Positions 1-64,000 of a DNA stretch of 64,000 nt are shown piece after piece. Source of the stretch: Cyanidioschyzon merolae. Its lineage: Eukaryota. Both the position numbers and the translations under genes were made by a program. Each line of letters starts with the position of its first letter. Within the stretch, counting starts at the first letter, position 1. Location of the stretch: the NCBI GenBank assembly GCA_000091205.1, contig AP006493.2. One strand, given 5' to 3'. The notes beneath the pieces are model-generated. The model made no database searches, was not told the DNA's origin, and was given only the letters and a program-made list of their open reading frames with translations.

Positions 1-1472
1 AAACGGCCCGCCGGACTGTGCGATAACGTCCGAAGCGCCGTTCTCTATCTGCAGCGCCGCCTTCGTCACCGCGAGGTGCTGCACGTTGTGCGCCTATTCG
101 TTCGTTCGGCACATCCCTGCCCATCGGTGCATACTCTGGAGAGTCATTTTCCGTATCGGAGAGGGACCTGGGCGATGGCATGGACTCCCAGCGGTCCAGC
201 TGGTAGTTTCCGCTTGGAACGCGACCGTTTTCCCTGATCCAGTCACACAGCACCGACTCCAAAACGTCTGGTGTAGCTTCTTGCGAGCCACGAGTCGGGA
301 AATACGTTTTAAAATAGCGGCAGAGGGACGGTTGCAACTTTCGATGCACTTGCAGCTTCGCGAGGACGTTTTTTGTGTAACCAACATACCGAAGCGTGCG
401 TTCTTCATCGAATACTGCGTAAGCACCAGTGCGCTCCCAACGCTCGGGTTTCCTCGAAAGTTCCTGAACAGACAGCAGCGGAAGATCCGCTAAATATACG
501 CGTTCTTCAACCTCCTGCTCGGAAAACGGAGGCGGTTCCCGAGCGCGTTCGTCCTGCGACCGAGGTTCCTCCGCCGAAGCAAGCGCTACCAAGCAGCCAC
601 AGCCCCGGTGGGCAAGCTGCCGAAGGCGAGGCGCTCGCTGGTCAACGAAACCCAAGTATTGCCTTGCGCGTGCTCGCCTACTCGTTGTACTGTAGCGCCA
701 AACACACGGCTGCGTCCACATACACCCGAGTATACACGCTCGTTCGCCACGAAGCGAATGCGTAGTAAGATTCGTACGAGGACGTGCACAGAACACCGCC
801 TTCACGCCAGTACACTTTGTCATGTATTGTACAACACACACTAGGACGATTGCCCCCGTCGACAGATGCCATGGTGCACACATCGGGCGACGTCTCCGCG
901 GGACGCACGCCCCGTCGGCGTCGGCGGTGGCCGCTCGCCTACCTATCATTCGCTGCGCGCTGCGTGCGTTGCCGGTGCCGGGGCATCGTATGATTTCCGC
1001 CCGCTTCGCTCGGCACGTGAAGCGCATCGGGGCGGCTTTCGGGGACGACGAGGCTTCCCGCGCAGCGGCGACGCTGGCGGTACAAATTGGAATAGGCTTC
1101 GGCGGGCGTCGCTGCGATCACGAGCGTTCGGCGGTGATCCGTGACGGCACCGGAAATTGCCAGGAGGCGCTCCAGACGCATTCGCTCGTGATGGCAAATC
1201 GCCGCGTCGGCGATCACCGGCGCTCGTCGGCGGCACTGCGCCGCAATCTCGCAACGCACGTGCGTGCGCTATCCTCGCGGCGAAAACAATACCGTGCGTG
1301 GACAAGGCCACTATCTTGTCGAGGCTCTACACAATGAATGGGGAAACTAGTTTATGACTTTTCCAATCAAAAGAGCTTTCCTTGGAGTTTCCAGAACCGT
1401 TCGAGCCAACGTCAGAAACCGAACCTAAACCAGCAAGCCTCCTTAACAGCGACGCACTATGTACTCGAACGT

Positions 1473-1991
1473 TTACGCCTCCGCACGTTCAGTGTCTGCC
1501 TCACCGACATCATCCGAACTTCCTTTCTGTCCCCGCTCTACCGCAAGAGTGACTATCAGTGCAAAGAGGAGGAGCGCGAAATCAATCCACGAGAAGCCGA
1601 GCACTGCGTTCTCCTTCTTCGAACGACTGCCTCCGATTCTCGCACTCACAACAATGGCCCAGATCATTGCCCAGATAGTATTGAAGCCGTTCACAGCTAC
1701 TTCGAAAATGAATATGTGCGGTTCAAGGCTAGATACGAAACTCCCGATAAGCACGAACATAAACGTGAAGAGCGCAAATACGAACATGATCACGTTGTCC
1801 GCAATACCAAAGTTACAGATACTCACTGACGTACCAACTGTTCCTGTTGTATAGAAATGAGGGAAGCAGTACCGCTTACCATTGATGATGGGCTTCAAGT
1901 CGTGCACAATAAGCGCAAACGACGCGATAGACAGTGCGATAACCACGAAATAGCAAAACAGGCGAAAGCCGCGAGCGATATCGAGCGCCAT
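1473..1991 (-). CDS. Small 172-aa tetraspan (4-TM) membrane protein, CASP-like/MARVEL-like topology. Function unknown.
   Basis: ORF translation shows four clear hydrophobic helices (FRLFCYFVVIALSIASFALIV, IMFVFALFTFMFVLIGSFV, FNTIWAMIWAIVVSARIGG, WIDFALLLFALIVTLAV) separated by short loops. The interval is markedly AT/T-richer than the GC-rich, Arg-rich junk ORFs around it, as expected for real membrane-protein coding sequence. Confidence 0.45.
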   Translation of the reverse strand: MALDIARGFRLFCYFVVIALSIASFALIVHDLKPIINGKRYCFPHFYTTGTVGTSVSICNFGIADNVIMFVFALFTFMFVLIGSFVSSLEPHIFIFEVAVNGFNTIWAMIWAIVVSARIGGSRSKKENAVLGFSWIDFALLLFALIVTLAVERGQKGSSDDVGEADTERAEA

Positions 1992-4366
1992 AATGATTCG
2001 GCTTATTACGAATGTTCAGAACGTAACACGTTATAGTAACGTAACCAGAGACTCTACGCTTTGCACGCTATGACAGTCGGGAGCGGAGCACTTGTAAAAC
2101 CGCTTATGCACAACTCGAAGCGAGCTTTAAATTAAAACCGTCGTGATCACCAGGCGATGGCCGCACGCGTCGCGAACCATCCTTCAAAAGATGGAGCTCG
2201 TCGCGCCTTCGCCGCGGCGTCCAGGCGACGGCTCGAGATCGACCATCGACATCTGGATCGCCCGTGTGGATCTTCATTGAAGCAGGTGGCGCCACGTGGC
2301 CCCGTCGCCGCGACTCAGTCGAAATCGGCAACGCTGCGGCGCCCTGCCGCGGTGGCCCCGTAGCGCGGGAGATTGCTTCAGCGCTCGACTGTGTCGCGGC
2401 ACGTGCTGTAGACGGAGCAGTGATCGCTAGAAACCCTGCATCAGAACGGCCTTTTTGTTGTTATTTGTTTTTCTCAGGGTTATTGAACAGAGGGATTGTA
2501 TGATGGAGGTTGGAGAAACGTTGTGGAAAGTCTTGATACTATCACAGCTAGTTTGCCATGCTGGTTTTCGTTGTACGAGTTCAGGTATGCTCTGGCTAGC
2601 TCGTGGATGAAGCGCTCCTGTTCTCGTCTCTGTCCTGAGCATCGTGCACGCGAAACAGAAGTCACCGAACGCCACCAAGACGACTGTGTCCTGGATAATC
2701 CATTGAATTCCATGCATTCTATTGGGAACACGGCGAAGGAAGCCATAGGATGTGAGGCTTCCGTGTGGTTCATACGAATGCTGATGAAGACACGCTGATA
2801 GACACAGGAGAAAAACGCTCGTCGTGAAGACTGTCGTGCAATAAACAACACTCTATTGATCTCGTATGGACGCGTGGACGTTTGTTACCGGAGCGTGAGG
2901 TGTTCGTCTCAATCGCTGAGACTCGAATCTGGAGGGATGGTACACCTGTGAATGCCTACTCAAAGAGGGACAAATCGCTATTCCTACAAAGGAGATTAGC
3001 GAGCAGGACGGCACCAGCTGGCCTGGGTGCGAGGCTTCGGTGTCGCCAACACCAAATAGCAAAAGAGCCGTGATCACTCAACTCCTCACGATGCGTCGAA
3101 GCGCTTTTCGGCTTCTCCTTTCCACATTCTTCTGATACGCTCTTGGACAACGTCGCTCTCTGTCACGCAAGAGCGGCCACGGATTGTGCAGCTGAGCTTG
3201 GCATTGAGCTGATGTTTGCGTGAGCCTATTCGTCCTGGTTCCGTCCAGCTGAAGGAGCCTGCTCAGTTTGTCGAACCATGGATGGATGCTCACGACTCAT
3301 TCGACGAGCCGTCCGCATCTGTGACACCATTCTTGGACAAGCCATTCTCCACCTTTGCAAGCCATGAGCTGATGCGTCGCCGCGCTGCTCGTGCCCGGAC
3401 GGGAGCTGAGAGGCGCGCTTCCGTCCGTGGGCGAGCTCTCGGCGGATACGACGATGGAGAGGTGCTTGAGGAGTAGTCGATACATACATAGAAAGGGCGA
3501 GTTTCAGTGCAACCTTCCACCCAGTGCGCCTGAGTCTCCACTGGGAGAACGACATACAGATATGCTCGATAGAGATGGAATGCAGGGCGCCTGCCAGGAA
3601 CTAGAGAAAGAAAAGCGACCACCGGGCGAACCAGAGAAAGAGCCTTCCGAGAATAGGGTAAGGAGCGACGGGGAGGAACAGATGTCGGAGCGACAAGATC
3701 TGTCTCAAAGCGATGCGACCGCTTCCCCAAGAAATGCACCACCCGCGAGAATCTGTCAAGCCGTGAGATGCGAGACGCCATTCAGGATCGCGCAGCTTCG
3801 TACTCAACGAAGGCTCGCCCAGCTGCGCTCGCCCAGACGCGCCTCGTCAAGCATCTGCTCATCGGAGGGCTGGACGCACGGCCGCCAGTTGTCTACATTC
3901 CTCTCATAACCTTTCGATGAAACGTTCGTGCGACAACAGATGGCCAGAAAACAAGATGCAATACGGCCTGGTCGTGGCATCCAGGGTTTGAGAACACGCC
4001 ACCCAGCATGCCGTGACGCTTCGTAGGCCGGCGTCTGTAATGAGAACGTCCGCAGCGCAGGTGCCGGCATGTCTGGGGCCAACCTCAAACACTACATGCC
4101 GGCCAATGTCGAGCGCCCCATGCAGCGCGCCCTCTGCGTGTCGCAGCCTCACCTCAGTGGTCCAGAACAGGGGAGATAGGTTGACGGGATTCTTGGATAT
4201 CGATGGAGGCAAATGACGAGCTGGATACGCAAGAGCTCCAACTGGTATCGACTTCGAAAAGAAAAGCAGCAACGAGAGCCAGAATCGCCCCAGATCGCCC
4301 GACGATATCGTTTAGTGCTCGGCGTCGCACCTGCAGATATCGTATCCGAAAAGTGGCTGAAGCGCA

Positions 4367-4393
4367 CTGCCTGCCTGCCTGCCTGCCTGCCTC
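4367..4393. repeat. (CTGC)6 tetranucleotide microsatellite.
   Basis: Direct read: ctgcctgcctgcctgcctgcctgcctc. Confidence 0.9.
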
Positions 4394-5483
4394 GTTTGGC
4401 TCCTGTGCTACCACGTTTCTCTGGACAGGTGCTTCCAGAGCTGAGCAGCCCCCCTCTCGGGATCCGACCGTCCGGTGCACGTCACGCGTCTATTCGACGT
4501 GGTCTCGGTATGCCAGATCAAGGTGAATCGCGCGTCAGTAGACACTTGTGTACTGGATGGCCTCCTCTGTGCGGTGCCGCTGCTCTCTGCGAGTAAGCCT
4601 GAAGCGTCCGAGCAGCCACACGAAGAGCACTGGCGGCGCTCGTTCAAGATTTCTCGTTTCCAGTGACGACGGCGACCGACGGGATACCAAGCTCGACGGT
4701 CTTTGTGACGCTTGTGAATCCGAAACCTGCGTCGAGCCACGAAACGCATATCCAACGGATCCGGGCACATGAAGGGAAAGGTCACGAGCCGTGCGTCGAT
4801 CCCCGCTGGGGGGAAATCATCACCGCCACCGATTATCTATTGAAAGATGGCGGAGGTCACAACCTGAACGGAAAGCGGATGAACCTGCTCAACCTCTTCA
4901 ATCGCTCGGTATGAGCGGCAGTCGGACGTGATGGGCGCTAGAATGCATACGAACAGCAAGGGGAGCGGTGGCGGCATCAGGACCCAAGTCGACGCTCCAG
5001 GCACCGTATGGAGCCGAGGGTTATGCTTCCTATAATTTATTCCGAGCGTCCATGAGCGACCAAATGCATCGTGTGGAGGGTCTTTGGTGGGCGTCCTTGG
5101 TACTACGCTGAGGTCGCAAACGGTGTCGCTTCTACAGAGGCGGGAAACTCGCATTCACCGGCATTATCGGTGAATTCCAAGCGAAAATCCCCGGCAGGTC
5201 CGATCGTTTCCTGGCGGCAGCCTATGACGCTGGATGTTCAGTAGCGCGCAAAGGACGCGGACCTGCTCATGCTTCGACGGGAGTGTCCAATAAGCTCAGG
5301 TGCCTATGCCGCACGCTTCCTGTCGGTGCGTTCAGCACGACGTACATGCGCCACGAGTGCGGGTGCATGCTGAAAAACCGACAGACAAGAACGGTGCGAA
5401 ACAGAGCTGCATGCGCGAGATGGTGCACTGTCAGCCGCGCAAACGGCAGATCACGAAGTAATCAAAGCTGAGAAGCTCGCTAT

Positions 5484-5667
5484 GCTTACATTTCTTCAAT
5501 AAGAGCGCTTACGTGCATGTACTGTGTCTATCGAGCGTTGGAAAACCCCCATTCCAGATCTCTGGGAACGATCTCGTGCTTACATTTCTTCAATAAGAAC
5601 ACATGCATGTACTGTGTCTATCGAGCGTTGGAAAGCCCCCATTCCAGATCTCTGGGAACGATCTCAT
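5484..5667. repeat. Tandem duplication of a ~92-bp unit (copy 1: 5484-5577; copy 2: 5578-5667). An inverted partial copy of the unit start lies at ~5741-5754.
   Basis: Direct read: gcttacatttcttcaataaga...catgtactgtgtctatcgagcgttggaaa(a/g)cccccattccagatctctgggaacgatctc(gt/at) occurs twice in tandem. cgtttcaataagag appears reverse-complemented at 5741. Confidence 0.9.
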
Positions 5668-8600
5668 GATTTCGGAGCGTCCAGTGGCTTTATGTGTCGC
5701 GCGATCATTCAGGTAAATCGTGTCGTACACTGTATGCGCCTCTTATTGAAACGTTGCAGACTTTCAGTGAGAAGAATCCTAGCGACCCGGAGGTGCGGCA
5801 TTTCGATTGCGTCCTGGAGCGGAATACTGGTACGGTATGAAATAGGCATCCAGGAAAACTGCAGCGCCCTGAGTCCACACTAGGATTGTGTATCCTTGGT
5901 CATTGGTGAACGATAATAGCTTTCCATGATCCGATATGACTGACTATATGGCCTCCATTTGTGTGCTGGTATCCCGCACCAACCCTAATCTGAGCATGCG
6001 CCGGCATCCGCATACTGAGACAACGGTCTTCTGTCCGTGAGCAAACCTTACAGAAGAATATTCAGGGAATGTTCAAGTAGAGGACAGTCCTCCTGCACTT
6101 GGCAATCCGAGTTGCATACGAAGGGAGCGAACGCCAAGGCCAACGCGGCACCCCCTGCAGGAAAATTCAAAGCTGAACATATGCGCAGAGTTTGTGGACA
6201 AAATTTTTCCCGGATCCGCGTCCAAGCTTTGCATCCCCTACTCATCGTGATCGCTGGGTCGGCAGCTTTGCATAACGATAAGCTGGTAGGTAGCCCCGTT
6301 GGACCGCCGTGCCGTAACAGCGCTGAAGCTGACGGCATCAGCAGCGGCGGTGGCAGGCCTACCAAAAACCCAACCTCGAACTACTGATGATGATGATGCA
6401 AGCACAGAGCTTGGCATCTGGGACAGCGTCACTTTCGAATGTGTCCCGATGGCAACCGCCTGCCCACATGTGTTGACGTACCTTGCAACCGATTACAGTA
6501 ACAGTCGTGGAGACGCACGTCCAGGAGTCGTATGCGTTGACGCTCTCGGCGTTCAACGCAGGGCGTCCACCGCGCTACGAAACGCTGTTGCTTGCCATTG
6601 CATGGTAACGGAGTGCCGCTCCCGGAACCCGGCAACCGTATGATTTCTGGCGACTCTCCGAGTTCGGTTTCTATTCAGACGCTCGCTGACAGCGGGAGTA
6701 GGGGTGAGCTGAGGTGCGCTCGGCAGCCACGAAGCGCTCTCTCAGTGAAGGACCCTCCGTGTACGCGTATGCGAGTTCGTTTCGGGTAGACCGATTCGAT
6801 CGAGGCGGACTTTAGAACTCCGGATACACACGGCAGCATCCGACGACACGGATCGGAGATTTAGATTACCGTAACCCCAAGGACCGTTGGATCGAGGCAG
6901 AGTTTTCTGGATGCCTTGACCCTACCGAATTCCAGGAAAGAGATCTCAGTTCCATCACAGACGCTTTGTCGATGCAGCAGGCCCTAGTCTGTCCTCCGCA
7001 CTCTAATACAAGTATGACGGGTTCCATGACCGAGCGACACTGGATGGACAGCTGTCGCCGCGGACGCCGCACAGAGACAGCGTGGTGGTTTGGCGATGCT
7101 TGCGCGGGTGCCTTCTCACGGCATGCATCGGGAACTACAAAAAACGACTCCGAGCGAAGTCGTGAAATGCGAGACGGGAATTTGCAAATGAGTGCTGTAC
7201 CAGCATCGTCATGACGCAAAGGGTGAGCAGCATTTGAGCTGCTTCAGATTCTAAGCACCGTAGAAAACGCAGATGAAATCAGAAGCGAGTATGAAACACT
7301 ACCGGGCGTGCAGCGCTTTCCCCAGACGCGAAGAAACTCGGATCCATTAACGTCAAATTGTAACAAGTCCTTGCAGCGCATTGCGTCTCACATGCACCCC
7401 GAGCACTGCACGGCGGAACAGCCATAGCGCGCCCCTTTTAAACCCGTGCCAGAATAACATACACCAGGTCGTCAGCGACGAGCGTACACACTGACCTTTG
7501 GGGACTCCTTAACAGTATCGTCAGGTTGTTGCCGGCTTTTTCTGTGACGGCTTCATAATCCTCTCTCTTATTCCCGACTTTGAACATAGTGGTCTCTCTT
7601 GTCACTCTGGCAGCGTTGTCAGCGGCCGACGGATGTTGACCGCTGCCGTAAAGTCGAGACTACGCCGGTTAAGGCTGTTGCCAATGCGTTTTATCGATGG
7701 ACGGAAGTTGCGATCTATGCTTTGATTGCCATGCTCACCATCTTTGTATCCAGCCTGGTTGCGCCCCGCACACCGCTGACACTCGACTGTGGTCAGGTGT
7801 TCCAGTACGTCTATCGCGCATCTCATCTGCTGAGCACCGCCCTGTGATACGAGAACGCTCGTTTCATCGCGCGGCACGTGCCCTTTGACAGGGACAGAGG
7901 GCATCACTTGATGCATTCCTCCATTTCCCTGCCGAGCGCCGTACACCACGATCACGGACCTATTCTGGGCGACAATTTAATTGACAGGTACGCTGTCCCA
8001 TTCCATGGAGGATTCGTGGAACACAATAATGTCCATGATGAAACAAGTACCGTAAGGAAACTCCAGGCTGTTCATCAACTCGAGACATTTCGATCCGCCT
8101 CTGGCCGCTCCATGCAAAGCGGTGACGCATTCTCCACTGCGGGCGATCGCTGCGTTGACTAGCGTCCGAATCCAAGACGTTTTCGCATGGAAACACGAGA
8201 CAGGAGAGCGTCTGGAAACGTATCTCGTGACACGTATGATGCTGCTGTGGGATGCTGCTTCCTGAAGAACCATAAAAACGAACGGATTTGTATTTTAAAC
8301 ATTAACAAGTTTAAGACGTGGGAATTCCAGGGAAATCTCGGCGTGAGCTTGTAAACAAGTTGTCAAGTGACAACGTCCAGGTTTTTTCGTCGATCATGTA
8401 GAATCGCGAGTGGCTGCACCCTCGTGTTGCCTTGAAAAAGAGAAATAGAAAACTCGAGAAATCAATGATCTGAGCATGGTACACGTAAGAAAAGGTCAAG
8501 AGCGGAGGCTCATACGTATGAAATGGAACGTGATATCGGTAATTTTACGAACCCTTGTTCCGCGACATCGTGAATCATATCGACTCTGGTGACGTATCGA

Positions 8601-9051
8601 ACTCCACCGGCAAACCGTCGAAGCAGGCGCTCCATCAAAGCGGCCGAGCATCCCCATAAGACGTCTCCATTGGTAAGCGCTCATTCCTGCACCAGGAATG
8701 TCGTGACTGTCCATCTACACAGAGTTCGGAAACAAGATCGACGTTCAGGAAGAGAGCGAGTCGCTCAGTGTTCTGTGCCAGTCTGAAACGGGTGCAGGAG
8801 TTCACGCATGCACACATATCGATACCAGCTGCTGCTAACTAGCGCAGAAGGAATGCCCTCGACTGCGCCACGAAGCCGGCATCGCGTGGAAACCTTTTCC
8901 TTGCCATGTCTGAGCATGGGTACGATTTCATCTACGCGAGTCGCGTACGCCATACGGCACTGACCGGCAGGGTCTCTAGGTTTGCTCAGTTTACAGAGTC
9001 TTTCGCGAGAAGCTTCTTGGATGGCGATCGCCAGTGACGACATAGACGCCT

Positions 9052-10305
9052 CTACAACATATCACTGATGTCGACCGGCATTTCCTGGATTTCACAGTTG
9101 TAATAGGCCTCTATCTCGCGTAGCGTCCGCACATCCTCATTGGCAAGGAAGTTGATCGCAACACCTTTGCGACCGAAGCGCCCGGAACGGCCCACACGAT
9201 GAATATAGTTCTCCCTGTTTGACGGTAGATCGTAGTTGATCACGAGACTCACCTGCTGCACGTCAATACCGCGAGCGAGCAGATCCGTCGTGATCAACAC
9301 GCGCGACGAGCCTGAGCGAAACTCGCGCATGATCAGATTTCGCTCCTCTTGGCTCATGTCTGCATGGATAACTGAGACCGTAAAGTCGCGTTCACGCATA
9401 CGTTCACTGAGCCATTCAGCCTTACGCCGGCTGTTCACGAAGATAACGGTCTGCGAAGCAGAAATGGTTTCGTACAAATCAATCAGAGTCTCTAGCTTCC
9501 ATTCTTCCTTCTCTACCATGATGTAAAACTGTCTAATACCCTGCAGTGTCAATTCATCTTTCCGAACCAGGATACGTGCCGGATCCCGCAAAAATTTTTC
9601 GGCCATTTCGACGATCTCGGCGGGAATCGTGGCGCTGAAAAGCGCCACCTGACAGTTTGCCGGCATGTATTGGAAGACCATGTAGATTTGCTCCTTGAAA
9701 CCACGAGAAAGCATCTCGTCTGCTTCGTCCATCACAAAACACTTGATAGTCGTCGTATCCAACGCTCTTCTCTGGATCATATCGTACACTCGCCCGGGTG
9801 TTCCGACGATCACGTGCGGCGTGTCCTGTTCCAGCGTCCGCAGGTCGTCTACAACCCTTGTACCGCCGATGCACGCGTGAACTTTAACGCCCATATAGTC
9901 GCCTAGAGCCAGCGCCACTTTTTGGATCTGTTGCGCAAGTTCGCGCGTCGGTGCCAGAATCAGACCCTGAACTTTGCGCACCGAGGTATCCACGTTCTGG
10001 AGCATGCCGATGACGAAGCACCCAGTCTTCCCGGTGCCAGACTGGCTCTGCGCGAGCATGTCACGCCCTTTCACCATTGGTACAATGCCACGTTGCTGGA
10101 TGGCCGACGGCTTCTCAAAACCATACGCGTAGATGCCTCGCAAAAGCTCATCGCGCAGCCCCATGTCGTCGAAGGACTCGTAGACCTCTGTCACGTTGGA
10201 GTCGATTTCCCCTGCGCTCTCTACGTTTTCAACATGCTCAGCATCATTACTGTAGCCGGTATCTCTCGAAACAGCAACCGAACTTGTGCCGTTCGCTTCC
10301 GCCAT
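9052..10305 (-). CDS. Eukaryotic translation initiation factor 4A family DEAD-box RNA helicase (eIF4A or eIF4A-III).
   Basis: 417-aa single ORF carrying all DEAD-box motifs: Q-motif/[20 protein letters not shown] (motif I), PTRELA, DEAD (VMDEADEML), [16 protein letters not shown] (motif VI). Near-colinear with eIF4A along its whole length. Confidence 0.95.
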
Positions 10306-10894
10306 GGTTCACAGAAAGGCGACGTAACTTGTGTACACGTATCCACAGATACGACAGCGTCAAGACTTGGGTCCACTTGGACAGACGCGTCGCACACCAG
10401 ACATATGGACGGCGGGTTCGCCGTCGTCGGCGCGCCGTCGCGCCGGCCACCGCCCTGGTTCACGCAACGCAGTGCCTTGCCTTGCCTAACATGGATCAGA
10501 ATGGAATTTATGGGACATAATGGAAATAGAAGGATTTTTTGGGATGTTTCGGCCATTGAGCAACCGCTGCTGCCTGCTGCTTCTTGATTGCTCGTGGACA
10601 TGCCGGTACGCAGGCTGCGCTCCAGTCGATGGTCGAGGCTGAAGTCACCCGACTCCATGCTGACCTGGTTCGTTTCCTACCTGCGTACTTGCTGAGGCGA
10701 CAGTGTTTCAGTAGTGCTGTTCGGAAGTGCCGAATGCACCGTGTTGAACAACCGGCTCACTGCTTATGGGCTTGTATCAGAACGATACTTGACGCGACTA
10801 CTCGTTCTGGTGTGGCCGCTCTGGGCGAACTGTAACGGACAAAGGCGTAACTGCAGCGCGCACAAAACTTAGACGGCGTACTGGTACTGCTTTC
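10306..10894. promoter_or_regulatory. 589-bp divergent intergenic region between eIF4A (-) and the TBC Rab-GAP (+). Presumed bidirectional promoter.
   Basis: Head-to-head gene arrangement only. Confidence 0.3.
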
Positions 10895-13051
10895 ATGTCC
10901 GTGTCGAGGGACGTCTGTGAGCCGGCTCCGCCTCGGACGGGCGTTAGTGAAAGCTCGCTTTGGGACTGCGCACTTTACCTTTACAAGCGCGAGAATGTTC
11001 TTCTTGTGCTCACTGCCAACGACCGACGGCCCGGCGCACTTGGTCTTGAGCGTCGACAACGTTCGCAGGGCGCCGGGGCGCCAGCTGCGGACACTGGTGG
11101 TCACGCCGAGTCCTCTACAGCCTCCGTCTGGGTGTTTTGGGCACCCTATGAACCCAGCACAAAGCATAGAGAGCTTTGTCAAACGGACACTGCTCGCGTG
11201 AGCCCGGAGGACAAGGCGACGTTCAGCCGCCGCCATGGAGCGTCGCAGCCACTCGACAGAGGCGACCCGCATGCGTTCAGTGTATGCGTCGGGGACTTGC
11301 TCGCGCTGCGACGGCACCTACCCGCAATTGGCAGCCCTAGAGTATGCTTTACCAAGAAAGGCGGCGAAATGTTGCCCGAACTAGCTTTCCAAGAGGGAGG
11401 ACTTCGCGACTTTCTCAGCGCACTTCGGAGGCATATTGAACTCGAGCCGGACTCCACGGATCCGGACCTATTCTATGTACGGGCTGCAATCGCCGATGAC
11501 TGTCCACGCTCGAGGAAAGCATCGAATGTGCAGATTTCCAACAAAGGGTTTCGGGTGCAGCCCCGTACCAATCGACGGTTTTCGGCATCACCGGCTGCGA
11601 TCGCGATGCTCGTCCAGGAGCAGCCTTCACACATCCAGAGCGGCCCGGTGGTCATCCCGCAGGCGCCATCAGCGAACCCACGACTTTGCGAGCAGCAGCA
11701 CCGGCATGCCTCGGAGGCCTCGAGCCCCTCCGCAGTCTCCGGCAGTTCCAGAGAAGACTCCATATTCGGTACCACACTGGCTGCCGAAGAAGAGCTCACG
11801 TTTCATTTGCTGGAGCGATTCGCGCAGATCACACGCCTCGCACGAACAGCGACCAGCTCGCTCAGCGCAGCGTACCGTCAACGAAGGACACGCGGTCGGC
11901 GCACGGCATCGTCTACGGTCACCGACGACGCCAACCCTAACGCCGCTTCGAAAGATAATGAATACCCAGCGGTCAGCGAGGACGCGACCTCGGATGAGCC
12001 GCTCGCCTCCGTCACCGTTCAGTATGAAAATGGGGAAATCATACCCCCGCTGCGAACCCTGGATCGGGACTTTGCCCGGTATCGACCGCTGCGGGCGGCA
12101 GCGGGTGTGTCTCGGGAGGCGTTCCAGCGCGGACGTCGCCTCGATCCGCTTGCGATGCGACGTGCGATTTTCGCTGGCGGCCTCGAGGAGGATGCACGTG
12201 CCGATGCATGGCCTTATCTTTTGGGTGTTTTCGACTGGACAATATCACCAGAGGAAGAGCAGGAGCAGAGGTCTCGTCTCGAGAAAGAGTACGTGGTACT
12301 TCGCGAGCAGTGGCGCAGTATCAGCGAGAAGCAGGAGCGACGTTTCACGAAATACCGGGATCGTCGTGCCCAAATCGAAAAAGATGTTGTGCGCACAGAT
12401 CGTAACGTTGATCTCTTCCGCAACGACGACAGCGTAGCCCTATCCCAGCTCTTCAACATTTTGCTCACGCATGCGTTTTTTAACTTTGATTTGGGCTACT
12501 GTCAGGGGATGAGCGACCTCGCCGCTCCCATTGTATATGTGCTTGGCGCGAAGGATGAGGCCTTAGCGTTCTGGTGCTTTGCAGCGCTGATGGATGTGCT
12601 CGAACGCAATTTCCGCAAAGATCAATCGGGCATGAATGAGGAGCTCGCACGTTTGGCGATCATCACGAAACACATTGATGGTGGACTGTACGAGTATTTG
12701 AAACAACAGCAAGCAGACAATTTCTATTTTTGTTATCGCTGGCTTCTCGTTCGTTTTAAGCGCGAGTTCCCCTTTGAACAAGTGTTGTATCTCTGGGATG
12801 TCATGTGGGCTGCGCCTGGTTCTGTTGGTGGCGGTCTGTTCCACCTCTATGTTGCTGCGGCGCTTTTGGAGCTCCACCGCGACGTCATCCTCCAGTACCG
12901 ATTATCTGCTGACGAGCTTTTTTCGTATGCGAGCCGCATGGCCATGCGGAATGATGCAGAGCTAGTCATCGCCAAGGCGGAAACTCTTTTCAAAGAGTTC
13001 GGGCTACCAGCGGAGATTGAACTCCAGCTTACCCAGAAGCGCCTGATTTAG
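10895..13051 (+). CDS. TBC-domain Rab GTPase-activating protein, Gyp7/TBC1D15 family.
   Basis: 718-aa ORF. The C-terminal half has the TBC catalytic dual fingers: arginine finger IEKDVVRTDR (IxxDxxR) and glutamine finger YCQGMSDL (YxQ), plus the surrounding conserved block (FNILLTHAFFNFDLGYCQGMSDLAAP...YRWLLVRFKREF). Confidence 0.9.
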   Translation: MSVSRDVCEPAPPRTGVSESSLWDCALYLYKRENVLLVLTANDRRPGALGLERRQRSQGAGAPAADTGGHAESSTASVWVFWAPYEPSTKHRELCQTDTARVSPEDKATFSRRHGASQPLDRGDPHAFSVCVGDLLALRRHLPAIGSPRVCFTKKGGEMLPELAFQEGGLRDFLSALRRHIELEPDSTDPDLFYVRAAIADDCPRSRKASNVQISNKGFRVQPRTNRRFSASPAAIAMLVQEQPSHIQSGPVVIPQAPSANPRLCEQQHRHASEASSPSAVSGSSREDSIFGTTLAAEEELTFHLLERFAQITRLARTATSSLSAAYRQRRTRGRRTASSTVTDDANPNAASKDNEYPAVSEDATSDEPLASVTVQYENGEIIPPLRTLDRDFARYRPLRAAAGVSREAFQRGRRLDPLAMRRAIFAGGLEEDARADAWPYLLGVFDWTISPEEEQEQRSRLEKEYVVLREQWRSISEKQERRFTKYRDRRAQIEKDVVRTDRNVDLFRNDDSVALSQLFNILLTHAFFNFDLGYCQGMSDLAAPIVYVLGAKDEALAFWCFAALMDVLERNFRKDQSGMNEELARLAIITKHIDGGLYEYLKQQQADNFYFCYRWLLVRFKREFPFEQVLYLWDVMWAAPGSVGGGLFHLYVAAALLELHRDVILQYRLSADELFSYASRMAMRNDAELVIAKAETLFKEFGLPAEIELQLTQKRLI

Positions 13052-14435
13052 GGTCCATCGTCTGTGGCCGTTGCCGTCGCCAAATGAGCGCCACTGCGAA
13101 CGCTGACCACAAAAAGGCGTATGACATAATCGTACGGTGAAACCATACGAGTCCGAAGCGGCTCATGAAGATGCCCACGATCCATGGGAGAAGCGCTTCA
13201 CCAAGCGTCGATCCAATTGTGCCCCAGGTTGCAACTTCGGAAGCGCAGCGTTCGCGGTCTCCAAAAATCTCAACTGCAATGCTCATCTGCGCTGCATAGG
13301 CTGGTCCCATTGCGAGTCCAAGACATGCAGCTAGGACACGAAGCGAGCGAAGCCGCCACAGCGTGCACAGCCAAGCAATCAGCGACTCGATCACACAGCA
13401 CGTTAGAATGGTCGTGGCGCTGAACCAGACCGACACGACGATCGCCAGTAGCCGGCTGCACATGATTGCCGCCCAGAACAGCGCCGACACCATGTCCGCC
13501 TGAGCGAGCTCCTTGCTTGCACCGTCTGCCTCGTGGGCATAAACAGCGAGCCATGCGCCGAGGGAAACCTCGTAGCCAGCGTAACTCGCGAATACGACGA
13601 CCACGAGCGTGATGCGCGCCATGCGAACCAGGCGTTGACGGGTGGTGCTGATGACGGCCTTGGCTTCGCTCGCGACGACCGGGCCTAGTTGGGTCTTGTC
13701 GTCGACAGCCCGGTTGCCTGTTGGACAGCTGGATATGTTTCTCTCTGCATATCTACGCAGCATCGCAGTGTACATAAACAAGAGCACCAAGGAGAACACC
13801 ACGAAAACGGCATAAGTAGCAAAGCCGAGGTACAACCCATACGCGGACGTGCGGAGCCAAAACGCCAAGATGAGCGGTGCGAGATAAGCACCCACGCTGA
13901 AGCACGCGTGCAGACACTGCATCCAAGACGTTGCCACGCTGCCCGATGCGGCGATGATACTATTCCCGCTAACATCCAGCGACCCGGCGCCGAGACGAGT
14001 GATGAAGAGCAGACCCCCAAGCTGCCAGCGCTTTCGACAGAACGGAAGCATCGCTTGTGACACACCTGACACAACCAAGGACACGGTTAAAAGCAAGCTT
14101 TCTAGAAGCATCGCTTCAAAACTCCGATCAAGCGTGCCGTTTAAACCGGCCCCGATGAAGTACGCGATGCCACCCAGCGAGAACAACCACCCGTCTTTCG
14201 TGACGCCGCCTCGCTCCGACACGAGCTCGTGCAGCGCAGGCAAACTCGGCCCGAGGAAGGCCACGGAAACCCCCAAACACACAAAAGCACTGCATGTCGC
14301 TACATATAACAGATGCTGGATATGATTAGCTGCAGGCATGGAGGTGCACTGCGGTATGCCTCGCGGGCATGTCGCATGCGTCGAGCGCTTGCGATAAGCC
14401 GCACCGCCGCTCTCTGGTATCGCTCCTGAGTTCAT
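13029..14435 (-). CDS. Major facilitator superfamily transporter, MFSD4/NaGLT1-like.
   Basis: 468-aa ORF with about 12 predicted TM helices. N-terminal MFSD4-type motifs FLGPSLPAL and LGAGSLDVSGNS. The first ~30 aa may not be translated (second Met, MPAANHIQ, immediately precedes TM1). Its stop lies inside the last codons of the convergent Rab-GAP gene. Confidence 0.85.
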   Translation of the reverse strand: MNSGAIPESGGAAYRKRSTHATCPRGIPQCTSMPAANHIQHLLYVATCSAFVCLGVSVAFLGPSLPALHELVSERGGVTKDGWLFSLGGIAYFIGAGLNGTLDRSFEAMLLESLLLTVSLVVSGVSQAMLPFCRKRWQLGGLLFITRLGAGSLDVSGNSIIAASGSVATSWMQCLHACFSVGAYLAPLILAFWLRTSAYGLYLGFATYAVFVVFSLVLLFMYTAMLRRYAERNISSCPTGNRAVDDKTQLGPVVASEAKAVISTTRQRLVRMARITLVVVVFASYAGYEVSLGAWLAVYAHEADGASKELAQADMVSALFWAAIMCSRLLAIVVSVWFSATTILTCCVIESLIAWLCTLWRLRSLRVLAACLGLAMGPAYAAQMSIAVEIFGDRERCASEVATWGTIGSTLGEALLPWIVGIFMSRFGLVWFHRTIMSYAFLWSAFAVALIWRRQRPQTMDPKSGASG

Positions 14436-14691
14436 TCAATCCATTGTCATGTTGTTTGAACAGTGCTGTTTCTTATCAGCTCATCTAATTATATACATCT
14501 ATATACTGACTTGTTTCATTTCAGATCATTCAAGTCCAAAATCATCCGAGCGCATGCCATCCGATGCGTCCGTCTGGCAGTAGGCGGCATCGCGTGGCGG
14601 AGGCAGCGCGTTTCCTCAGCGCTTCGTCACACGGGTATCTGCGCAGTCCGAGTTTCCCTAGTGCTTTCGCAGCGAAGCGCACTGGAACGAA
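14436..14691. promoter_or_regulatory. 256-bp divergent intergenic region between the MFS transporter (-) and QCR7 (+). Presumed bidirectional promoter.
   Basis: The start codons at 14435 (-) and 14692 (+) face away from each other. The interval is AT-richer than its flanks. Promoter function is inferred from arrangement only. Confidence 0.35.
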
Positions 14692-15045
14692 ATGGGTCGG
14701 CTCGCAGACCTGGTGTTGAGTGTGCCTGGTACTCGACCACTTGTAACCGCGCTGGCTCGTTGGTACCGTCGCGAGGTCGAGCAGGAGCTGCGCAAGTTCG
14801 GCCTGCGCTACGATGACCTGCTTCTTGAGACGGATCCTGAGGTGAGCGCCGCGCTTGAGCAGTTACCGCCCGCCGAACAGGAACTGCGCTGGAAACGCAT
14901 CAAACGAGCCCTTGACCTATCGATGAAGAAAACGTACTTGGCAGAGAATATTGCGCAACAGGAAGACGTGTGGAACCCTTACTTGCGTGAGCGCGTCTCC
15001 CTGATAAAGCAGAAGAGGCAGGAGCTGATTGAGTCCGGTGAATAA
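14692..15045 (+). CDS. QCR7: Ubiquinol-cytochrome c reductase (complex III) subunit 7 / 14 kDa subunit (QCR7/UQCRB).
   Basis: 117-aa ORF. ARWYRREVEQELRKFGLRYDDLL ... LPPAEQELRWKRIKRALDLSMKKTYL ... NPYLRERVSLIKQKRQE aligns along its whole length with UQCRB/Qcr7 (GLMRDDTI...RLPENLYNDRMFRIKRALDL...YLEPYLKEV). Confidence 0.85.
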   Translation: MGRLADLVLSVPGTRPLVTALARWYRREVEQELRKFGLRYDDLLLETDPEVSAALEQLPPAEQELRWKRIKRALDLSMKKTYLAENIAQQEDVWNPYLRERVSLIKQKRQELIESGE

Positions 15046-17119
15046 TAGCGCGGGGACACGGGTCTCCCTATTCAGACAAGGTGGGATACCACGCCATTTC
15101 AAACGCATCGGGTGCGTGTTGGGCTCTCCTGTTGGCCAGAGCAGTGCACGGTTGTGACGTGCGATTCTCTTCCAGCGGATAACGGCTAGGTGATGCGACG
15201 TGCTCTGATAGCGCCGCCCTGTATCCTCGTGGAGTGCTGCCTCGGGTAGCAACCGTTGAATCACGACCGGGTCGGGCCAGTGCCCGTTCCGTGTATCCGC
15301 TGGACGGTGCCCGGCGGTGTTCATGCAGGCTCGAACGTATCTCAGTGAAAGTGGTCGTATGGCTGGCGCCCTGCCCGCCGAGACCCGTTCCTAAGCACTG
15401 CGGAGCTGAGACGCGACTGGTAACGATGCATCCTGGATATACTCAAGCTGCTGGGCTGCGTTCCACGTTCTTAAGCAGTACTGGTTCGGCTTCGGCGAAA
15501 GCAGTGACTTTGAGTACAGCGAATAGCGTTAGATGCGCAAAATCGGGAACTTTCATTTGGAACGGACAGAAGCACACGAACTGTCAACACATGGATTCTC
15601 TCCGTGCGATATATGCTCTGTTCGAAAATCGCCTTTGATTAGAGATCCCGTCTGCTCGAATGCCGCGCTACGCTGTAATGCCTCGACGGGGTTCGGCTTC
15701 ACTCGGGCTCGCTGGGAGGTTGCATCCAAACTCTTGCGGAGCCGTTCCGTGGCAGTCATCAGCCGCTGCGATGCACAAAGCGATCAGTGTCTTCCTCAGC
15801 ACGCTGATGTAGAAACATGTAATCTTTTCTACGCACAGAAACGAGCTTGAATGAATCTGTTTCCTAAAATATATGCAACAACGGGCAACGTTGGCATTCG
15901 TAGCATGCTCGCCATTCCTAAAGTGTTCGTTTCGTACGGAAGCGCTCTAAAATGTCTGGCCGTGCATGTGTACAGCAGCATGCATATCGCTCACTGCTGG
16001 CTATCGCATTCGAATGGATCCGCCAGGCCAAACCACCGGGTCACGGTGAACACCGCAGAAAAGCGGCTCTACGGAGCATTCAGACGCGAATACCTGCTGA
16101 GCGCATCCACTTGTCAGGCGTTTGCGCGCAAACTTGATACCAGATCTGGAACTCGGAATTCGATTCGAACGCTTAACTGGCTCCGGATGCGCGCAGGCTG
16201 GTGCGAGGCAGTGTCCGACCGAAGAGTTGCGCAGTGAAAAGGACGACGACGCAGGTAGCGCGTGAGAAAACATGCGGTGCGGGAACAGATGAGCGATCCA
16301 GGCACCGCGGAAGGACGATCGTTGATAGCGCCCCTGTCGAGCCGGTTTCCCATTCATGCGTTTGCATCGATGATCTCCAGCGAGACGGAGCACGAGCTAG
16401 TATGAGTTTTGCTCAATCGGGGTGCCGTTGTACCAATGTACGAAACGGAAAATTGCCTACAAATACGCAAAACCATCTAGAGGAGCCCAGTGGACGTGTT
16501 CGGAGGGATTCATATACCCCCGGTGCTGAGACCTCGACACTAGACTGCAACGACCGCAACGACGGTCAGCTGCTTGAGTGCACCCGTCAGCAATTAGCTT
16601 AATTAGCCCGAGACCATCTGGGCATCAGAACTTCGTCCAGCAGGCCGCACCGTCTATCGTAATACGAAAACATGCAACGGACCGGAGCGTACGCACTTTT
16701 CTTAGGCAAATCGAGGCTCATTCAGCGCAAATACCCTTCACCTATTGCTGACAGCGCGTTGTCCGTGTCTTCGCTTCAAGCTTAGAGAAGCCGGCAGTCC
16801 ACTATTGTTGCTGCATGGATGAGCATTACTAGAGTCCTCTGTCTATGCAGAAAACGGCACATGGCATGGCCTGGGAACCTGCATCTCCCACAGATGATTC
16901 AGCATTTCACCCGCTCGATTCTCGAATACCTTCAACGACATAGCGACATACTCGGATTCGCTGCCCCGCGTGTGCCGAGCCCACTTGCAGGAGCTCGCTT
17001 CAACGCTGGACGCGTCACCTCAGGTGACGTACAGAAACGCGATAGCGCCATCGTCGCACCCGTAGTGAGTAGTAGCAGCAGCAGCAGCAGCAACTCAGAG
17101 CGCCACCTGTGATATCTGT

Positions 17120-17340
17120 CTGATCTGCGATCATTGAACCGCACCACAAATCCGCAATTGCGCGTGTACCACCAGCAACGCAGACCGCCACATGCGTTTC
17201 TTTGATAGATCGGATCATTGAATTGTAGCAGGTACCCGCAAGTGCGCGTGTACACCAGCAACGCAGACCGCCACATGCGTTTCTTTGATAGATCGGATCA
17301 TTGAATTGTAGCAGGTACCCGCAAGTGCGCAAGTGATTTG
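17120..17340. repeat. Tandem repeat of about 2.5 copies of an ~84-bp unit (copies 17160-17243 and 17244-17326, plus degenerate flanking partial copies).
   Basis: Direct read: unit gcgcgtgtac(c)accagcaacgcagaccgccacatgcgtttctttgatagatcggatcattgaattgtagcaggtacccgcaagt is repeated nearly identically. It lies ~280 bp upstream of the 729-aa ORF. Confidence 0.9.
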
Positions 17341-17619
17341 CCAGCTGGGTATGCTGCCTGCGATGCCCTGCTCCGTCGCCCTTACGCTGAGCGCTACGCC
17401 TTGACTCCACCAATAAAGTAGGCCCCTGAACGACCTCTGCGTTACTCTGTGGATCGCAAGCAATAACAGGTACATCCGTGTAGAAGTATCGGTAATGGAA
17501 TTCGAAAGCAGCATGAAGAAAAATGGACGATTCCCCGAATACCCATATTCATCCCGCAGTCTTCGGCCCATAGTCCCTGGAAACGCTCTATCGAACAAGA
17601 AACAAAAATCAAGGGCCTC

Positions 17620-19809
17620 TTGGTGCATCCCAATATAGGACATATAGGTACATACTGCCCAAGGATGGATGCACCTCCCGCAGCGCATTTGACGCGCGAT
17701 GCGCGTGGCGATTTGAATCAGCGGCTGGCAATCCGCGCGGGTCATCCGGCAAGCTACGCGCGCTGCTCCAGCGGTGCACAACGCAGGCGACGGCACCGAC
17801 AGACGGTTCGCCACCTCGGCTTCGGATTGTCGGGAATGAGCGGCATCCGTGGTACAGCCGAGCGACGAGTGGAGAAGCGGAACCTCCGGAAACAGGGCTC
17901 TTTCAGCTATCATGCTTTGCAAAATCGTCGAGCGAGCGAGCTCGGTTTCTGGTTACCTAGCAGTGCAGCAAAGACGCTATTCGGCTCTCCGCTGTCTCGG
18001 CGATGCTCTCTGGACACGCATCAGGCACCTGTACGATATAACGACCGCTTCAGGAATGATGCGTGGCAACCAGAACTTATCCAAGCACGCGGGGCAGGCG
18101 GAGCGGGGCTACCCACTTGCTCTGAGGCGCAGCGTGCTGCAACGCGTGAGCTGCAGCCTTCGGACACAGGTCGGTCAGGTGGCGACGCTGGTGCGAGTTC
18201 AGCCAAAGCGGGCGACAAGCACCGAACGATAGATGAAAAAGAGTCCAAAAAGCTGTCCAGAAAGGCAGCCGATGACGCACTCGCGGCGCGCAACGTCTCC
18301 GATGCAGCCTACGCCCGTATTTGTGTTGCGGAGCTTCGCAGTGCACTGGATGCGATCCAGAAACGCTGCTTTTTCGCGCGGAAACCAGAGAGCGCACTCG
18401 GAACAGGAGCAACTGAGTTCTGTGCTCGCCTCGCAGCGCGGATTGGAATATGCGTCAGCCAGCCAGACTGTCGATGCCTTGATGTTGGTGCTGTGAGTGC
18501 GGAAAGACCTGCCCAGCACGAGCACCATTCGTCGCGAAACGAAAACGGTGGACGAACAGAATGCGAGAACTGGGCGCTTCTGGTGCGGCGCTTTCACAGA
18601 CTCATCCGCGAGTGGCTCGCAAGGCGAGTCGAAACGGCGCCACTGTCTGCGCACACCGAAGACGGCGCCTGTGGACCAACTGACTCCATGCATCCAAGCC
18701 GTGGCTTGATGCGGTTCCAGAGCGACGCCCTTACAGATGCATCGGATCCAGACAATGGTGATGAGCAGGAAAACGCCACGACGCCTGGCTTGCATCCGAT
18801 TTTCCATGCCTCATCGCTGTCCAGTAAAGCGGCATTGTCGCAGCGATCGATGCCTGCGGAGCCCGAGATCATTCGGCACACTCTCGCCGTCGAAGCGGAT
18901 ATCCAAGATCGTCGAAAGAGAATACTCCAGGACGTATACCGCGAGCGTGAAAGGTCCGCTGCTTTCCCGAACGATGTGTTGCCCGCATCCAGATCATCTT
19001 TACGTAAGGGTTCGCAGCAGGGTGCATACGCAACTGCCGAGCATGAGGATGAGCTGATCCACGCTCTGGAGTTTCTGAGATCGTCCATTAGCGAGAGGGA
19101 AGCTGAGCTCGAGATGCTCACCAACGAGCAGAGTCAGCTGGAGGCGATGCTCCAGGAGCTCCTCGCCAGCTGCGCCCCTGTTACGGCGGCAAGAGTGCGA
19201 GCCAACATCGATTCCAACGGAGTTTCGAATTCAACAAGCGAGTCGCGACCTCGTCGCCCAGTGTCCAGCCCACAGACGAGCGTGCTGGACCCTGCTGACA
19301 CGATCGAATCCAACGATCGACGACGAGCGACGTGCTCCGCGGCTGCCGAACTGGAGCGCCAGGCTTGCGTACCGACGAGCAACACGCGCCAGGACGACAG
19401 CGACTGCCCTGAATCCGCTGATCGTAACAGATTGCATCCACGATGTTTCAGCGAGCCCGGCCCTGAAGAGCTCGTGTCGCAACATTTGGAACGCGAAAAG
19501 GCAGAACAGCGAGCTGCAATGATGTTGCAACTTCTATTCGCTTCATCGACCTCGCCGAGTAAGACCGTTCATCGTCGACGACATGTTGAAATGGTGGCGA
19601 TCGAACTCGTTACTTCAATGCTCGCATTGAAGCCCTCTGGAGCGATCCAGCTCTCGGGCGATGACGACGAAATGATAGCCATTGAGTTCCTCGAGATGCA
19701 CGGTCTCGTTCGTTCTCAGCGTTCGAATCGATGCCTCGCTTCGCCTACGGCAACTCCAGACGGCACCGCGAAAGAGTATTTCTTTACCGAACCTGCGAGC
19801 AACGCGTAA
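17620..19809 (+). CDS. Hypothetical low-complexity protein with a predicted coiled-coil segment (729 aa). Orphan.
   Basis: An uninterrupted 2.19-kb ORF is far too long to arise by chance even at this GC content. It is Ser/Ala/Arg-rich with a heptad-like segment EREAELEMLTNEQSQLEAMLQELL. No recognisable domain. The true start may be an internal Met. Confidence 0.6.
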   Translation: MVHPNIGHIGTYCPRMDAPPAAHLTRDARGDLNQRLAIRAGHPASYARCSSGAQRRRRHRQTVRHLGFGLSGMSGIRGTAERRVEKRNLRKQGSFSYHALQNRRASELGFWLPSSAAKTLFGSPLSRRCSLDTHQAPVRYNDRFRNDAWQPELIQARGAGGAGLPTCSEAQRAATRELQPSDTGRSGGDAGASSAKAGDKHRTIDEKESKKLSRKAADDALAARNVSDAAYARICVAELRSALDAIQKRCFFARKPESALGTGATEFCARLAARIGICVSQPDCRCLDVGAVSAERPAQHEHHSSRNENGGRTECENWALLVRRFHRLIREWLARRVETAPLSAHTEDGACGPTDSMHPSRGLMRFQSDALTDASDPDNGDEQENATTPGLHPIFHASSLSSKAALSQRSMPAEPEIIRHTLAVEADIQDRRKRILQDVYRERERSAAFPNDVLPASRSSLRKGSQQGAYATAEHEDELIHALEFLRSSISEREAELEMLTNEQSQLEAMLQELLASCAPVTAARVRANIDSNGVSNSTSESRPRRPVSSPQTSVLDPADTIESNDRRRATCSAAAELERQACVPTSNTRQDDSDCPESADRNRLHPRCFSEPGPEELVSQHLEREKAEQRAAMMLQLLFASSTSPSKTVHRRRHVEMVAIELVTSMLALKPSGAIQLSGDDDEMIAIEFLEMHGLVRSQRSNRCLASPTATPDGTAKEYFFTEPASNA

Positions 19810-19907
19810 GCGCTGGACACATACCCGACTCGTACTTGCATAGAGATCTGTCATGACCAATCGGTTATGTATGCATCCCGCTGACATGGTTCGCTACATA
19901 CAGGAAC

Positions 19908-20525
19908 TTAGTGCCTATTCGTTTCTGAGCTTGCCGAGCTTGACACAGTCGCAGCGTCCAGCACGTGCTGAACTTTATCAGCAAATGCTCGTTCCTCCAG
20001 AGCCCGCAGAACCAGATCCGCGCCACCGTCCTCCGCAGTGCCGGACTCGGTGGTCTTTTGTGCTGCTGGCAACCGCCTCCGCGGCCGATAGCTCTGCACC
20101 ATAGCCGTCGGCAGCCGCACCTGGGCCATGGGCGTTGCCGCATTCCACTCCCGCCGCAGCAAGATGCGGAGCTGACGCAGCTCCGCCGCGCTCTCCTGCA
20201 GCTCTCTGTGTAGCTGAAACGCGTTCACATGCTTCTCTGGCGAAGCGCCTTGCCTGCTAGCTTTTGCACTGACGCCGCCCTCCTCTTCCTCGACAAGACG
20301 TGCGAGCTGCGTGGCGCCCTGTCGAAGCTCCCTCACCAGCGCCACTGTTCTACCGCAGAGACGCCCAACAAAGTGCGCAGCCCTCGGGAGGTCCTGCGGT
20401 TTTAGTACCAAGCCGATTCCCAGCGCGAGCACGAAAAGCTGCGTGAACCCACCGTCGTTATACATCAAGCGCGCGACTCCTGGCTCGGTGCCGTACGCTG
20501 CGCTAGAAGCGCATCCGCTTGACAA
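19908..20525 (-). CDS. tatB: Twin-arginine translocase TatB/TatA-family (Hcf106-like) protein. The likely true start is the second Met at 20465 (MYNDGGF...).
   Basis: From the second Met the sequence MYNDGGFTQLFVLALGIGLVLKPQDLPRAAHFVGRLCGRTVALVRELRQG is colinear with E. coli TatB [50 protein letters not shown]. It has an N-terminal TM helix, a P-x-x-LP hinge, a basic amphipathic helix and an acidic, unstructured C-terminal tail. The overlapping antisense ORF 20311..21000 looks like GC-rich noise. Confidence 0.55.
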   Translation of the reverse strand: MSSGCASSAAYGTEPGVARLMYNDGGFTQLFVLALGIGLVLKPQDLPRAAHFVGRLCGRTVALVRELRQGATQLARLVEEEEGGVSAKASRQGASPEKHVNAFQLHRELQESAAELRQLRILLRREWNAATPMAQVRLPTAMVQSYRPRRRLPAAQKTTESGTAEDGGADLVLRALEERAFADKVQHVLDAATVSSSASSETNRH

Positions 20526-20685
20526 GCCAACGAGGTGGTGTGGTTTCGAAGTTGAGAGTGCGCGGTCACAGCACTGTCACCGAACTTTGAAAGCCAGATC
20601 GCTGAAGCAGTGCATCCGCATACCCGCAGATAACCGTCTACGGCACCGTGCAGTGCCTTGTGCAGCTCTCTCGAACGCCTCGAGC

Positions 20686-20712
20686 GCAGCAGCAGCAGCA
20701 GCAGCAGCAGCT
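20686..20712. repeat. (GCA)9 microsatellite.
   Basis: Direct read: gcagcagcagcagcagcagcagcagcagc. Confidence 0.9.
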
Positions 20713-23079
20713 CAGTTGATAAAAGCAGAGCGATTTATCGATGCAAACGTTGCTGCGGAGGCTGCGGGTGTGCCGCGGTACCTGCCGAGGTCTCGCTGGC
20801 CGTGCTCACACACGAGCAGATCCCTCCAGCGTCCGCTTGGAACGACGAAAGCTTTCCACCAAACTGGGCATACCCGAGTGCATGGCGGTTATCAATATCC
20901 GGGAAACTGTGCATCATGCGGCACCAGAGCGGCGCTTGTCACCGGCCATTACCCGCAGGTTCCTGCTGGATCGCTCGATACGGCATTCATGTCAGCATAA
21001 AATGGAACAAGCGCTCTAACTCGAGCCTGCACACGAAATCTTGGGACGCTCGTTCCACTGTGATCAACAACCGCCGTTGCATACATTTCTCCTGTTTCGT
21101 TTTTCGCTCTCTAATTTCCGGCTCTAGATCCATTGGTCACTCTTTATCGTCCGGCTCTGCTGCTGGCATTCAGTGGATGATGCTGGTATGGTGCTAGTTC
21201 AGATTTCGCGATAATCCGATGTTGGTCACGCGTTTCACGCACAGGGAGTAGTTGCAATCTACGATTCGTTTCCCATTTTGGACGTTCTTTGCATGCAGCT
21301 TCGGTGTGGCATGCCCAGCTGTGACATTTGACCGTGGAACGGTGCTCGGGCATTTGCATCCTATCTGCTTTTCGAAGCGCTGCAATGAAGCGCGTGAACG
21401 ATTGCTTCTTCGCTCGGTACATGCTCTTGACAAGCACAGAAGGTAGCCGTCGATGTGCGCTTCCGTTTCCGCGCCCAGTGCGGTTCCCTAGGATCAAAAA
21501 TTTCTCCAGGGGGAATGCCCGCAGCGAATTCCCTTTCTGCTGCATGCGTAAGCGCACGCTGATCCGTTCCATGGAGGAGGTTTGGAGCAGGTTATTTTCC
21601 AGGATGACACGAGTATCGGAAGGAAAATTCAGGGTGGCTAACAAATCGAGAAAATCGATTCCTTAGCACATTCTCCGTACAGATCGCTGGCGGGCGCTCC
21701 ACTGGAAGCGATGCCAGTGACGATCAGAGTCCATTACTCGCTTCCACGCGAACAGATGAGACGTGAGTCACTGGGAGCGTATCCCCTGTGTGGTATCATG
21801 CTGCTGTCGAATGCCGTTTCAACGATGTTTACAATGAGCGGAGGATTTGTATTTCGAACGGAATCGCTTATTAGACGTGACATGTTCAGCCAACATTCGA
21901 CATGAGCGTATGAACAAGGCGTCATGCGATGCTGTCGAAATATATATTTCCGCCATCAATCATGCAGTGCGACTAGCTTCGCCCAAGCGTTGCCTTGAAA
22001 CGAAAAAATCGGAAATATGAAGCATGCATGCCCTGAACGTATCACGAGTACGGAAAGCTGAGGCATGCAGACTCGTACGTTTGAATCAGAAAGAACTATC
22101 GGTTAGTTCACGAGCCCTGGTTCGAATGCGTACAGCGGTATCTCGATCGAGACAACGTGGTAAATTTCAGCAGCAAAGCGTCGAAGCAGCCACTGCGCAA
22201 ACACGACCGAGAACTCCTTGGACTACGTAGATATCCTTCGGCCCCTATTGCTGTTCTGAGAACATCGAGCAGTTCCTCAGTAAAAAGTTCGGGGAAAAGC
22301 GCAGGCCAGGATGAACACGAGCTATGCTGAGTTCCATTTTCATCCGAGACAGGTGTGCAGGTGGTAGGGTGTCGAGCCATCAGCGCAGTGCACACACCGC
22401 ACATCGTAAATGAGAAATCCGCTTCGAGCGACCACAAGCGTGTATCGTGACGCGCCTTCCGCACAACCTGTGCCTCGCGTCGTGCGCGGTTAGCTTCCAG
22501 AAAAGCGCGGGTCCGACACCCGCGATGTTCGATGCTCGCTTTGCCGCGAACGCTTCCTGGGTCGGTATGCGGACTTTTGCCGAAGGCCAAGGTGCGCCGT
22601 CGCGACTGGCGCACAAGCCTACAAACAAGTATCGGATGTTGCGTGGATTAGCGGTTTCCGAAAGATATAACCTTCATCATCGGAGCACTTCGCAGAGGGC
22701 CGATCCTGATAAAGGTGCACAAACTACTCGGCTATGCGCCGCAGCGAGCATGCTGCCACGCGGAAACGCTGCCTCTCGTTCAGGTTCTTGCAGTGTGCTT
22801 CCAGAGCGTCCACAGAGACGCAACGCCCGCCACTCGTCACAGACTGTAACTGGCATCAACTCGTCGTCGATCAATGTGGCATGCACCCTTTTTGAGAAAA
22901 ACCCCTTTGCCAAGAACTGCTGTGGATTCGCATGCACACGCTTTGGCTGCGAAACGTACCTGGTGCATGGTCTGGCTGCCTGAGGCGGCACGAGTCTGCA
23001 ACCACTGCGTTGTGCATGCCATGAGCGCAAGCGCCGCGGTCTGGTCCAGTTCGCTCTGGTCGCACCGAGGAACCGGACA

Positions 23080-24228
23080 CTACCTGCAATGATGTCGAAG
23101 CACGATATGCTCCGGTTTGTACTGCGTGATGTCAGGCGACGATACGCCGTATTTTTTTGCAACGAAATTAGCAACTTCCAACTCTTGCAAGCGCGTTTTC
23201 AGCGCTGCGACATTGGCTTCCAGGGAACGGATGTATTCGGCAGCACCCTCGAGGATCGTGGCCCGGTCTGGTTTCCGACCAAACCTGGTTGCATACCCGC
23301 GTACTGCCGGCACCAGACACATGAGCGCGTCTACGCGTGAGGAGATCATGCGGCGACGTTTCTGCTCATGCATCCGATGCGTTTGCCGTGCAGAGTCCCT
23401 TAACCTCTCTCGGTCATTCACAAGCAACGCTTTCGATGATGATCCCGATTCGCCTCGGGATTCATCAGCGCAAGACGTGCTGACCTGTTTCGTCGTCACG
23501 TGATTCGCACAACTGGGGAATGGTCTGTCACTTAATGCATCGCCATCGCATGCAGATGAACCCGACGCTGCAAACGATCCGCGAGTGCCGGTCTCAGAAA
23601 CGCAGTCTGGAGCAGCGATGCCGGCTCTCTGCGTCGCCGACGCCGCACCAGATGCCTGACAGACTTCATTCGTTTCGTTCGGAACGCGCCAAAGATTCGC
23701 AGCACTCTGGCGCTCGCCCGTATGCAGTTGCTCCGGCCAGGTAGAAAGCGCATCCCGCTTTGAAATTCCGCCATTGGTTTCACGCCCGTGTTCCTGAACA
23801 ACATCTTCGTTACTCGGTTGATTCATTACGCCTTCAGCTTCAAGGAGACGAGCTTTCGCGGAGCGCTGCGGACCGTTCTCTGTCCTGTATATCAGTTTCG
23901 GCTCTTTCATAGCCAACGCCGATGCATCTAGCAACAGCTGAAGACTGCTACGTGTCTCGCCGAGACTCAGAGAGCAGGGCTCTACTTCAATGTCTGGCAC
24001 CGAGGAGTCAGAGACTATTGGACGCCACCTTCCCGGAAAGCCCCCAAGTCCAGCCTGACAATGGACACATGTGGCCGCTACATGGGTAGCACCTGTTGAC
24101 GGAGACGACTTGGGCTGAGGCACGGAACTGTAGCTGCGCCAAGCGGGTCGCCCGTCTGGCTCCAACGGCTTTGTCAGGCACGAGACTAGCACACTCGCTT
24201 GCTTGCCTCCCATAACGTGTGACGTCAT
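23080..24228 (-). CDS. Basic helix-loop-helix (bHLH-leucine-zipper-like) transcription factor.
   Basis: 382-aa ORF. The C-terminal region HEQKRRRMISSRVDALMCLVP...GRKPDRATILEGAAEYIRSLEANVAALKTRLQELE matches the bHLH basic region (E-x-x-RRR), helix 1 (L..LVP), loop, and helix 2 (K.DRA.IL..A.EYI..L) followed by a heptad zipper. The N-terminal 280 aa are low-complexity. Confidence 0.75.
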   Translation of the reverse strand: MTSHVMGGKQASVLVSCLTKPLEPDGRPAWRSYSSVPQPKSSPSTGATHVAATCVHCQAGLGGFPGRWRPIVSDSSVPDIEVEPCSLSLGETRSSLQLLLDASALAMKEPKLIYRTENGPQRSAKARLLEAEGVMNQPSNEDVVQEHGRETNGGISKRDALSTWPEQLHTGERQSAANLWRVPNETNEVCQASGAASATQRAGIAAPDCVSETGTRGSFAASGSSACDGDALSDRPFPSCANHVTTKQVSTSCADESRGESGSSSKALLVNDRERLRDSARQTHRMHEQKRRRMISSRVDALMCLVPAVRGYATRFGRKPDRATILEGAAEYIRSLEANVAALKTRLQELEVANFVAKKYGVSSPDITQYKPEHIVLRHHCR

Positions 24229-24495
24229 ACCACAGAAACGAGGCTCCCGGCAACCGAGGGGTGCTCTCGCCTGCCTCAGTACTCGTTAGCGTATACGCAA
24301 ACCCTAGAAACGCTATTCCGCTGTGGCCGTCTCTCACTTGATCGGAAACACAAGCCTCAAACAGCTCCGAGACAAACACAGACACGAAAAATAGTACGCA
24401 CCGCACAGAGGAGGCGCAGCCGACGAGCTCGACAACACTTCGAAAAAACCTACCCTCGTCTCCCTAGTCAAGAAAAACTTTCCTCTCCACCGACT

Positions 24496-25260
24496 TTACC
24501 TCGCTTGCAACGGCCGCACAACACCCACATATCTCCTTTGCATCGTTCTGCAAGCGTTCCACTGCACAGATGCGGTGCTTCTACCGTGAACGCGGGGATT
24601 TCGTTGCGCGGGGATGTCGGAGGCGACGTCGCGGGGCTCACCGGCGCCGTTCCCCGCACGATAGACATCCACGCGGCGGTGGCGCACCAGCGTCGACCAC
24701 CAGTTGCGAGCACGAGCGGCGACGGCGCGTGTTTGCCGTCCCAGCCTCCGATGACGTTTCCGATTGCACGGTGGGGCGGCACGTGCCGCACGCAATCTGG
24801 TGGACGCGAACTGCTGAACACGCTGTTGCATCTCGGTGCAGCGACACGCAGCGCGCTGCAGCCGCGCACGCATCAAAGGATCGCGCGCGCAACGCGGCGG
24901 CGGACACATCGAACGCACCGGCACGTCGGATCGCTGCGGCCTGGCGCGCCGCGATCTCTCGCAGGGCGCGGGCGTCCACGAGGCGCCACCCGCATCACCC
25001 CCGGACTTGGCCTGATCGTCGACCATAGGGGGCCGGGCGACGAGGGCGTACAACGCCGCCGCCGCCGCCGCCGCTGCTGCGAGACGGTGCAACGCATCCT
25101 CCAGTCGTGATTCGAGGCGGCGGGTTGCATGTCCGAAACGCGCGCGCTGTAGCTGGCAGATGGAGCCGTTGCGTGGTACGTCGTTTCTGCGGCCTAGCGC
25201 AGGTAAGCAGCGCTTACGGGATTTGCATTCGGTTACGCTGGCATTGACTCGTGGTTGCAT
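24496..25260. other. Extremely GC-rich island, open in 5 of 6 frames, located 5' of the bHLH gene.
   Basis: Five overlapping Arg/Ala/Pro-rich ORFs on both strands within ~750 bp, containing a (GCC)6-7 run at 25055-25080. Pattern typical of GC-rich non-coding/CpG-island-like sequence rather than real overlapping genes. Confidence 0.6.
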
Positions 25261-27067
25261 GGCCGTCCGTGCCGGATGAGAGGCGGATTTCGTTTATCGC
25301 GCCTCTAATAGTGGTGGCTACGGGGAACGTTGCCTGCCTCTGGGGCTCTCGGGTCGGGCCGCCACACGAGCAGGACGTGTGGGTACCGTGCATCCGGGGC
25401 AGGCGCCTGTAGATCAAGTCATCGGGTCTACGAAAACAGTTGTTATGTGACAGCTACGTTTGTTTCGGGTACGCACAAGCTCAAGTGCGGGCGAGGTCAT
25501 CGATTCCGAAAAGGCGAATGCTAACGATCGCACACGACAGCTCTAGATTGTGTCATTGAATCCGCGCTTCTGGAGCTGATTGCTTCCAGCCATCATGGAC
25601 CAGCACATGCCTGATGTAAACAGCAGTGTCAGTATGGCCAGTCGCCCAGGAGCTGCATCACTAGCGGTTTGTACTCCCTGATTCAAGCGCCTCCGTCGAG
25701 ATGCAATCCTTGGAGGAAACCGGGGAGACATGGACATGAGGTCGGTGTTGCATCGCCGCCGCGATGCGATCTTCGAGAAAAAAACACCAGGGAAATATGC
25801 GCATCGTGTTTGTTTAGAAGCAATACGTGCCGTTGAGGTCACCGCGCAGCCTCCATCAACCTGCCGTGCCGTGCGCAAACCGGCTCGAAACGCAGATTTC
25901 TTGCCTTACATTGTCCACTGACGATCCTACGCTCGCTCAGAGTCGGCATCTTCACTCCATACGACAACACAGAGCTTTCGCTATCTCTTTTTGTTCGCGT
26001 TTTTGCGCCTCGTGCCACAGGTACCAATATCATGCATCGCTGGATTCCGTGGCGATGGCTTTCGCGTTCTCTGCTGACGCCGATTCCGCACGAGTGATGG
26101 GTCTGTAACTCGGTCCACTAGGCCTGTTTCCAACAGAGCGATCATGATCTGCGGCTGGTGCAGAGCGCGTAAGCTGGTCCCAGCCAGGTGACACATTTCC
26201 GAACCGCGCGCCTTGTAAAAAAATCGGTCCTGATCCCAAGCAAATGCCAGCCAATGGTTGTCATCCCCAAAGAACGAGCAACGCTGAGTGTAGAGCGTCA
26301 TCACAGAAGAACATATGCTCGCGTACTCGTCTCAAGTTTGGCCAAACGCCACATACCATATTTTGAGGATCCGATGGTTTTCTGCAGTCCAAATAGATCC
26401 ATCTCACATCAATTTGGCACGATAAAAAGATCGGGTGCACCTGTTCACGGCACGTGATCGTTGTGTCGAATCAGCTACCTCTGGATACATGCGTACATTA
26501 CGGGCATCGCGTTCGCAATGCCGAGCTTTCGGTGCCGGGGACTCTAGTACATCCGGAACGCGGTCCCTGAGTCGCATCGATCTTGTGCGCTTCCCAACGG
26601 TGCCGGCCTGCTATCGATCCAGAGCGGTAACGCGTTCAGACTAGCCGCAGCGTTCAGCATGTCTGCGACAGGCCATAGCACAGCAGCTTCACTCACGAGC
26701 GTAGCCACATGTCGTATGAAGAGGTCCGCCACTAGATTCTCGCTTGCGTCACCAGAGCAGCGGAACTAGTCTCTTGCAACAGCGACGGCATGTGTAGACC
26801 GGCTGCATCCCCAGAGTCCCACGGGTCGTCTACCGTGTTAGCGAATTCGAAGGACGGTACGATCCCCGGAATCATAGTGCAAATCAACGATGCGGATGCA
26901 GCGAAGCGCCGAGAAAATCCTATCGAAGAGCTGACCAGTGGAGGTATCGGCAAAGCACCACGGGTAAACACATTCCGGGATCGTTGCTGACGCGTGCCTC
27001 GGAGGTGTTGCGAGATGCACCTCGGCAAAAAATGAGCCTACTTTCATCGCGGCATGCATCCATTGCC

Positions 27068-28588
27068 TCAAAAGTCTAGATCTAGTCGAAAATCGTTCTC
27101 TCCAACACCAGATGGCTGGAAAGTCATCACACCCGCCTTTTGGTATTCGCCGACTCTACGTTCGAAGAAGTTGGTTTTCCCATTAAGGGAAATCAGTTCC
27201 ATCCAGTCAAACGGATTTTCTACTCGATACACAGGATCTACATGCAGCGCCACTAATAATCGATCAGCGCAGAACTCTATGTATTGCTGCATCAGCGTGC
27301 TGTTCATCCCAATGAGATTCACCGGAAGTGCTTCCCGAACAAAAGCCCGTTCCTGCTCGACAGCATCGCATATTATAGCGCGGATCAGAACATCCGGCGG
27401 CTTGTATCGCAACATGTGGAACACATGACACGCAAAGTCGCAGTGAAGGCCTTCGTCCCTACTGATGAGCTCATTGCTGAACGTTAAACCTGGCATGAGG
27501 CCTCGTTTCTTCAACCAGAAGATTGCACAGAACGATCCACTGAAAAATATGCCTTCAACGGCGGCAAAAGCGATCAGGCGTTCCGCGAAAGAGGCGTCGC
27601 TCCCGACCCATCGGAGCGCCCATTCAGCCTTTCGTCGAACGCACGGTAGCGTATCAATTGCGCGGAAGAGTCGATCCTTCTCAGTCGTTTCTTTGATGAA
27701 AGTGTCGATCAACAGGCTGTACATCTCTGAGTGAATGTTTTCCATCGCCATTTGGAACATGTAAAAGGACCTTGCTTCCGACAGTTGCACCTCTGTACTA
27801 AAACGTAGTGCCAAGTTCTCATTCACGATGCCGTCTGATGCAGCGAAGAACGCGAGAACGTAGGTGATGAAATGTTTCTCACCCGACGTGAGCCTAGACC
27901 AGTCCCGCAAATCCTGTTGTAGATCGACTTCCTCCACTGTCCAGAACGAAGCGACAGCGCGCTTGTAAAAGGACCAGGTTTCCGGATAGCGTATGGGAAA
28001 AAGTACGAAGCGATTGGTGCTCGCCATGAGAAGCGGCTCTGACTTCTCGCAGGTGCGCAACCATTCGCGAATCTTCAAAAGCTCCTTCCGCGACACAAGG
28101 AAGCTCCGCGCTTCCCCTTCCTCGCCACGAAAGTGCGTTTCCGATTTTATCAAATCCGAATGCATTTCAGCGTCCACGAAACTTTCGAGCACCTCTTCTG
28201 TTGCGTTCCGAGGCGACACCGGTGCCTCTGCGCTACTCTCCGCTGGAAGACTGCGCCCGGACGAACCAGCAGCAGCACCAGCAGCAGCGCTGTTCGCCTC
28301 GGAACTCAAGTTCCACTTACTTGCACCTTTCAGCTGCGCTTCAGAAGCTGCGTGAACATGCGCGTTTTGTCCCAGTGAAAAGTGCTCCTTGGTGAGCGCG
28401 GCCGCCGTTCTTGATCCTAACGCTGCGTCGTAGCGCAGTGAAGTCGCCATAAGCGGAGACTCGCTGGCGGATGACGTTCCAGATTCGCAGTCTGAGGTTG
28501 ACGCCGACTCAAACAGCACCATGCAGCACCGCTGCGAAGAAGCTGCTCGTGTTGAGTCTCCCTCGCGCACGCGTCCGCGGGAGAACAA
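27068..28588 (-). CDS. RNR2: Ribonucleoside-diphosphate reductase small subunit (R2/RNR2), with a ~180-aa low-complexity N-terminal extension.
   Basis: The C-terminal 320 aa are colinear with class Ia R2: [27 protein letters not shown], di-iron/tyrosyl site region [45 protein letters not shown], and a C-terminal tail. Confidence 0.92.
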
Positions 28589-30243
28589 TGCTTCACTCGA
28601 CTGGGCAGGCGTCGTACGGTGGTGCGCAGCGCCTCGCCCGGCGACTCATGCCGGCGTCGGCATGATTTGCGACAAATCGAACTTGCATCCACAATGGCTC
28701 TGCCACGCTGCGGGTTGTTTTCTCTTTCGTTGGCAAAACGTATCCTAGGTCCATGGAAACGTGTTGTCATCGAAAAAAATCGGCGGCTGCGACTGCCTCA
28801 GTGCCTGATGTGTTGTGCGTCGATCATGCGCTGCGCGAAAAGCTCGGCTCTAGCGCAAACGGTGCTGCAACTCGCTAGCTGGGACTGTTTCCATATCGGG
28901 TGTTGACATGCGGTTCAGTCATCAGCAGTGCCATTACCTCCTACTGGTCTTTTCTGGTGTACGATCGACTGATATCATTAGTGTCCGTTGGGTGGTCAAT
29001 TGCGATCACCGTTGAGAAAGCAGAGCCCCGCGCTCCTTTCCCGAGTTCATTCTGAATTCCGATAACCCCAGATCAAATTTCCAGTCAGGCGGCGGGGTAA
29101 GATCCGGCGATCCGTCGGGTGACTGCTCCTCCACTCTAATCGGACGGGAGCAACGCACTGAACGAATCGGTCTGATCCGGCCTGTCTGTCTTTCTCCAAA
29201 CTTTGCCTGTGATGTGCAGCATCGACAATTGAAATGCAGAGAACAGGGCTTATCAACGAAGATGCAGTTTTTGCATTTTCAGTCGTGTTTTCGCAAGTGT
29301 GCCTTCGGCGCTTTGTCTGTGGAATGCGGTACGTCACCAGAGTCATGATGGCTTGCAACGTCATCGAACAAGCGCATGTAGAACAACAGCTATCATGATT
29401 CATTTCGTAATCAGAAGCTTCCACTCCTCTCCTAACCTAACGTGGAGCATGTTCAAATCACGCATGCTTTCCAGTTCTCGGTCTTGCTGGCTCAAAGCGA
29501 AGCGCGGGCGCAGCACTTGGCGCCGCTGAACTGGCGACGAAAAAAATCGATGGCTCTCCTTGACGGCCTGTTTACACGCTCTTTCTGAAACTTTGCGAGG
29601 CTTGACATCTCAAATAATTGAATCATTCCAAAGCACATATCTTCCTCTCTTGTTGGCCGTCCGAGGGGCTGCATTCGACAGCAGCATCGTGCCTTGCTAC
29701 GTATATACGCGCAAGGGCTCCCGTATTTTCTGTTTGCATGGAAAAAGGTCTTAGACCCGGACATGAGTCATCACCACAATTGTCTCAAGTCGAACGTGTG
29801 CCACCGCGTTACACAAAACGGACGAAGAGTGATTGGAATTCCTCGACTTGATCTGTAGCCTGGATTCTGCTTCCGATACGTTTTTTTTCTGACGGAAAAC
29901 GTCGACTTACTCAAATTCTGTATCGAATCGAGACGCCTACGCATGCGCTTGCAAAGAACAGCCTACTCGCCGAGCAGGTCGCCAAGAAGCGTCTGATCGA
30001 AGGGCACGGCACCGGGCGCGCAAACGCCGAAGGACATCAATCGCAGGCTTCTGTACTCCTCAAGGCCATGACCCGAGCAATAAAGCAAGCATTCGCCCAG
30101 GATGAAACCGATTTTGGAGGAGGAGAACAGGTGAATATATGGGAACAACTGATCTCATTCAAGAACAACCGCTGCAAAGGTCGCCTTGTCGTCGAATGCA
30201 CGTGCGAAGAAAATCGCATGCCATTCTTAGACCGCAAGCATCG

Positions 30244-30472
30244 CCTGTGCATCGGATACGTCAACAACAACAGCTCTACTAGCAGAATCGGGACGTGAAC
30301 ACCGCCTTCCACATCCGCTGACTACGAACAACGGAGCTGCATAGATAGGAAAGACCACCATACGGCCTGTGCATCGGATACGTCAACAACAACAGCTCTA
30401 CTAGCAGAATCGGGACGTGAACACCGCCTTCCACATCCGCTGACCACGAACAACGGAGCTGCATAGACAGGA
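30244..30472. repeat. Tandem duplication of an ~122-bp unit (2 copies; the second is slightly truncated).
   Basis: Direct read: cctgtgcatcggatacgtcaacaacaacagctctactagcagaatcgggacgtgaacaccgccttccacatccgctgac(t/c)acgaacaacggagctgcatagat(a/c)gga occurs twice with period 122. Confidence 0.9.
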
Positions 30473-30778
30473 GAGCCTGGCACATGGAAATTCAGATAGA
30501 TGCGACAAAACAACCATGCAGTCATGGCAAGTATACCCGCAAAGGCAGGCGCTGATGACACTCGGAAGAAACCCAAACTCTAGTGTGCACAGCCGAGTCA
30601 GCAGAGTCGACCCATTCCACGTTGGGCGGACAAGAATGTACCGCAGGCGCTCGTTCCATCACTGGATGCGCTGCTGCCGCAGTCGCTAAGAGAAGTGCGC
30701 GCCCAGCCCGCAGCGCACATCGATGAATACAGCGCTGTTGCGCCGCCGTCGATCGACGGACACGGCGTTGCGTCGACA

Positions 30779-30836
30779 GCCGCAGCAGCACCCGCAGCAG
30801 CAGCAGCACCCGCAGCAGCAGCAGCAGCAGCAGCCG
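30779..30836. repeat. Imperfect CAG-rich microsatellite, (CAGCAGCACCCG)/(CAG)n.
   Basis: Direct read: gcagcagcacccgcagcagcagcagcacccgcagcagcagcagcagcagcagcc. Confidence 0.85.
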
Positions 30837-31052
30837 TTACGCGTACGCAAGCGCAATTGCTGCTGCCATTACGTCTGCCTCTCCAGCGCTTTTCTAAACC
30901 GCTGTTGCACCTCGGTCAACAACGATTGTCCTCCTACCATCAAACAGGTAGCACCTTTGCTGCTCGGGGAACTATATATCATAAGATTCTGTTGTGAATA
31001 AACAGAAGTTGGGAGCACTCGAGCAGCACCTGGGATACGGGTTCGTTGAGCG

Positions 31053-33125
31053 GTGCTGCGGCATAACCGCAGGAACGGAGCACGTATGAGTGCGACCAAA
31101 GTCGAGCCAAACCCGGCTGCGGACTCTTCGCGATCCCTCGTAGTCATGGGGAGGCTACCTAGTGACGCTGATGCGGGGTCGCGCTCAACGCAATCGCTGC
31201 GTTCGGCCGAGGGGCGGCGGAAGGTGCTCCGCTGGCTCCAGGCGTCCGGTTGGTGGCACCCCGTAGACAAGCGCTGGGATAGCACGGCGAGCACGCTCGA
31301 CGACGTCGATGAACGTTACTTGTCTCCGTGTTGTTCTTCACGGAAAGTTGCTCGTGTGGAAAACGAGAAACTTACGCAACCGGGCAGTGGCGCAGAGGAC
31401 AATCCTCTTCAGCGTCATCTTTGCAAAGACGGTGCCCTGTCACCGAACTCGAGACCTTCAAACTGGGAAACACTGGATTTCCCGCAGCTGCCAGCGCACA
31501 TACTATCGATTTTATCGCGAGCGGAGGAGGAGCTGATGAAGAGCAGCCATAAGAACAAGAGCGTGGAAATCGGAGACACCGTATCACTGGACCCTGATGA
31601 TGCTGACTGTCGATGCCGCGATCAATCCGCTCAATCCACGACTGAAAGCCAAACACCAGAGAAAGCGAAATGCACGGCGTTGATACCACTAGACCATAAT
31701 TCCGAGGCCTTCGATCCTGAAGGCGATCTCGGTCACACATCAAAAGCGGTTGAAAACGAGGCATGCCCTGCGTACTTGCCGGACGCGAGCTCACGGGTAT
31801 CAACACCAGCCCAACCGCGAAGGCGTTTAACAGGTGCACAGCGACGGCGATTCGATCGGGCATGTGAAGCTGCCCAGCAACTCTTGTTTCGACACGATTG
31901 GAAGTCTGTATCACAACAAACGAAAGAAACCGCCATGATATCAAGAACCGAGGTATCTCCGCAGACTCCGAATCTGTCGCCGTTGTCTGCAGACCGCCTG
32001 TCGCCAACGAAGCGGCGACGACGTGCTCACGCAGCCGCGGTAGTGACACCAGAGCCCAAGTCGTCCGTGCGTGCTAAATGGCCGGCTGTCGTTCCAGCGC
32101 AACGACGTCTCTGCTTTGAAAGCTCATCTGAATCGAATTCGAGCGAATTCCTCGAAAGCGAAGAAGAAACCGTGACAGAGGAAAGCAGTACCACCTCCAG
32201 CGCGGATGTGGCTGGATCCATGACCAGCCCGCTGGTGCGCGCACGCCATACACCGGTGTCTCTGCGTGCCGCACAGCCTTCGAGTGCTCTTTCGAGATCC
32301 ACTGCAACCCAACGGGCACGTCAGCGACGCTCCAAGTCAGAGGATGCGTCCGGTGCGACGCTCCAGGGCGAGCATGACAAGATCCAGCGCATTTCCCGAC
32401 AGCGGCCCAAGTCAAGCGGGCGCAATCGGGGATCCTCTGCCAACCGGGGAAACAGGGAGCCAGCCGAGCGCGCAACACGATCAACGAACACTCGCGAGGC
32501 CTCGCCTAATAAGCGGAATGCCCGCGCAAACACCACGAACGAAATGATTGCAGACGAATCCAGTGCTGTTACCTCGACAGCCAAGTCCATGCGTCGCGGA
32601 AGCGCGCAAAAGTCAGAGGCAGCGAAAAAGTCTCCACAACGGACGCGCGGCGCATCGTTATCCGCTATGCCGAAGGCAGATTCCAAGGCCACAGTGTCGT
32701 CGCATGAGGAGCACGCCCCAGATTACTGGCAAGCGCAGCGAGAGCGAGCATCCGCCCGTCAGGCGGTATTCTACAATGCACGCTACTGGTCCCAGGCCAA
32801 CATGGCAGCATACGTCGCGCGACTGCACACGATTCAGGCACGAACGTATCCGCACCTGAGCGTTTCCCCGTTGCTGCTCACCGGAGCGACACCGCTGAGT
32901 GCGTGCTCGGCGTACCCGCAGCATCCGCTGGTGCAGCACCTACCGGCTGAGGCGTGTCGATTCGACCCGCGAGCCTCCGGTCGAACCGTACCATGCGCAG
33001 CATCGGTACCGGTATCGTCGCTGTATGCCGGTCCAATGGCGAATCAGACACTTGCCCAGAGCGTTTCGACCACCGAGAGTGAGTCTGCTGGGTCCATTCC
33101 ATCGGCTGGGATGCGCACGCCATAG
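31053..33125 (+). CDS. Hypothetical Ser/Arg/Ala-rich, probably nuclear, disordered protein (690 aa). Orphan.
   Basis: Uninterrupted 2.07-kb ORF. Basic clusters such as KRRRRAHAAAV and RRRLTGAQRRRF look like nuclear localisation signals. No recognisable domain. Confidence 0.55.
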   Translation: MLRHNRRNGARMSATKVEPNPAADSSRSLVVMGRLPSDADAGSRSTQSLRSAEGRRKVLRWLQASGWWHPVDKRWDSTASTLDDVDERYLSPCCSSRKVARVENEKLTQPGSGAEDNPLQRHLCKDGALSPNSRPSNWETLDFPQLPAHILSILSRAEEELMKSSHKNKSVEIGDTVSLDPDDADCRCRDQSAQSTTESQTPEKAKCTALIPLDHNSEAFDPEGDLGHTSKAVENEACPAYLPDASSRVSTPAQPRRRLTGAQRRRFDRACEAAQQLLFRHDWKSVSQQTKETAMISRTEVSPQTPNLSPLSADRLSPTKRRRRAHAAAVVTPEPKSSVRAKWPAVVPAQRRLCFESSSESNSSEFLESEEETVTEESSTTSSADVAGSMTSPLVRARHTPVSLRAAQPSSALSRSTATQRARQRRSKSEDASGATLQGEHDKIQRISRQRPKSSGRNRGSSANRGNREPAERATRSTNTREASPNKRNARANTTNEMIADESSAVTSTAKSMRRGSAQKSEAAKKSPQRTRGASLSAMPKADSKATVSSHEEHAPDYWQAQRERASARQAVFYNARYWSQANMAAYVARLHTIQARTYPHLSVSPLLLTGATPLSACSAYPQHPLVQHLPAEACRFDPRASGRTVPCAASVPVSSLYAGPMANQTLAQSVSTTESESAGSIPSAGMRTP

Positions 33126-36100
33126 ACGGGATATAGTGTTGGTGGTGCTGGTGGCGGCAGCGGCAGCCGCATCCACTGCATAGGGCAAGGCGTCCCTGAT
33201 TTTATGCGAGACAGCTAAACATGCTTCCAACAAGACGCAGTCGTGTCGAATCCTGTACTTGCATGGTTGATCACCAGTTGTCCAGGGAAATCGTTCCCAG
33301 TCCATGATCATGGACACCGATCGAGTCGTACGGGATTTCCGTCCCGCAAGCTACGAAAGCGCTGGTCCGGGCGCTTATGGAATGCTTCAGTTCCGTGCCT
33401 CTGATTTTTCTTCAGCGCAAGTTTTCTGCGTTCCTGCATGACGCTCACAATACATACGAAAAGGTTTCCTGGATACATTGACCAACACAGAGACGCTGGA
33501 CGCTCTGGAGGCAAGCAGCATTGGCAGCTGTTGATCGATGCGTTCAGGTCTCACGGGCAGGATGTGCTTGCGCGCTCGGTTGCTGGTGAAAACGCACCAT
33601 AGCGGGCATCTGGACTCTGATGACTTCGCTATCCGATGTTCGATCAGTTTAGGGTTCACCATCTGGTGCAAGCGGCTCTGTTTCATGTGCGTTTTTTCTA
33701 CCAGTTTCAGCATGCACCCGTGCTCGTGACTCATGCATGGACGCCGTCTTGAACGTGTCAAATGGAATCATTGTGCATCGATTCCCTCACTAATAGTATG
33801 CTCTTATCAGAGCAACAGGGGCGCTGCCTCTGAGCGCTAGAGCATCTTCTCTCCCGAGCATCAGCTGTGTTGTCGCATGATGCTTCGATTGAAAAAGCTG
33901 CAGAGGACTATGGACAGCTAGCCGATCTGCGTCTGGGCCTCCTACGAACAGTTGCTTGACGAGGTGTGCCATGAAGAGACGCGCTCAGCGGATCATTCTC
34001 GAGTAAGACGCTGTTCATCCCCTAGTGGCGTCGTGCATCTCATTTTTTGAAAGATTCTCTGTCTTGGTGTGTTTCAGTGTGAGAAACTTGACGATAATTT
34101 AAGACTGAGCTTCCTGGTGCGACGGTTTCCCGTCCTTGCGAATCTGGTCCTCTTTCCGAGAGAATCATTCTCTTCCTTGTCCGTTTTTTTTCGCTTTCTC
34201 CAAGGTCGCCCTCGCGTTTACTTGGCGCAGTGGCATGCGTGTGGACGCTGTTCAAGGCATCCGTTTTTGCTCGTGATGCAGACGCTCTGGGCGGACGTTG
34301 GGGCTGAAGTTTGCCGTTTCTATGTATAGGTACTTGCTATTCCTCAACTAGATTTTCTTCACTGTCTCCATCACGAGTACGCCCAGGAACCGAGGAGCGC
34401 TTTCAGGCCCTCTCCCGCGCACGAGCAAAGCAACGAAACATTCGTTCAGACTGGTGAATGTGGAGAAGGGCTTCGTCGAAGAACGGTATTACGGATGCGA
34501 CCGATTCATCTGTTTATCAATGTGCCCGAACATAGCGTTGGGCAACGACGAAGCCTCCTTCGACTGAATCGAACCAGCGGGAACATGTAGGCAGGGAGTG
34601 CAGCTCTATACCAAAGTCAGCTGCACGCTTCTGGACTGCTTTCACTTGATGGACTGCCACGTTGTCCAGGGGCAAGACAAAAGGATGTGGGAAAGAACAG
34701 ACACAAAGCGACTGGGCAAAGGATGAGATGTTGAATGATCCCGTGTCCGCGTGGCGATTTTGAGGCGACTGTACGATAGAATTGGTGCAAGGGCAGATCT
34801 TTTCCGAATGTTCGCTTCGCTCTTGTTAGAGAATAGGGATTCGTCGCTCAAACACTGAATACCCATATACATATCTATCAATTCTTCCAACAAAATGAAG
34901 CCCCGTCGAATGGAATGAACTTTCGTTGATCACGATGCAAGCGTTCGCGTTGGGTACCAAATCGACCCTGAGTCGTCGATTGCGCAACGGACTCGTTCAC
35001 CAGTGTGCATGTCTTGTTTGCCAATCCCGGTATCTTCATCACCGATTGTATGAACCGTGCGGAAACTTCGCACCATGCGGCTGCTTTGGTGAAATTTTAT
35101 ACAGAAGGTAAGGAGTGAGCTATCCTGACTAGGAGATAGCTGTACGGAGATATAGTTATACAAGTTCTGTTTTCAGCGCGCGACGTTCAGCATAAGGACC
35201 ACCAGACGGGTGGTTCATCCATCTGCTGATCATCATGTCACTGAGATGCACCAGCAAGACCCTAATTACGCTAGCTTGCCGTGGCAGCATCAAGTGCTTC
35301 CGCGACCTGTCTCCAATTTACGCAATATAATCCCGTTGTCGAATGCCTTCGAGAAAAGTAGCAGCGAGCAGAAAGTCTGCACTGGTCGGCGTACTCCAGC
35401 ATGCACTGCTCTAAGTATCACGCCAAAAGCCGTCGGTCTAGAATAGTGGCTGTGTCTCGTGCAGCTCTAGCGCAGTTGGTGCATTGGACCAGGTGCACGT
35501 GCCTCCGTACGCCATATGGAGCGCTGTTCACGTCCTCACAGATACTGCAGCCAGTTTTTGAATGCATCCCCGCACCGAAGCGGTGCAAGTTCAAGCTGAT
35601 AAGCGCACATGGTACCCGCACCCTAAATGTAGGGCTGGCGGGACGCGAGGGCGCAGTTTGTGCGATCCCCGCATACGTGAATAGCGGCTGAGTAACCCGT
35701 TGTTCGCAATGAACGGAAAGATTTCTTGCCAGGTCGCATCGCTTTCTCTACCCATATGGGAATCAAATGGAACAGGTGCACTGAGCAAACTCGGACGTAC
35801 ACTTTAAGGTCGGGCCGTTCCCCAGTGTGGTCAGCACCACAACTTGTGGAGTTTTTTTCAGTGACTGCCTCCATTTCAGCTCTCTTACATCTGGCTTTAA
35901 AGACGGCAGTCTCTTCAGTCAACCTAGCTCCACGATCAGCAGTCGAGGGATGATGCTTGTAGTCTTCGAGTCCTGAGTTTTCTGCTTCCACCAGTAGTCG
36001 ACGCATTTCGTGCACTCGTGGAAGTTGCGATCTACGCTGCGCTTCCTATTTTCATCTTCGTTGTGTGTTCAGCCTCGGTGCGCCCTTCGCAGCGCTGACG

Positions 36101-36220
36101 CTCGGCATGGGTCAGGCCTGCGCATCTATCCTCAGCGCCGCCTCCTCCTTACAGGAATGCATTGTGGTGCTTGAAGGCTTGCTTCATCGCTCGGTACACG
36201 CACGAGACTGATGCGGAAGG

Positions 36221-36250
36221 CTCAACTCAACTCAGCTCAACTCAACTCAA
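36221..36250. repeat. (CTCAA)6 pentanucleotide microsatellite.
   Basis: Direct read: ctcaactcaactcagctcaactcaactcaa. Confidence 0.85.
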
Positions 36251-37383
36251 TGCCCTCTTTCGTTTCCTGGCTTCATGCCGTGCCCTAGGATTTCGGGCTT
36301 GGTCTGGGCGATCGCATCGGCGAGCTCTGCTACTCGGCTGCACGCGCGAGCGCACATTGTTCTATTCAATACAGGTTTTATGGAACGCGATTCCATTTAG
36401 AATGACACAAGTACCGGGCGGTGAATCGAGACTTGTGCAGATACCAAGAACTTTGGATCCATCTACGTTTTTCTTGCTGGGCAGCATGACACGCGCTTCC
36501 CTGGGACCGATCGTTGCGATGACTCTAATCCTGGTCCGAGATCTTTCTACCTGCAATCATAGGAGACGCGTGCCCCTGGGAGCATATCCCGTGAGGGTTA
36601 GCAGGCAGCAGCAGAATTCCGCTTCTTCGACTGCCACGAAGAGATCAGGAATTGTCTTCTGGACGGAAATGATTATTTGAAGTGACACTTTGAGTCAAGT
36701 TCCAGCATGAGTTTGTGAACGAGTCGTCGAGGCATGACGAAGCGTACTTTTCGTCGTCGATTCACTGGTGAGCACTGTTACGCCAAAGAGTGGCCTTTAA
36801 ACATAAAGGTGGAAAAATTTAAGAATGCGTGGAATGAGCATGCTACCCATAATGAAAGAAGAAGAATCCTGACTTGTACCTATGCATCGGATTGTGATAT
36901 CGAACATGATACGAAGCTTTACTCGAGGGCGTCCCAAGTCAACGTAATGACGATGAAAGAGTGCATTCCACCGGCAATGCATCCAAGAAGCCGCCTCAAA
37001 AACACCGTGATTCATGAGACCCCAGATGAATCCTCAAATCCTCATCGCGCCACTTCGAGAGCTGAACCTGTCCATCTAAAAAGGTCGACAAAATATCCAA
37101 AGGCAGGAACGGGGCAAGCATTCCAGCATTCCATTCTAATCTGAAGCGGTTGCAGGACTGGCTGCTGACGCCTTCTATGACCAACGTCTGCAGGACAGCT
37201 CCCTCGACCGATAGAATGCCACCGTGCTTGTGTTTGTTCGACAAGTGGCGAGACGCACACATTCACCAACATACAAACACGCACGCACCAAAGCGTTCCA
37301 CCAGTGCCTTCTGGACAGCAGAGCGAGGGTACGCATTCTGGAAAATCGAACGCTCCTCCTCCGCTCGCTGGCCACTGTGCATC

Positions 37384-40300
37384 TCACTGCACTGCTACTG
37401 TACCGCAGCGTTCCGATGCTAGCACTGAGAACATTCCTGTCCCCTGCGAGACGACTTGGCCGAGACAGAGCCGTGCCGACGCCGACTCGAGTTGGTCCTC
37501 CTCTCGTGCCAGGGCAGCATCCCGAAGAAACTGACTGGCGCTCTCAAAGGACATTCGTTGAAGCGCGCTCGGAACACTGTCCAGCATCCGCATACCGGTG
37601 CGCGAAAACGGACGACAGGCACCCAGAGCAGTTTGATAGTCCGCGATGAGCGAGAGATGTCGATAATCCACCGCGATGCCGTAGGCGGCAAAGACGGTTT
37701 GAAGCTCTCGTACAAGACGAGCACGAGCAGCCTCTATGCCGTATACGCTCAAGACCTCGGAGATGTGATTCGAAAACAGACCGTCCAGGTCGAGTTCATC
37801 ATCAGAAAGTGTCCACGCCAACCGGATATTCGATCCCTCTGTGCGCAGCGCTATGCCGCCATCCTCTCGGGTCGTCAGTGTAGTGTTCCGTATGTTCTCA
37901 ACCGCACGGACGGGCACCCGCTCCGCCGCCGCAAGCGCAAGCTCATCCAAAAAGAGCGTATACCAAGCAGCGGAAGGCAACCAAAGGCTCATCTCGACCC
38001 GATTTGGAGACGGAAAGCGCACCACTACCGCATCGTTGTCTTCGGGAGCATCCGGCACCTGAGGCAAACATGGCGTATCACCTGGTGCGACCGTCGTCTT
38101 TGATCGGATTTCGTCGTTATGGTCCCGCGACGCTATCTTTTCCAAGCCTTCGGATTCAGAATCCACAGACAGTTCTGAGGACTCGTCCTGATCGGTGCTG
38201 CGGCGCGCTACAAGCTCGTTATCAGCAGGTACGGAATCCGCGGATGACTCTGAACTGGTATCCGACAAACCAGCATCCAACATTTCCGTTTCCACTGGAG
38301 CTTCGGGCTCACCAGAGTCCTGGTCTTTCTCGTTCAAAGTGACGGATGAAGACGACCAAGTCTGCTGGCTATCAAGCTCTCGCAAGCGTCGGGCAATCAG
38401 CGCCTTCAGCACTGGACCATACGTCTTCTTCGTGGCGGCCTGGACATTGTTCGGAGAGATACCCAGCACCTGCGTCCATAGCTCAGGCTCAGCGAGCACC
38501 ATGATCAGGGTCAGATGAACTCGCTCATTCCGCTTTGCTCCCTGCAAACGCAGCTGCAAACGAAGGATTAGATCGCGCAAACGCACAGAGCGCAGAGCAT
38601 AGCAGGTAGCGACAGCGCGCTCCCTCGAGACGCCCTCTTTGAATGGAATCTGCATAAACGGCGTCGCTGGAGCCGAACCCGGGAACATGAGAAGCTCACG
38701 CAGTCGTGGCACACCGGCGGTAACGTGTTCAACACCGATCCCGGCGAAATGAAAGGTATTCAGGGTCATTTGGGTACTGGGCTCACCGATCGACTGGGCA
38801 GCAATCACGCCTACCGCGTCGCCGGGTGCGGCAGTCGATCGCGTGTACCACTCGAGCAATGCGGAACGGTGTGCCTCATCCAGGGTCTCGTACATCTCGA
38901 GAAGCGCCGGCGGGAGCTTTGGACTAGATGCGGAATGGGTGGCGCAAACCTCAGCGGCGGAAACGGCATTCGACTTTCTCGTGGCATTCGACGGCGACTG
39001 CGAGGCAAACTTGCCAGCACTGCGCGTCCCATCGGCAAGTAAAATGGCCATGAACTCCGCTCTGTGTTGGAGCCAGAGTGCTTGACACGGATCAAGACCG
39101 TCTTCGCCGTAGCAAAACTGGATGATGGATCCATCAGACTCTCGAACAGTTCCATCGTAGGCGATTGTGACCCCCTCGAGCGCCTTCACGAGACATCGCT
39201 GCAGATACCCGGAGCGCGCCGTCTTCACGGCGGTATCGGTGAGGCCTTCCCGCCCCGCCATGCAGTGAAAGAAATACTCCGGCGGTGACAAGCCCGTCAG
39301 GAATCTCGAAGCGATAAATCCACCAGCAAGTGCGGTGCTTTCATACGGCCGGAAACAAGGCAACGTCCAGCCAGCAACAGACCGTGGAACACGCCGCCCA
39401 TCGAGTACGGTGCTACCGAGCAGGCACGATATCTGCGCCGCATTGACCTGGGAGCCTTTTGCTCCACTGGCTGTCATCAAAGCAAAACCGTTATTCGGAA
39501 AAGGTTTGCGCAAACCGGCCGGTATGCAATGCTCGGAAACATTAGATGCGATGGATGCGAGTTCCTTTTTCATTTCCATATCGAGGAGCAGTTCGAGCTC
39601 CCGGCCGCGTTCCGTGCGAAGCGCCTCTGCGAGTGCGTGTTCCAGGTCGACCGTGCCGTCTGCCGGGAGACCAAGCACTCGTCTGAGGACGCGGCTTCCA
39701 ACGGTTATCTGTGTATCTTTGAGCATCTCCCAACGAATTCGCTCTGTTGACGGCAGCAGGAGCAAATCTTCCACGCCTGTGCTATGTCCGTGGCGGCGGA
39801 GGAATATCGTTAAGAGGCGGCCAAGGCACGAAAGCAGGTCACAGGCCGCCTCCGGGCCATAGAGGGCATGCACACAATGGACAAGTCCAAAGGGAGCAGC
39901 CCCAATCTGTGCTTTGTCTACGACTCCTTGCAACAGTTCACCATCTCGAATGATAACGATACTTTCCTCGGATGCGCTTTGGCCCCAAAAAGCGGAACTC
40001 ACCTTGGCCCGGCTCTGCATTCTAAGCTTTCTATGGCGGTTTTCAGGATCCGCCAAATGTGCAACGATCCCCAAAACAGTGCTTAGCACCTGCTTCCCTG
40101 TCCAGTACTGTTGCGGGTACAGGATCGCCGGCGGAACGTCCGCGCAAACAGTGAACGGCCCGAGGGCTGACCCTGGCGCCGTTCCCTCGGTTCCGCGCTT
40201 TCTCTCCCAGAGTCGAGCAGTAGCCGCATAGATCAGCTCGGAATATTCCTCCCATGAAAAAAAACGGTCCCGCTGTGTGAGCAGCACCGCTGCCAGCACA

Positions 40301-42243
40301 TGATCCTGAATGAGGCCGCGCACTGGAGCTCCTGCAGTTGGCGATAAATAGTGGAAATCGATCCGCAAGAGGTATTCTGCTTCAGCAGCAGCAATCCAAT
40401 CCTGCGGCACATGCATATTCATTTCATCACCATCAAAGTCTGCATTGTAGGCACCACAGTTCGCATAGTGCAGTCGGAGAGTATTCTCCGTCGGGCCCAG
40501 GACGCGGACGCGATGAGCCATGAGGCCAACGCGATGCAGCGTTGGTTGGCGGTTGAACAACACTCGATCACCGTTCTGAAGATGCCGGAAAACGCGTGTA
40601 GGAACAACGCAACCATCAGGGAGTTCTTCAGCTTCGAAAAGTGTCTCCGCGAGCACCCCAGATCGCTTGCTATCACCTGCAGGAATTTGGATTCGGGTGC
40701 CGTCTCCCCGTTCGATGATATTTGCCCCTGGGTACCTCTGGGGTCCGCGATACACATTCTGCTGAAGTCGGGTCAGGTTCCAGGAAGCGACTAGTTCCGG
40801 AAACGAAAGTTTCATTGCAAACTGGAGTGGTACTCCAACTTCATTCACGTCCAGAAAGGGATCGGGAGAAATTACCGATCGCGCAGCGTAGTTCACTCGT
40901 TTCCCCATAAGATGCATCCTGAAAATCCCCTCCTTGTGCTCCAGCTGTTGCCGTATGCCCGGAGCACGTCGCATCGAAGCGGTTGGCTCTGAGTCCACCA
41001 GCTCCTGAACTGCTTGTTGGAGCTCAGCAACCGCCTTGCCGAGGGCCAGGGGATTTCTCGCCTTCCGCGCATCCGCTACCGACTCATTTGCCTTAAGCAC
41101 ATATGTGTAATGGAAATTTTGGGCATGCTCGCGGGGTATGCTGTTGACATCATCATCTCGAGTAGAAGGAAGACGAAATCTAGACGGTGGAACCAGAAGC
41201 ACCCGCAGCAAGAATGTGTCGAGGAGGTGGTGGCCAAACAAGTACCCACAAAGTTCAGGAGAATTCTGTTCTACTGCTAAGAGAATACGCACCACCATAC
41301 TCGGCAGTAGAAGCTGTTCCTTTCCAGCAACCAAACAGAGTGCCTCAAGCAGCTGCGTCTGACACTGTGCTTCTGTGTCAGGGCTGGCCTGAGCAGTTGC
41401 CAGCGTCGTCGCAGCAGCCTTTGATCGTTTCCGCGTCGGAGGCAGACGTGCAAAAATGCGACACCCGTCGGTGCGAATATGCACCGCTTTGCATCCACAG
41501 CGTGTGCAAGCTGCATTCGAGCTCGTGCAGTCACCGATGAAGCGCTGCATGAGTTGGACGCGACGACTGCTTCGCTGTACAGTGGTTAGCTTCTCCGTAG
41601 CAGCATCAAAGCGGTCAGTGTGAACACCAGAGTGACCTCCGCGGGCTGATTCGAGCCTGGGCTTTTTTGTGGAACTGCGGCTACCATCGCTGCTCTCGCT
41701 GGAGACATCGGAGGTCTGATCCAGGAAACCTGCCAAGTCCGGACTAGTGCTCTGCTTATCCAGTTGCAGGAGATCGGCGAGCGATTCGAAGTTTTGCCAG
41801 GTGCCTCGTTCCAGGTGTCGCAGACACTCAAGCCAAAGCTTCTCCCGAATCCGTGGCAAACGAAAGTTCGCACAGCCAAGACATACGCCGCGAAGAAGTC
41901 GCACAAGCAAGGAAAAAAGAAGCGGGTTCACGACGGGCTCGGCCAACTCGATATGACCGCAGTGACCAGGGCAGCTGAAAAACCCCAGACGGCACGTCGC
42001 GCAGATGCCAAACTTGTCATAAACGCCTAAGCGTGGATCGTAGAGGCCGCCGCGTACAGGCCGTCCAAGGTCGTCAAAGGCAACCGCAGACTGGATCTGC
42101 TGCACAGAGAGTTGCAGCACCTCCTCCGCCGTATAGAAACCAAAACCTACTCCACCTATTCGGTAGTGCACATCTCCACTCTTTAACGATACGACGCGCT
42201 CGTCCATTTGTGTCTTATCAGCGTCTGGCTTGGTCAGTGCCAA
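37384..42243 (-). CDS. RPA1: DNA-directed RNA polymerase I largest subunit (RPA1/A190).
   Basis: 1619-aa single ORF. Motifs: N-terminal zinc clamp GGLYDPRLG...CATC...CPGHCGHIEL, GKRVNYAARSVISPDPFLDVNEVGVP (Pol I-type; Pol II and III have GKRVDF(S/A)(A/G)RTVIS), catalytic NADFDGDEMNMH, and the trigger loop/funnel regions. No heptad CTD. Length fits A190 rather than Pol III C160 (~1400 aa). Confidence 0.93.
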   Translation of the reverse strand: MALTKPDADKTQMDERVVSLKSGDVHYRIGGVGFGFYTAEEVLQLSVQQIQSAVAFDDLGRPVRGGLYDPRLGVYDKFGICATCRLGFFSCPGHCGHIELAEPVVNPLLFSLLVRLLRGVCLGCANFRLPRIREKLWLECLRHLERGTWQNFESLADLLQLDKQSTSPDLAGFLDQTSDVSSESSDGSRSSTKKPRLESARGGHSGVHTDRFDAATEKLTTVQRSSRRVQLMQRFIGDCTSSNAACTRCGCKAVHIRTDGCRIFARLPPTRKRSKAAATTLATAQASPDTEAQCQTQLLEALCLVAGKEQLLLPSMVVRILLAVEQNSPELCGYLFGHHLLDTFLLRVLLVPPSRFRLPSTRDDDVNSIPREHAQNFHYTYVLKANESVADARKARNPLALGKAVAELQQAVQELVDSEPTASMRRAPGIRQQLEHKEGIFRMHLMGKRVNYAARSVISPDPFLDVNEVGVPLQFAMKLSFPELVASWNLTRLQQNVYRGPQRYPGANIIERGDGTRIQIPAGDSKRSGVLAETLFEAEELPDGCVVPTRVFRHLQNGDRVLFNRQPTLHRVGLMAHRVRVLGPTENTLRLHYANCGAYNADFDGDEMNMHVPQDWIAAAEAEYLLRIDFHYLSPTAGAPVRGLIQDHVLAAVLLTQRDRFFSWEEYSELIYAATARLWERKRGTEGTAPGSALGPFTVCADVPPAILYPQQYWTGKQVLSTVLGIVAHLADPENRHRKLRMQSRAKVSSAFWGQSASEESIVIIRDGELLQGVVDKAQIGAAPFGLVHCVHALYGPEAACDLLSCLGRLLTIFLRRHGHSTGVEDLLLLPSTERIRWEMLKDTQITVGSRVLRRVLGLPADGTVDLEHALAEALRTERGRELELLLDMEMKKELASIASNVSEHCIPAGLRKPFPNNGFALMTASGAKGSQVNAAQISCLLGSTVLDGRRVPRSVAGWTLPCFRPYESTALAGGFIASRFLTGLSPPEYFFHCMAGREGLTDTAVKTARSGYLQRCLVKALEGVTIAYDGTVRESDGSIIQFCYGEDGLDPCQALWLQHRAEFMAILLADGTRSAGKFASQSPSNATRKSNAVSAAEVCATHSASSPKLPPALLEMYETLDEAHRSALLEWYTRSTAAPGDAVGVIAAQSIGEPSTQMTLNTFHFAGIGVEHVTAGVPRLRELLMFPGSAPATPFMQIPFKEGVSRERAVATCYALRSVRLRDLILRLQLRLQGAKRNERVHLTLIMVLAEPELWTQVLGISPNNVQAATKKTYGPVLKALIARRLRELDSQQTWSSSSVTLNEKDQDSGEPEAPVETEMLDAGLSDTSSESSADSVPADNELVARRSTDQDESSELSVDSESEGLEKIASRDHNDEIRSKTTVAPGDTPCLPQVPDAPEDNDAVVVRFPSPNRVEMSLWLPSAAWYTLFLDELALAAAERVPVRAVENIRNTTLTTREDGGIALRTEGSNIRLAWTLSDDELDLDGLFSNHISEVLSVYGIEAARARLVRELQTVFAAYGIAVDYRHLSLIADYQTALGACRPFSRTGMRMLDSVPSALQRMSFESASQFLRDAALAREEDQLESASARLCLGQVVSQGTGMFSVLASERCGTVAVQ

Positions 42244-42559
42244 GCGACTCCGGTCAGTGCGCTGCGAATAGTTGCGCGAGCACTTCGCCCCGGAGCGAGT
42301 GTGCGTTACACAGCCACCAGTGCAGCGCTTGTTGTTCGGGAAATTGTATCGGCCTTGTATGACGCTCTGCGTACGTACTTCTTGCGAAAGAGTGACAGAA
42401 TCAGGGCTGGTGTTCTTATTGAACCGTCAGAAGCAGCGATAACGGAGAGCGTCGACCTCGATCTCGCGCAAGGCGGGCTCCAGTAGCGTGTAGGTGCCTC
42501 GTGGTGCGTTTGGCGTGTGCTGGCTACGCGTTTAACCTGCAGGCGAGCTTCAGTGCCTC
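42244..42559. promoter_or_regulatory. 316-bp divergent (head-to-head) intergenic region shared by the Pol I largest-subunit gene and the MiaB-like gene. Presumed bidirectional promoter.
   Basis: Both start codons face outward from this interval. Promoter function is inferred from gene arrangement only. Confidence 0.4.
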
Positions 42560-44377
42560 ATGCAGCGCTTTGTGCAGTCACAACATGTTTTTGGTATATG
42601 GAAACCAGGCCTTTGGTGTTGCCTCCGGGAGCATGCTCGCTGGTTTGCAGCAGCAGCAGGGCCTCCCAGCCAGAAGCGGAAGCTGCTTGCGGACGGACCC
42701 ACGCTTGCGGACTTTTTGGTGAGTACCTCCGGAGATCACACCGGGTCATCAGTGCTCTCGAAGAGTGGCACTCCGACAAGGTTGCTCGAAAGGCAGATAG
42801 ATTCCCGTCGGAAGCGACCTACCGTAGGGGCATCAGCGAGTGTCGTTGAGGCGTTGCGTGCTTTGGATGCAGATCTCGCAGAGACCCCGCCCGCCCCGTA
42901 CAAGGTTTTCATCGAGACTTACGGTTGTGCGATGAATACATCTGATTCAGAGATTGTAGCGTCTATTTTGGCTGCACGTCCGGACTGGTTTCAGCTACTC
43001 AATGGTCCTTCGGCTTCTCCGGACGAGGCGGATGTCGTGTTGATCAACTCGTGCGCGATTCGAGACAAACCCGAGGTCCGTGTGCTTCAAAGACTTTCAA
43101 TGCTTCGAGCGGCAGAGCGCGGTCGAGGCCAGCGTGCGCCGCGACGCATTCTTGGCCTTCTTGGTTGCATGGCGGAGCGTCTCAAGACACGGTTGCTGGA
43201 TGAGATGCCTTCGAAACGCCTAGTTGACCTAGTCGTCGGACCCGACAGCTACCGCGACCTCCCTCTGCTGCTGCAGGGCCTCGTGCGTACGACGGATCTG
43301 CAGCGCTTTGCCTATCATGTACAGCTTTCACTTGAGGAGACGTATGCAGATATAGCGCCTCTACGGGACCATGGACTGATCACAGCATACGTGAGTATCA
43401 TGCGTGGGTGTAATAACCACTGCGCATTCTGTGTTGTGCCGCAGACGCGTGGCCCGGAGCGCTCGCGAGAGCCTGCGAGCATCTGGAACGAGATCGAAAG
43501 TCTGGGTAACGAAGGCTTCAAAGAAGTTGTTCTCTTGGGGCAAAACGTGAATAGCTATTGCTACCAGAGCGACCATCCGTATCCAAAGGTCACCAAATTT
43601 GCGGATCTCCTGGAAGGTGTTTGTGAGATTGCTGAGCGCCACTCGATGCGTGTACGTTACACTTCGCCACATCCGAAGGATTTTCCTCACGAGGTGCTGA
43701 GACTCTATACAAGATACGCACCTGGAACTCTTTGCCGTCAGATCCATGTTCCCATGCAGTCCGGAAGCTCCGAAGTGCTGCGCCGAATGCGTCGCGGCTA
43801 TACACGCGAGGAGTATCTTGCACTCGTGGCGCGCATTCGAGATACAGTCGGTGCAGATGTTGCGCTCTCTACTGATATTATCAGCGGATTCTGTGGGGAG
43901 ACTGAAGCAGAGCACGCGGAGACGATTTCGCTTATGGAGCAAGTGCGCTTCGATCAGGCATTCATGTTCGCATACAGTGAACGCGAGCGCACGATTGCGG
44001 CTCGCCTGTACGCCGATGACATTCCAAAGGAGGTGAAACTCCGTCGACTTGGCGAAATCATTTCGACGCAACTCAAGATCAGTGCAGAACGGGCACGAGC
44101 GATGGTCGGCACCGAACAGCGCGTGCTGGTTGAAGAGGTCGTTCACGCGAACGAGCGGCAACGACTAGACTCGGAGATTAGCGGGAAGCAAGCCACTCCT
44201 GCCTGGATCGCCCGGACCGAGAGCAATCGCCGTGTTTGGATACCATTCTCGGAAAAGCACACTGTCGAAGGACCCGGCCCAATGCACAAGCATCGACAAC
44301 CCTGCATTGGCGATTATGTTGAGGTATCCATCACCGGGGTGAGCGGCAATCGACTCATTGGTGAGATTGTAAACTGA
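42560..44377 (+). CDS. Radical-SAM tRNA methylthiotransferase, MiaB/CDK5RAP1 family (ms2i6A37 synthase), with an ~115-aa N-terminal presequence-like extension.
   Basis: 605-aa ORF. MTTase N domain (YKVFIETYGCAMNTSDSE, VLINSCAIRD), radical-SAM core (MRGCNNHCAFCVVP, CxxxCxxC), and C-terminal TRAM domain (QRVLVEEV...CIGDYVEVSITGVSGNRLIGEIVN). Confidence 0.92.
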   Translation: MQRFVQSQHVFGIWKPGLWCCLREHARWFAAAAGPPSQKRKLLADGPTLADFLVSTSGDHTGSSVLSKSGTPTRLLERQIDSRRKRPTVGASASVVEALRALDADLAETPPAPYKVFIETYGCAMNTSDSEIVASILAARPDWFQLLNGPSASPDEADVVLINSCAIRDKPEVRVLQRLSMLRAAERGRGQRAPRRILGLLGCMAERLKTRLLDEMPSKRLVDLVVGPDSYRDLPLLLQGLVRTTDLQRFAYHVQLSLEETYADIAPLRDHGLITAYVSIMRGCNNHCAFCVVPQTRGPERSREPASIWNEIESLGNEGFKEVVLLGQNVNSYCYQSDHPYPKVTKFADLLEGVCEIAERHSMRVRYTSPHPKDFPHEVLRLYTRYAPGTLCRQIHVPMQSGSSEVLRRMRRGYTREEYLALVARIRDTVGADVALSTDIISGFCGETEAEHAETISLMEQVRFDQAFMFAYSERERTIAARLYADDIPKEVKLRRLGEIISTQLKISAERARAMVGTEQRVLVEEVVHANERQRLDSEISGKQATPAWIARTESNRRVWIPFSEKHTVEGPGPMHKHRQPCIGDYVEVSITGVSGNRLIGEIVN

Positions 44378-44487
44378 ATCGAGGAACAGCTCTGCATTGT
44401 CGATTGTGTCCATGGATCCATCACCAGTTTCCGCTCCAGTCGGATTATAGGTGAAGTTGTAGAGTGAACAGGGGCGCAGCTCTGCAT
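44302..44487. repeat. Two diverged tandem copies (~91 bp each, ~70% identity) of the 3'-terminal coding segment of the MiaB-like gene. The second copy begins 14 bp after the gene's stop codon.
   Basis: Copy 1 (44302-44392) encodes CIGDYVEVSITGVSGNRLIGEIVN*. Copy 2 (44392-44482) reads CIVDCVHGSITSFRSSRIIGEVVE* in its own frame and ends in TGA at the equivalent position. A third copy starts (ctgcata) at 44481. Confidence 0.8.
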
Positions 44488-46777
44488 AGAGACATCACTA
44501 TAGCAGTGAGCACATGGTGTAGCCTGACTTGCCAGGAGCACGCGCGAAGAATATGCATTTCTTGGTGCTCAATAACGGTGAGCGCGACGTCATCGGGAAT
44601 ACCTTGAACCTGGTGAATGCCCTCCGGGATGCGAGAATGTCTGAATCCAAGCCTCGAGCACTCCAGCCGATGCCCCAAAGCGACCACGACGTCGCTCCGC
44701 ATCGTTTAGGCAACCACGGCCGCGGGACGCCCAGCAGCATTGCCTCAAACGACTGTGGTCAGCAAGGGACCCCATGGATCGCTTGAAGGAAATTGAACAC
44801 CTGTCTATGATACTATCATGGCGCTCTTGGAACGTGATCACGCCCCATGATGAGCGCAAGTCCGTTCTCTGGTCATAGAGAGCGCTCGGGCATTCAGGGC
44901 ATTTGGTGAGGCGGTTCGATCCTGAAGCACAAAAATTTGATTCAAGTCACTGTTCACGTGGCCATGGTAAAGCTGTTCTGAGTGCCACAGACCTGGAAAC
45001 TGCATTGCTCTTGGGTCCGCCACGCCTTCAACATACGGGATAATAGCGTTCTGAAGGCGTTGCACAGAATGTCGCTACAGAAGCGGTGTCGCTGGTGCAC
45101 TGGATATGGACAGCGTTTGTGCACGTGAAAGGAGCCTCCTTCGCCTCATCGCTCTCGGGAATGATTTCGGTTCTACAAAGGCAAGAAAAGTGGGTTCACC
45201 AAATTGTTCGGTGAGTTGAAAGAGGACATTACCGATAAGAGTCGTTGTTTGATGGTGTCATATGGCGCTTGAAATGCTGTGGCGCTCGGAGGCTGCACTC
45301 GTGCTTCTTCGAAGAGAGTGTACAATGAGTTGAGGAACCAAGTCTGCGCGATTCCCATCAATGTATTCAGAACGACATTCACGAATCATGAGCATGCATG
45401 CTCCTTGAAACTGGTAGCGAAGAAGAGTGTGAGACAGTGACGGATGCATACGCTGATGTACGGTACGCTGACAGCGCATCGTGTCGTGATGTAATCGAAA
45501 ATGAGGGGTTCTCGACTGTGTTCTTCCAATGGCAATTATGCGCGCGAGCTCTTTCTGTACCCCGACATGAACGCATCGGCCAACAGCCGAAACTGCATCC
45601 TGCTTCAAGGGCATCGTGAGGCCTTATGTCGAGCGAGGATTCGAGTAAATCGTTTACTGCTCAGTGCGGACATGACGCTGAAACGCCGAGGACTTTCGAA
45701 AGATGAAAATTAGCGTTCAGGAAAGCTGAGATTCGATTATCGCTTGGGCAAGGTACAGAATTCGTATGGATTAGCAGTCCAGATTGGCTGGATCGCCATG
45801 TGCATACACTGGGAAAGATTTTCCTGAGTTACGAATGAACGGTAACAGTGTTCACTCACTCGATATTGCGCCGCATGATGATGCGCTCATTACGTACAAA
45901 AATCTAGGGCGGACGCAAGCGCTCAGCGAACGGAAAGGAATCCTCGCCGAGACATAAGAGCCGTCAGCGAGGAAGCATGAGCTAGTTCGAGCCAGAAACG
46001 CCGCTCCGCTGCATCGGATTCGGCGCTTCCTCGAGCCAAAGCCCTCTGTGGTACAGCAGAGCCGTTTTGTCTCCGTGTGACGACCGCACTGGCGCTGTGG
46101 GAGCTATTGCGGACGCTCATGGCAAGCTCTGCACTGGATTGAACGGAACGAGCGACAAGAATATCCGAGAAGAATTATGGCTTATGGAACTTGGTGGTAG
46201 ATGGAATGATAGATGCCTCACCGCGCGCTGGTACCAAGCGCAGAGTCGGGGAATGCTGGCCTGAATCAACGATTCGCCAAATGAAACCAATTTCGATCCC
46301 GCGCGCCGAAGCAGTGTTTCATATCGTACCGTCATGATCTTCCACGATATTCCTTATTCTTCCAACTTCTTGGGCAAACGGTCATCTCACGTACCATGTA
46401 CATTCTTGTATCTATATGAACTAAATGAAAATATTGGACCTGGACAGGAGCAACCCTCAGACAACGCAGTCACTAAACGGTCTCCTTGGTTCAGTGTTCA
46501 CGAGCGTGTGTTCCGCCATAGTCTGGACCTCGACCAAAGAAACCAGCTTGCTGTACTGCAAACTGTGATCGCCGGAACTCCGGAGTTTAACTAGAATCTT
46601 CTGAGCTGCTTTGAGCGGCAAGGTGGAACTGGTATTCACTGCTCACCGAGGCGAGCCTCGGAGCAAGCTTTCGGCAGGCGGCAGGAAATCTGGCGAACTT
46701 CTCAAGGGCTACCAAAAACCCCGGCTGCGTCTGAAAAATCCAGTGAGACGGCGATAAGCGCTACAGCGCACCGTCTC

Positions 46778-49345
46778 ATGGAGGGCGGGTCTCCAGCTGT
46801 AGGGAGGGCGGGCTCTCTCGCGGACGCTCCCACGAGTTCTGACCCGGCGCCTACCGCAAGCGCCAACGACCGCAGCAACACCGCTGACCCGCAACAGCCC
46901 TCGACATCTAGCCCATTGGTAAACGCGGCAGACCCTGGAGCAAAGAATGTCGCCCTTGTGGAACAGACAGAACCGGCGACACCAACTGCCTCTACAGGAA
47001 ACGAGCAGCACCGGACGACGCAGCCAGCGCCACGACAGTTTTCACCAGCTCAACGATGCAACCACAACCAGGTGAAAAGGCTAGGTCCCGCCTTGAAATC
47101 CTTGGAATGCCCAATCTGCTTTGATTTGTTTCGCGCAGCTGTGACGACCCGCTGCGGTCATACGTTTTGTTTCAGCTGTATCATGCGACACTTTCGCAAT
47201 CACAAATCCTGTCCAGTATGTGGCGGTTTCTTGACTCGCGACCAAATCGCCCCTGACTCCAGTGTTCAAAAGGCGGTTCGTCTAGCGCAGGCAGCATCAC
47301 CGAGCTTGCTTACGAGATCGAAAACTTCATCTCGAGTCGATGATGTCCGATCGTCTACGCTGGTGTCGGATGAGGAGAAACCCCAGCGAAAGGCGCAGCG
47401 GACCGGAACATTGGACACGCAAGAGGAATGTGTTGCCGAATCTGACGGTGAATTCAAATCTGAAGCTGCTGCAGCTTTCGCTGCCCTCATGTCGCAACAG
47501 TCAGGACATGCTGGCAGGCCTCGACAAGCGCTGTTCGCAGCCGGCTCAACGCACGCTCCGCGTGAACAGCGACAGGAGATCGCACCCGCCGCGTCGGATG
47601 ACCAGCATCGAGCTTCGTCGAGGGAGAGGCCCATTCTATCGAAGCAGGATCCAATCATAGAGCAAATCCTGAGCGATCTGGAAAGAGAGACGCAGAAAGG
47701 ACAAGAGAGCAACTTTGTGGACAAGCTCAAGAGGATTGCCTCTCGACTATCAGGTTCAGAGATTGACCAGATTGTCGAGACATTGTTAGAGCAGCGTCGC
47801 CGCCTCCAGCGAATGAGCCTGGGCACTGATTATACAATCTTGAAAAGCTTCCTCGAATACAACATTGAGCTGAAACGCCGCGAGCTGGCAAAGATTGAGG
47901 CAGAGCTTCTGCAATTAGAAGCGGATCTACAAAGGGCCAACGAGCTACAGCAGCGACGTGCTGAATCCATGAAGGATTCGGGAGAACGCGGCGCCCCAGA
48001 GGCGGCCGAAAAGCGGGTACAGCGGATGCTGATATTGTTCGAACAGCTTCAGCAACGGTACTTGGAGCTCAGACCACCAAACTTGAAAGAATCTTCTCCT
48101 CAGCCAGCGGGCATGGATAGAGATAACCAGCAAAGCCATGCCACGAGAGCTCGACCATACGATTTGGGACCGTCGCCACTGGCGCTTTCGTCGGTGACTG
48201 CACAGAGCTCAGGGCACCTCCCGACGGACATCACCGAAGTGGATGCCGATCCCCTGGAACAGTTTGCGCACGAACTGTGCACGGCGACGAAATATGCACA
48301 AATGCGCTGCCTAACGCTTTTGCGTTATGGGGAGCCTTTTCGGGGTAGCAATATCGTGTCGTGTCTGGACTTTGACATGTTTGGTGAACTGCTCGCAGCT
48401 GCTGGAGTCATGCGGAAAATCAAAATTTTTGATCTACACACCGTGGTCGATCACGATGCTCAGGTGAAATATCCAATCTGCGAACTGCCAGCACGAGCAA
48501 AGCTCTCATGTCTGAGCTGGAGTCCGTCGACACGGCAACATATCGCGTCGAGCGACTATGATGGAGTCGTCTGCATCTGGGACACAGAAAGCTGCAAGCT
48601 CGTCGCCGAGTATGAAGAGCATGAGAAACGAGCCTGGACCGTAGATTACTGTCCGATGAAGCCTCATATCCTGGCGTCCGGTAGCGACGACGGGAATGTC
48701 AAGATATGGTCGACCACGCAACGAGACTCTGTAGGAACGATTCGGATGAATGCGAATGTGTGCTGCATTAAGTTTGCACCTCTTCAGCACGAGTGCCTGC
48801 TTGCCGTTGGATCAGCCGATCACCAAGCTTACGTTTATGACTTGCGCAGCATGGCACAGCCGCTGCACATCCTCAAGGGCCATCGAAAGGCAATCTCCTA
48901 TATCCGATTCTTCTGCAGCAACCGGGAAATCGTGACTGCATCCACGGATTCGACGTTGCGGCTGTGGGACCTGCGAAGCTGCCAGTGCGAGCGCATCTAC
49001 ACTGGCCATTGTAATGAGCGCAACTTTGTGGGCCTTTCTGTGAAGCCGGACTGGATTGCCTGCGGTAGTGAAGACAACCACGTCTATACCTATTATCGCA
49101 GCCTGACATCGCCAGCAATTGTGAGCGACTTTGCTGCCGAGCCGGCCCAGCATTCAGCAGAGGTCGTCGCTCGATCTGGAGGCGCCCTGGATGTCGCCGG
49201 TGCACCAGGCTCGCGCTTCTTGCAACCAGATTCTGGCACGTTCGGTGGCCCGCATTTTGTCTCAGCCGTTGCCTGGCGCAAGGACACAGACACACTTGCT
49301 GCAGCGAATTCTCAGGGCCTAATTAGGATCTTTGAGCTCTCATGA
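46778..49345 (+). CDS. COP1: COP1-type RING-finger / coiled-coil / WD40 E3 ubiquitin ligase (COP1/RFWD2 orthologue).
   Basis: 855 aa. RING: CPICFDLFRAAVTTRCGHTFCFSCIMRHFRNHKSCPVCG. Central coiled-coil. C-terminal 7-blade WD40 colinear with COP1 (KLSCLSWSP...HIASSDYDGVVCIWD...EYEEHEKRAWTVDY...GSDDGNVKIW...ANVCCIKF...VGSADHQAYVYDLR...GHRKAISYIRF...ASTDSTLRLWDL). Confidence 0.92.
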   Translation: MEGGSPAVGRAGSLADAPTSSDPAPTASANDRSNTADPQQPSTSSPLVNAADPGAKNVALVEQTEPATPTASTGNEQHRTTQPAPRQFSPAQRCNHNQVKRLGPALKSLECPICFDLFRAAVTTRCGHTFCFSCIMRHFRNHKSCPVCGGFLTRDQIAPDSSVQKAVRLAQAASPSLLTRSKTSSRVDDVRSSTLVSDEEKPQRKAQRTGTLDTQEECVAESDGEFKSEAAAAFAALMSQQSGHAGRPRQALFAAGSTHAPREQRQEIAPAASDDQHRASSRERPILSKQDPIIEQILSDLERETQKGQESNFVDKLKRIASRLSGSEIDQIVETLLEQRRRLQRMSLGTDYTILKSFLEYNIELKRRELAKIEAELLQLEADLQRANELQQRRAESMKDSGERGAPEAAEKRVQRMLILFEQLQQRYLELRPPNLKESSPQPAGMDRDNQQSHATRARPYDLGPSPLALSSVTAQSSGHLPTDITEVDADPLEQFAHELCTATKYAQMRCLTLLRYGEPFRGSNIVSCLDFDMFGELLAAAGVMRKIKIFDLHTVVDHDAQVKYPICELPARAKLSCLSWSPSTRQHIASSDYDGVVCIWDTESCKLVAEYEEHEKRAWTVDYCPMKPHILASGSDDGNVKIWSTTQRDSVGTIRMNANVCCIKFAPLQHECLLAVGSADHQAYVYDLRSMAQPLHILKGHRKAISYIRFFCSNREIVTASTDSTLRLWDLRSCQCERIYTGHCNERNFVGLSVKPDWIACGSEDNHVYTYYRSLTSPAIVSDFAAEPAQHSAEVVARSGGALDVAGAPGSRFLQPDSGTFGGPHFVSAVAWRKDTDTLAAANSQGLIRIFELS

Positions 49346-50597
49346 GACCGGCATCCGAAAGACTCGATGCTGTTTTCGACTGCGAGCGATCTTGGAGCAT
49401 GCTGCAGATGCCTGCCCAGGGCCATCGGGTGCATTCTCAGTGTCGCAGCACCACAGCGCACGATACCTGTACGGATAGCCATTTATTGTGAGGAATCTGG
49501 CAGTCTGCGCTGGCTAGAATGTGTTCGCGTCATAGTCGACGACGTAAACGAACAGTTTGCTCAGGTTCGCTATTCGTGAGAAATATTTGCAATGCATTTC
49601 ACTTGATGTGTTCACAAGCATGCAATCAATCACGGTTTACTGCGTACACCGACAACTCTCTGTCATATGCGTGTCTACTGCATGGGGGCTGAACTTTGTG
49701 TGCGTGTTCACGGCACTGTCAGTTGCCCATTTCAATATTTTCTGGTTGGATTCACGCATATAAACTGTTTTCGCATCCATGAGCGAAGTTCTCGTTAGAG
49801 GGCGCCCACTCCTGGAGGCCGTACTCGGGCAAGACGCCAACGCCCGGGCGCACTGGTCGCACTTCCGCGGGAGCCCTCAGTTCTGTTGCACATTTCGTCG
49901 AGGTCTGGGCGCTAGGCCTGAGGGCACTCCAAGCGTCTGCGGTTTGCGCTCCGCGTGGGGCCTCGAGCACTCGGGTCACAACGAGGTGCAGTGTGTTGCG
50001 AACGGCGTCGCCTAGCACGTCGCATGGCACATTCCGGTTACACTCTTGGGGTTTCCGTTGTCCTTTACAAGCACATAAGCCAGGGTCCAATGACTAGCCT
50101 CATCAAGTCGCAATGGATAGGAGATTAAGTGGGTCACCGCCGGCCTCGAAACGCTCTACAGTCAAGTGTCGCAGGAAAGCGATACTGCCGATTCGCGTAA
50201 AGTACACACGTTTCCAGGCGTGCGTTATACCGCAATTAATCGCTCACTGGGCCGTCCTGCGATGAAACCAGAACGGCAAGACGAGGGTATTCTGCGCTGG
50301 CGGCTTCCTAGGCAAAAATCAGCAGTTCAACTCGCATACGTAAGTTTGAAAAGTTTTCCACACGGGTTCCGTCTACGCAAAGCGCTTCGTTACTGGCTTT
50401 CCTCGTCCCTAGGGGCTTGGCAACGAGTTCACTGCAGCTCAGGGAACGCTGCTGGCTGGACGCACTGTCAGCGAGGTCGCCACGGATGTTGTCTCAGTCA
50501 CACAACCCGAAAAGCAGGTATTCGACTGGTGCAGCGGTTCCAAAGCGGTAGGTCGTTCCAAGCCTGCGAAGCACTGCCTGCAGAGCTTACCACGACC

Positions 50598-51650
50598 ATG
50601 GCGCACAGGTACTTTGATGCGGCAGCGAACCTCACGGATGAGGCGTTTTTAGGGGTATATAACGGCAAGAGATATCACGAACCAGACCTTGATCGAGTTC
50701 TCGAACGAGCTGCACAAGAAAACGTACGCGAAGTTCTAGTCACGGCGGGCTCTCTAGACCAGAGTAAAGAGGCGCTGTTGCTAGTTCGCGAAAACCGTAA
50801 ACAACTTGCCGCATCGAGCGCAACGTCCTTGCCGAAACTATTCGCCACTGTGGGTGTGCATCCCACCAGATGCAGTGAGTTTTTCCCCAAAGAAGATACT
50901 GCATCTGCGGATGCTGAGGCGCACGCACGCGAGCATCTACATGCCCTGAGAGCACTCATCGAGCAAGGCGTTGGCGCAGCGGGTGGTACGCAAGCCCCTG
51001 ACGAAAACCTCGATGATGACGCCGTTGTCGCCATCGGCGAGTGTGGACTCGATTACGTGCGCACACAGTTCTGCCCGCCGGCAGTGCAGCAAAGAGGCTT
51101 CAAGTTGCAACTGCAACTAGCCGGAGAGACTGGTCTCCCTCTTCTGTTGCACAATCGAGAGTCTACTGCCGACCTAGTGCAGCTTCTCACGGAGAACCGG
51201 CACCAAATTAGAGCTGGCGGTCTCGTTCATTCATTTGATGGTTCAGCAGAGGAAGCAGCAATGTTGTTAGACCTCGGATTTCACCTAGGCGTCAACGGAT
51301 GCTCCCTGAAAACAGAGGAGAATCTTCGAGTTGTCCGTGAGAGCATTCCTTTAGATCGCCTTATCTTAGAGACAGACTGTCCGTATTGTGAGCTGCGACC
51401 GAGCCACGCCAGCTATCAGTTCATGCACAAGCAAGGCATCGACATCGCGGGGTACGGCTGGGCAGGCCGCGCGCGCGCTGACAAGAAACGCTTCTGCACA
51501 GGTGTGGGCGTGCGGGGGCGCAACGAGCCTTGTAGTATTGTCCAGATATGTGCTGTTGTGTCCAGCCTCAAAGGAGTGCCGATGGCGCACGTTGCGGAGG
51601 CGACGCGTCGGAACGCCCTTTCGCTGTTTAGGTGCAGCGAGGCCGTCTAG
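50598..51650 (+). CDS. TatD-family metal-dependent hydrolase / 3'-5' DNase (TATDN1-like).
   Basis: The ORF opens at 50166, but the homologous protein begins at the internal Met MAHRYFDAAANLTD (50598). Conserved blocks: FATVGVHPTRCSEF, AIGECGLDY, LPLLLHNRES, GLVHSFDGS, GVNGCSLKTEENL, LILETDCPYC. The upstream 144 codons look like 5' leader. Confidence 0.85.
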   Translation: MAHRYFDAAANLTDEAFLGVYNGKRYHEPDLDRVLERAAQENVREVLVTAGSLDQSKEALLLVRENRKQLAASSATSLPKLFATVGVHPTRCSEFFPKEDTASADAEAHAREHLHALRALIEQGVGAAGGTQAPDENLDDDAVVAIGECGLDYVRTQFCPPAVQQRGFKLQLQLAGETGLPLLLHNRESTADLVQLLTENRHQIRAGGLVHSFDGSAEEAAMLLDLGFHLGVNGCSLKTEENLRVVRESIPLDRLILETDCPYCELRPSHASYQFMHKQGIDIAGYGWAGRARADKKRFCTGVGVRGRNEPCSIVQICAVVSSLKGVPMAHVAEATRRNALSLFRCSEAV

Positions 51651-51682
51651 TCGACGTATTATTCTGTTCATAGTCGGCAGCT

Positions 51683-53536
51683 ATGCTTGGATTTTTGCTT
51701 CAATTTCCGAGAGCTTCTTCGAGGGACCAGCCATGGTCAGGGAAGACACGGTGGCTGGAGCGACGAGTGGCACATTCTAGCGGAGGACGTTCGAAAACGC
51801 TGCAGTCCTCGAGGGGTGGCCTCGGACGCTCTAGTAAGAAGCGCTGGGCCCTGAGCGGTACCCTGGCGGATGCCAGTGGCCGTCCGATCTCTGCAGGCCA
51901 GGGGGAAATGCACAATGGGGAGACGACGCTGGGACCCTCGGGATCCGCGGCACCTACGACAACGACAGCAGCAGTTGTTGACGCTGCGATCGGCGGCGGC
52001 CAGAACAGGTTGCCTCGGGAGCGACCCGTTTCTGTAGCCGTCGCGGGTAGGAATCAGCTGTCGTCCCAACGCTGGTCAAAGATAGTCTGCACGATCGGGC
52101 CAAAAACTTGCTCGTTGGAGGCTATCTATCAACTTGCGGAGCATGGCATGAACATAGCCCGACTCAATATGTCGCACGGCAGCCATGAATGGCATCACAA
52201 CGTCATCGAGAAAATTCGCGCTGTGAACAAGTCGGGAAAATACAATATTGGCATCCTACTGGATACGAAAGGACCAGAAGTGCGTTCAGGTGACCTGAAG
52301 GCACCGATCAAGGTCGCTCGAGGCCAACGCTTCATCTGGACGGTGCGGCGCGATATACCACCGGAACAGCTCGCATCTGATTTTCCGTACATTACGGATG
52401 TATCCTATGATGACTTTATCAACGATGTGAACGTGGGCGACATCCTCCTCGTCGACGGTGGCATCTGCTCTTTCGTCATTGTGGAAAAGCGTGGACTTGA
52501 TGTCATTTCAGAGTGCCTCGACGAAGGAGTGCTAACAAGTCGTCGGCACCTCAACGTTCGCGGCAAGTCGGCGTCTTTGCCGGCATTAACAGAAAAGGAT
52601 TGGGATGACATTCGTTTTGGCGTCGAGAGAAACGTTGATTTCTATGCTCTATCGTTCGTGAAGCATGAGGACGATATCATTCAGCTTCAGGAATACTTGA
52701 GGGAGCACGCCCCCGGGCAAACACCTCTGGTTTTGGCAAAGATCGAATCTGCGCAGGCGATCCCACGGCTGCGACAAATCCTCGAAGCTGCCGATGGAGC
52801 TATGGTGGCTCGTGGTGACTTGGGCGCTGAAATTCCCGTCGAGGAAGTGCCCATAGTGCAGGAAGAAATTGTCTACCTTAACCGGGCAATGCACAAACCA
52901 ACCATTGTGGCCACACACATGCTTGAATCCATGATTGTATACCCGACACCAACGCGTGCAGAGGTTACGGACATTACGGAAGCGATTCGACAAGGCTCAG
53001 ACGCAACGATGCTCAGCGGTGAGACTGCGAATGGCTCGTATCCGCTCGAGGCGCTCACGGTCATGGATACTGTAGCAAAGAGCGTGTTTCATCAGGAGCA
53101 GGAAGGCCTCTTGTGTGCGGCGCTTTCACCAGTTGAGCGCAGCACAGGCGCCACGCTGGAAAGGGACTTGCTCTCGGATCCAATGGTCAGCATGACAGAG
53201 GCTGCTGCGAGCCTTGCAACCGGCGTTGACGCTGCATGCATTATTGTGTTCACCAAAAGCGGGCGTGTAGCGAGCCTCGTCTCATCAGCGAGGTCGCGCT
53301 GCCCCATCTACGCGTTTACGCCCAGCGAAAGCACCGCCCGCAAGCTCACTTTATTTTGGGGCGTGACTGCTTTCAGCCTCGAGTTTTGTCCGGATCCAGA
53401 GGTAACAGTACATCGGTCTTTGGAGGAGCTGACCCGGCGCGGTCTGATCCGCAAAAATGAACTTGCAGTCATCGTTAGTGATCTGCTTGTACGCGATGAT
53501 TTCAGCGTCGACAGCATCCAAGTGCGCCGTGCCTAG
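51683..53536 (+). CDS. PK: Pyruvate kinase with a Ser/Thr/Arg-rich, acid-poor N-terminal extension (transit-peptide-like). Alternative start at Met 51908.
   Basis: Conserved PK core: SKIVCTIGPKT, NIARLNMSHGSHEWH, LLDTKGPEVRSGDL, MVARGDLGAEIP, SGETANGSYP, plus the C-terminal allosteric domain. The first ~130 aa lack acidic residues and are rich in S/T/A/R/G. Confidence 0.92.
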   Translation: MLGFLLQFPRASSRDQPWSGKTRWLERRVAHSSGGRSKTLQSSRGGLGRSSKKRWALSGTLADASGRPISAGQGEMHNGETTLGPSGSAAPTTTTAAVVDAAIGGGQNRLPRERPVSVAVAGRNQLSSQRWSKIVCTIGPKTCSLEAIYQLAEHGMNIARLNMSHGSHEWHHNVIEKIRAVNKSGKYNIGILLDTKGPEVRSGDLKAPIKVARGQRFIWTVRRDIPPEQLASDFPYITDVSYDDFINDVNVGDILLVDGGICSFVIVEKRGLDVISECLDEGVLTSRRHLNVRGKSASLPALTEKDWDDIRFGVERNVDFYALSFVKHEDDIIQLQEYLREHAPGQTPLVLAKIESAQAIPRLRQILEAADGAMVARGDLGAEIPVEEVPIVQEEIVYLNRAMHKPTIVATHMLESMIVYPTPTRAEVTDITEAIRQGSDATMLSGETANGSYPLEALTVMDTVAKSVFHQEQEGLLCAALSPVERSTGATLERDLLSDPMVSMTEAAASLATGVDAACIIVFTKSGRVASLVSSARSRCPIYAFTPSESTARKLTLFWGVTAFSLEFCPDPEVTVHRSLEELTRRGLIRKNELAVIVSDLLVRDDFSVDSIQVRRA

Positions 53537-54377
53537 GCGGTGATGGACCGCAGGCGGCAGGCGGCGCTCGTGAAGGTACAACGTGATGCCCAATTGGACG
53601 GAATTTTCCCTGATACATCAGGTCTGATAGACCTGTTCAGCAATCCGGACTGGCAGCGTGGCATACGGCTACTATGTCATGCGTTCCAGTGAACACCGTA
53701 TCGTTTGGTCGCTCGTATGGCGCGCCTGCGCACGGCCAGCGGCGAAATACAAGGGGCGAACGCACGCCCTCACGTCACTATAGCTGTGGACGTTGCTAAA
53801 GGTCTTGCGTATAACAGTAGAACACTTGCAAGCGTCCCTGTAACCAAAGAGGAGGGCCTGGGGGGCATCCAGCGACGCGCAGAGGCGCTATCGTCTCGCA
53901 CAGGCAAGGGCAAAACGTGAGCATTGTACTGCCGATAAATGCATCATACAATTGAAGAATGAGCATCGAGCGCTCAGCTCCTTATCCAAATCAAACAAGT
54001 GCGCTTCTATCCGTGCTCTGCAACAAGTCTAATCTTTTAGGTCAATGACTTCTCCTCAGCTAGATTGCGCCCTTCAACGCTGGGACTGAATTCTTTTGGA
54101 ACAGCAAAGCGGCTACTGTGTTTGGACAAGCTATAAGCAGAGAGGAGTTCCACTTCAGTCCAGAGGGTGCTTCCAAGCAAAACGTCGTAACAGATGGCTT
54201 GCGAACTTTGGTTTCGTTTCGATAAGGGTGATGAATTCGAGCGCAATATTTCCGGTTGCCATTGGACATGAGCTGGTCGAGGTTCCCACAAAGCATAGGG
54301 AAGACATGCAGTTCTTGCAAAATTTGGCGACCATTCGTCGGGTTCAGCCTCTAGCAGAGCATAAATTCGCGTTACCG

Positions 54378-54935
54378 TCAGCCCCGTTTGAGCTTCGCCA
54401 GCAAAGCCTCAATCTGCAAGTTCAGGTATGGCTGTCCCTTTCTTGTTCGTCGAAGATGCGCTGTTCTTTGGTTCTCACGGAGCTGCGCACGCCGCTCACG
54501 TTCCTCTGAAAGCCTCTGCCGCTGCTGCTCACGCTCGAAAAGCTCAGCCTGACGCTTGGTTCGAGCCTCTTGGCCTTTGCTGATCGCCTGCGCATAGCGC
54601 TTTGGAACGCGTTCTGTCGACGAGCGGTTCGACTGGTCAGCAAATTGTTCCCCGTCTTTGTCCGGTGAAGCGTTTTTTTGTACGGAGAACTGATCAGGGG
54701 CACGCGCGTTGATTTGCTCCGTCTGTTCGCCAGATGCGGCTCTTCCTTCGAGCAGGACTAGCATACGCCGAAACTCTTGGACCCTGCGCCGCACTCGCGC
54801 ACGGCGGCTTTCGAGAAGCTTGCGCCGATGAGCGCGGCGCTCTCGTTCAAACTGCCTCTTTCTGCTGAGGAAGTCCTGTAAATCGACGTGTGGCCTCTTA
54901 GATTCCATGTCTGTTGTCCCTTGCGTGCTAGACAC
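54378..54935 (-). CDS. Small, highly basic coiled-coil protein (185 aa). Possible nucleolar Cgr1/Fyv7-type protein.
   Basis: The ORF is Arg/Glu/Lys-rich with continuous heptad character (RKRQFERERRAHRRKLLESRRARVRRRVQEFRR...RQAELFEREQQRQRLSEERERRAQLRE). The call rests on composition only. Confidence 0.35.
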   Translation of the reverse strand: MSSTQGTTDMESKRPHVDLQDFLSRKRQFERERRAHRRKLLESRRARVRRRVQEFRRMLVLLEGRAASGEQTEQINARAPDQFSVQKNASPDKDGEQFADQSNRSSTERVPKRYAQAISKGQEARTKRQAELFEREQQRQRLSEERERRAQLRENQRTAHLRRTRKGQPYLNLQIEALLAKLKRG

Positions 54936-55005
54936 TCTAGGGCTCTCCAGTGCCGTCGCATCGCCATCTGTCGATCCTGCTACGCGCGTGCGTCTCAGAC
55001 ACCAG

Positions 55006-55293
55006 TCAGCGAGGATGCCGTTGCTCGATGTTTAGGCGCGACCACCATAGCCCTGTCGACACAAACATGAATACCACGAGTACATATGCACAGAGTGTTG
55101 ATATGGGTGCCGCGATGTCGCATGATGTTGTTGCATTGTTCTCGGGTACAGCATAGTTCATGCTAGTTTGGATCCCGGAGAGTGCGCGATAGTTACCGGC
55201 TACCGGGAGCGCGTCCATCATCATTTCGTGCCAGACCTTCAGGTTCCACGATACATCACCGCCGAATCTACCACCGCTACACATATCTCGCAT
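55006..55293 (-). CDS. Candidate small C-terminally anchored membrane protein (~96 aa from the internal Met MRDMCSGG).
   Basis: Non-junk amino-acid composition, a single C-terminal hydrophobic helix (LCAYVLVVFMFVSTGLWW), and local AT enrichment. No family recognised. Confidence 0.25.
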   Translation of the reverse strand: MRDMCSGGRFGGDVSWNLKVWHEMMMDALPVAGNYRALSGIQTSMNYAVPENNATTSCDIAAPISTLCAYVLVVFMFVSTGLWWSRLNIEQRHPR

Positions 55294-56822
55294 TGGGGAT
55301 ATTAGTAAGTTCACAGGAGCCTCCGAATGCCGATCTCGCCGTGAGCGCCCACCGCGACGCCTTGAGCGCCTGTGCGGATGCTGCACCCAGAGGGAACGTT
55401 TATGCCAGACTCTTGTGGGCGTCAGCTCGAGCGATATGGGTCCCTGGATCGACGCAGCCTTCTCTTTACGTGTCAATGCTCCTGGATCTCGGGGCTTTAA
55501 CTATCGCTTAACCATGAACGCCCGGAGGTTCGGTCAACCGCCCAAACAGTGTCGTCCAAGGTCATGAGGGCTCGATTGATCTGGAGAATCCATGGGCGCC
55601 GCACACCGAGCGAACGGTGTCACGGCCTAGTCACTGATGCCGGCTTCGTACCTTTCAGTTTAACGCAATTAGCACTTAAGAGGGTAAGGCTTCGCATACT
55701 AAGATCATCTTGAGAATCGGATGAGCAGCGGCAACGTCGGATCTTGGATAATGCACTTGGTCAGCTGTATGCGCTTCGTGAAAATCAATCATTTGAGTTC
55801 CGAATCATCTGCACGCGTCTCGTACTGGGCATGCGTCATGCCCTCCGTCCTGCTTGCGAGTTTCATGGCCGCCATCCCTCTCATGCAGTTTGGTTGTTGG
55901 CCCCGCGCTGTCTCATCAGCGCGAAGCGTATGTGCTGACAGATTCCGCGAGAAATCCGTTCTCCGTGGGCGCATATACCGACCGAAATGATGACTCGCAT
56001 ATGCGAAGCGTTCATCGCTGTACAGTTCGGACGTGTTTGCACGCAACTGACCAACCAACGAGTGATGAGCGATGACGCATTCGTTCGCAACAGGGGGCAC
56101 ATCATGCAACGCCATCTCGGAGAAACCACGCCCGAGTGCTCTTGCACAGTACGGATTAGCGGAGAACATGAACGCGCCCCTAGAGCCAACTCCGGTAAGT
56201 GCACCATACAGTGATTTGGTCCCCGCCTGGTGGTCGCTGCGACACTTCCAGCGTCCCTGACGATGGACCCCAAAAACGCTCGACACCCGGCATATCCACC
56301 GCATTGATCAAAACTCGAGTCGTTGTGTGAAAGCTCTTCTGAAGACCGTGGAACATACAAGTATCTGGGGACGACGATGATCTCCCTCCTATTTTTCAGC
56401 GAGCATCACGCGTCCCGAAGAGTCCGGTCCGGCTCATGGGTCAACCGCCATGAACCCTCTTCGCTGCGAGAGCAGCGCTGCGTCAGACTGCAGTGCGCGT
56501 CCGAAATGTCAAGGAATCTACCGTCGTCGCATTGCTGCTGCGCGCGCGTGCCCATGCAGATATTCGTTCACAGGGCGCTGGCTCAGTGTTCGCGTAAACA
56601 CGTGCATGCGATTTCGGGAACTGATCGACGATTGTGCGATTTTGCTATCTGGAGCGAGCAACCACGTATGCAAGCGTGTGTATGCTTGACGGCTTTCAAC
56701 ACAGTTTGCAGCCCGTCTAACTCCATTTGGTTTGATAAGAGCCAAGGATTGTGGTTGTACTTTGAAAAAATACGTAAGCGATATGTTGACTTTTTCCTGA
56801 GGTTTCAGGGGCGAGCACCGTT

Positions 56823-58535
56823 ATGGACCTTGCGCTTCCGCACTTCCCGTCAACCGAGCGAAAGCGGTCTGACTCGAGTGGCAGAGTAGAACAGCGTGCC
56901 CGAGTGGCTGATTTCCAACAGAATGTGAATGTCTCACAAAGCGGGAACTGCGTGGAGGGTTGCTCTGTGCCTCCAAGAGTCTTACCGAAGCGTCCCATAC
57001 TGAAACAGAGGCGACCGGTAGACAAGTCACCCGACTCGACGTACTTGTCAAGCACTTCCGGAAACCCAAGGTGCATTCGTTTTGAATCTGTCGTTCGAGT
57101 CATCAATGATGGCTCATCGTCGCCTCTTAAAGAGGGCACCGTGGCATACGTGGGCGAGTGGTTGCGCGCTGAACTGGTAGAGAAACGACTTGAACAAGTT
57201 TTCTCGAAACCAGCGTCGCTACTTACTCCGCAGGATATCTACGACGTTGTGTACGCGCAGAGTGAGTCCATGCTGAGCGCCGTTCATGTATACGACCCGG
57301 CTGGTCCTCCGGTCCAGAAAACAACGTCCACTACCCAAGTGTTTGGGGTGGCCCCGCCGGAGCCACGAGAAGATAGCGCCTATGAGCTATCGAATATGGA
57401 TAAGGACACTGACGATCAACCCGAAGATCCGGAGGTCAAATCAGTGCCCGAGACTGCCCCAGTATTGGAAAGTCTTGGGATGCGGCATACGCAGCGCTCA
57501 TCATCCACCGTAGCCACCGGTATCTTTTGGTGTTTCCGAAGAAGTACAGTTCGATCCGACGATCCAACCCGAAGCAAGGTCTCCATGGAAAAGGAATTCC
57601 CGCGCACCAGTGTTTCTCGAAACGAAAAGCCTAATGACTTTGATCTCTCCTCCCCAGAGAAAACGACCGAAGAAACTCTCGCAGGAATGGAAGCCTGCGT
57701 GTCTCCTGCGCAGCGGCGAAGCACGAGCCTAGGTCTGGTGCCAGACTTCGATTGCGAGCGAATCTATGCGCATTTACACACAGAGCGAATCCGCATTCTG
57801 GCGATGGACCTTGTGAAGTATCGCGCGGGCAATGTTTTCCACGACGCATGTATAGCGTTTATTTGTCGATCACTACTTCCACATCGGGTTACAGAGATCT
57901 GCACAGGCGAGCCGATCCAGTTCCAATGGCTGAAGGAGCTCGGCTGCTCAGTTTGCGATACCTCGATCCTGTTCGGGCCGTATTCAATGCTAGCTATGCT
58001 TCTTACCCTCCAGTACATTTCGTCCCATCTGCGAGTGTCGCGTAGATTGCTGCAGTCGGATGTTACCCAGACGATCGGCAGCGCTCAGGCTTGCACAGAC
58101 GTGGAGTCCCAAGAGGTAATTGGGTTATCTCAAGGGCCTCAAGATCGCACCGGGTGTGGCGCATCCGGAATTCGTTTAGGTGGTTGTACTGCAAGTTCTG
58201 CGAAACCGGAAGAGCTCACGATGAATCAGAAACGAGATCGTTTCTACTTTTTAGAGCTCTGTCTCCGCCTTGCAACAGCTTTGATCCATTTGTTGCGCCA
58301 CGGGCGATTGAACGCGATCTGTAATTATACAGACCGCGTGCGTCTTGCGTTAGACCTGCTCCTGGCGGGTTGGCTGGCGGACTTTTGGAAGCGCTGGGAG
58401 CGAGGAAGAATACGCAGCGTTGAAGCGTACATCCTTGCAGCACAGAAGAAAATAGCCGATGGTATCGGGGTGCTTGCGATGATTCGTGCGGGAACGCGCA
58501 CGGAGGATGCCTCTGCGATTGCTCTGTACGACTGA
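56823..58535 (+). CDS. Hypothetical protein (570 aa), orphan. The C-terminal half is helical and Leu-rich.
   Basis: Uninterrupted 1.7-kb ORF. Its stop lies 441 bp from the stop of the convergent Myb gene. No recognisable motif. Confidence 0.55.
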   Translation: MDLALPHFPSTERKRSDSSGRVEQRARVADFQQNVNVSQSGNCVEGCSVPPRVLPKRPILKQRRPVDKSPDSTYLSSTSGNPRCIRFESVVRVINDGSSSPLKEGTVAYVGEWLRAELVEKRLEQVFSKPASLLTPQDIYDVVYAQSESMLSAVHVYDPAGPPVQKTTSTTQVFGVAPPEPREDSAYELSNMDKDTDDQPEDPEVKSVPETAPVLESLGMRHTQRSSSTVATGIFWCFRRSTVRSDDPTRSKVSMEKEFPRTSVSRNEKPNDFDLSSPEKTTEETLAGMEACVSPAQRRSTSLGLVPDFDCERIYAHLHTERIRILAMDLVKYRAGNVFHDACIAFICRSLLPHRVTEICTGEPIQFQWLKELGCSVCDTSILFGPYSMLAMLLTLQYISSHLRVSRRLLQSDVTQTIGSAQACTDVESQEVIGLSQGPQDRTGCGASGIRLGGCTASSAKPEELTMNQKRDRFYFLELCLRLATALIHLLRHGRLNAICNYTDRVRLALDLLLAGWLADFWKRWERGRIRSVEAYILAAQKKIADGIGVLAMIRAGTRTEDASAIALYD

Positions 58536-58976
58536 TGAGTTTTACGGAGTCGAACTGGGTGTGAGATACTGATAAAATAGCGAAGACATGCACCACACAT
58601 TGCAGCGTGCCAACCGCACAATCCAGGTGCAGAGCCCAGAATCCGATTCGCTTGTAATTGCATCGCTCTACCCCCTTAACGTACAAGAACAACAGGGCAT
58701 GCTCGGGCAATCCCTTCAGAGTTGCTGGCCTGCCTATTCGGCTACTAGAAATGGTGTGGTGATATCCAAGAAATCGCATAACTACAGGCATTCTCTATCA
58801 GGAGCACATAGCTAAAGCAAATACTCTCCACGAACAGGTGTATCCAGTAAGTTACGCATCAAATCATGCTTCATTCATGGTTCAGTTGCACGCTATATTC
58901 TTGAGCATTTCGCAGATCGAGCTCTAAGAACTGGAGGGTCCCTTCAGTCGCTGGAGGTCCGACCATGCTGCACATC

Positions 58977-60479
58977 TCATACTGAACCGTCTCCCGGAGG
59001 CTGCTTAGCCTGATACGTGCTGCCCGCATATCTCCATTGGTCTGCTGCATGCCCTCGATGGGGGATATTTTCACATGATGAAGCAGTCCCGAGGCCTTGA
59101 CTCTGAGCCAGTCCCGAAGGCTTCCACGCCGCAGCTGCACGCGTGCTGGCAAATCCATAACAATAAAAGTCTTGCAGGGATCCGGACCCACCCAGGCCTG
59201 CTCCACAGACAGAAATGGGGTACCATGGATGAACATGGGTAGGAGGAAACGGTACGTTGGTCCAGCCGTACTGGGGTCGGTTTGGATGCAGCATGAACGG
59301 ATGGGCTGGACCATTCATGCTCATAAAAGCGCCTGGAGCTGCTAATGCTCGCGCCTGGCCCCAGGGAACATCCGCCTTGATGTCAGTACATTGCAGCGAG
59401 TCTGTCGGGAAGCCGGCACCCTGAGTAGAGTGATAGCTCCCAGTGGTCCCGCAAGACTGTGAACACAACAGCAGGTTGTACGCGCTCTGGGTGCAGGCGG
59501 CATATTTCCGACGTCTTTCGTCGGTTGCATAGGCAGCCCGCTGCATTCCAATCATTAATCGCGTTCTTTCATATTCTTCCACACTTGCCGGGGGCGCAGA
59601 CATTGCCCGTTTCGCTTCTGTAGGAAGCCGCCCCGCATAATGTGGTAGTTCCTCAGAGTAATACACGGGACATTCCTGATAAGTTAGCGGCGACGCATAA
59701 CTGCACGATGCTGATTGATACGGGTCACTATTTGATCGCTTAAACTCGGCGCTGCCCACTGGCAGTACCCTGTCTTCATCAACAAGCTGTGCCTTTTGTG
59801 CGGTGTCCTCAGGTGACTCCTCTCGAGTGGGCGACTTAGAGTTGCGCGGGTACGGAGATGCTGACCTTCTTTTGGGTCGTGGCGGCGGAATATATTCCCC
59901 AGTTGTGTGCTTCTGAATTCGCAGAAAGTATTTCTGCGCGTGCGATCTGATTTGCAGCACTGTTTTTGTTCCCACATGCTTCTGAATTTTCTTCCAGTCT
60001 CTTTCGAACAAGTGAAGAGCCTCCACGAACCTTTGGTGCTCCTCTTCTGTCCACTTTTCTCGAGCCTTTGACTTGACATAAGGCTTTCTCGGACGGACAT
60101 CCCGGGAGTTAGAAGTGTTAGAGTTAGGTGCACCTGGTGTGAGGTTGTCCGGGGCGCTCGTCACACTTGAAGCTCCAGAGGAGTTCCTTTCCAAAACGTT
60201 TTCACCGCTATCGTTAACGAAACTCAGTCTCTGCAAAGCACAGGCTGCTGAGCGCGCTTCTCTTTCCCCCTCAGACCGAACAGAAGGCTGCGCGTGAGAA
60301 CCGCTGTCCTCGGAAGTTTCCAGCCCCGCGCTGCTTGAAGACGTCAAAGCCGGGATAGCGTACCGGGGACTCGGGGGCTCAACCGACGAGCTCTTACGTT
60401 CTGCAGTGTAGTGCAGAGGATATGTACGCTGACATTCGGTAGGCGTGCCCCCGGCGTCAAACACAGAGCCCCGGTCCAT
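58977..60479 (-). CDS. Single-repeat MYB-related transcription factor of the SHAQKYF class (CCA1/LHY/RVE-like).
   Basis: The 500-aa ORF contains [51 protein letters not shown], the diagnostic SHAQKYF Myb/SANT repeat, preceded by a basic stretch ([11 protein letters not shown]). Confidence 0.85.
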
Positions 60480-62838
60480 TCGCTGCTGCTTAACTTGCTC
60501 CCTCGAAAGTCGAGGCCACAGTCAAAGACGACGAAGGAGAATTCCGCCCTCAAGCCACTGGTTGGTATTCTTCGAGACTCCTCACTGGTGCCCGACAAAC
60601 GTAAGCCTCTTTGAAAACACGATCAGTGTCCTTGAAAACCTGGCGCCAAGTCGAGAGTCGTTCGTTGCCACGAGCTACCTACAGGCCCTCGAAAAGACGG
60701 AGGAAATCTCTGCGAATCGTTTGGCAGCACTGCGATTCCGCCTCCGTAGATGTCGGGGATCACAGCGTCGAGCGCTCGGGAGCTCTGGCGCCACCGAGGG
60801 TTCCGCCTCCACGTGCTCAAGGAGTACCCTCACTGGGGCGAATGCATCCCACTGCTGATATTCCATCGTCGCGGGCTTGAAAAGGTATGTTAGAATTTTG
60901 TATTTCTAATTTGTGCTTCATCAAGTGTTAAGTTTCACAGTTGTTGAAAGGTCAAGGGGTTTGTTACGGAAAAGGTAGCTGCCATTCAGCTGTGTGTGGT
61001 AATCACTGAAGAAAGGCTCCAGGGATGGCAGCCAAACTACAGCATGCTTATGTGCTGGTCGAATCCGTGCCAGCCGTAGTCCAATTATAAAATGTGTGGT
61101 AGGGTGAAAGCAGCTGTAGCACACGCTTGAGCGCCGGAACAGGGTTTTCTCCAGAGCATCTCACAGAATCCGAGAGCATCCTCGCTGGATTCTAGGGCAA
61201 AATCAGCCACCAGCGAACAGCATAGCGCTCGCTCACCACGGGAACTTCAAACCTCCAGTTGGGTTAACGGCTGAGGTATCTGGGCAACAGGGTGCATTGT
61301 TGTGTTCTGCGGCGGAGACAAGGTATGTTTCTTGAATATTTCACGACCGGTGGGCTCTTGTCGGAAATCGAAACAGTTCAGAGGATGATGCAACGTTCGA
61401 AGATGCGATCGGAAGGGGTATCTGAGAGCGACATGCTCAAAACTGCTTTGCATTTGGGCGTCCCGGCTGAGTATAACAGATTTGCCTTTAGCCGAGTTGT
61501 GTGTACTAGAGCGGCACACTTCGCACTCCCTCGAGTATGGTTCACCAAGGCGTCATTTCGAAGTGTGTGCGTCTATTCCACGTCGGACTCTCTGTCGGAT
61601 ATTCTCAATTTAGCGTGATTTTTCGTAGACTTTATCATTTACATCGAGCTGGGCGAGGCACGGTCCATGCGACTCCCAATGCACCAGCAGCGTCGCCGTT
61701 TGTGTAAAATCATACACTAGAGACCCTAAGTAAGACAAACCCTGATTGATGAATCCATGATATGTCGGCCGAAGTACAGAGAGCGATCCACAAAATGTTC
61801 GCCGTGGTACAGAGAACGATGTTTACGCGAGTCCTATGCAAGGTACTGAGGACGCTTCAGTCGGGGTCACTGCCGTGTAGAACCCAAGCCCTATCATAAT
61901 TCAAGCTAGAAAAACACCTGCAAGGATGGGCACCGTCAACATGTCGCCTGCTCGCAGAAGATCTTGTGTACGGCGTGTACAGCAGCGCAAACACCAGAAA
62001 AGATGAATTGTTTCGCATCCTTCGCGCGTGGCCCATAGCAAGCTTTATGCTCAATTTTCGAATGGCATACCGCATGTGGCTGCCCTGGCTCCTTGATCAA
62101 AAGCGCATAAGTTGCCTGCAGGCCAAGTGACCTTCACATTGCTGGTGTCCGTGGGCTCAGCGACTCTCTGCACGAGCGTCGCAGAACCTTTCCCCCTACA
62201 ACGAATTTACCTGCTTTTGGGATGCATCCCGTATCACAGAGTGAAGCTTCTTCTATACACGAATGTTCTGGCCTGCCTGATCATGGCGCATGCAGACTAA
62301 CGTGCTGCAGTATCCTGCATGATTTATGGTAGTTTCCTCAAAACGAGCGCCACAGACGTTGCGCAGATGTCGAAGTTCGAGCGAATGCACAATCGATCAA
62401 GAAGCCAAAGCTCTGTCTATTTTCATCCCAATTTATATACTAATGGGCGATAAATACAGTTTCTGACGTGCCGCATGATCTGATCGCCGGTGCACGGTGC
62501 GGCGGCTGCTCCCAGACGTCGTAGCGACGACGGCGGCGCTTTTATCGCCGAGCGCTTGCTTGATTCAACGCCAGGTGCTGTGTTAGCCCAAGACGTCGTC
62601 GGAGTGCAGAGTTTGGTCGCGCAAAACAGCTTGTAAAGAACTTGAACGGGACGGTAGGAAAGTCCTTTACGCACCAGGCACTACGGCAGAACTTTGGGCT
62701 CGAAATTTTGGAGTCAGCGCGGGTGAGAATTTACTGCAACAGCGTGCGTCGTGTGGACTTGCACAGATCCGCTGAAGCAGGGGAGTCGCCGCGAGACTCC
62801 CTGTACCTTTCTCGTGAAACACGTGGTTATAGAGAACT

Positions 62839-64000
62839 ATGGAAGGCTACGTACCAGTCCCGATATCGAACAGCCGAGCAGGGCGTTGGACAGGAACCGG
62901 AAGCGACGGTACACGAGTTTTCACGCAAGCGCGCGACGTGTGTACTCGAGTTCCGGTGCTGGATACTCAGCTGTGCATGTCTCACGGAGCGCATCCTATA
63001 TCGAAGGCAAACGTAAGACTTGCCTTCCAGAAGCCCGGTGGTGTTCTGGGACAAGTCAATGTGAGCGTGTTTGCTCAAAACGGATGCGAGATAAAACCTG
63101 GGTGCGGCAACCGTGTTGCCGTCTCCAAATCTGAGGCACACGCTCTTGGAAGCGAGAGCTCGTGCTTCACACATGGGAGCCGGTGTCTATATCCGCACCC
63201 ACAACGCAAGTCGGCCCAAGAAAATGTGAACAGTGTCGACACTGATCGGGGTGATACTCGCATGATAGCCGTGGGTCCCCGTCGAACCAATGCCCGCAGG
63301 AGTGATAATCCAGAAAAACTTGAGGATTCATGTGAATCAGATAGTGTAATTACTGGCATCATTCTGCGAAGCCCGGATGAAGCCTATCAGGATCGTGGTG
63401 ATCATGCAGGGCTCGAGCACGCAGTAGCATCGCGGAACCAGCGGCGCAATAAGATCCCTCGTGTCGACCCTCGAGGGCTTGCTGCGTACGCAGACGAATT
63501 GCTCGCGGCGGCAGACATTGATATCATATCCCTCTCTGCAGAATTTGGCTCTGTCGACAGGAATAGCCGTAACCAGCGAACACGGATCTCGTTCCCCGGG
63601 TCATTGCGTGCCTACGTTCGAGGTCTGGAGCGGCAGTATCAGTTTGAGCAGTCGTCAGATGCACCTGAGTCTGTCGCTGAGGCAGAAAACAAAATGGTGA
63701 AGAGATCATCGCCTGCAGCGAAGGGCAAAAGCTCCTTGACACGCTCGGAGAAGCGTGCGGCGGCCGCTAAAACGAAAGGTCGGCAACCGAGGGCACGCAA
63801 GACGGAGCGCCTCACCGGCGCGCAAGTCCGAATGCGAGCGGGCCCCCGGATGAAGAATACTGTATCTACGGGTGACGCTTCCGTCGCTAGTGTTAATAGC
63901 AATAGTGGCACGGTGGACCCTTTTGATGGTATATTTTCCGGCCTTGACGATGAAGAACCTGATCTCGACGCGGATAGCGATAAGTTGCTAGATGCTCTGG
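62839..64000 (+). CDS. 5'-partial gene running off the right edge of the window (at least 387 codons). Hypothetical protein.
   Basis: Codon-by-codon manual translation of frame 1 from the ATG at 62839 (stop immediately upstream at 62830-62832) to position 64000 finds no stop. Protein begins MEGYVPVPISNSRAG... and reads ...DPFDGIFSGLDDEEPDLDADSDKLLDAL at the window edge. It is absent from the supplied ORF track because it has no stop inside the window. Confidence 0.4.
   Translation, partial: MEGYVPVPISNSRAGRWTGTGSDGTRVFTQARDVCTRVPVLDTQLCMSHGAHPISKANVRLAFQKPGGVLGQVNVSVFAQNGCEIKPGCGNRVAVSKSEAHALGSESSCFTHGSRCLYPHPQRKSAQENVNSVDTDRGDTRMIAVGPRRTNARRSDNPEKLEDSCESDSVITGIILRSPDEAYQDRGDHAGLEHAVASRNQRRNKIPRVDPRGLAAYADELLAAADIDIISLSAEFGSVDRNSRNQRTRISFPGSLRAYVRGLERQYQFEQSSDAPESVAEAENKMVKRSSPAAKGKSSLTRSEKRAAAAKTKGRQPRARKTERLTGAQVRMRAGPRMKNTVSTGDASVASVNSNSGTVDPFDGIFSGLDDEEPDLDADSDKLLDAL

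Follow-up and report, generated by a model that had tools for sequence, protein, structure and literature searches.

The mitochondrial twin-arginine (Tat) protein translocase of several eukaryotic lineages is split between two genomes. A nucleus-encoded mitochondrial TatB has been described in plants, ochrophytes, oomycetes, cryptophytes and jakobids, and it always occurs together with a TatC encoded by mitochondrial DNA (mtDNA) (PMC6251230; PMC7050145). In Arabidopsis, mTatB comigrates with mTatC and is required for insertion of the Rieske protein (PMC13456617; PMC8662606). The glutamate within the transmembrane (TM) helix is described as conserved and "essential" in eukaryotic TatB, and mitochondrial systems that consist of TatC alone and are unable to complement E. 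coli are also known (PMC6251230). Among red algae, mitochondrial genomes carry tatC (ymf16), with the exception of that of Galdieria sulphuraria (PMC4316638), and red algae are absent from the eTatB-positive taxa in Table S1 of PMC6251230, the search set of which included the Cyanidioschyzon merolae proteome. The plastid TatA and TatB of plants are synthesised in precursor form, and processing to the mature proteins takes place on import (bioRxiv 10.1101/2020.04.06.026997).

Here we describe CMK033C, a gene located within a 64,000-nucleotide stretch of C. merolae DNA (the window), whose product we consider most likely to be a divergent TatB-type subunit of the mitochondrial Tat translocase that has no cleavable presequence.

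A conserved nuclear gene on the minus strand

The window contains a minus-strand open reading frame (ORF) at 19908..20525, in which CMK033C is read from an internal ATG. The predicted protein is 100% identical to CMK033C of C. merolae 10D (P0016 / XP_005536464), and both the ORF and the peptide quoted from it in the earlier note on this DNA were correct. The features that define the gene and its surroundings are as follows.

19908..20465, minus strand: complete coding sequence of the TatB-like protein CMK033C, 185 aa plus stop (ORF listing, 100% identity, codon-position identity, dN/dS)
20577..20579, minus strand: in-frame TGA, 38 codons before the ATG (sequence read directly)
20311..21000, plus strand: antisense ORF of 229 aa, not a gene (no credible Pfam match, not conserved)

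CMK033C lies on a chromosome-scale sequence (contig of 852,849 bp), and its neighbours are nuclear genes, encoding the RNR small subunit, an HLH protein, a RabGAP, a DEAD helicase and QCR7. Syntenic orthologues occur in Cyanidiococcus, Cyanidium and metagenomic cyanidialeans, in a conserved order of RNR-small, HLH, CMK033C and then a convergent gene. The orthologues are only 34-54% identical and their synonymous sites are saturated. Read in the minus-strand frame and compared with the orthologues, the identities at the three codon positions are 0.64/0.70/0.32 and dN/dS ranges from 0.15 to 0.26; this frame is under purifying selection, and CMK033C is a real, conserved gene of the nucleus. The QCR7 gene, about 5 kb away, was considered as a functional link and judged coincidental, being not syntenic in Cyanidium. 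The labels given to CMK033C differ among resources: it is hypothetical at NCBI, bears the automatic name TatB in UniRef and is called TatA by JGI.

The overlapping antisense ORF had been dismissed as noise in the earlier note, and we likewise reject it as a true gene. It is present, but a Pfam scan of 20311..21000 (plus strand) gave no credible match, the longest antisense ORFs at the two closest orthologous loci do not exceed 88 codons, and the third-codon-position pattern agrees with the minus-strand frame.

The N-terminus

The product of CMK033C starts with MYNDGGFTQLF at the sole in-frame ATG (20465..20463), and all orthologues begin at the same methionine. Because an in-frame TGA (20579..20577) lies upstream and no in-frame ATG occurs between it and the ATG at 20465, there is no space for a presequence without an intron. 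The TM stretch consists of 17 uncharged residues and is preceded by only four residues, with a net charge of -1. An N-terminal plastid transit peptide is absent, with the TM stretch beginning at residue 5 and the frame closed 38 codons upstream; CMK033C has no N-terminal extension.

The same N-terminus recurs throughout the family. All 11 members have at most eight residues ahead of the TM stretch, and these never include Arg or Lys; they are acidic in 10 of the 11, and the remaining member (P0006) has none. The amphipathic helix that follows the TM stretch carries a charge of +3 to +5 across the 11 members. The earlier claim for this gene, of a TM helix right at the N-terminus and no presequence ahead of it, applies to all of the orthologues and distant relatives examined.

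Homology to TatB

Taken as a single sequence, CMK033C offers weak support for homology to TatB. The Pfam model PF02416 (TatA_B_E) gave no match for the window protein or for any of the four members of an alignment of its homologues (A1), even at E values up to 10, and precomputed Pfam annotations were empty for all homologues. The model TIGR01410 (tatB) was the best NCBIfam match for each of the four sequences that were scanned, which represent three distinct proteins (E of about 2e-4), and aligned residues 5-54 of CMK033C to positions 3-52 of the profile, with a score of 21.4 bits (E = 2.8e-4) that does not reach the curated cut-off of 56.5 bits. With all of the curated Tat models, CMK033C falls far short of the cut-off, whereas the two bacterial TatB proteins scanned exceed that of TIGR01410 (P0007, 67.7 bits; P0011, 58.4 bits).

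Profile methods gave significant matches. When 1.8 billion representative proteins were searched exhaustively with a profile, only 13 matches came back, five of them bacterial-type TatB (E = 2.9e-5 to 8.7e-4). In an hhalign comparison of the cyanidialean sequences with these bacterial TatB proteins, residues 4-64 matched residues 3-63 (97.9%, E = 6e-13), a match of about 60 residues with a consensus identity of about 41%. The top five matches of a 10-sequence profile in the PDB were all Tat subunits, with TatB first (E = 8.4e-4); the chloroplast TatA (7b7o) was a weak match to this profile (E = 0.23). In another comparison, E. coli TatB (2mi2) aligned over 3-102 to profile positions 4-112. Two profiles, the 10-sequence one and another trimmed to the N-terminus, were also used in word-indexed homology searches, and these added almost nothing new. 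The earlier note had named the lack of a significant PF02416 match as grounds for refutation, and such a match is indeed lacking. Since the profile methods are significant, we take the lack of a PF02416 match as low sensitivity, and this check as too strict.

The match is positional rather than compositional. Against the bacterial TatB HMM, the real N-termini scored 24-50 bits, as opposed to a maximum of 7.6 bits for shuffled sequences (n = 3000) in which the TM and amphipathic segments were kept separate. The corresponding z values were 5.7-10.2, including those of P0004 and P0005, which played no part in choosing the bacterial TatB set. An in-register match to TatB from the N-terminus, as first proposed from the sequence alone, is reproduced in the TIGR01410, 2mi2 and hhalign alignments.

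Hinge residues serve as type signatures, with G-P in TatB and F-G in TatA. The CMK033C family has the proline after the hinge position and the x-x-L-P motif, and CMK033C itself has a helix at residues 23-69 with two further helices; all of these are TatB-type features, and TatB models and structures rank above TatA ones. The counterparts of E8 and G21 of E. coli TatB are absent, and Gln9 and Lys22 occupy those columns. On these comparisons, CMK033C is assigned to the TatA/B superfamily as a divergent protein of the TatB type.

Architecture of the predicted protein

The predicted protein comprises an N-terminal module that aligns with TatB and two additional helices.

20403..20453, minus strand: short N-terminal TM helix, residues 5-21, GGFTQLFVLALGIGLVL (AF2 helix 5-20, uncharged 17-residue stretch)
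20385..20402, minus strand: hinge K22-P-Q-D-L-P27, counterpart of TatB G21-P22-x-x-L-P (helix break in the model, alignment)
20259..20384, minus strand: long basic amphipathic helix, residues 28-69, with the motif G34-R-x-x-G38-R and an acidic EEEE patch at its end (AF2, alignment)
20136..20222, minus strand: second conserved helix, residues 82-110, FQLHRELQESAAELRQLRILLRREW (AF2 helix 82-110, pLDDT 82-90)
19932..20027, minus strand: conserved C-terminal helix, residues 147-178 (AF2 helix 147-178, shared motif)
19980..20024, minus strand: core motif of the C-terminal helix, G148-ADLVLRALEERAFA-162 (common to other family members)

The order of helices in the AF2 model (TM helix, break at KP, long amphipathic helix, two more helices) agrees with the TatB layout. 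A Foldseek search of the PDB with this flexible helical model was uninformative, with a best E value of 3.3. Within the TM helix, Gln9 is invariant in cyanidialeans and sits at the position of Glu8 in TatB and Gln8 in TatA; hhalign aligns it with Glu8, in keeping with the earlier reading of the polar TM residue as Gln and not Glu. The residue is TatA-like at this position.

The model helix breaks at residues 21-22, and the hinge that follows is aligned by hhalign to GPKDLP of bacterial TatB, with K22 opposite the hinge Gly21. P23 and P27 show little or no variation across the family. The replacement of the hinge Gly by Lys stands as originally noticed, but it is not peculiar to this gene: the eukaryotic family commonly has Lys or Arg there, and Lys is also found (IKPKDLP) in P0011, a bona fide bacterial TatB that scores above the TIGR01410 cut-off. 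The amphipathic helix (charge of +4, hydrophobic moment of 0.63; residues 23-69 in the AF2 model) aligns to that of TatB, and its G34 and G38 do not vary within the eukaryotic family.

The remainder of the protein is not simply the acidic disordered tail that it had been taken for. Residues 60-185 have a charge of +1 and include the two further conserved predicted helices (82-110 and 147-178). The first of these is conserved not only in cyanidialeans but also in P0006 and P0022, and the motif of the second is common to P0004, P0005, P0009, P0010, P0013 and P0014. The C-terminal helix is unmatched in the bacterial TatB alignments, in which the match ends at residue 64.

A eukaryotic family

The cyanidialean sequences align over their full length with a second eukaryotic group (hhalign, 99.2%, E = 3.8e-19), in an alignment that includes the C-terminal motif; the second group itself matches bacterial TatB at 95%. 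As judged from these alignments, CMK033C is a member of a eukaryote-wide family that combines a TatB core, the second helix and a C-terminal GADxVxRAxEExAFA helix, the last of which is specific to eukaryotes. This C-terminal helix is a concrete feature of the family that had gone unremarked. Some distant members are on contigs of non-red-algal look, and one of these proteins is encoded next to a TPI-GAPDH arrangement, which is typical of stramenopiles. No Galdieria-named NCBI-sourced protein was present among the 13 exhaustive matches, for 8 of which names were looked up. An approximate bait for At5g43680 drew no plant protein and was kept out of every test counted as evidence.

A probable mitochondrial TatB and its possible roles

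The architecture and phyletic pattern of CMK033C agree more closely with a mitochondrial-type TatB than with a thylakoid Tha4/Hcf106 precursor. This preference had been voiced in the earlier note, and the N-terminus of every orthologue and relative examined is consistent with it. Reasoning from the literature and the architecture, the protein is probably located in mitochondria, and its partner is most likely an mtDNA-encoded TatC, the gene for which we take to be present in C. merolae mtDNA.

Synthesis of the CMK033C product would take place in the cytosol, with no cleavable presequence. After import, the short TM helix at its start would hold it in the inner membrane of the mitochondrion, its N-terminal end facing the intermembrane space and its C-terminal part the matrix, which is the topology that bacterial TatB has. 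The strongly basic amphipathic helix that comes directly after the hinge probably has a second role, that of an internal import signal resembling a presequence. The TM helix, including Gln9, would pair with the TatC encoded by the mitochondrial genome, and the resulting TatBC receptor, by analogy with mTatB/mTatC of Arabidopsis, would help to carry the folded Rieske Fe-S domain across the inner membrane during assembly of complex III. More speculatively, and with odds that we put well against it, one nuclear protein may do the work of both TatB (receptor) and TatA (pore or membrane weakening) in a two-component cyanidialean mitochondrial Tat, in keeping with its TatA-like Gln in the TM helix; the C-terminal GADxVxRAxEExAFA helix, which protist homologues also have, would then be a new module docking the translocase onto late intermediates of complex III assembly.

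Alternative explanations

Red-algal plastids use the Tat pathway and need nuclear TatA/B-type subunits, and this requirement lends some weight to the proposal, unlikely in our view, that CMK033C is a thylakoid or plastid Tat subunit (equivalent to Tha4/Hcf106), or a dually targeted one, that acts with a plastid-encoded TatC and lacks a classical transit peptide. The name TatA that JGI pipelines apply to CMK033C and its relatives is in line with this proposal, and dual targeting of a plant Tat subunit has been proposed (bioRxiv 10.1101/2020.04.06.026997). However, an N-terminal extension occurs in none of the 11 family members and the frame is closed upstream, and the bacterial matches are to TatB of the proteobacterial type, the one named being from a Pseudomonadota MAG. 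Moreover, the extra C-terminal helices are common to proteins from contigs that do not look red algal, and no Galdieria-named match was found among the exhaustive hits (with names looked up for 8 of the 13), yet Galdieria is photosynthetic.

We consider it quite unlikely that CMK033C is a TatB-derived single-pass membrane protein that no longer takes part in Tat transport, such as an assembly factor for complex III or another complex that works without TatC, or that its TM and basic helices arose by convergence. Convergence is hard to reconcile with the shuffling results and with a match that is significant in a library of 1.8 billion proteins and in register from residue 3-4. The polar TM position, hinge Pro and LP motif, which are important for contact with TatC, are strongly conserved and shared with bacterial TatB, which argues against departure from the Tat pathway. 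The sub-threshold scores of the curated Tat models, the Glu-to-Gln and Gly-to-Lys changes at signature positions, the two additional conserved helices without bacterial counterparts, and the precedent of TatC-only mitochondrial systems that fail in E. coli complementation (PMC6251230) would fit such a departure, but the hinge Lys is itself present in a bona fide bacterial TatB.

That the nucleus acquired tatB recently from a bacterium by horizontal transfer, or that the sequence is bacterial contamination, is extremely improbable and is rejected. The earlier note had allowed for a recent transfer, and the collinearity with bacterial TatB, which starts at the first residue, and the missing eukaryotic targeting extension might suggest one. 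Against both ideas stand the chromosome-scale sequence on which the gene lies, nuclear synteny across three cyanidialean genera, Cyanidiococcus and Cyanidium included, and with a metagenomic relative, the divergence of the orthologues and the saturation of their synonymous sites, a bacterial match restricted to some 60 residues at about 41% consensus identity, and the eukaryote-specific C-terminal helices shared with distant homologues in a eukaryote-wide family.

Significance

Mitochondrial Tat is patchily retained among eukaryotes. In the literature examined, a nuclear TatB partner is reported in plants, stramenopiles, cryptophytes and jakobids, and red algae are not so reported; if CMK033C is the mitochondrial TatB that we propose, a red-algal member would widen the TatBC arrangement within the Archaeplastida. 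Galdieria, which is without a mitochondrial tatC, offers a natural co-loss contrast. C. merolae is genetically tractable and nearly free of introns, and it would allow studies of Tat-dependent Rieske and complex III assembly; should a single protein carry out both the TatA and the TatB roles, it would constitute a minimal model for mitochondrial Tat. The NCBI label "hypothetical protein" and the JGI label "TatA" could be merged into that of a TatB-like, probably mitochondrial, protein.

Comparison with known systems

The precursors of Tha4 (cpTatA) and Hcf106 (cpTatB) resemble CMK033C in belonging to the TatA/B superfamily and in being encoded by nuclear genes of photosynthetic eukaryotes. They differ from CMK033C, which has no transit peptide and no PF02416 match and which fits TatB better than TatA-type proteins.

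The similarity to Bcs1 concerns the proposed import route only. Bcs1 enters via TIM23 as a hairpin, its internal signal consisting of a TM helix and, next to it, an amphipathic helix with positive charge. CMK033C, which has no sequence relationship to Bcs1, has by analogy a short N-terminal TM helix followed by an amphipathic helix of charge +4, with no cleavable presequence.

With bacterial TatB (TIGR01410; 2mi2 and 9dzz; proteobacterial), CMK033C shares the in-register N-terminus, the short TM helix that is polar at position 8-9, the x-P-x-[DE]-L-P hinge, the basic amphipathic helix bearing G-[RK]-x-x-G-[RK] and the presence of more helices beyond it. Unlike the bacterial proteins, it is nuclear and eukaryotic, has Gln for Glu8 and Lys for Gly21, scores a sub-threshold 21.4 bits, and possesses two extra conserved helices to which bacterial TatB has no matches.

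The closest described system is the mTatB/eTatB of plants and other eukaryotes (Arabidopsis At5g43680 and homologues; Carrie et al. 2016, cited in PMC6251230; PMC7050145; PMC13456617). By published description, the two differ in the TM residue, a conserved signature Glu in mTatB/eTatB and Gln in CMK033C, and in the hinge Gly, which is Lys or Arg in the CMK033C family. In both cases, a nuclear gene, accompanied by an mtDNA tatC that is probable for C. merolae, encodes a TatB-like N-terminal TM helix, a hinge and a long amphipathic helix, with C-terminal additions beyond bacterial TatB (185 aa in CMK033C versus 232 aa in Arabidopsis), and in both the protein is so divergent that standard models hardly detect it.

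The gene and its antisense overlap

The TatB-like reading frame recognized in the earlier note, with its internal methionine at 20465, is present in the ORF listing. Direct reading of the sequence places its single in-frame ATG at 20465..20463 (-); a TGA at 20579..20577 (-) closes the frame upstream, and no ATG lies between that TGA and 20465. The product is therefore a 185-residue protein starting MYNDGGFTQLF. It is 100% identical to C. merolae 10D CMK033C (XP_005536464), named "hypothetical protein" by NCBI, TatB by UniRef (automatically) and TatA by JGI pipelines. The gene sits in nuclear DNA (contig of 852,849 bp), and the window, with about 55% GC and long ORFs without introns, is consistent with C. 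merolae nuclear DNA. Features at the locus are as follows.

19908..20525, minus strand: TatB-like ORF (ORF listing)
20311..21000, plus strand: antisense ORF, 229 aa (ORF listing)
20503..20514, minus strand: upstream ORF of three codons (ATG CGC TTC TAG), 38 nt ahead of the TatB-like start
about 20686..20710, minus strand: about 8 CTG repeats, some 220 to 245 nt upstream of the TatB-like ATG, in the presumed promoter/5' region
17620..19809, plus strand: convergent neighbour, 729 aa as counted from TTG, its end some 100 bp away from the stop codon of the TatB-like gene

The three-codon ORF would fall in the 5' UTR if transcription begins further upstream. On the plus strand, the CTG run is the source of poly-Ala and poly-Ser in two spurious ORFs, 20311..21000 and 20658..21197.

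The TatB-like ORF is a real minus-strand gene. The order RNR small subunit, HLH protein, TatB-like gene and convergent gene is found in the window and at all three loci compared (Cyanidiococcus, Cyanidium and metagenomic). Against the Cyanidiococcus gene, identity at codon positions 1, 2 and 3 is 0.64, 0.70 and 0.32, and dN/dS is 0.15 to 0.26 for comparisons with unsaturated dS. As a gene, the antisense ORF can be ruled out: it has no match in a family search and is not preserved at the two closest orthologous loci, in which no antisense ORF exceeds 88 codons, in line with its earlier description as GC-driven noise.

Orthologues of the window protein, with identity to it
P0002, Cyanidiococcus yangmingshanensis, 54%
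P0003, metagenomic cyanidialean, 52%
P0004, Cyanidium caldarium, about 34%
P0005, unplaced relative, about 35%

Orthologues of the convergent neighbour (487 to 550 aa) hold the same position in 3/3 related loci, and in Cyanidium the neighbour overlaps the 3' end of the TatB-like gene. No Pfam family matched this neighbour, and two further window ORFs, 24496..25260 (-, 254 aa) and 31053..33125 (+, 690 aa), had no Pfam match at E ≤ 1e-3.

Homology to TatB

Taken singly, the sequences offer marginal evidence for TatB. Pfam PF02416, the family to which the earlier note had looked, gave no match to the window protein or to the other members of alignment A1 (P0001, which is 99% identical to it, as well as P0002 and P0003). 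NCBIfam TIGR01410 (tatB) was the best match for every member scanned, at 21 bits (E about 2e-4), which falls below its cut-off of 56.5 bits.

The profile tests are clear. An exhaustive hmmsearch with the A1 profile over 1.8 billion representatives returned 13 matches at E ≤ 1e-3, comprising cyanidialean relatives, five eukaryote-style proteins of 170 to 250 aa and five classic bacterial-type TatBs with the GPKDLPR motif (E = 2.9e-5 to 8.7e-4). The two bacterial TatBs scanned with TIGR01410, P0007 and P0011, both exceed its cut-off. The colinearity with TatB from the start codon that had been proposed is borne out by TIGR01410 (profile 3-52 to protein 5-54, in register) and by hhalign of five cyanidialean sequences against the five bacterial TatBs (residues 4-64 versus 3-63; 97.9%), whose E value of 6e-13 is inflated by pre-selection of the bacterial set, the library-wide hmmsearch values being the unbiased figures. 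When a 10-sequence eukaryotic profile was searched against the PDB, the best five matches were all Tat subunits: TatB 9e03_B (E = 8.4e-4), a TatA, E. coli TatB 9dzz and 2mi2, and TatAd. Foldseek of the model against the PDB was uninformative.

A purely compositional resemblance is ruled out by permuting the transmembrane (TM) and amphipathic segments separately: real N-termini score 24 to 50 bits with the bacterial TatB HMM, and 3000 shuffles of each reach at most 7.6 bits. This control also covers P0004 and P0005, neither of which was involved in selecting the bacterial set. By these comparisons, the window protein truly belongs to the TatA/B superfamily, as a divergent protein of the TatB type.

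Signature residues and additional helices

The AlphaFold model (mean pLDDT, 69) predicts helices at 5-20, 23-69, 82-110 and 147-178, with a break exactly at K22-P23. Two classic TatB signature residues are missing, as had been noticed earlier: Gln9 stands in place of Glu8 and Lys22 in place of the hinge residue Gly21. The replacement at the hinge is a family trait, most eukaryotic relatives carrying Lys or Arg there. P0011 (84 aa, from a Logan contig; hinge IKPKDLP; 58.4 bits with TIGR01410; runner-up model, Rickettsiales TatB) is a bona fide bacterial TatB with Lys at this position, as in the cyanidialean proteins. Glycine at the hinge is therefore not a requirement in every TatB.

The "acidic disordered tail" of the earlier note is not simply so, since the C-terminal part holds two more conserved, predicted-helical segments, FQLHRELQE..AELRQLRILLRREW (residues 82-110) and GADLVLRALEERAFA (residues 148-162). 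The latter recurs in P0004, P0005, P0009, P0010, P0013 and P0014. The cyanidialean set aligns over its full length with a second group (P0009, P0021, P0010, P0013 and P0014, one of them from a Tara Oceans scaffold; hhalign 99.2%, E = 3.8e-19, 1-184 versus 1-174), which independently matches bacterial TatB (95%, E = 3.4e-8). The window protein belongs to a eukaryote-wide family with extra helices.

At the locus of the distant member P0022 (L005), the adjoining TPI gene (3649..5777, -) has introns and a presequence-like (mitochondrial) N-terminus and is followed by GAPDH on the same strand. A TPI-then-GAPDH arrangement is typical of stramenopiles, where a mitochondrial TPI-GAPDH fusion is known; the pair resembles that fusion and hints at a stramenopile-like host lineage for this contig.

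Targeting and compartment

The TM helix lies at the extreme N-terminus with no presequence, as first described: in 11 of 11 family members, at most 8 residues precede the hydrophobic stretch. The lead-in contains no Arg or Lys in any of the 11, and its net charge is -1 or -2 in 10 (P0006 has none). After the TM stretch, all 11 carry a helix whose charge is +3 to +5 and whose hydrophobic moment is high. Bacterial TatB has the same layout of short lead-in, TM helix and basic helix. This arrangement speaks against both a plastid transit peptide and a matrix presequence. The TM helix and basic amphipathic helix could act as a Bcs1-like internal import signal, which would give an N-out/C-in topology.

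Nucleus-encoded mitochondrial TatB is known from plants, ochrophytes, oomycetes, cryptophytes and jakobids, and mtDNA-encoded TatC accompanies it in every case (PMC6251230; PMC7050145). The Arabidopsis protein co-migrates with mTatC, and Rieske Fe-S insertion into complex III depends on it (PMC13456617; PMC8662606). In red algae, tatC/ymf16 is present in the mitogenomes, Galdieria sulphuraria being the noted exception (PMC4316638); no Galdieria-named protein was seen among the exhaustive hmmsearch matches, a point of negative evidence. We infer the compartment as a whole, and a mitochondrial TatB pairing with mitochondrial TatC is favoured because of this literature pattern, the missing transit peptide and the proteobacterial type of the bacterial matches. 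A plastid or dual role, alongside or instead of the mitochondrial one, retains some probability, with the N-terminal layout speaking against plastid import by a transit peptide. The recent bacterial transfer once offered as an alternative is rejected, since the gene is syntenic and deeply diverged and the additional helices are specific to eukaryotes.

A 117-aa ORF at 14692..15045 (+) encodes QCR7, the 14-kDa subunit of complex III (PF02271, E = 1e-21). It is some 5 kb away from the TatB-like gene, for which a role in Rieske insertion into complex III is proposed. QCR7 is also a neighbour at the Cyanidiococcus and metagenomic loci; it is missing at the Cyanidium locus, so the proximity is probably coincidental.

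Relation to known TatB proteins

Petrů et al. report no red alga as eTatB-positive, although the proteomes of C. merolae, Galdieria, Chondrus and Porphyridium were among those they searched (PMC6251230). Our literature search found no mention of CMK033C or of a red-algal mitochondrial TatB. The automatic UniRef name is already TatB. Recognizing CMK033C as TatB-like is useful for annotation and provides a tractable model. Given the absence of red algae from the eTatB list, the outcome of the literature search and the existing UniRef name, the window protein is a divergent addition to the already known TatB-type proteins.
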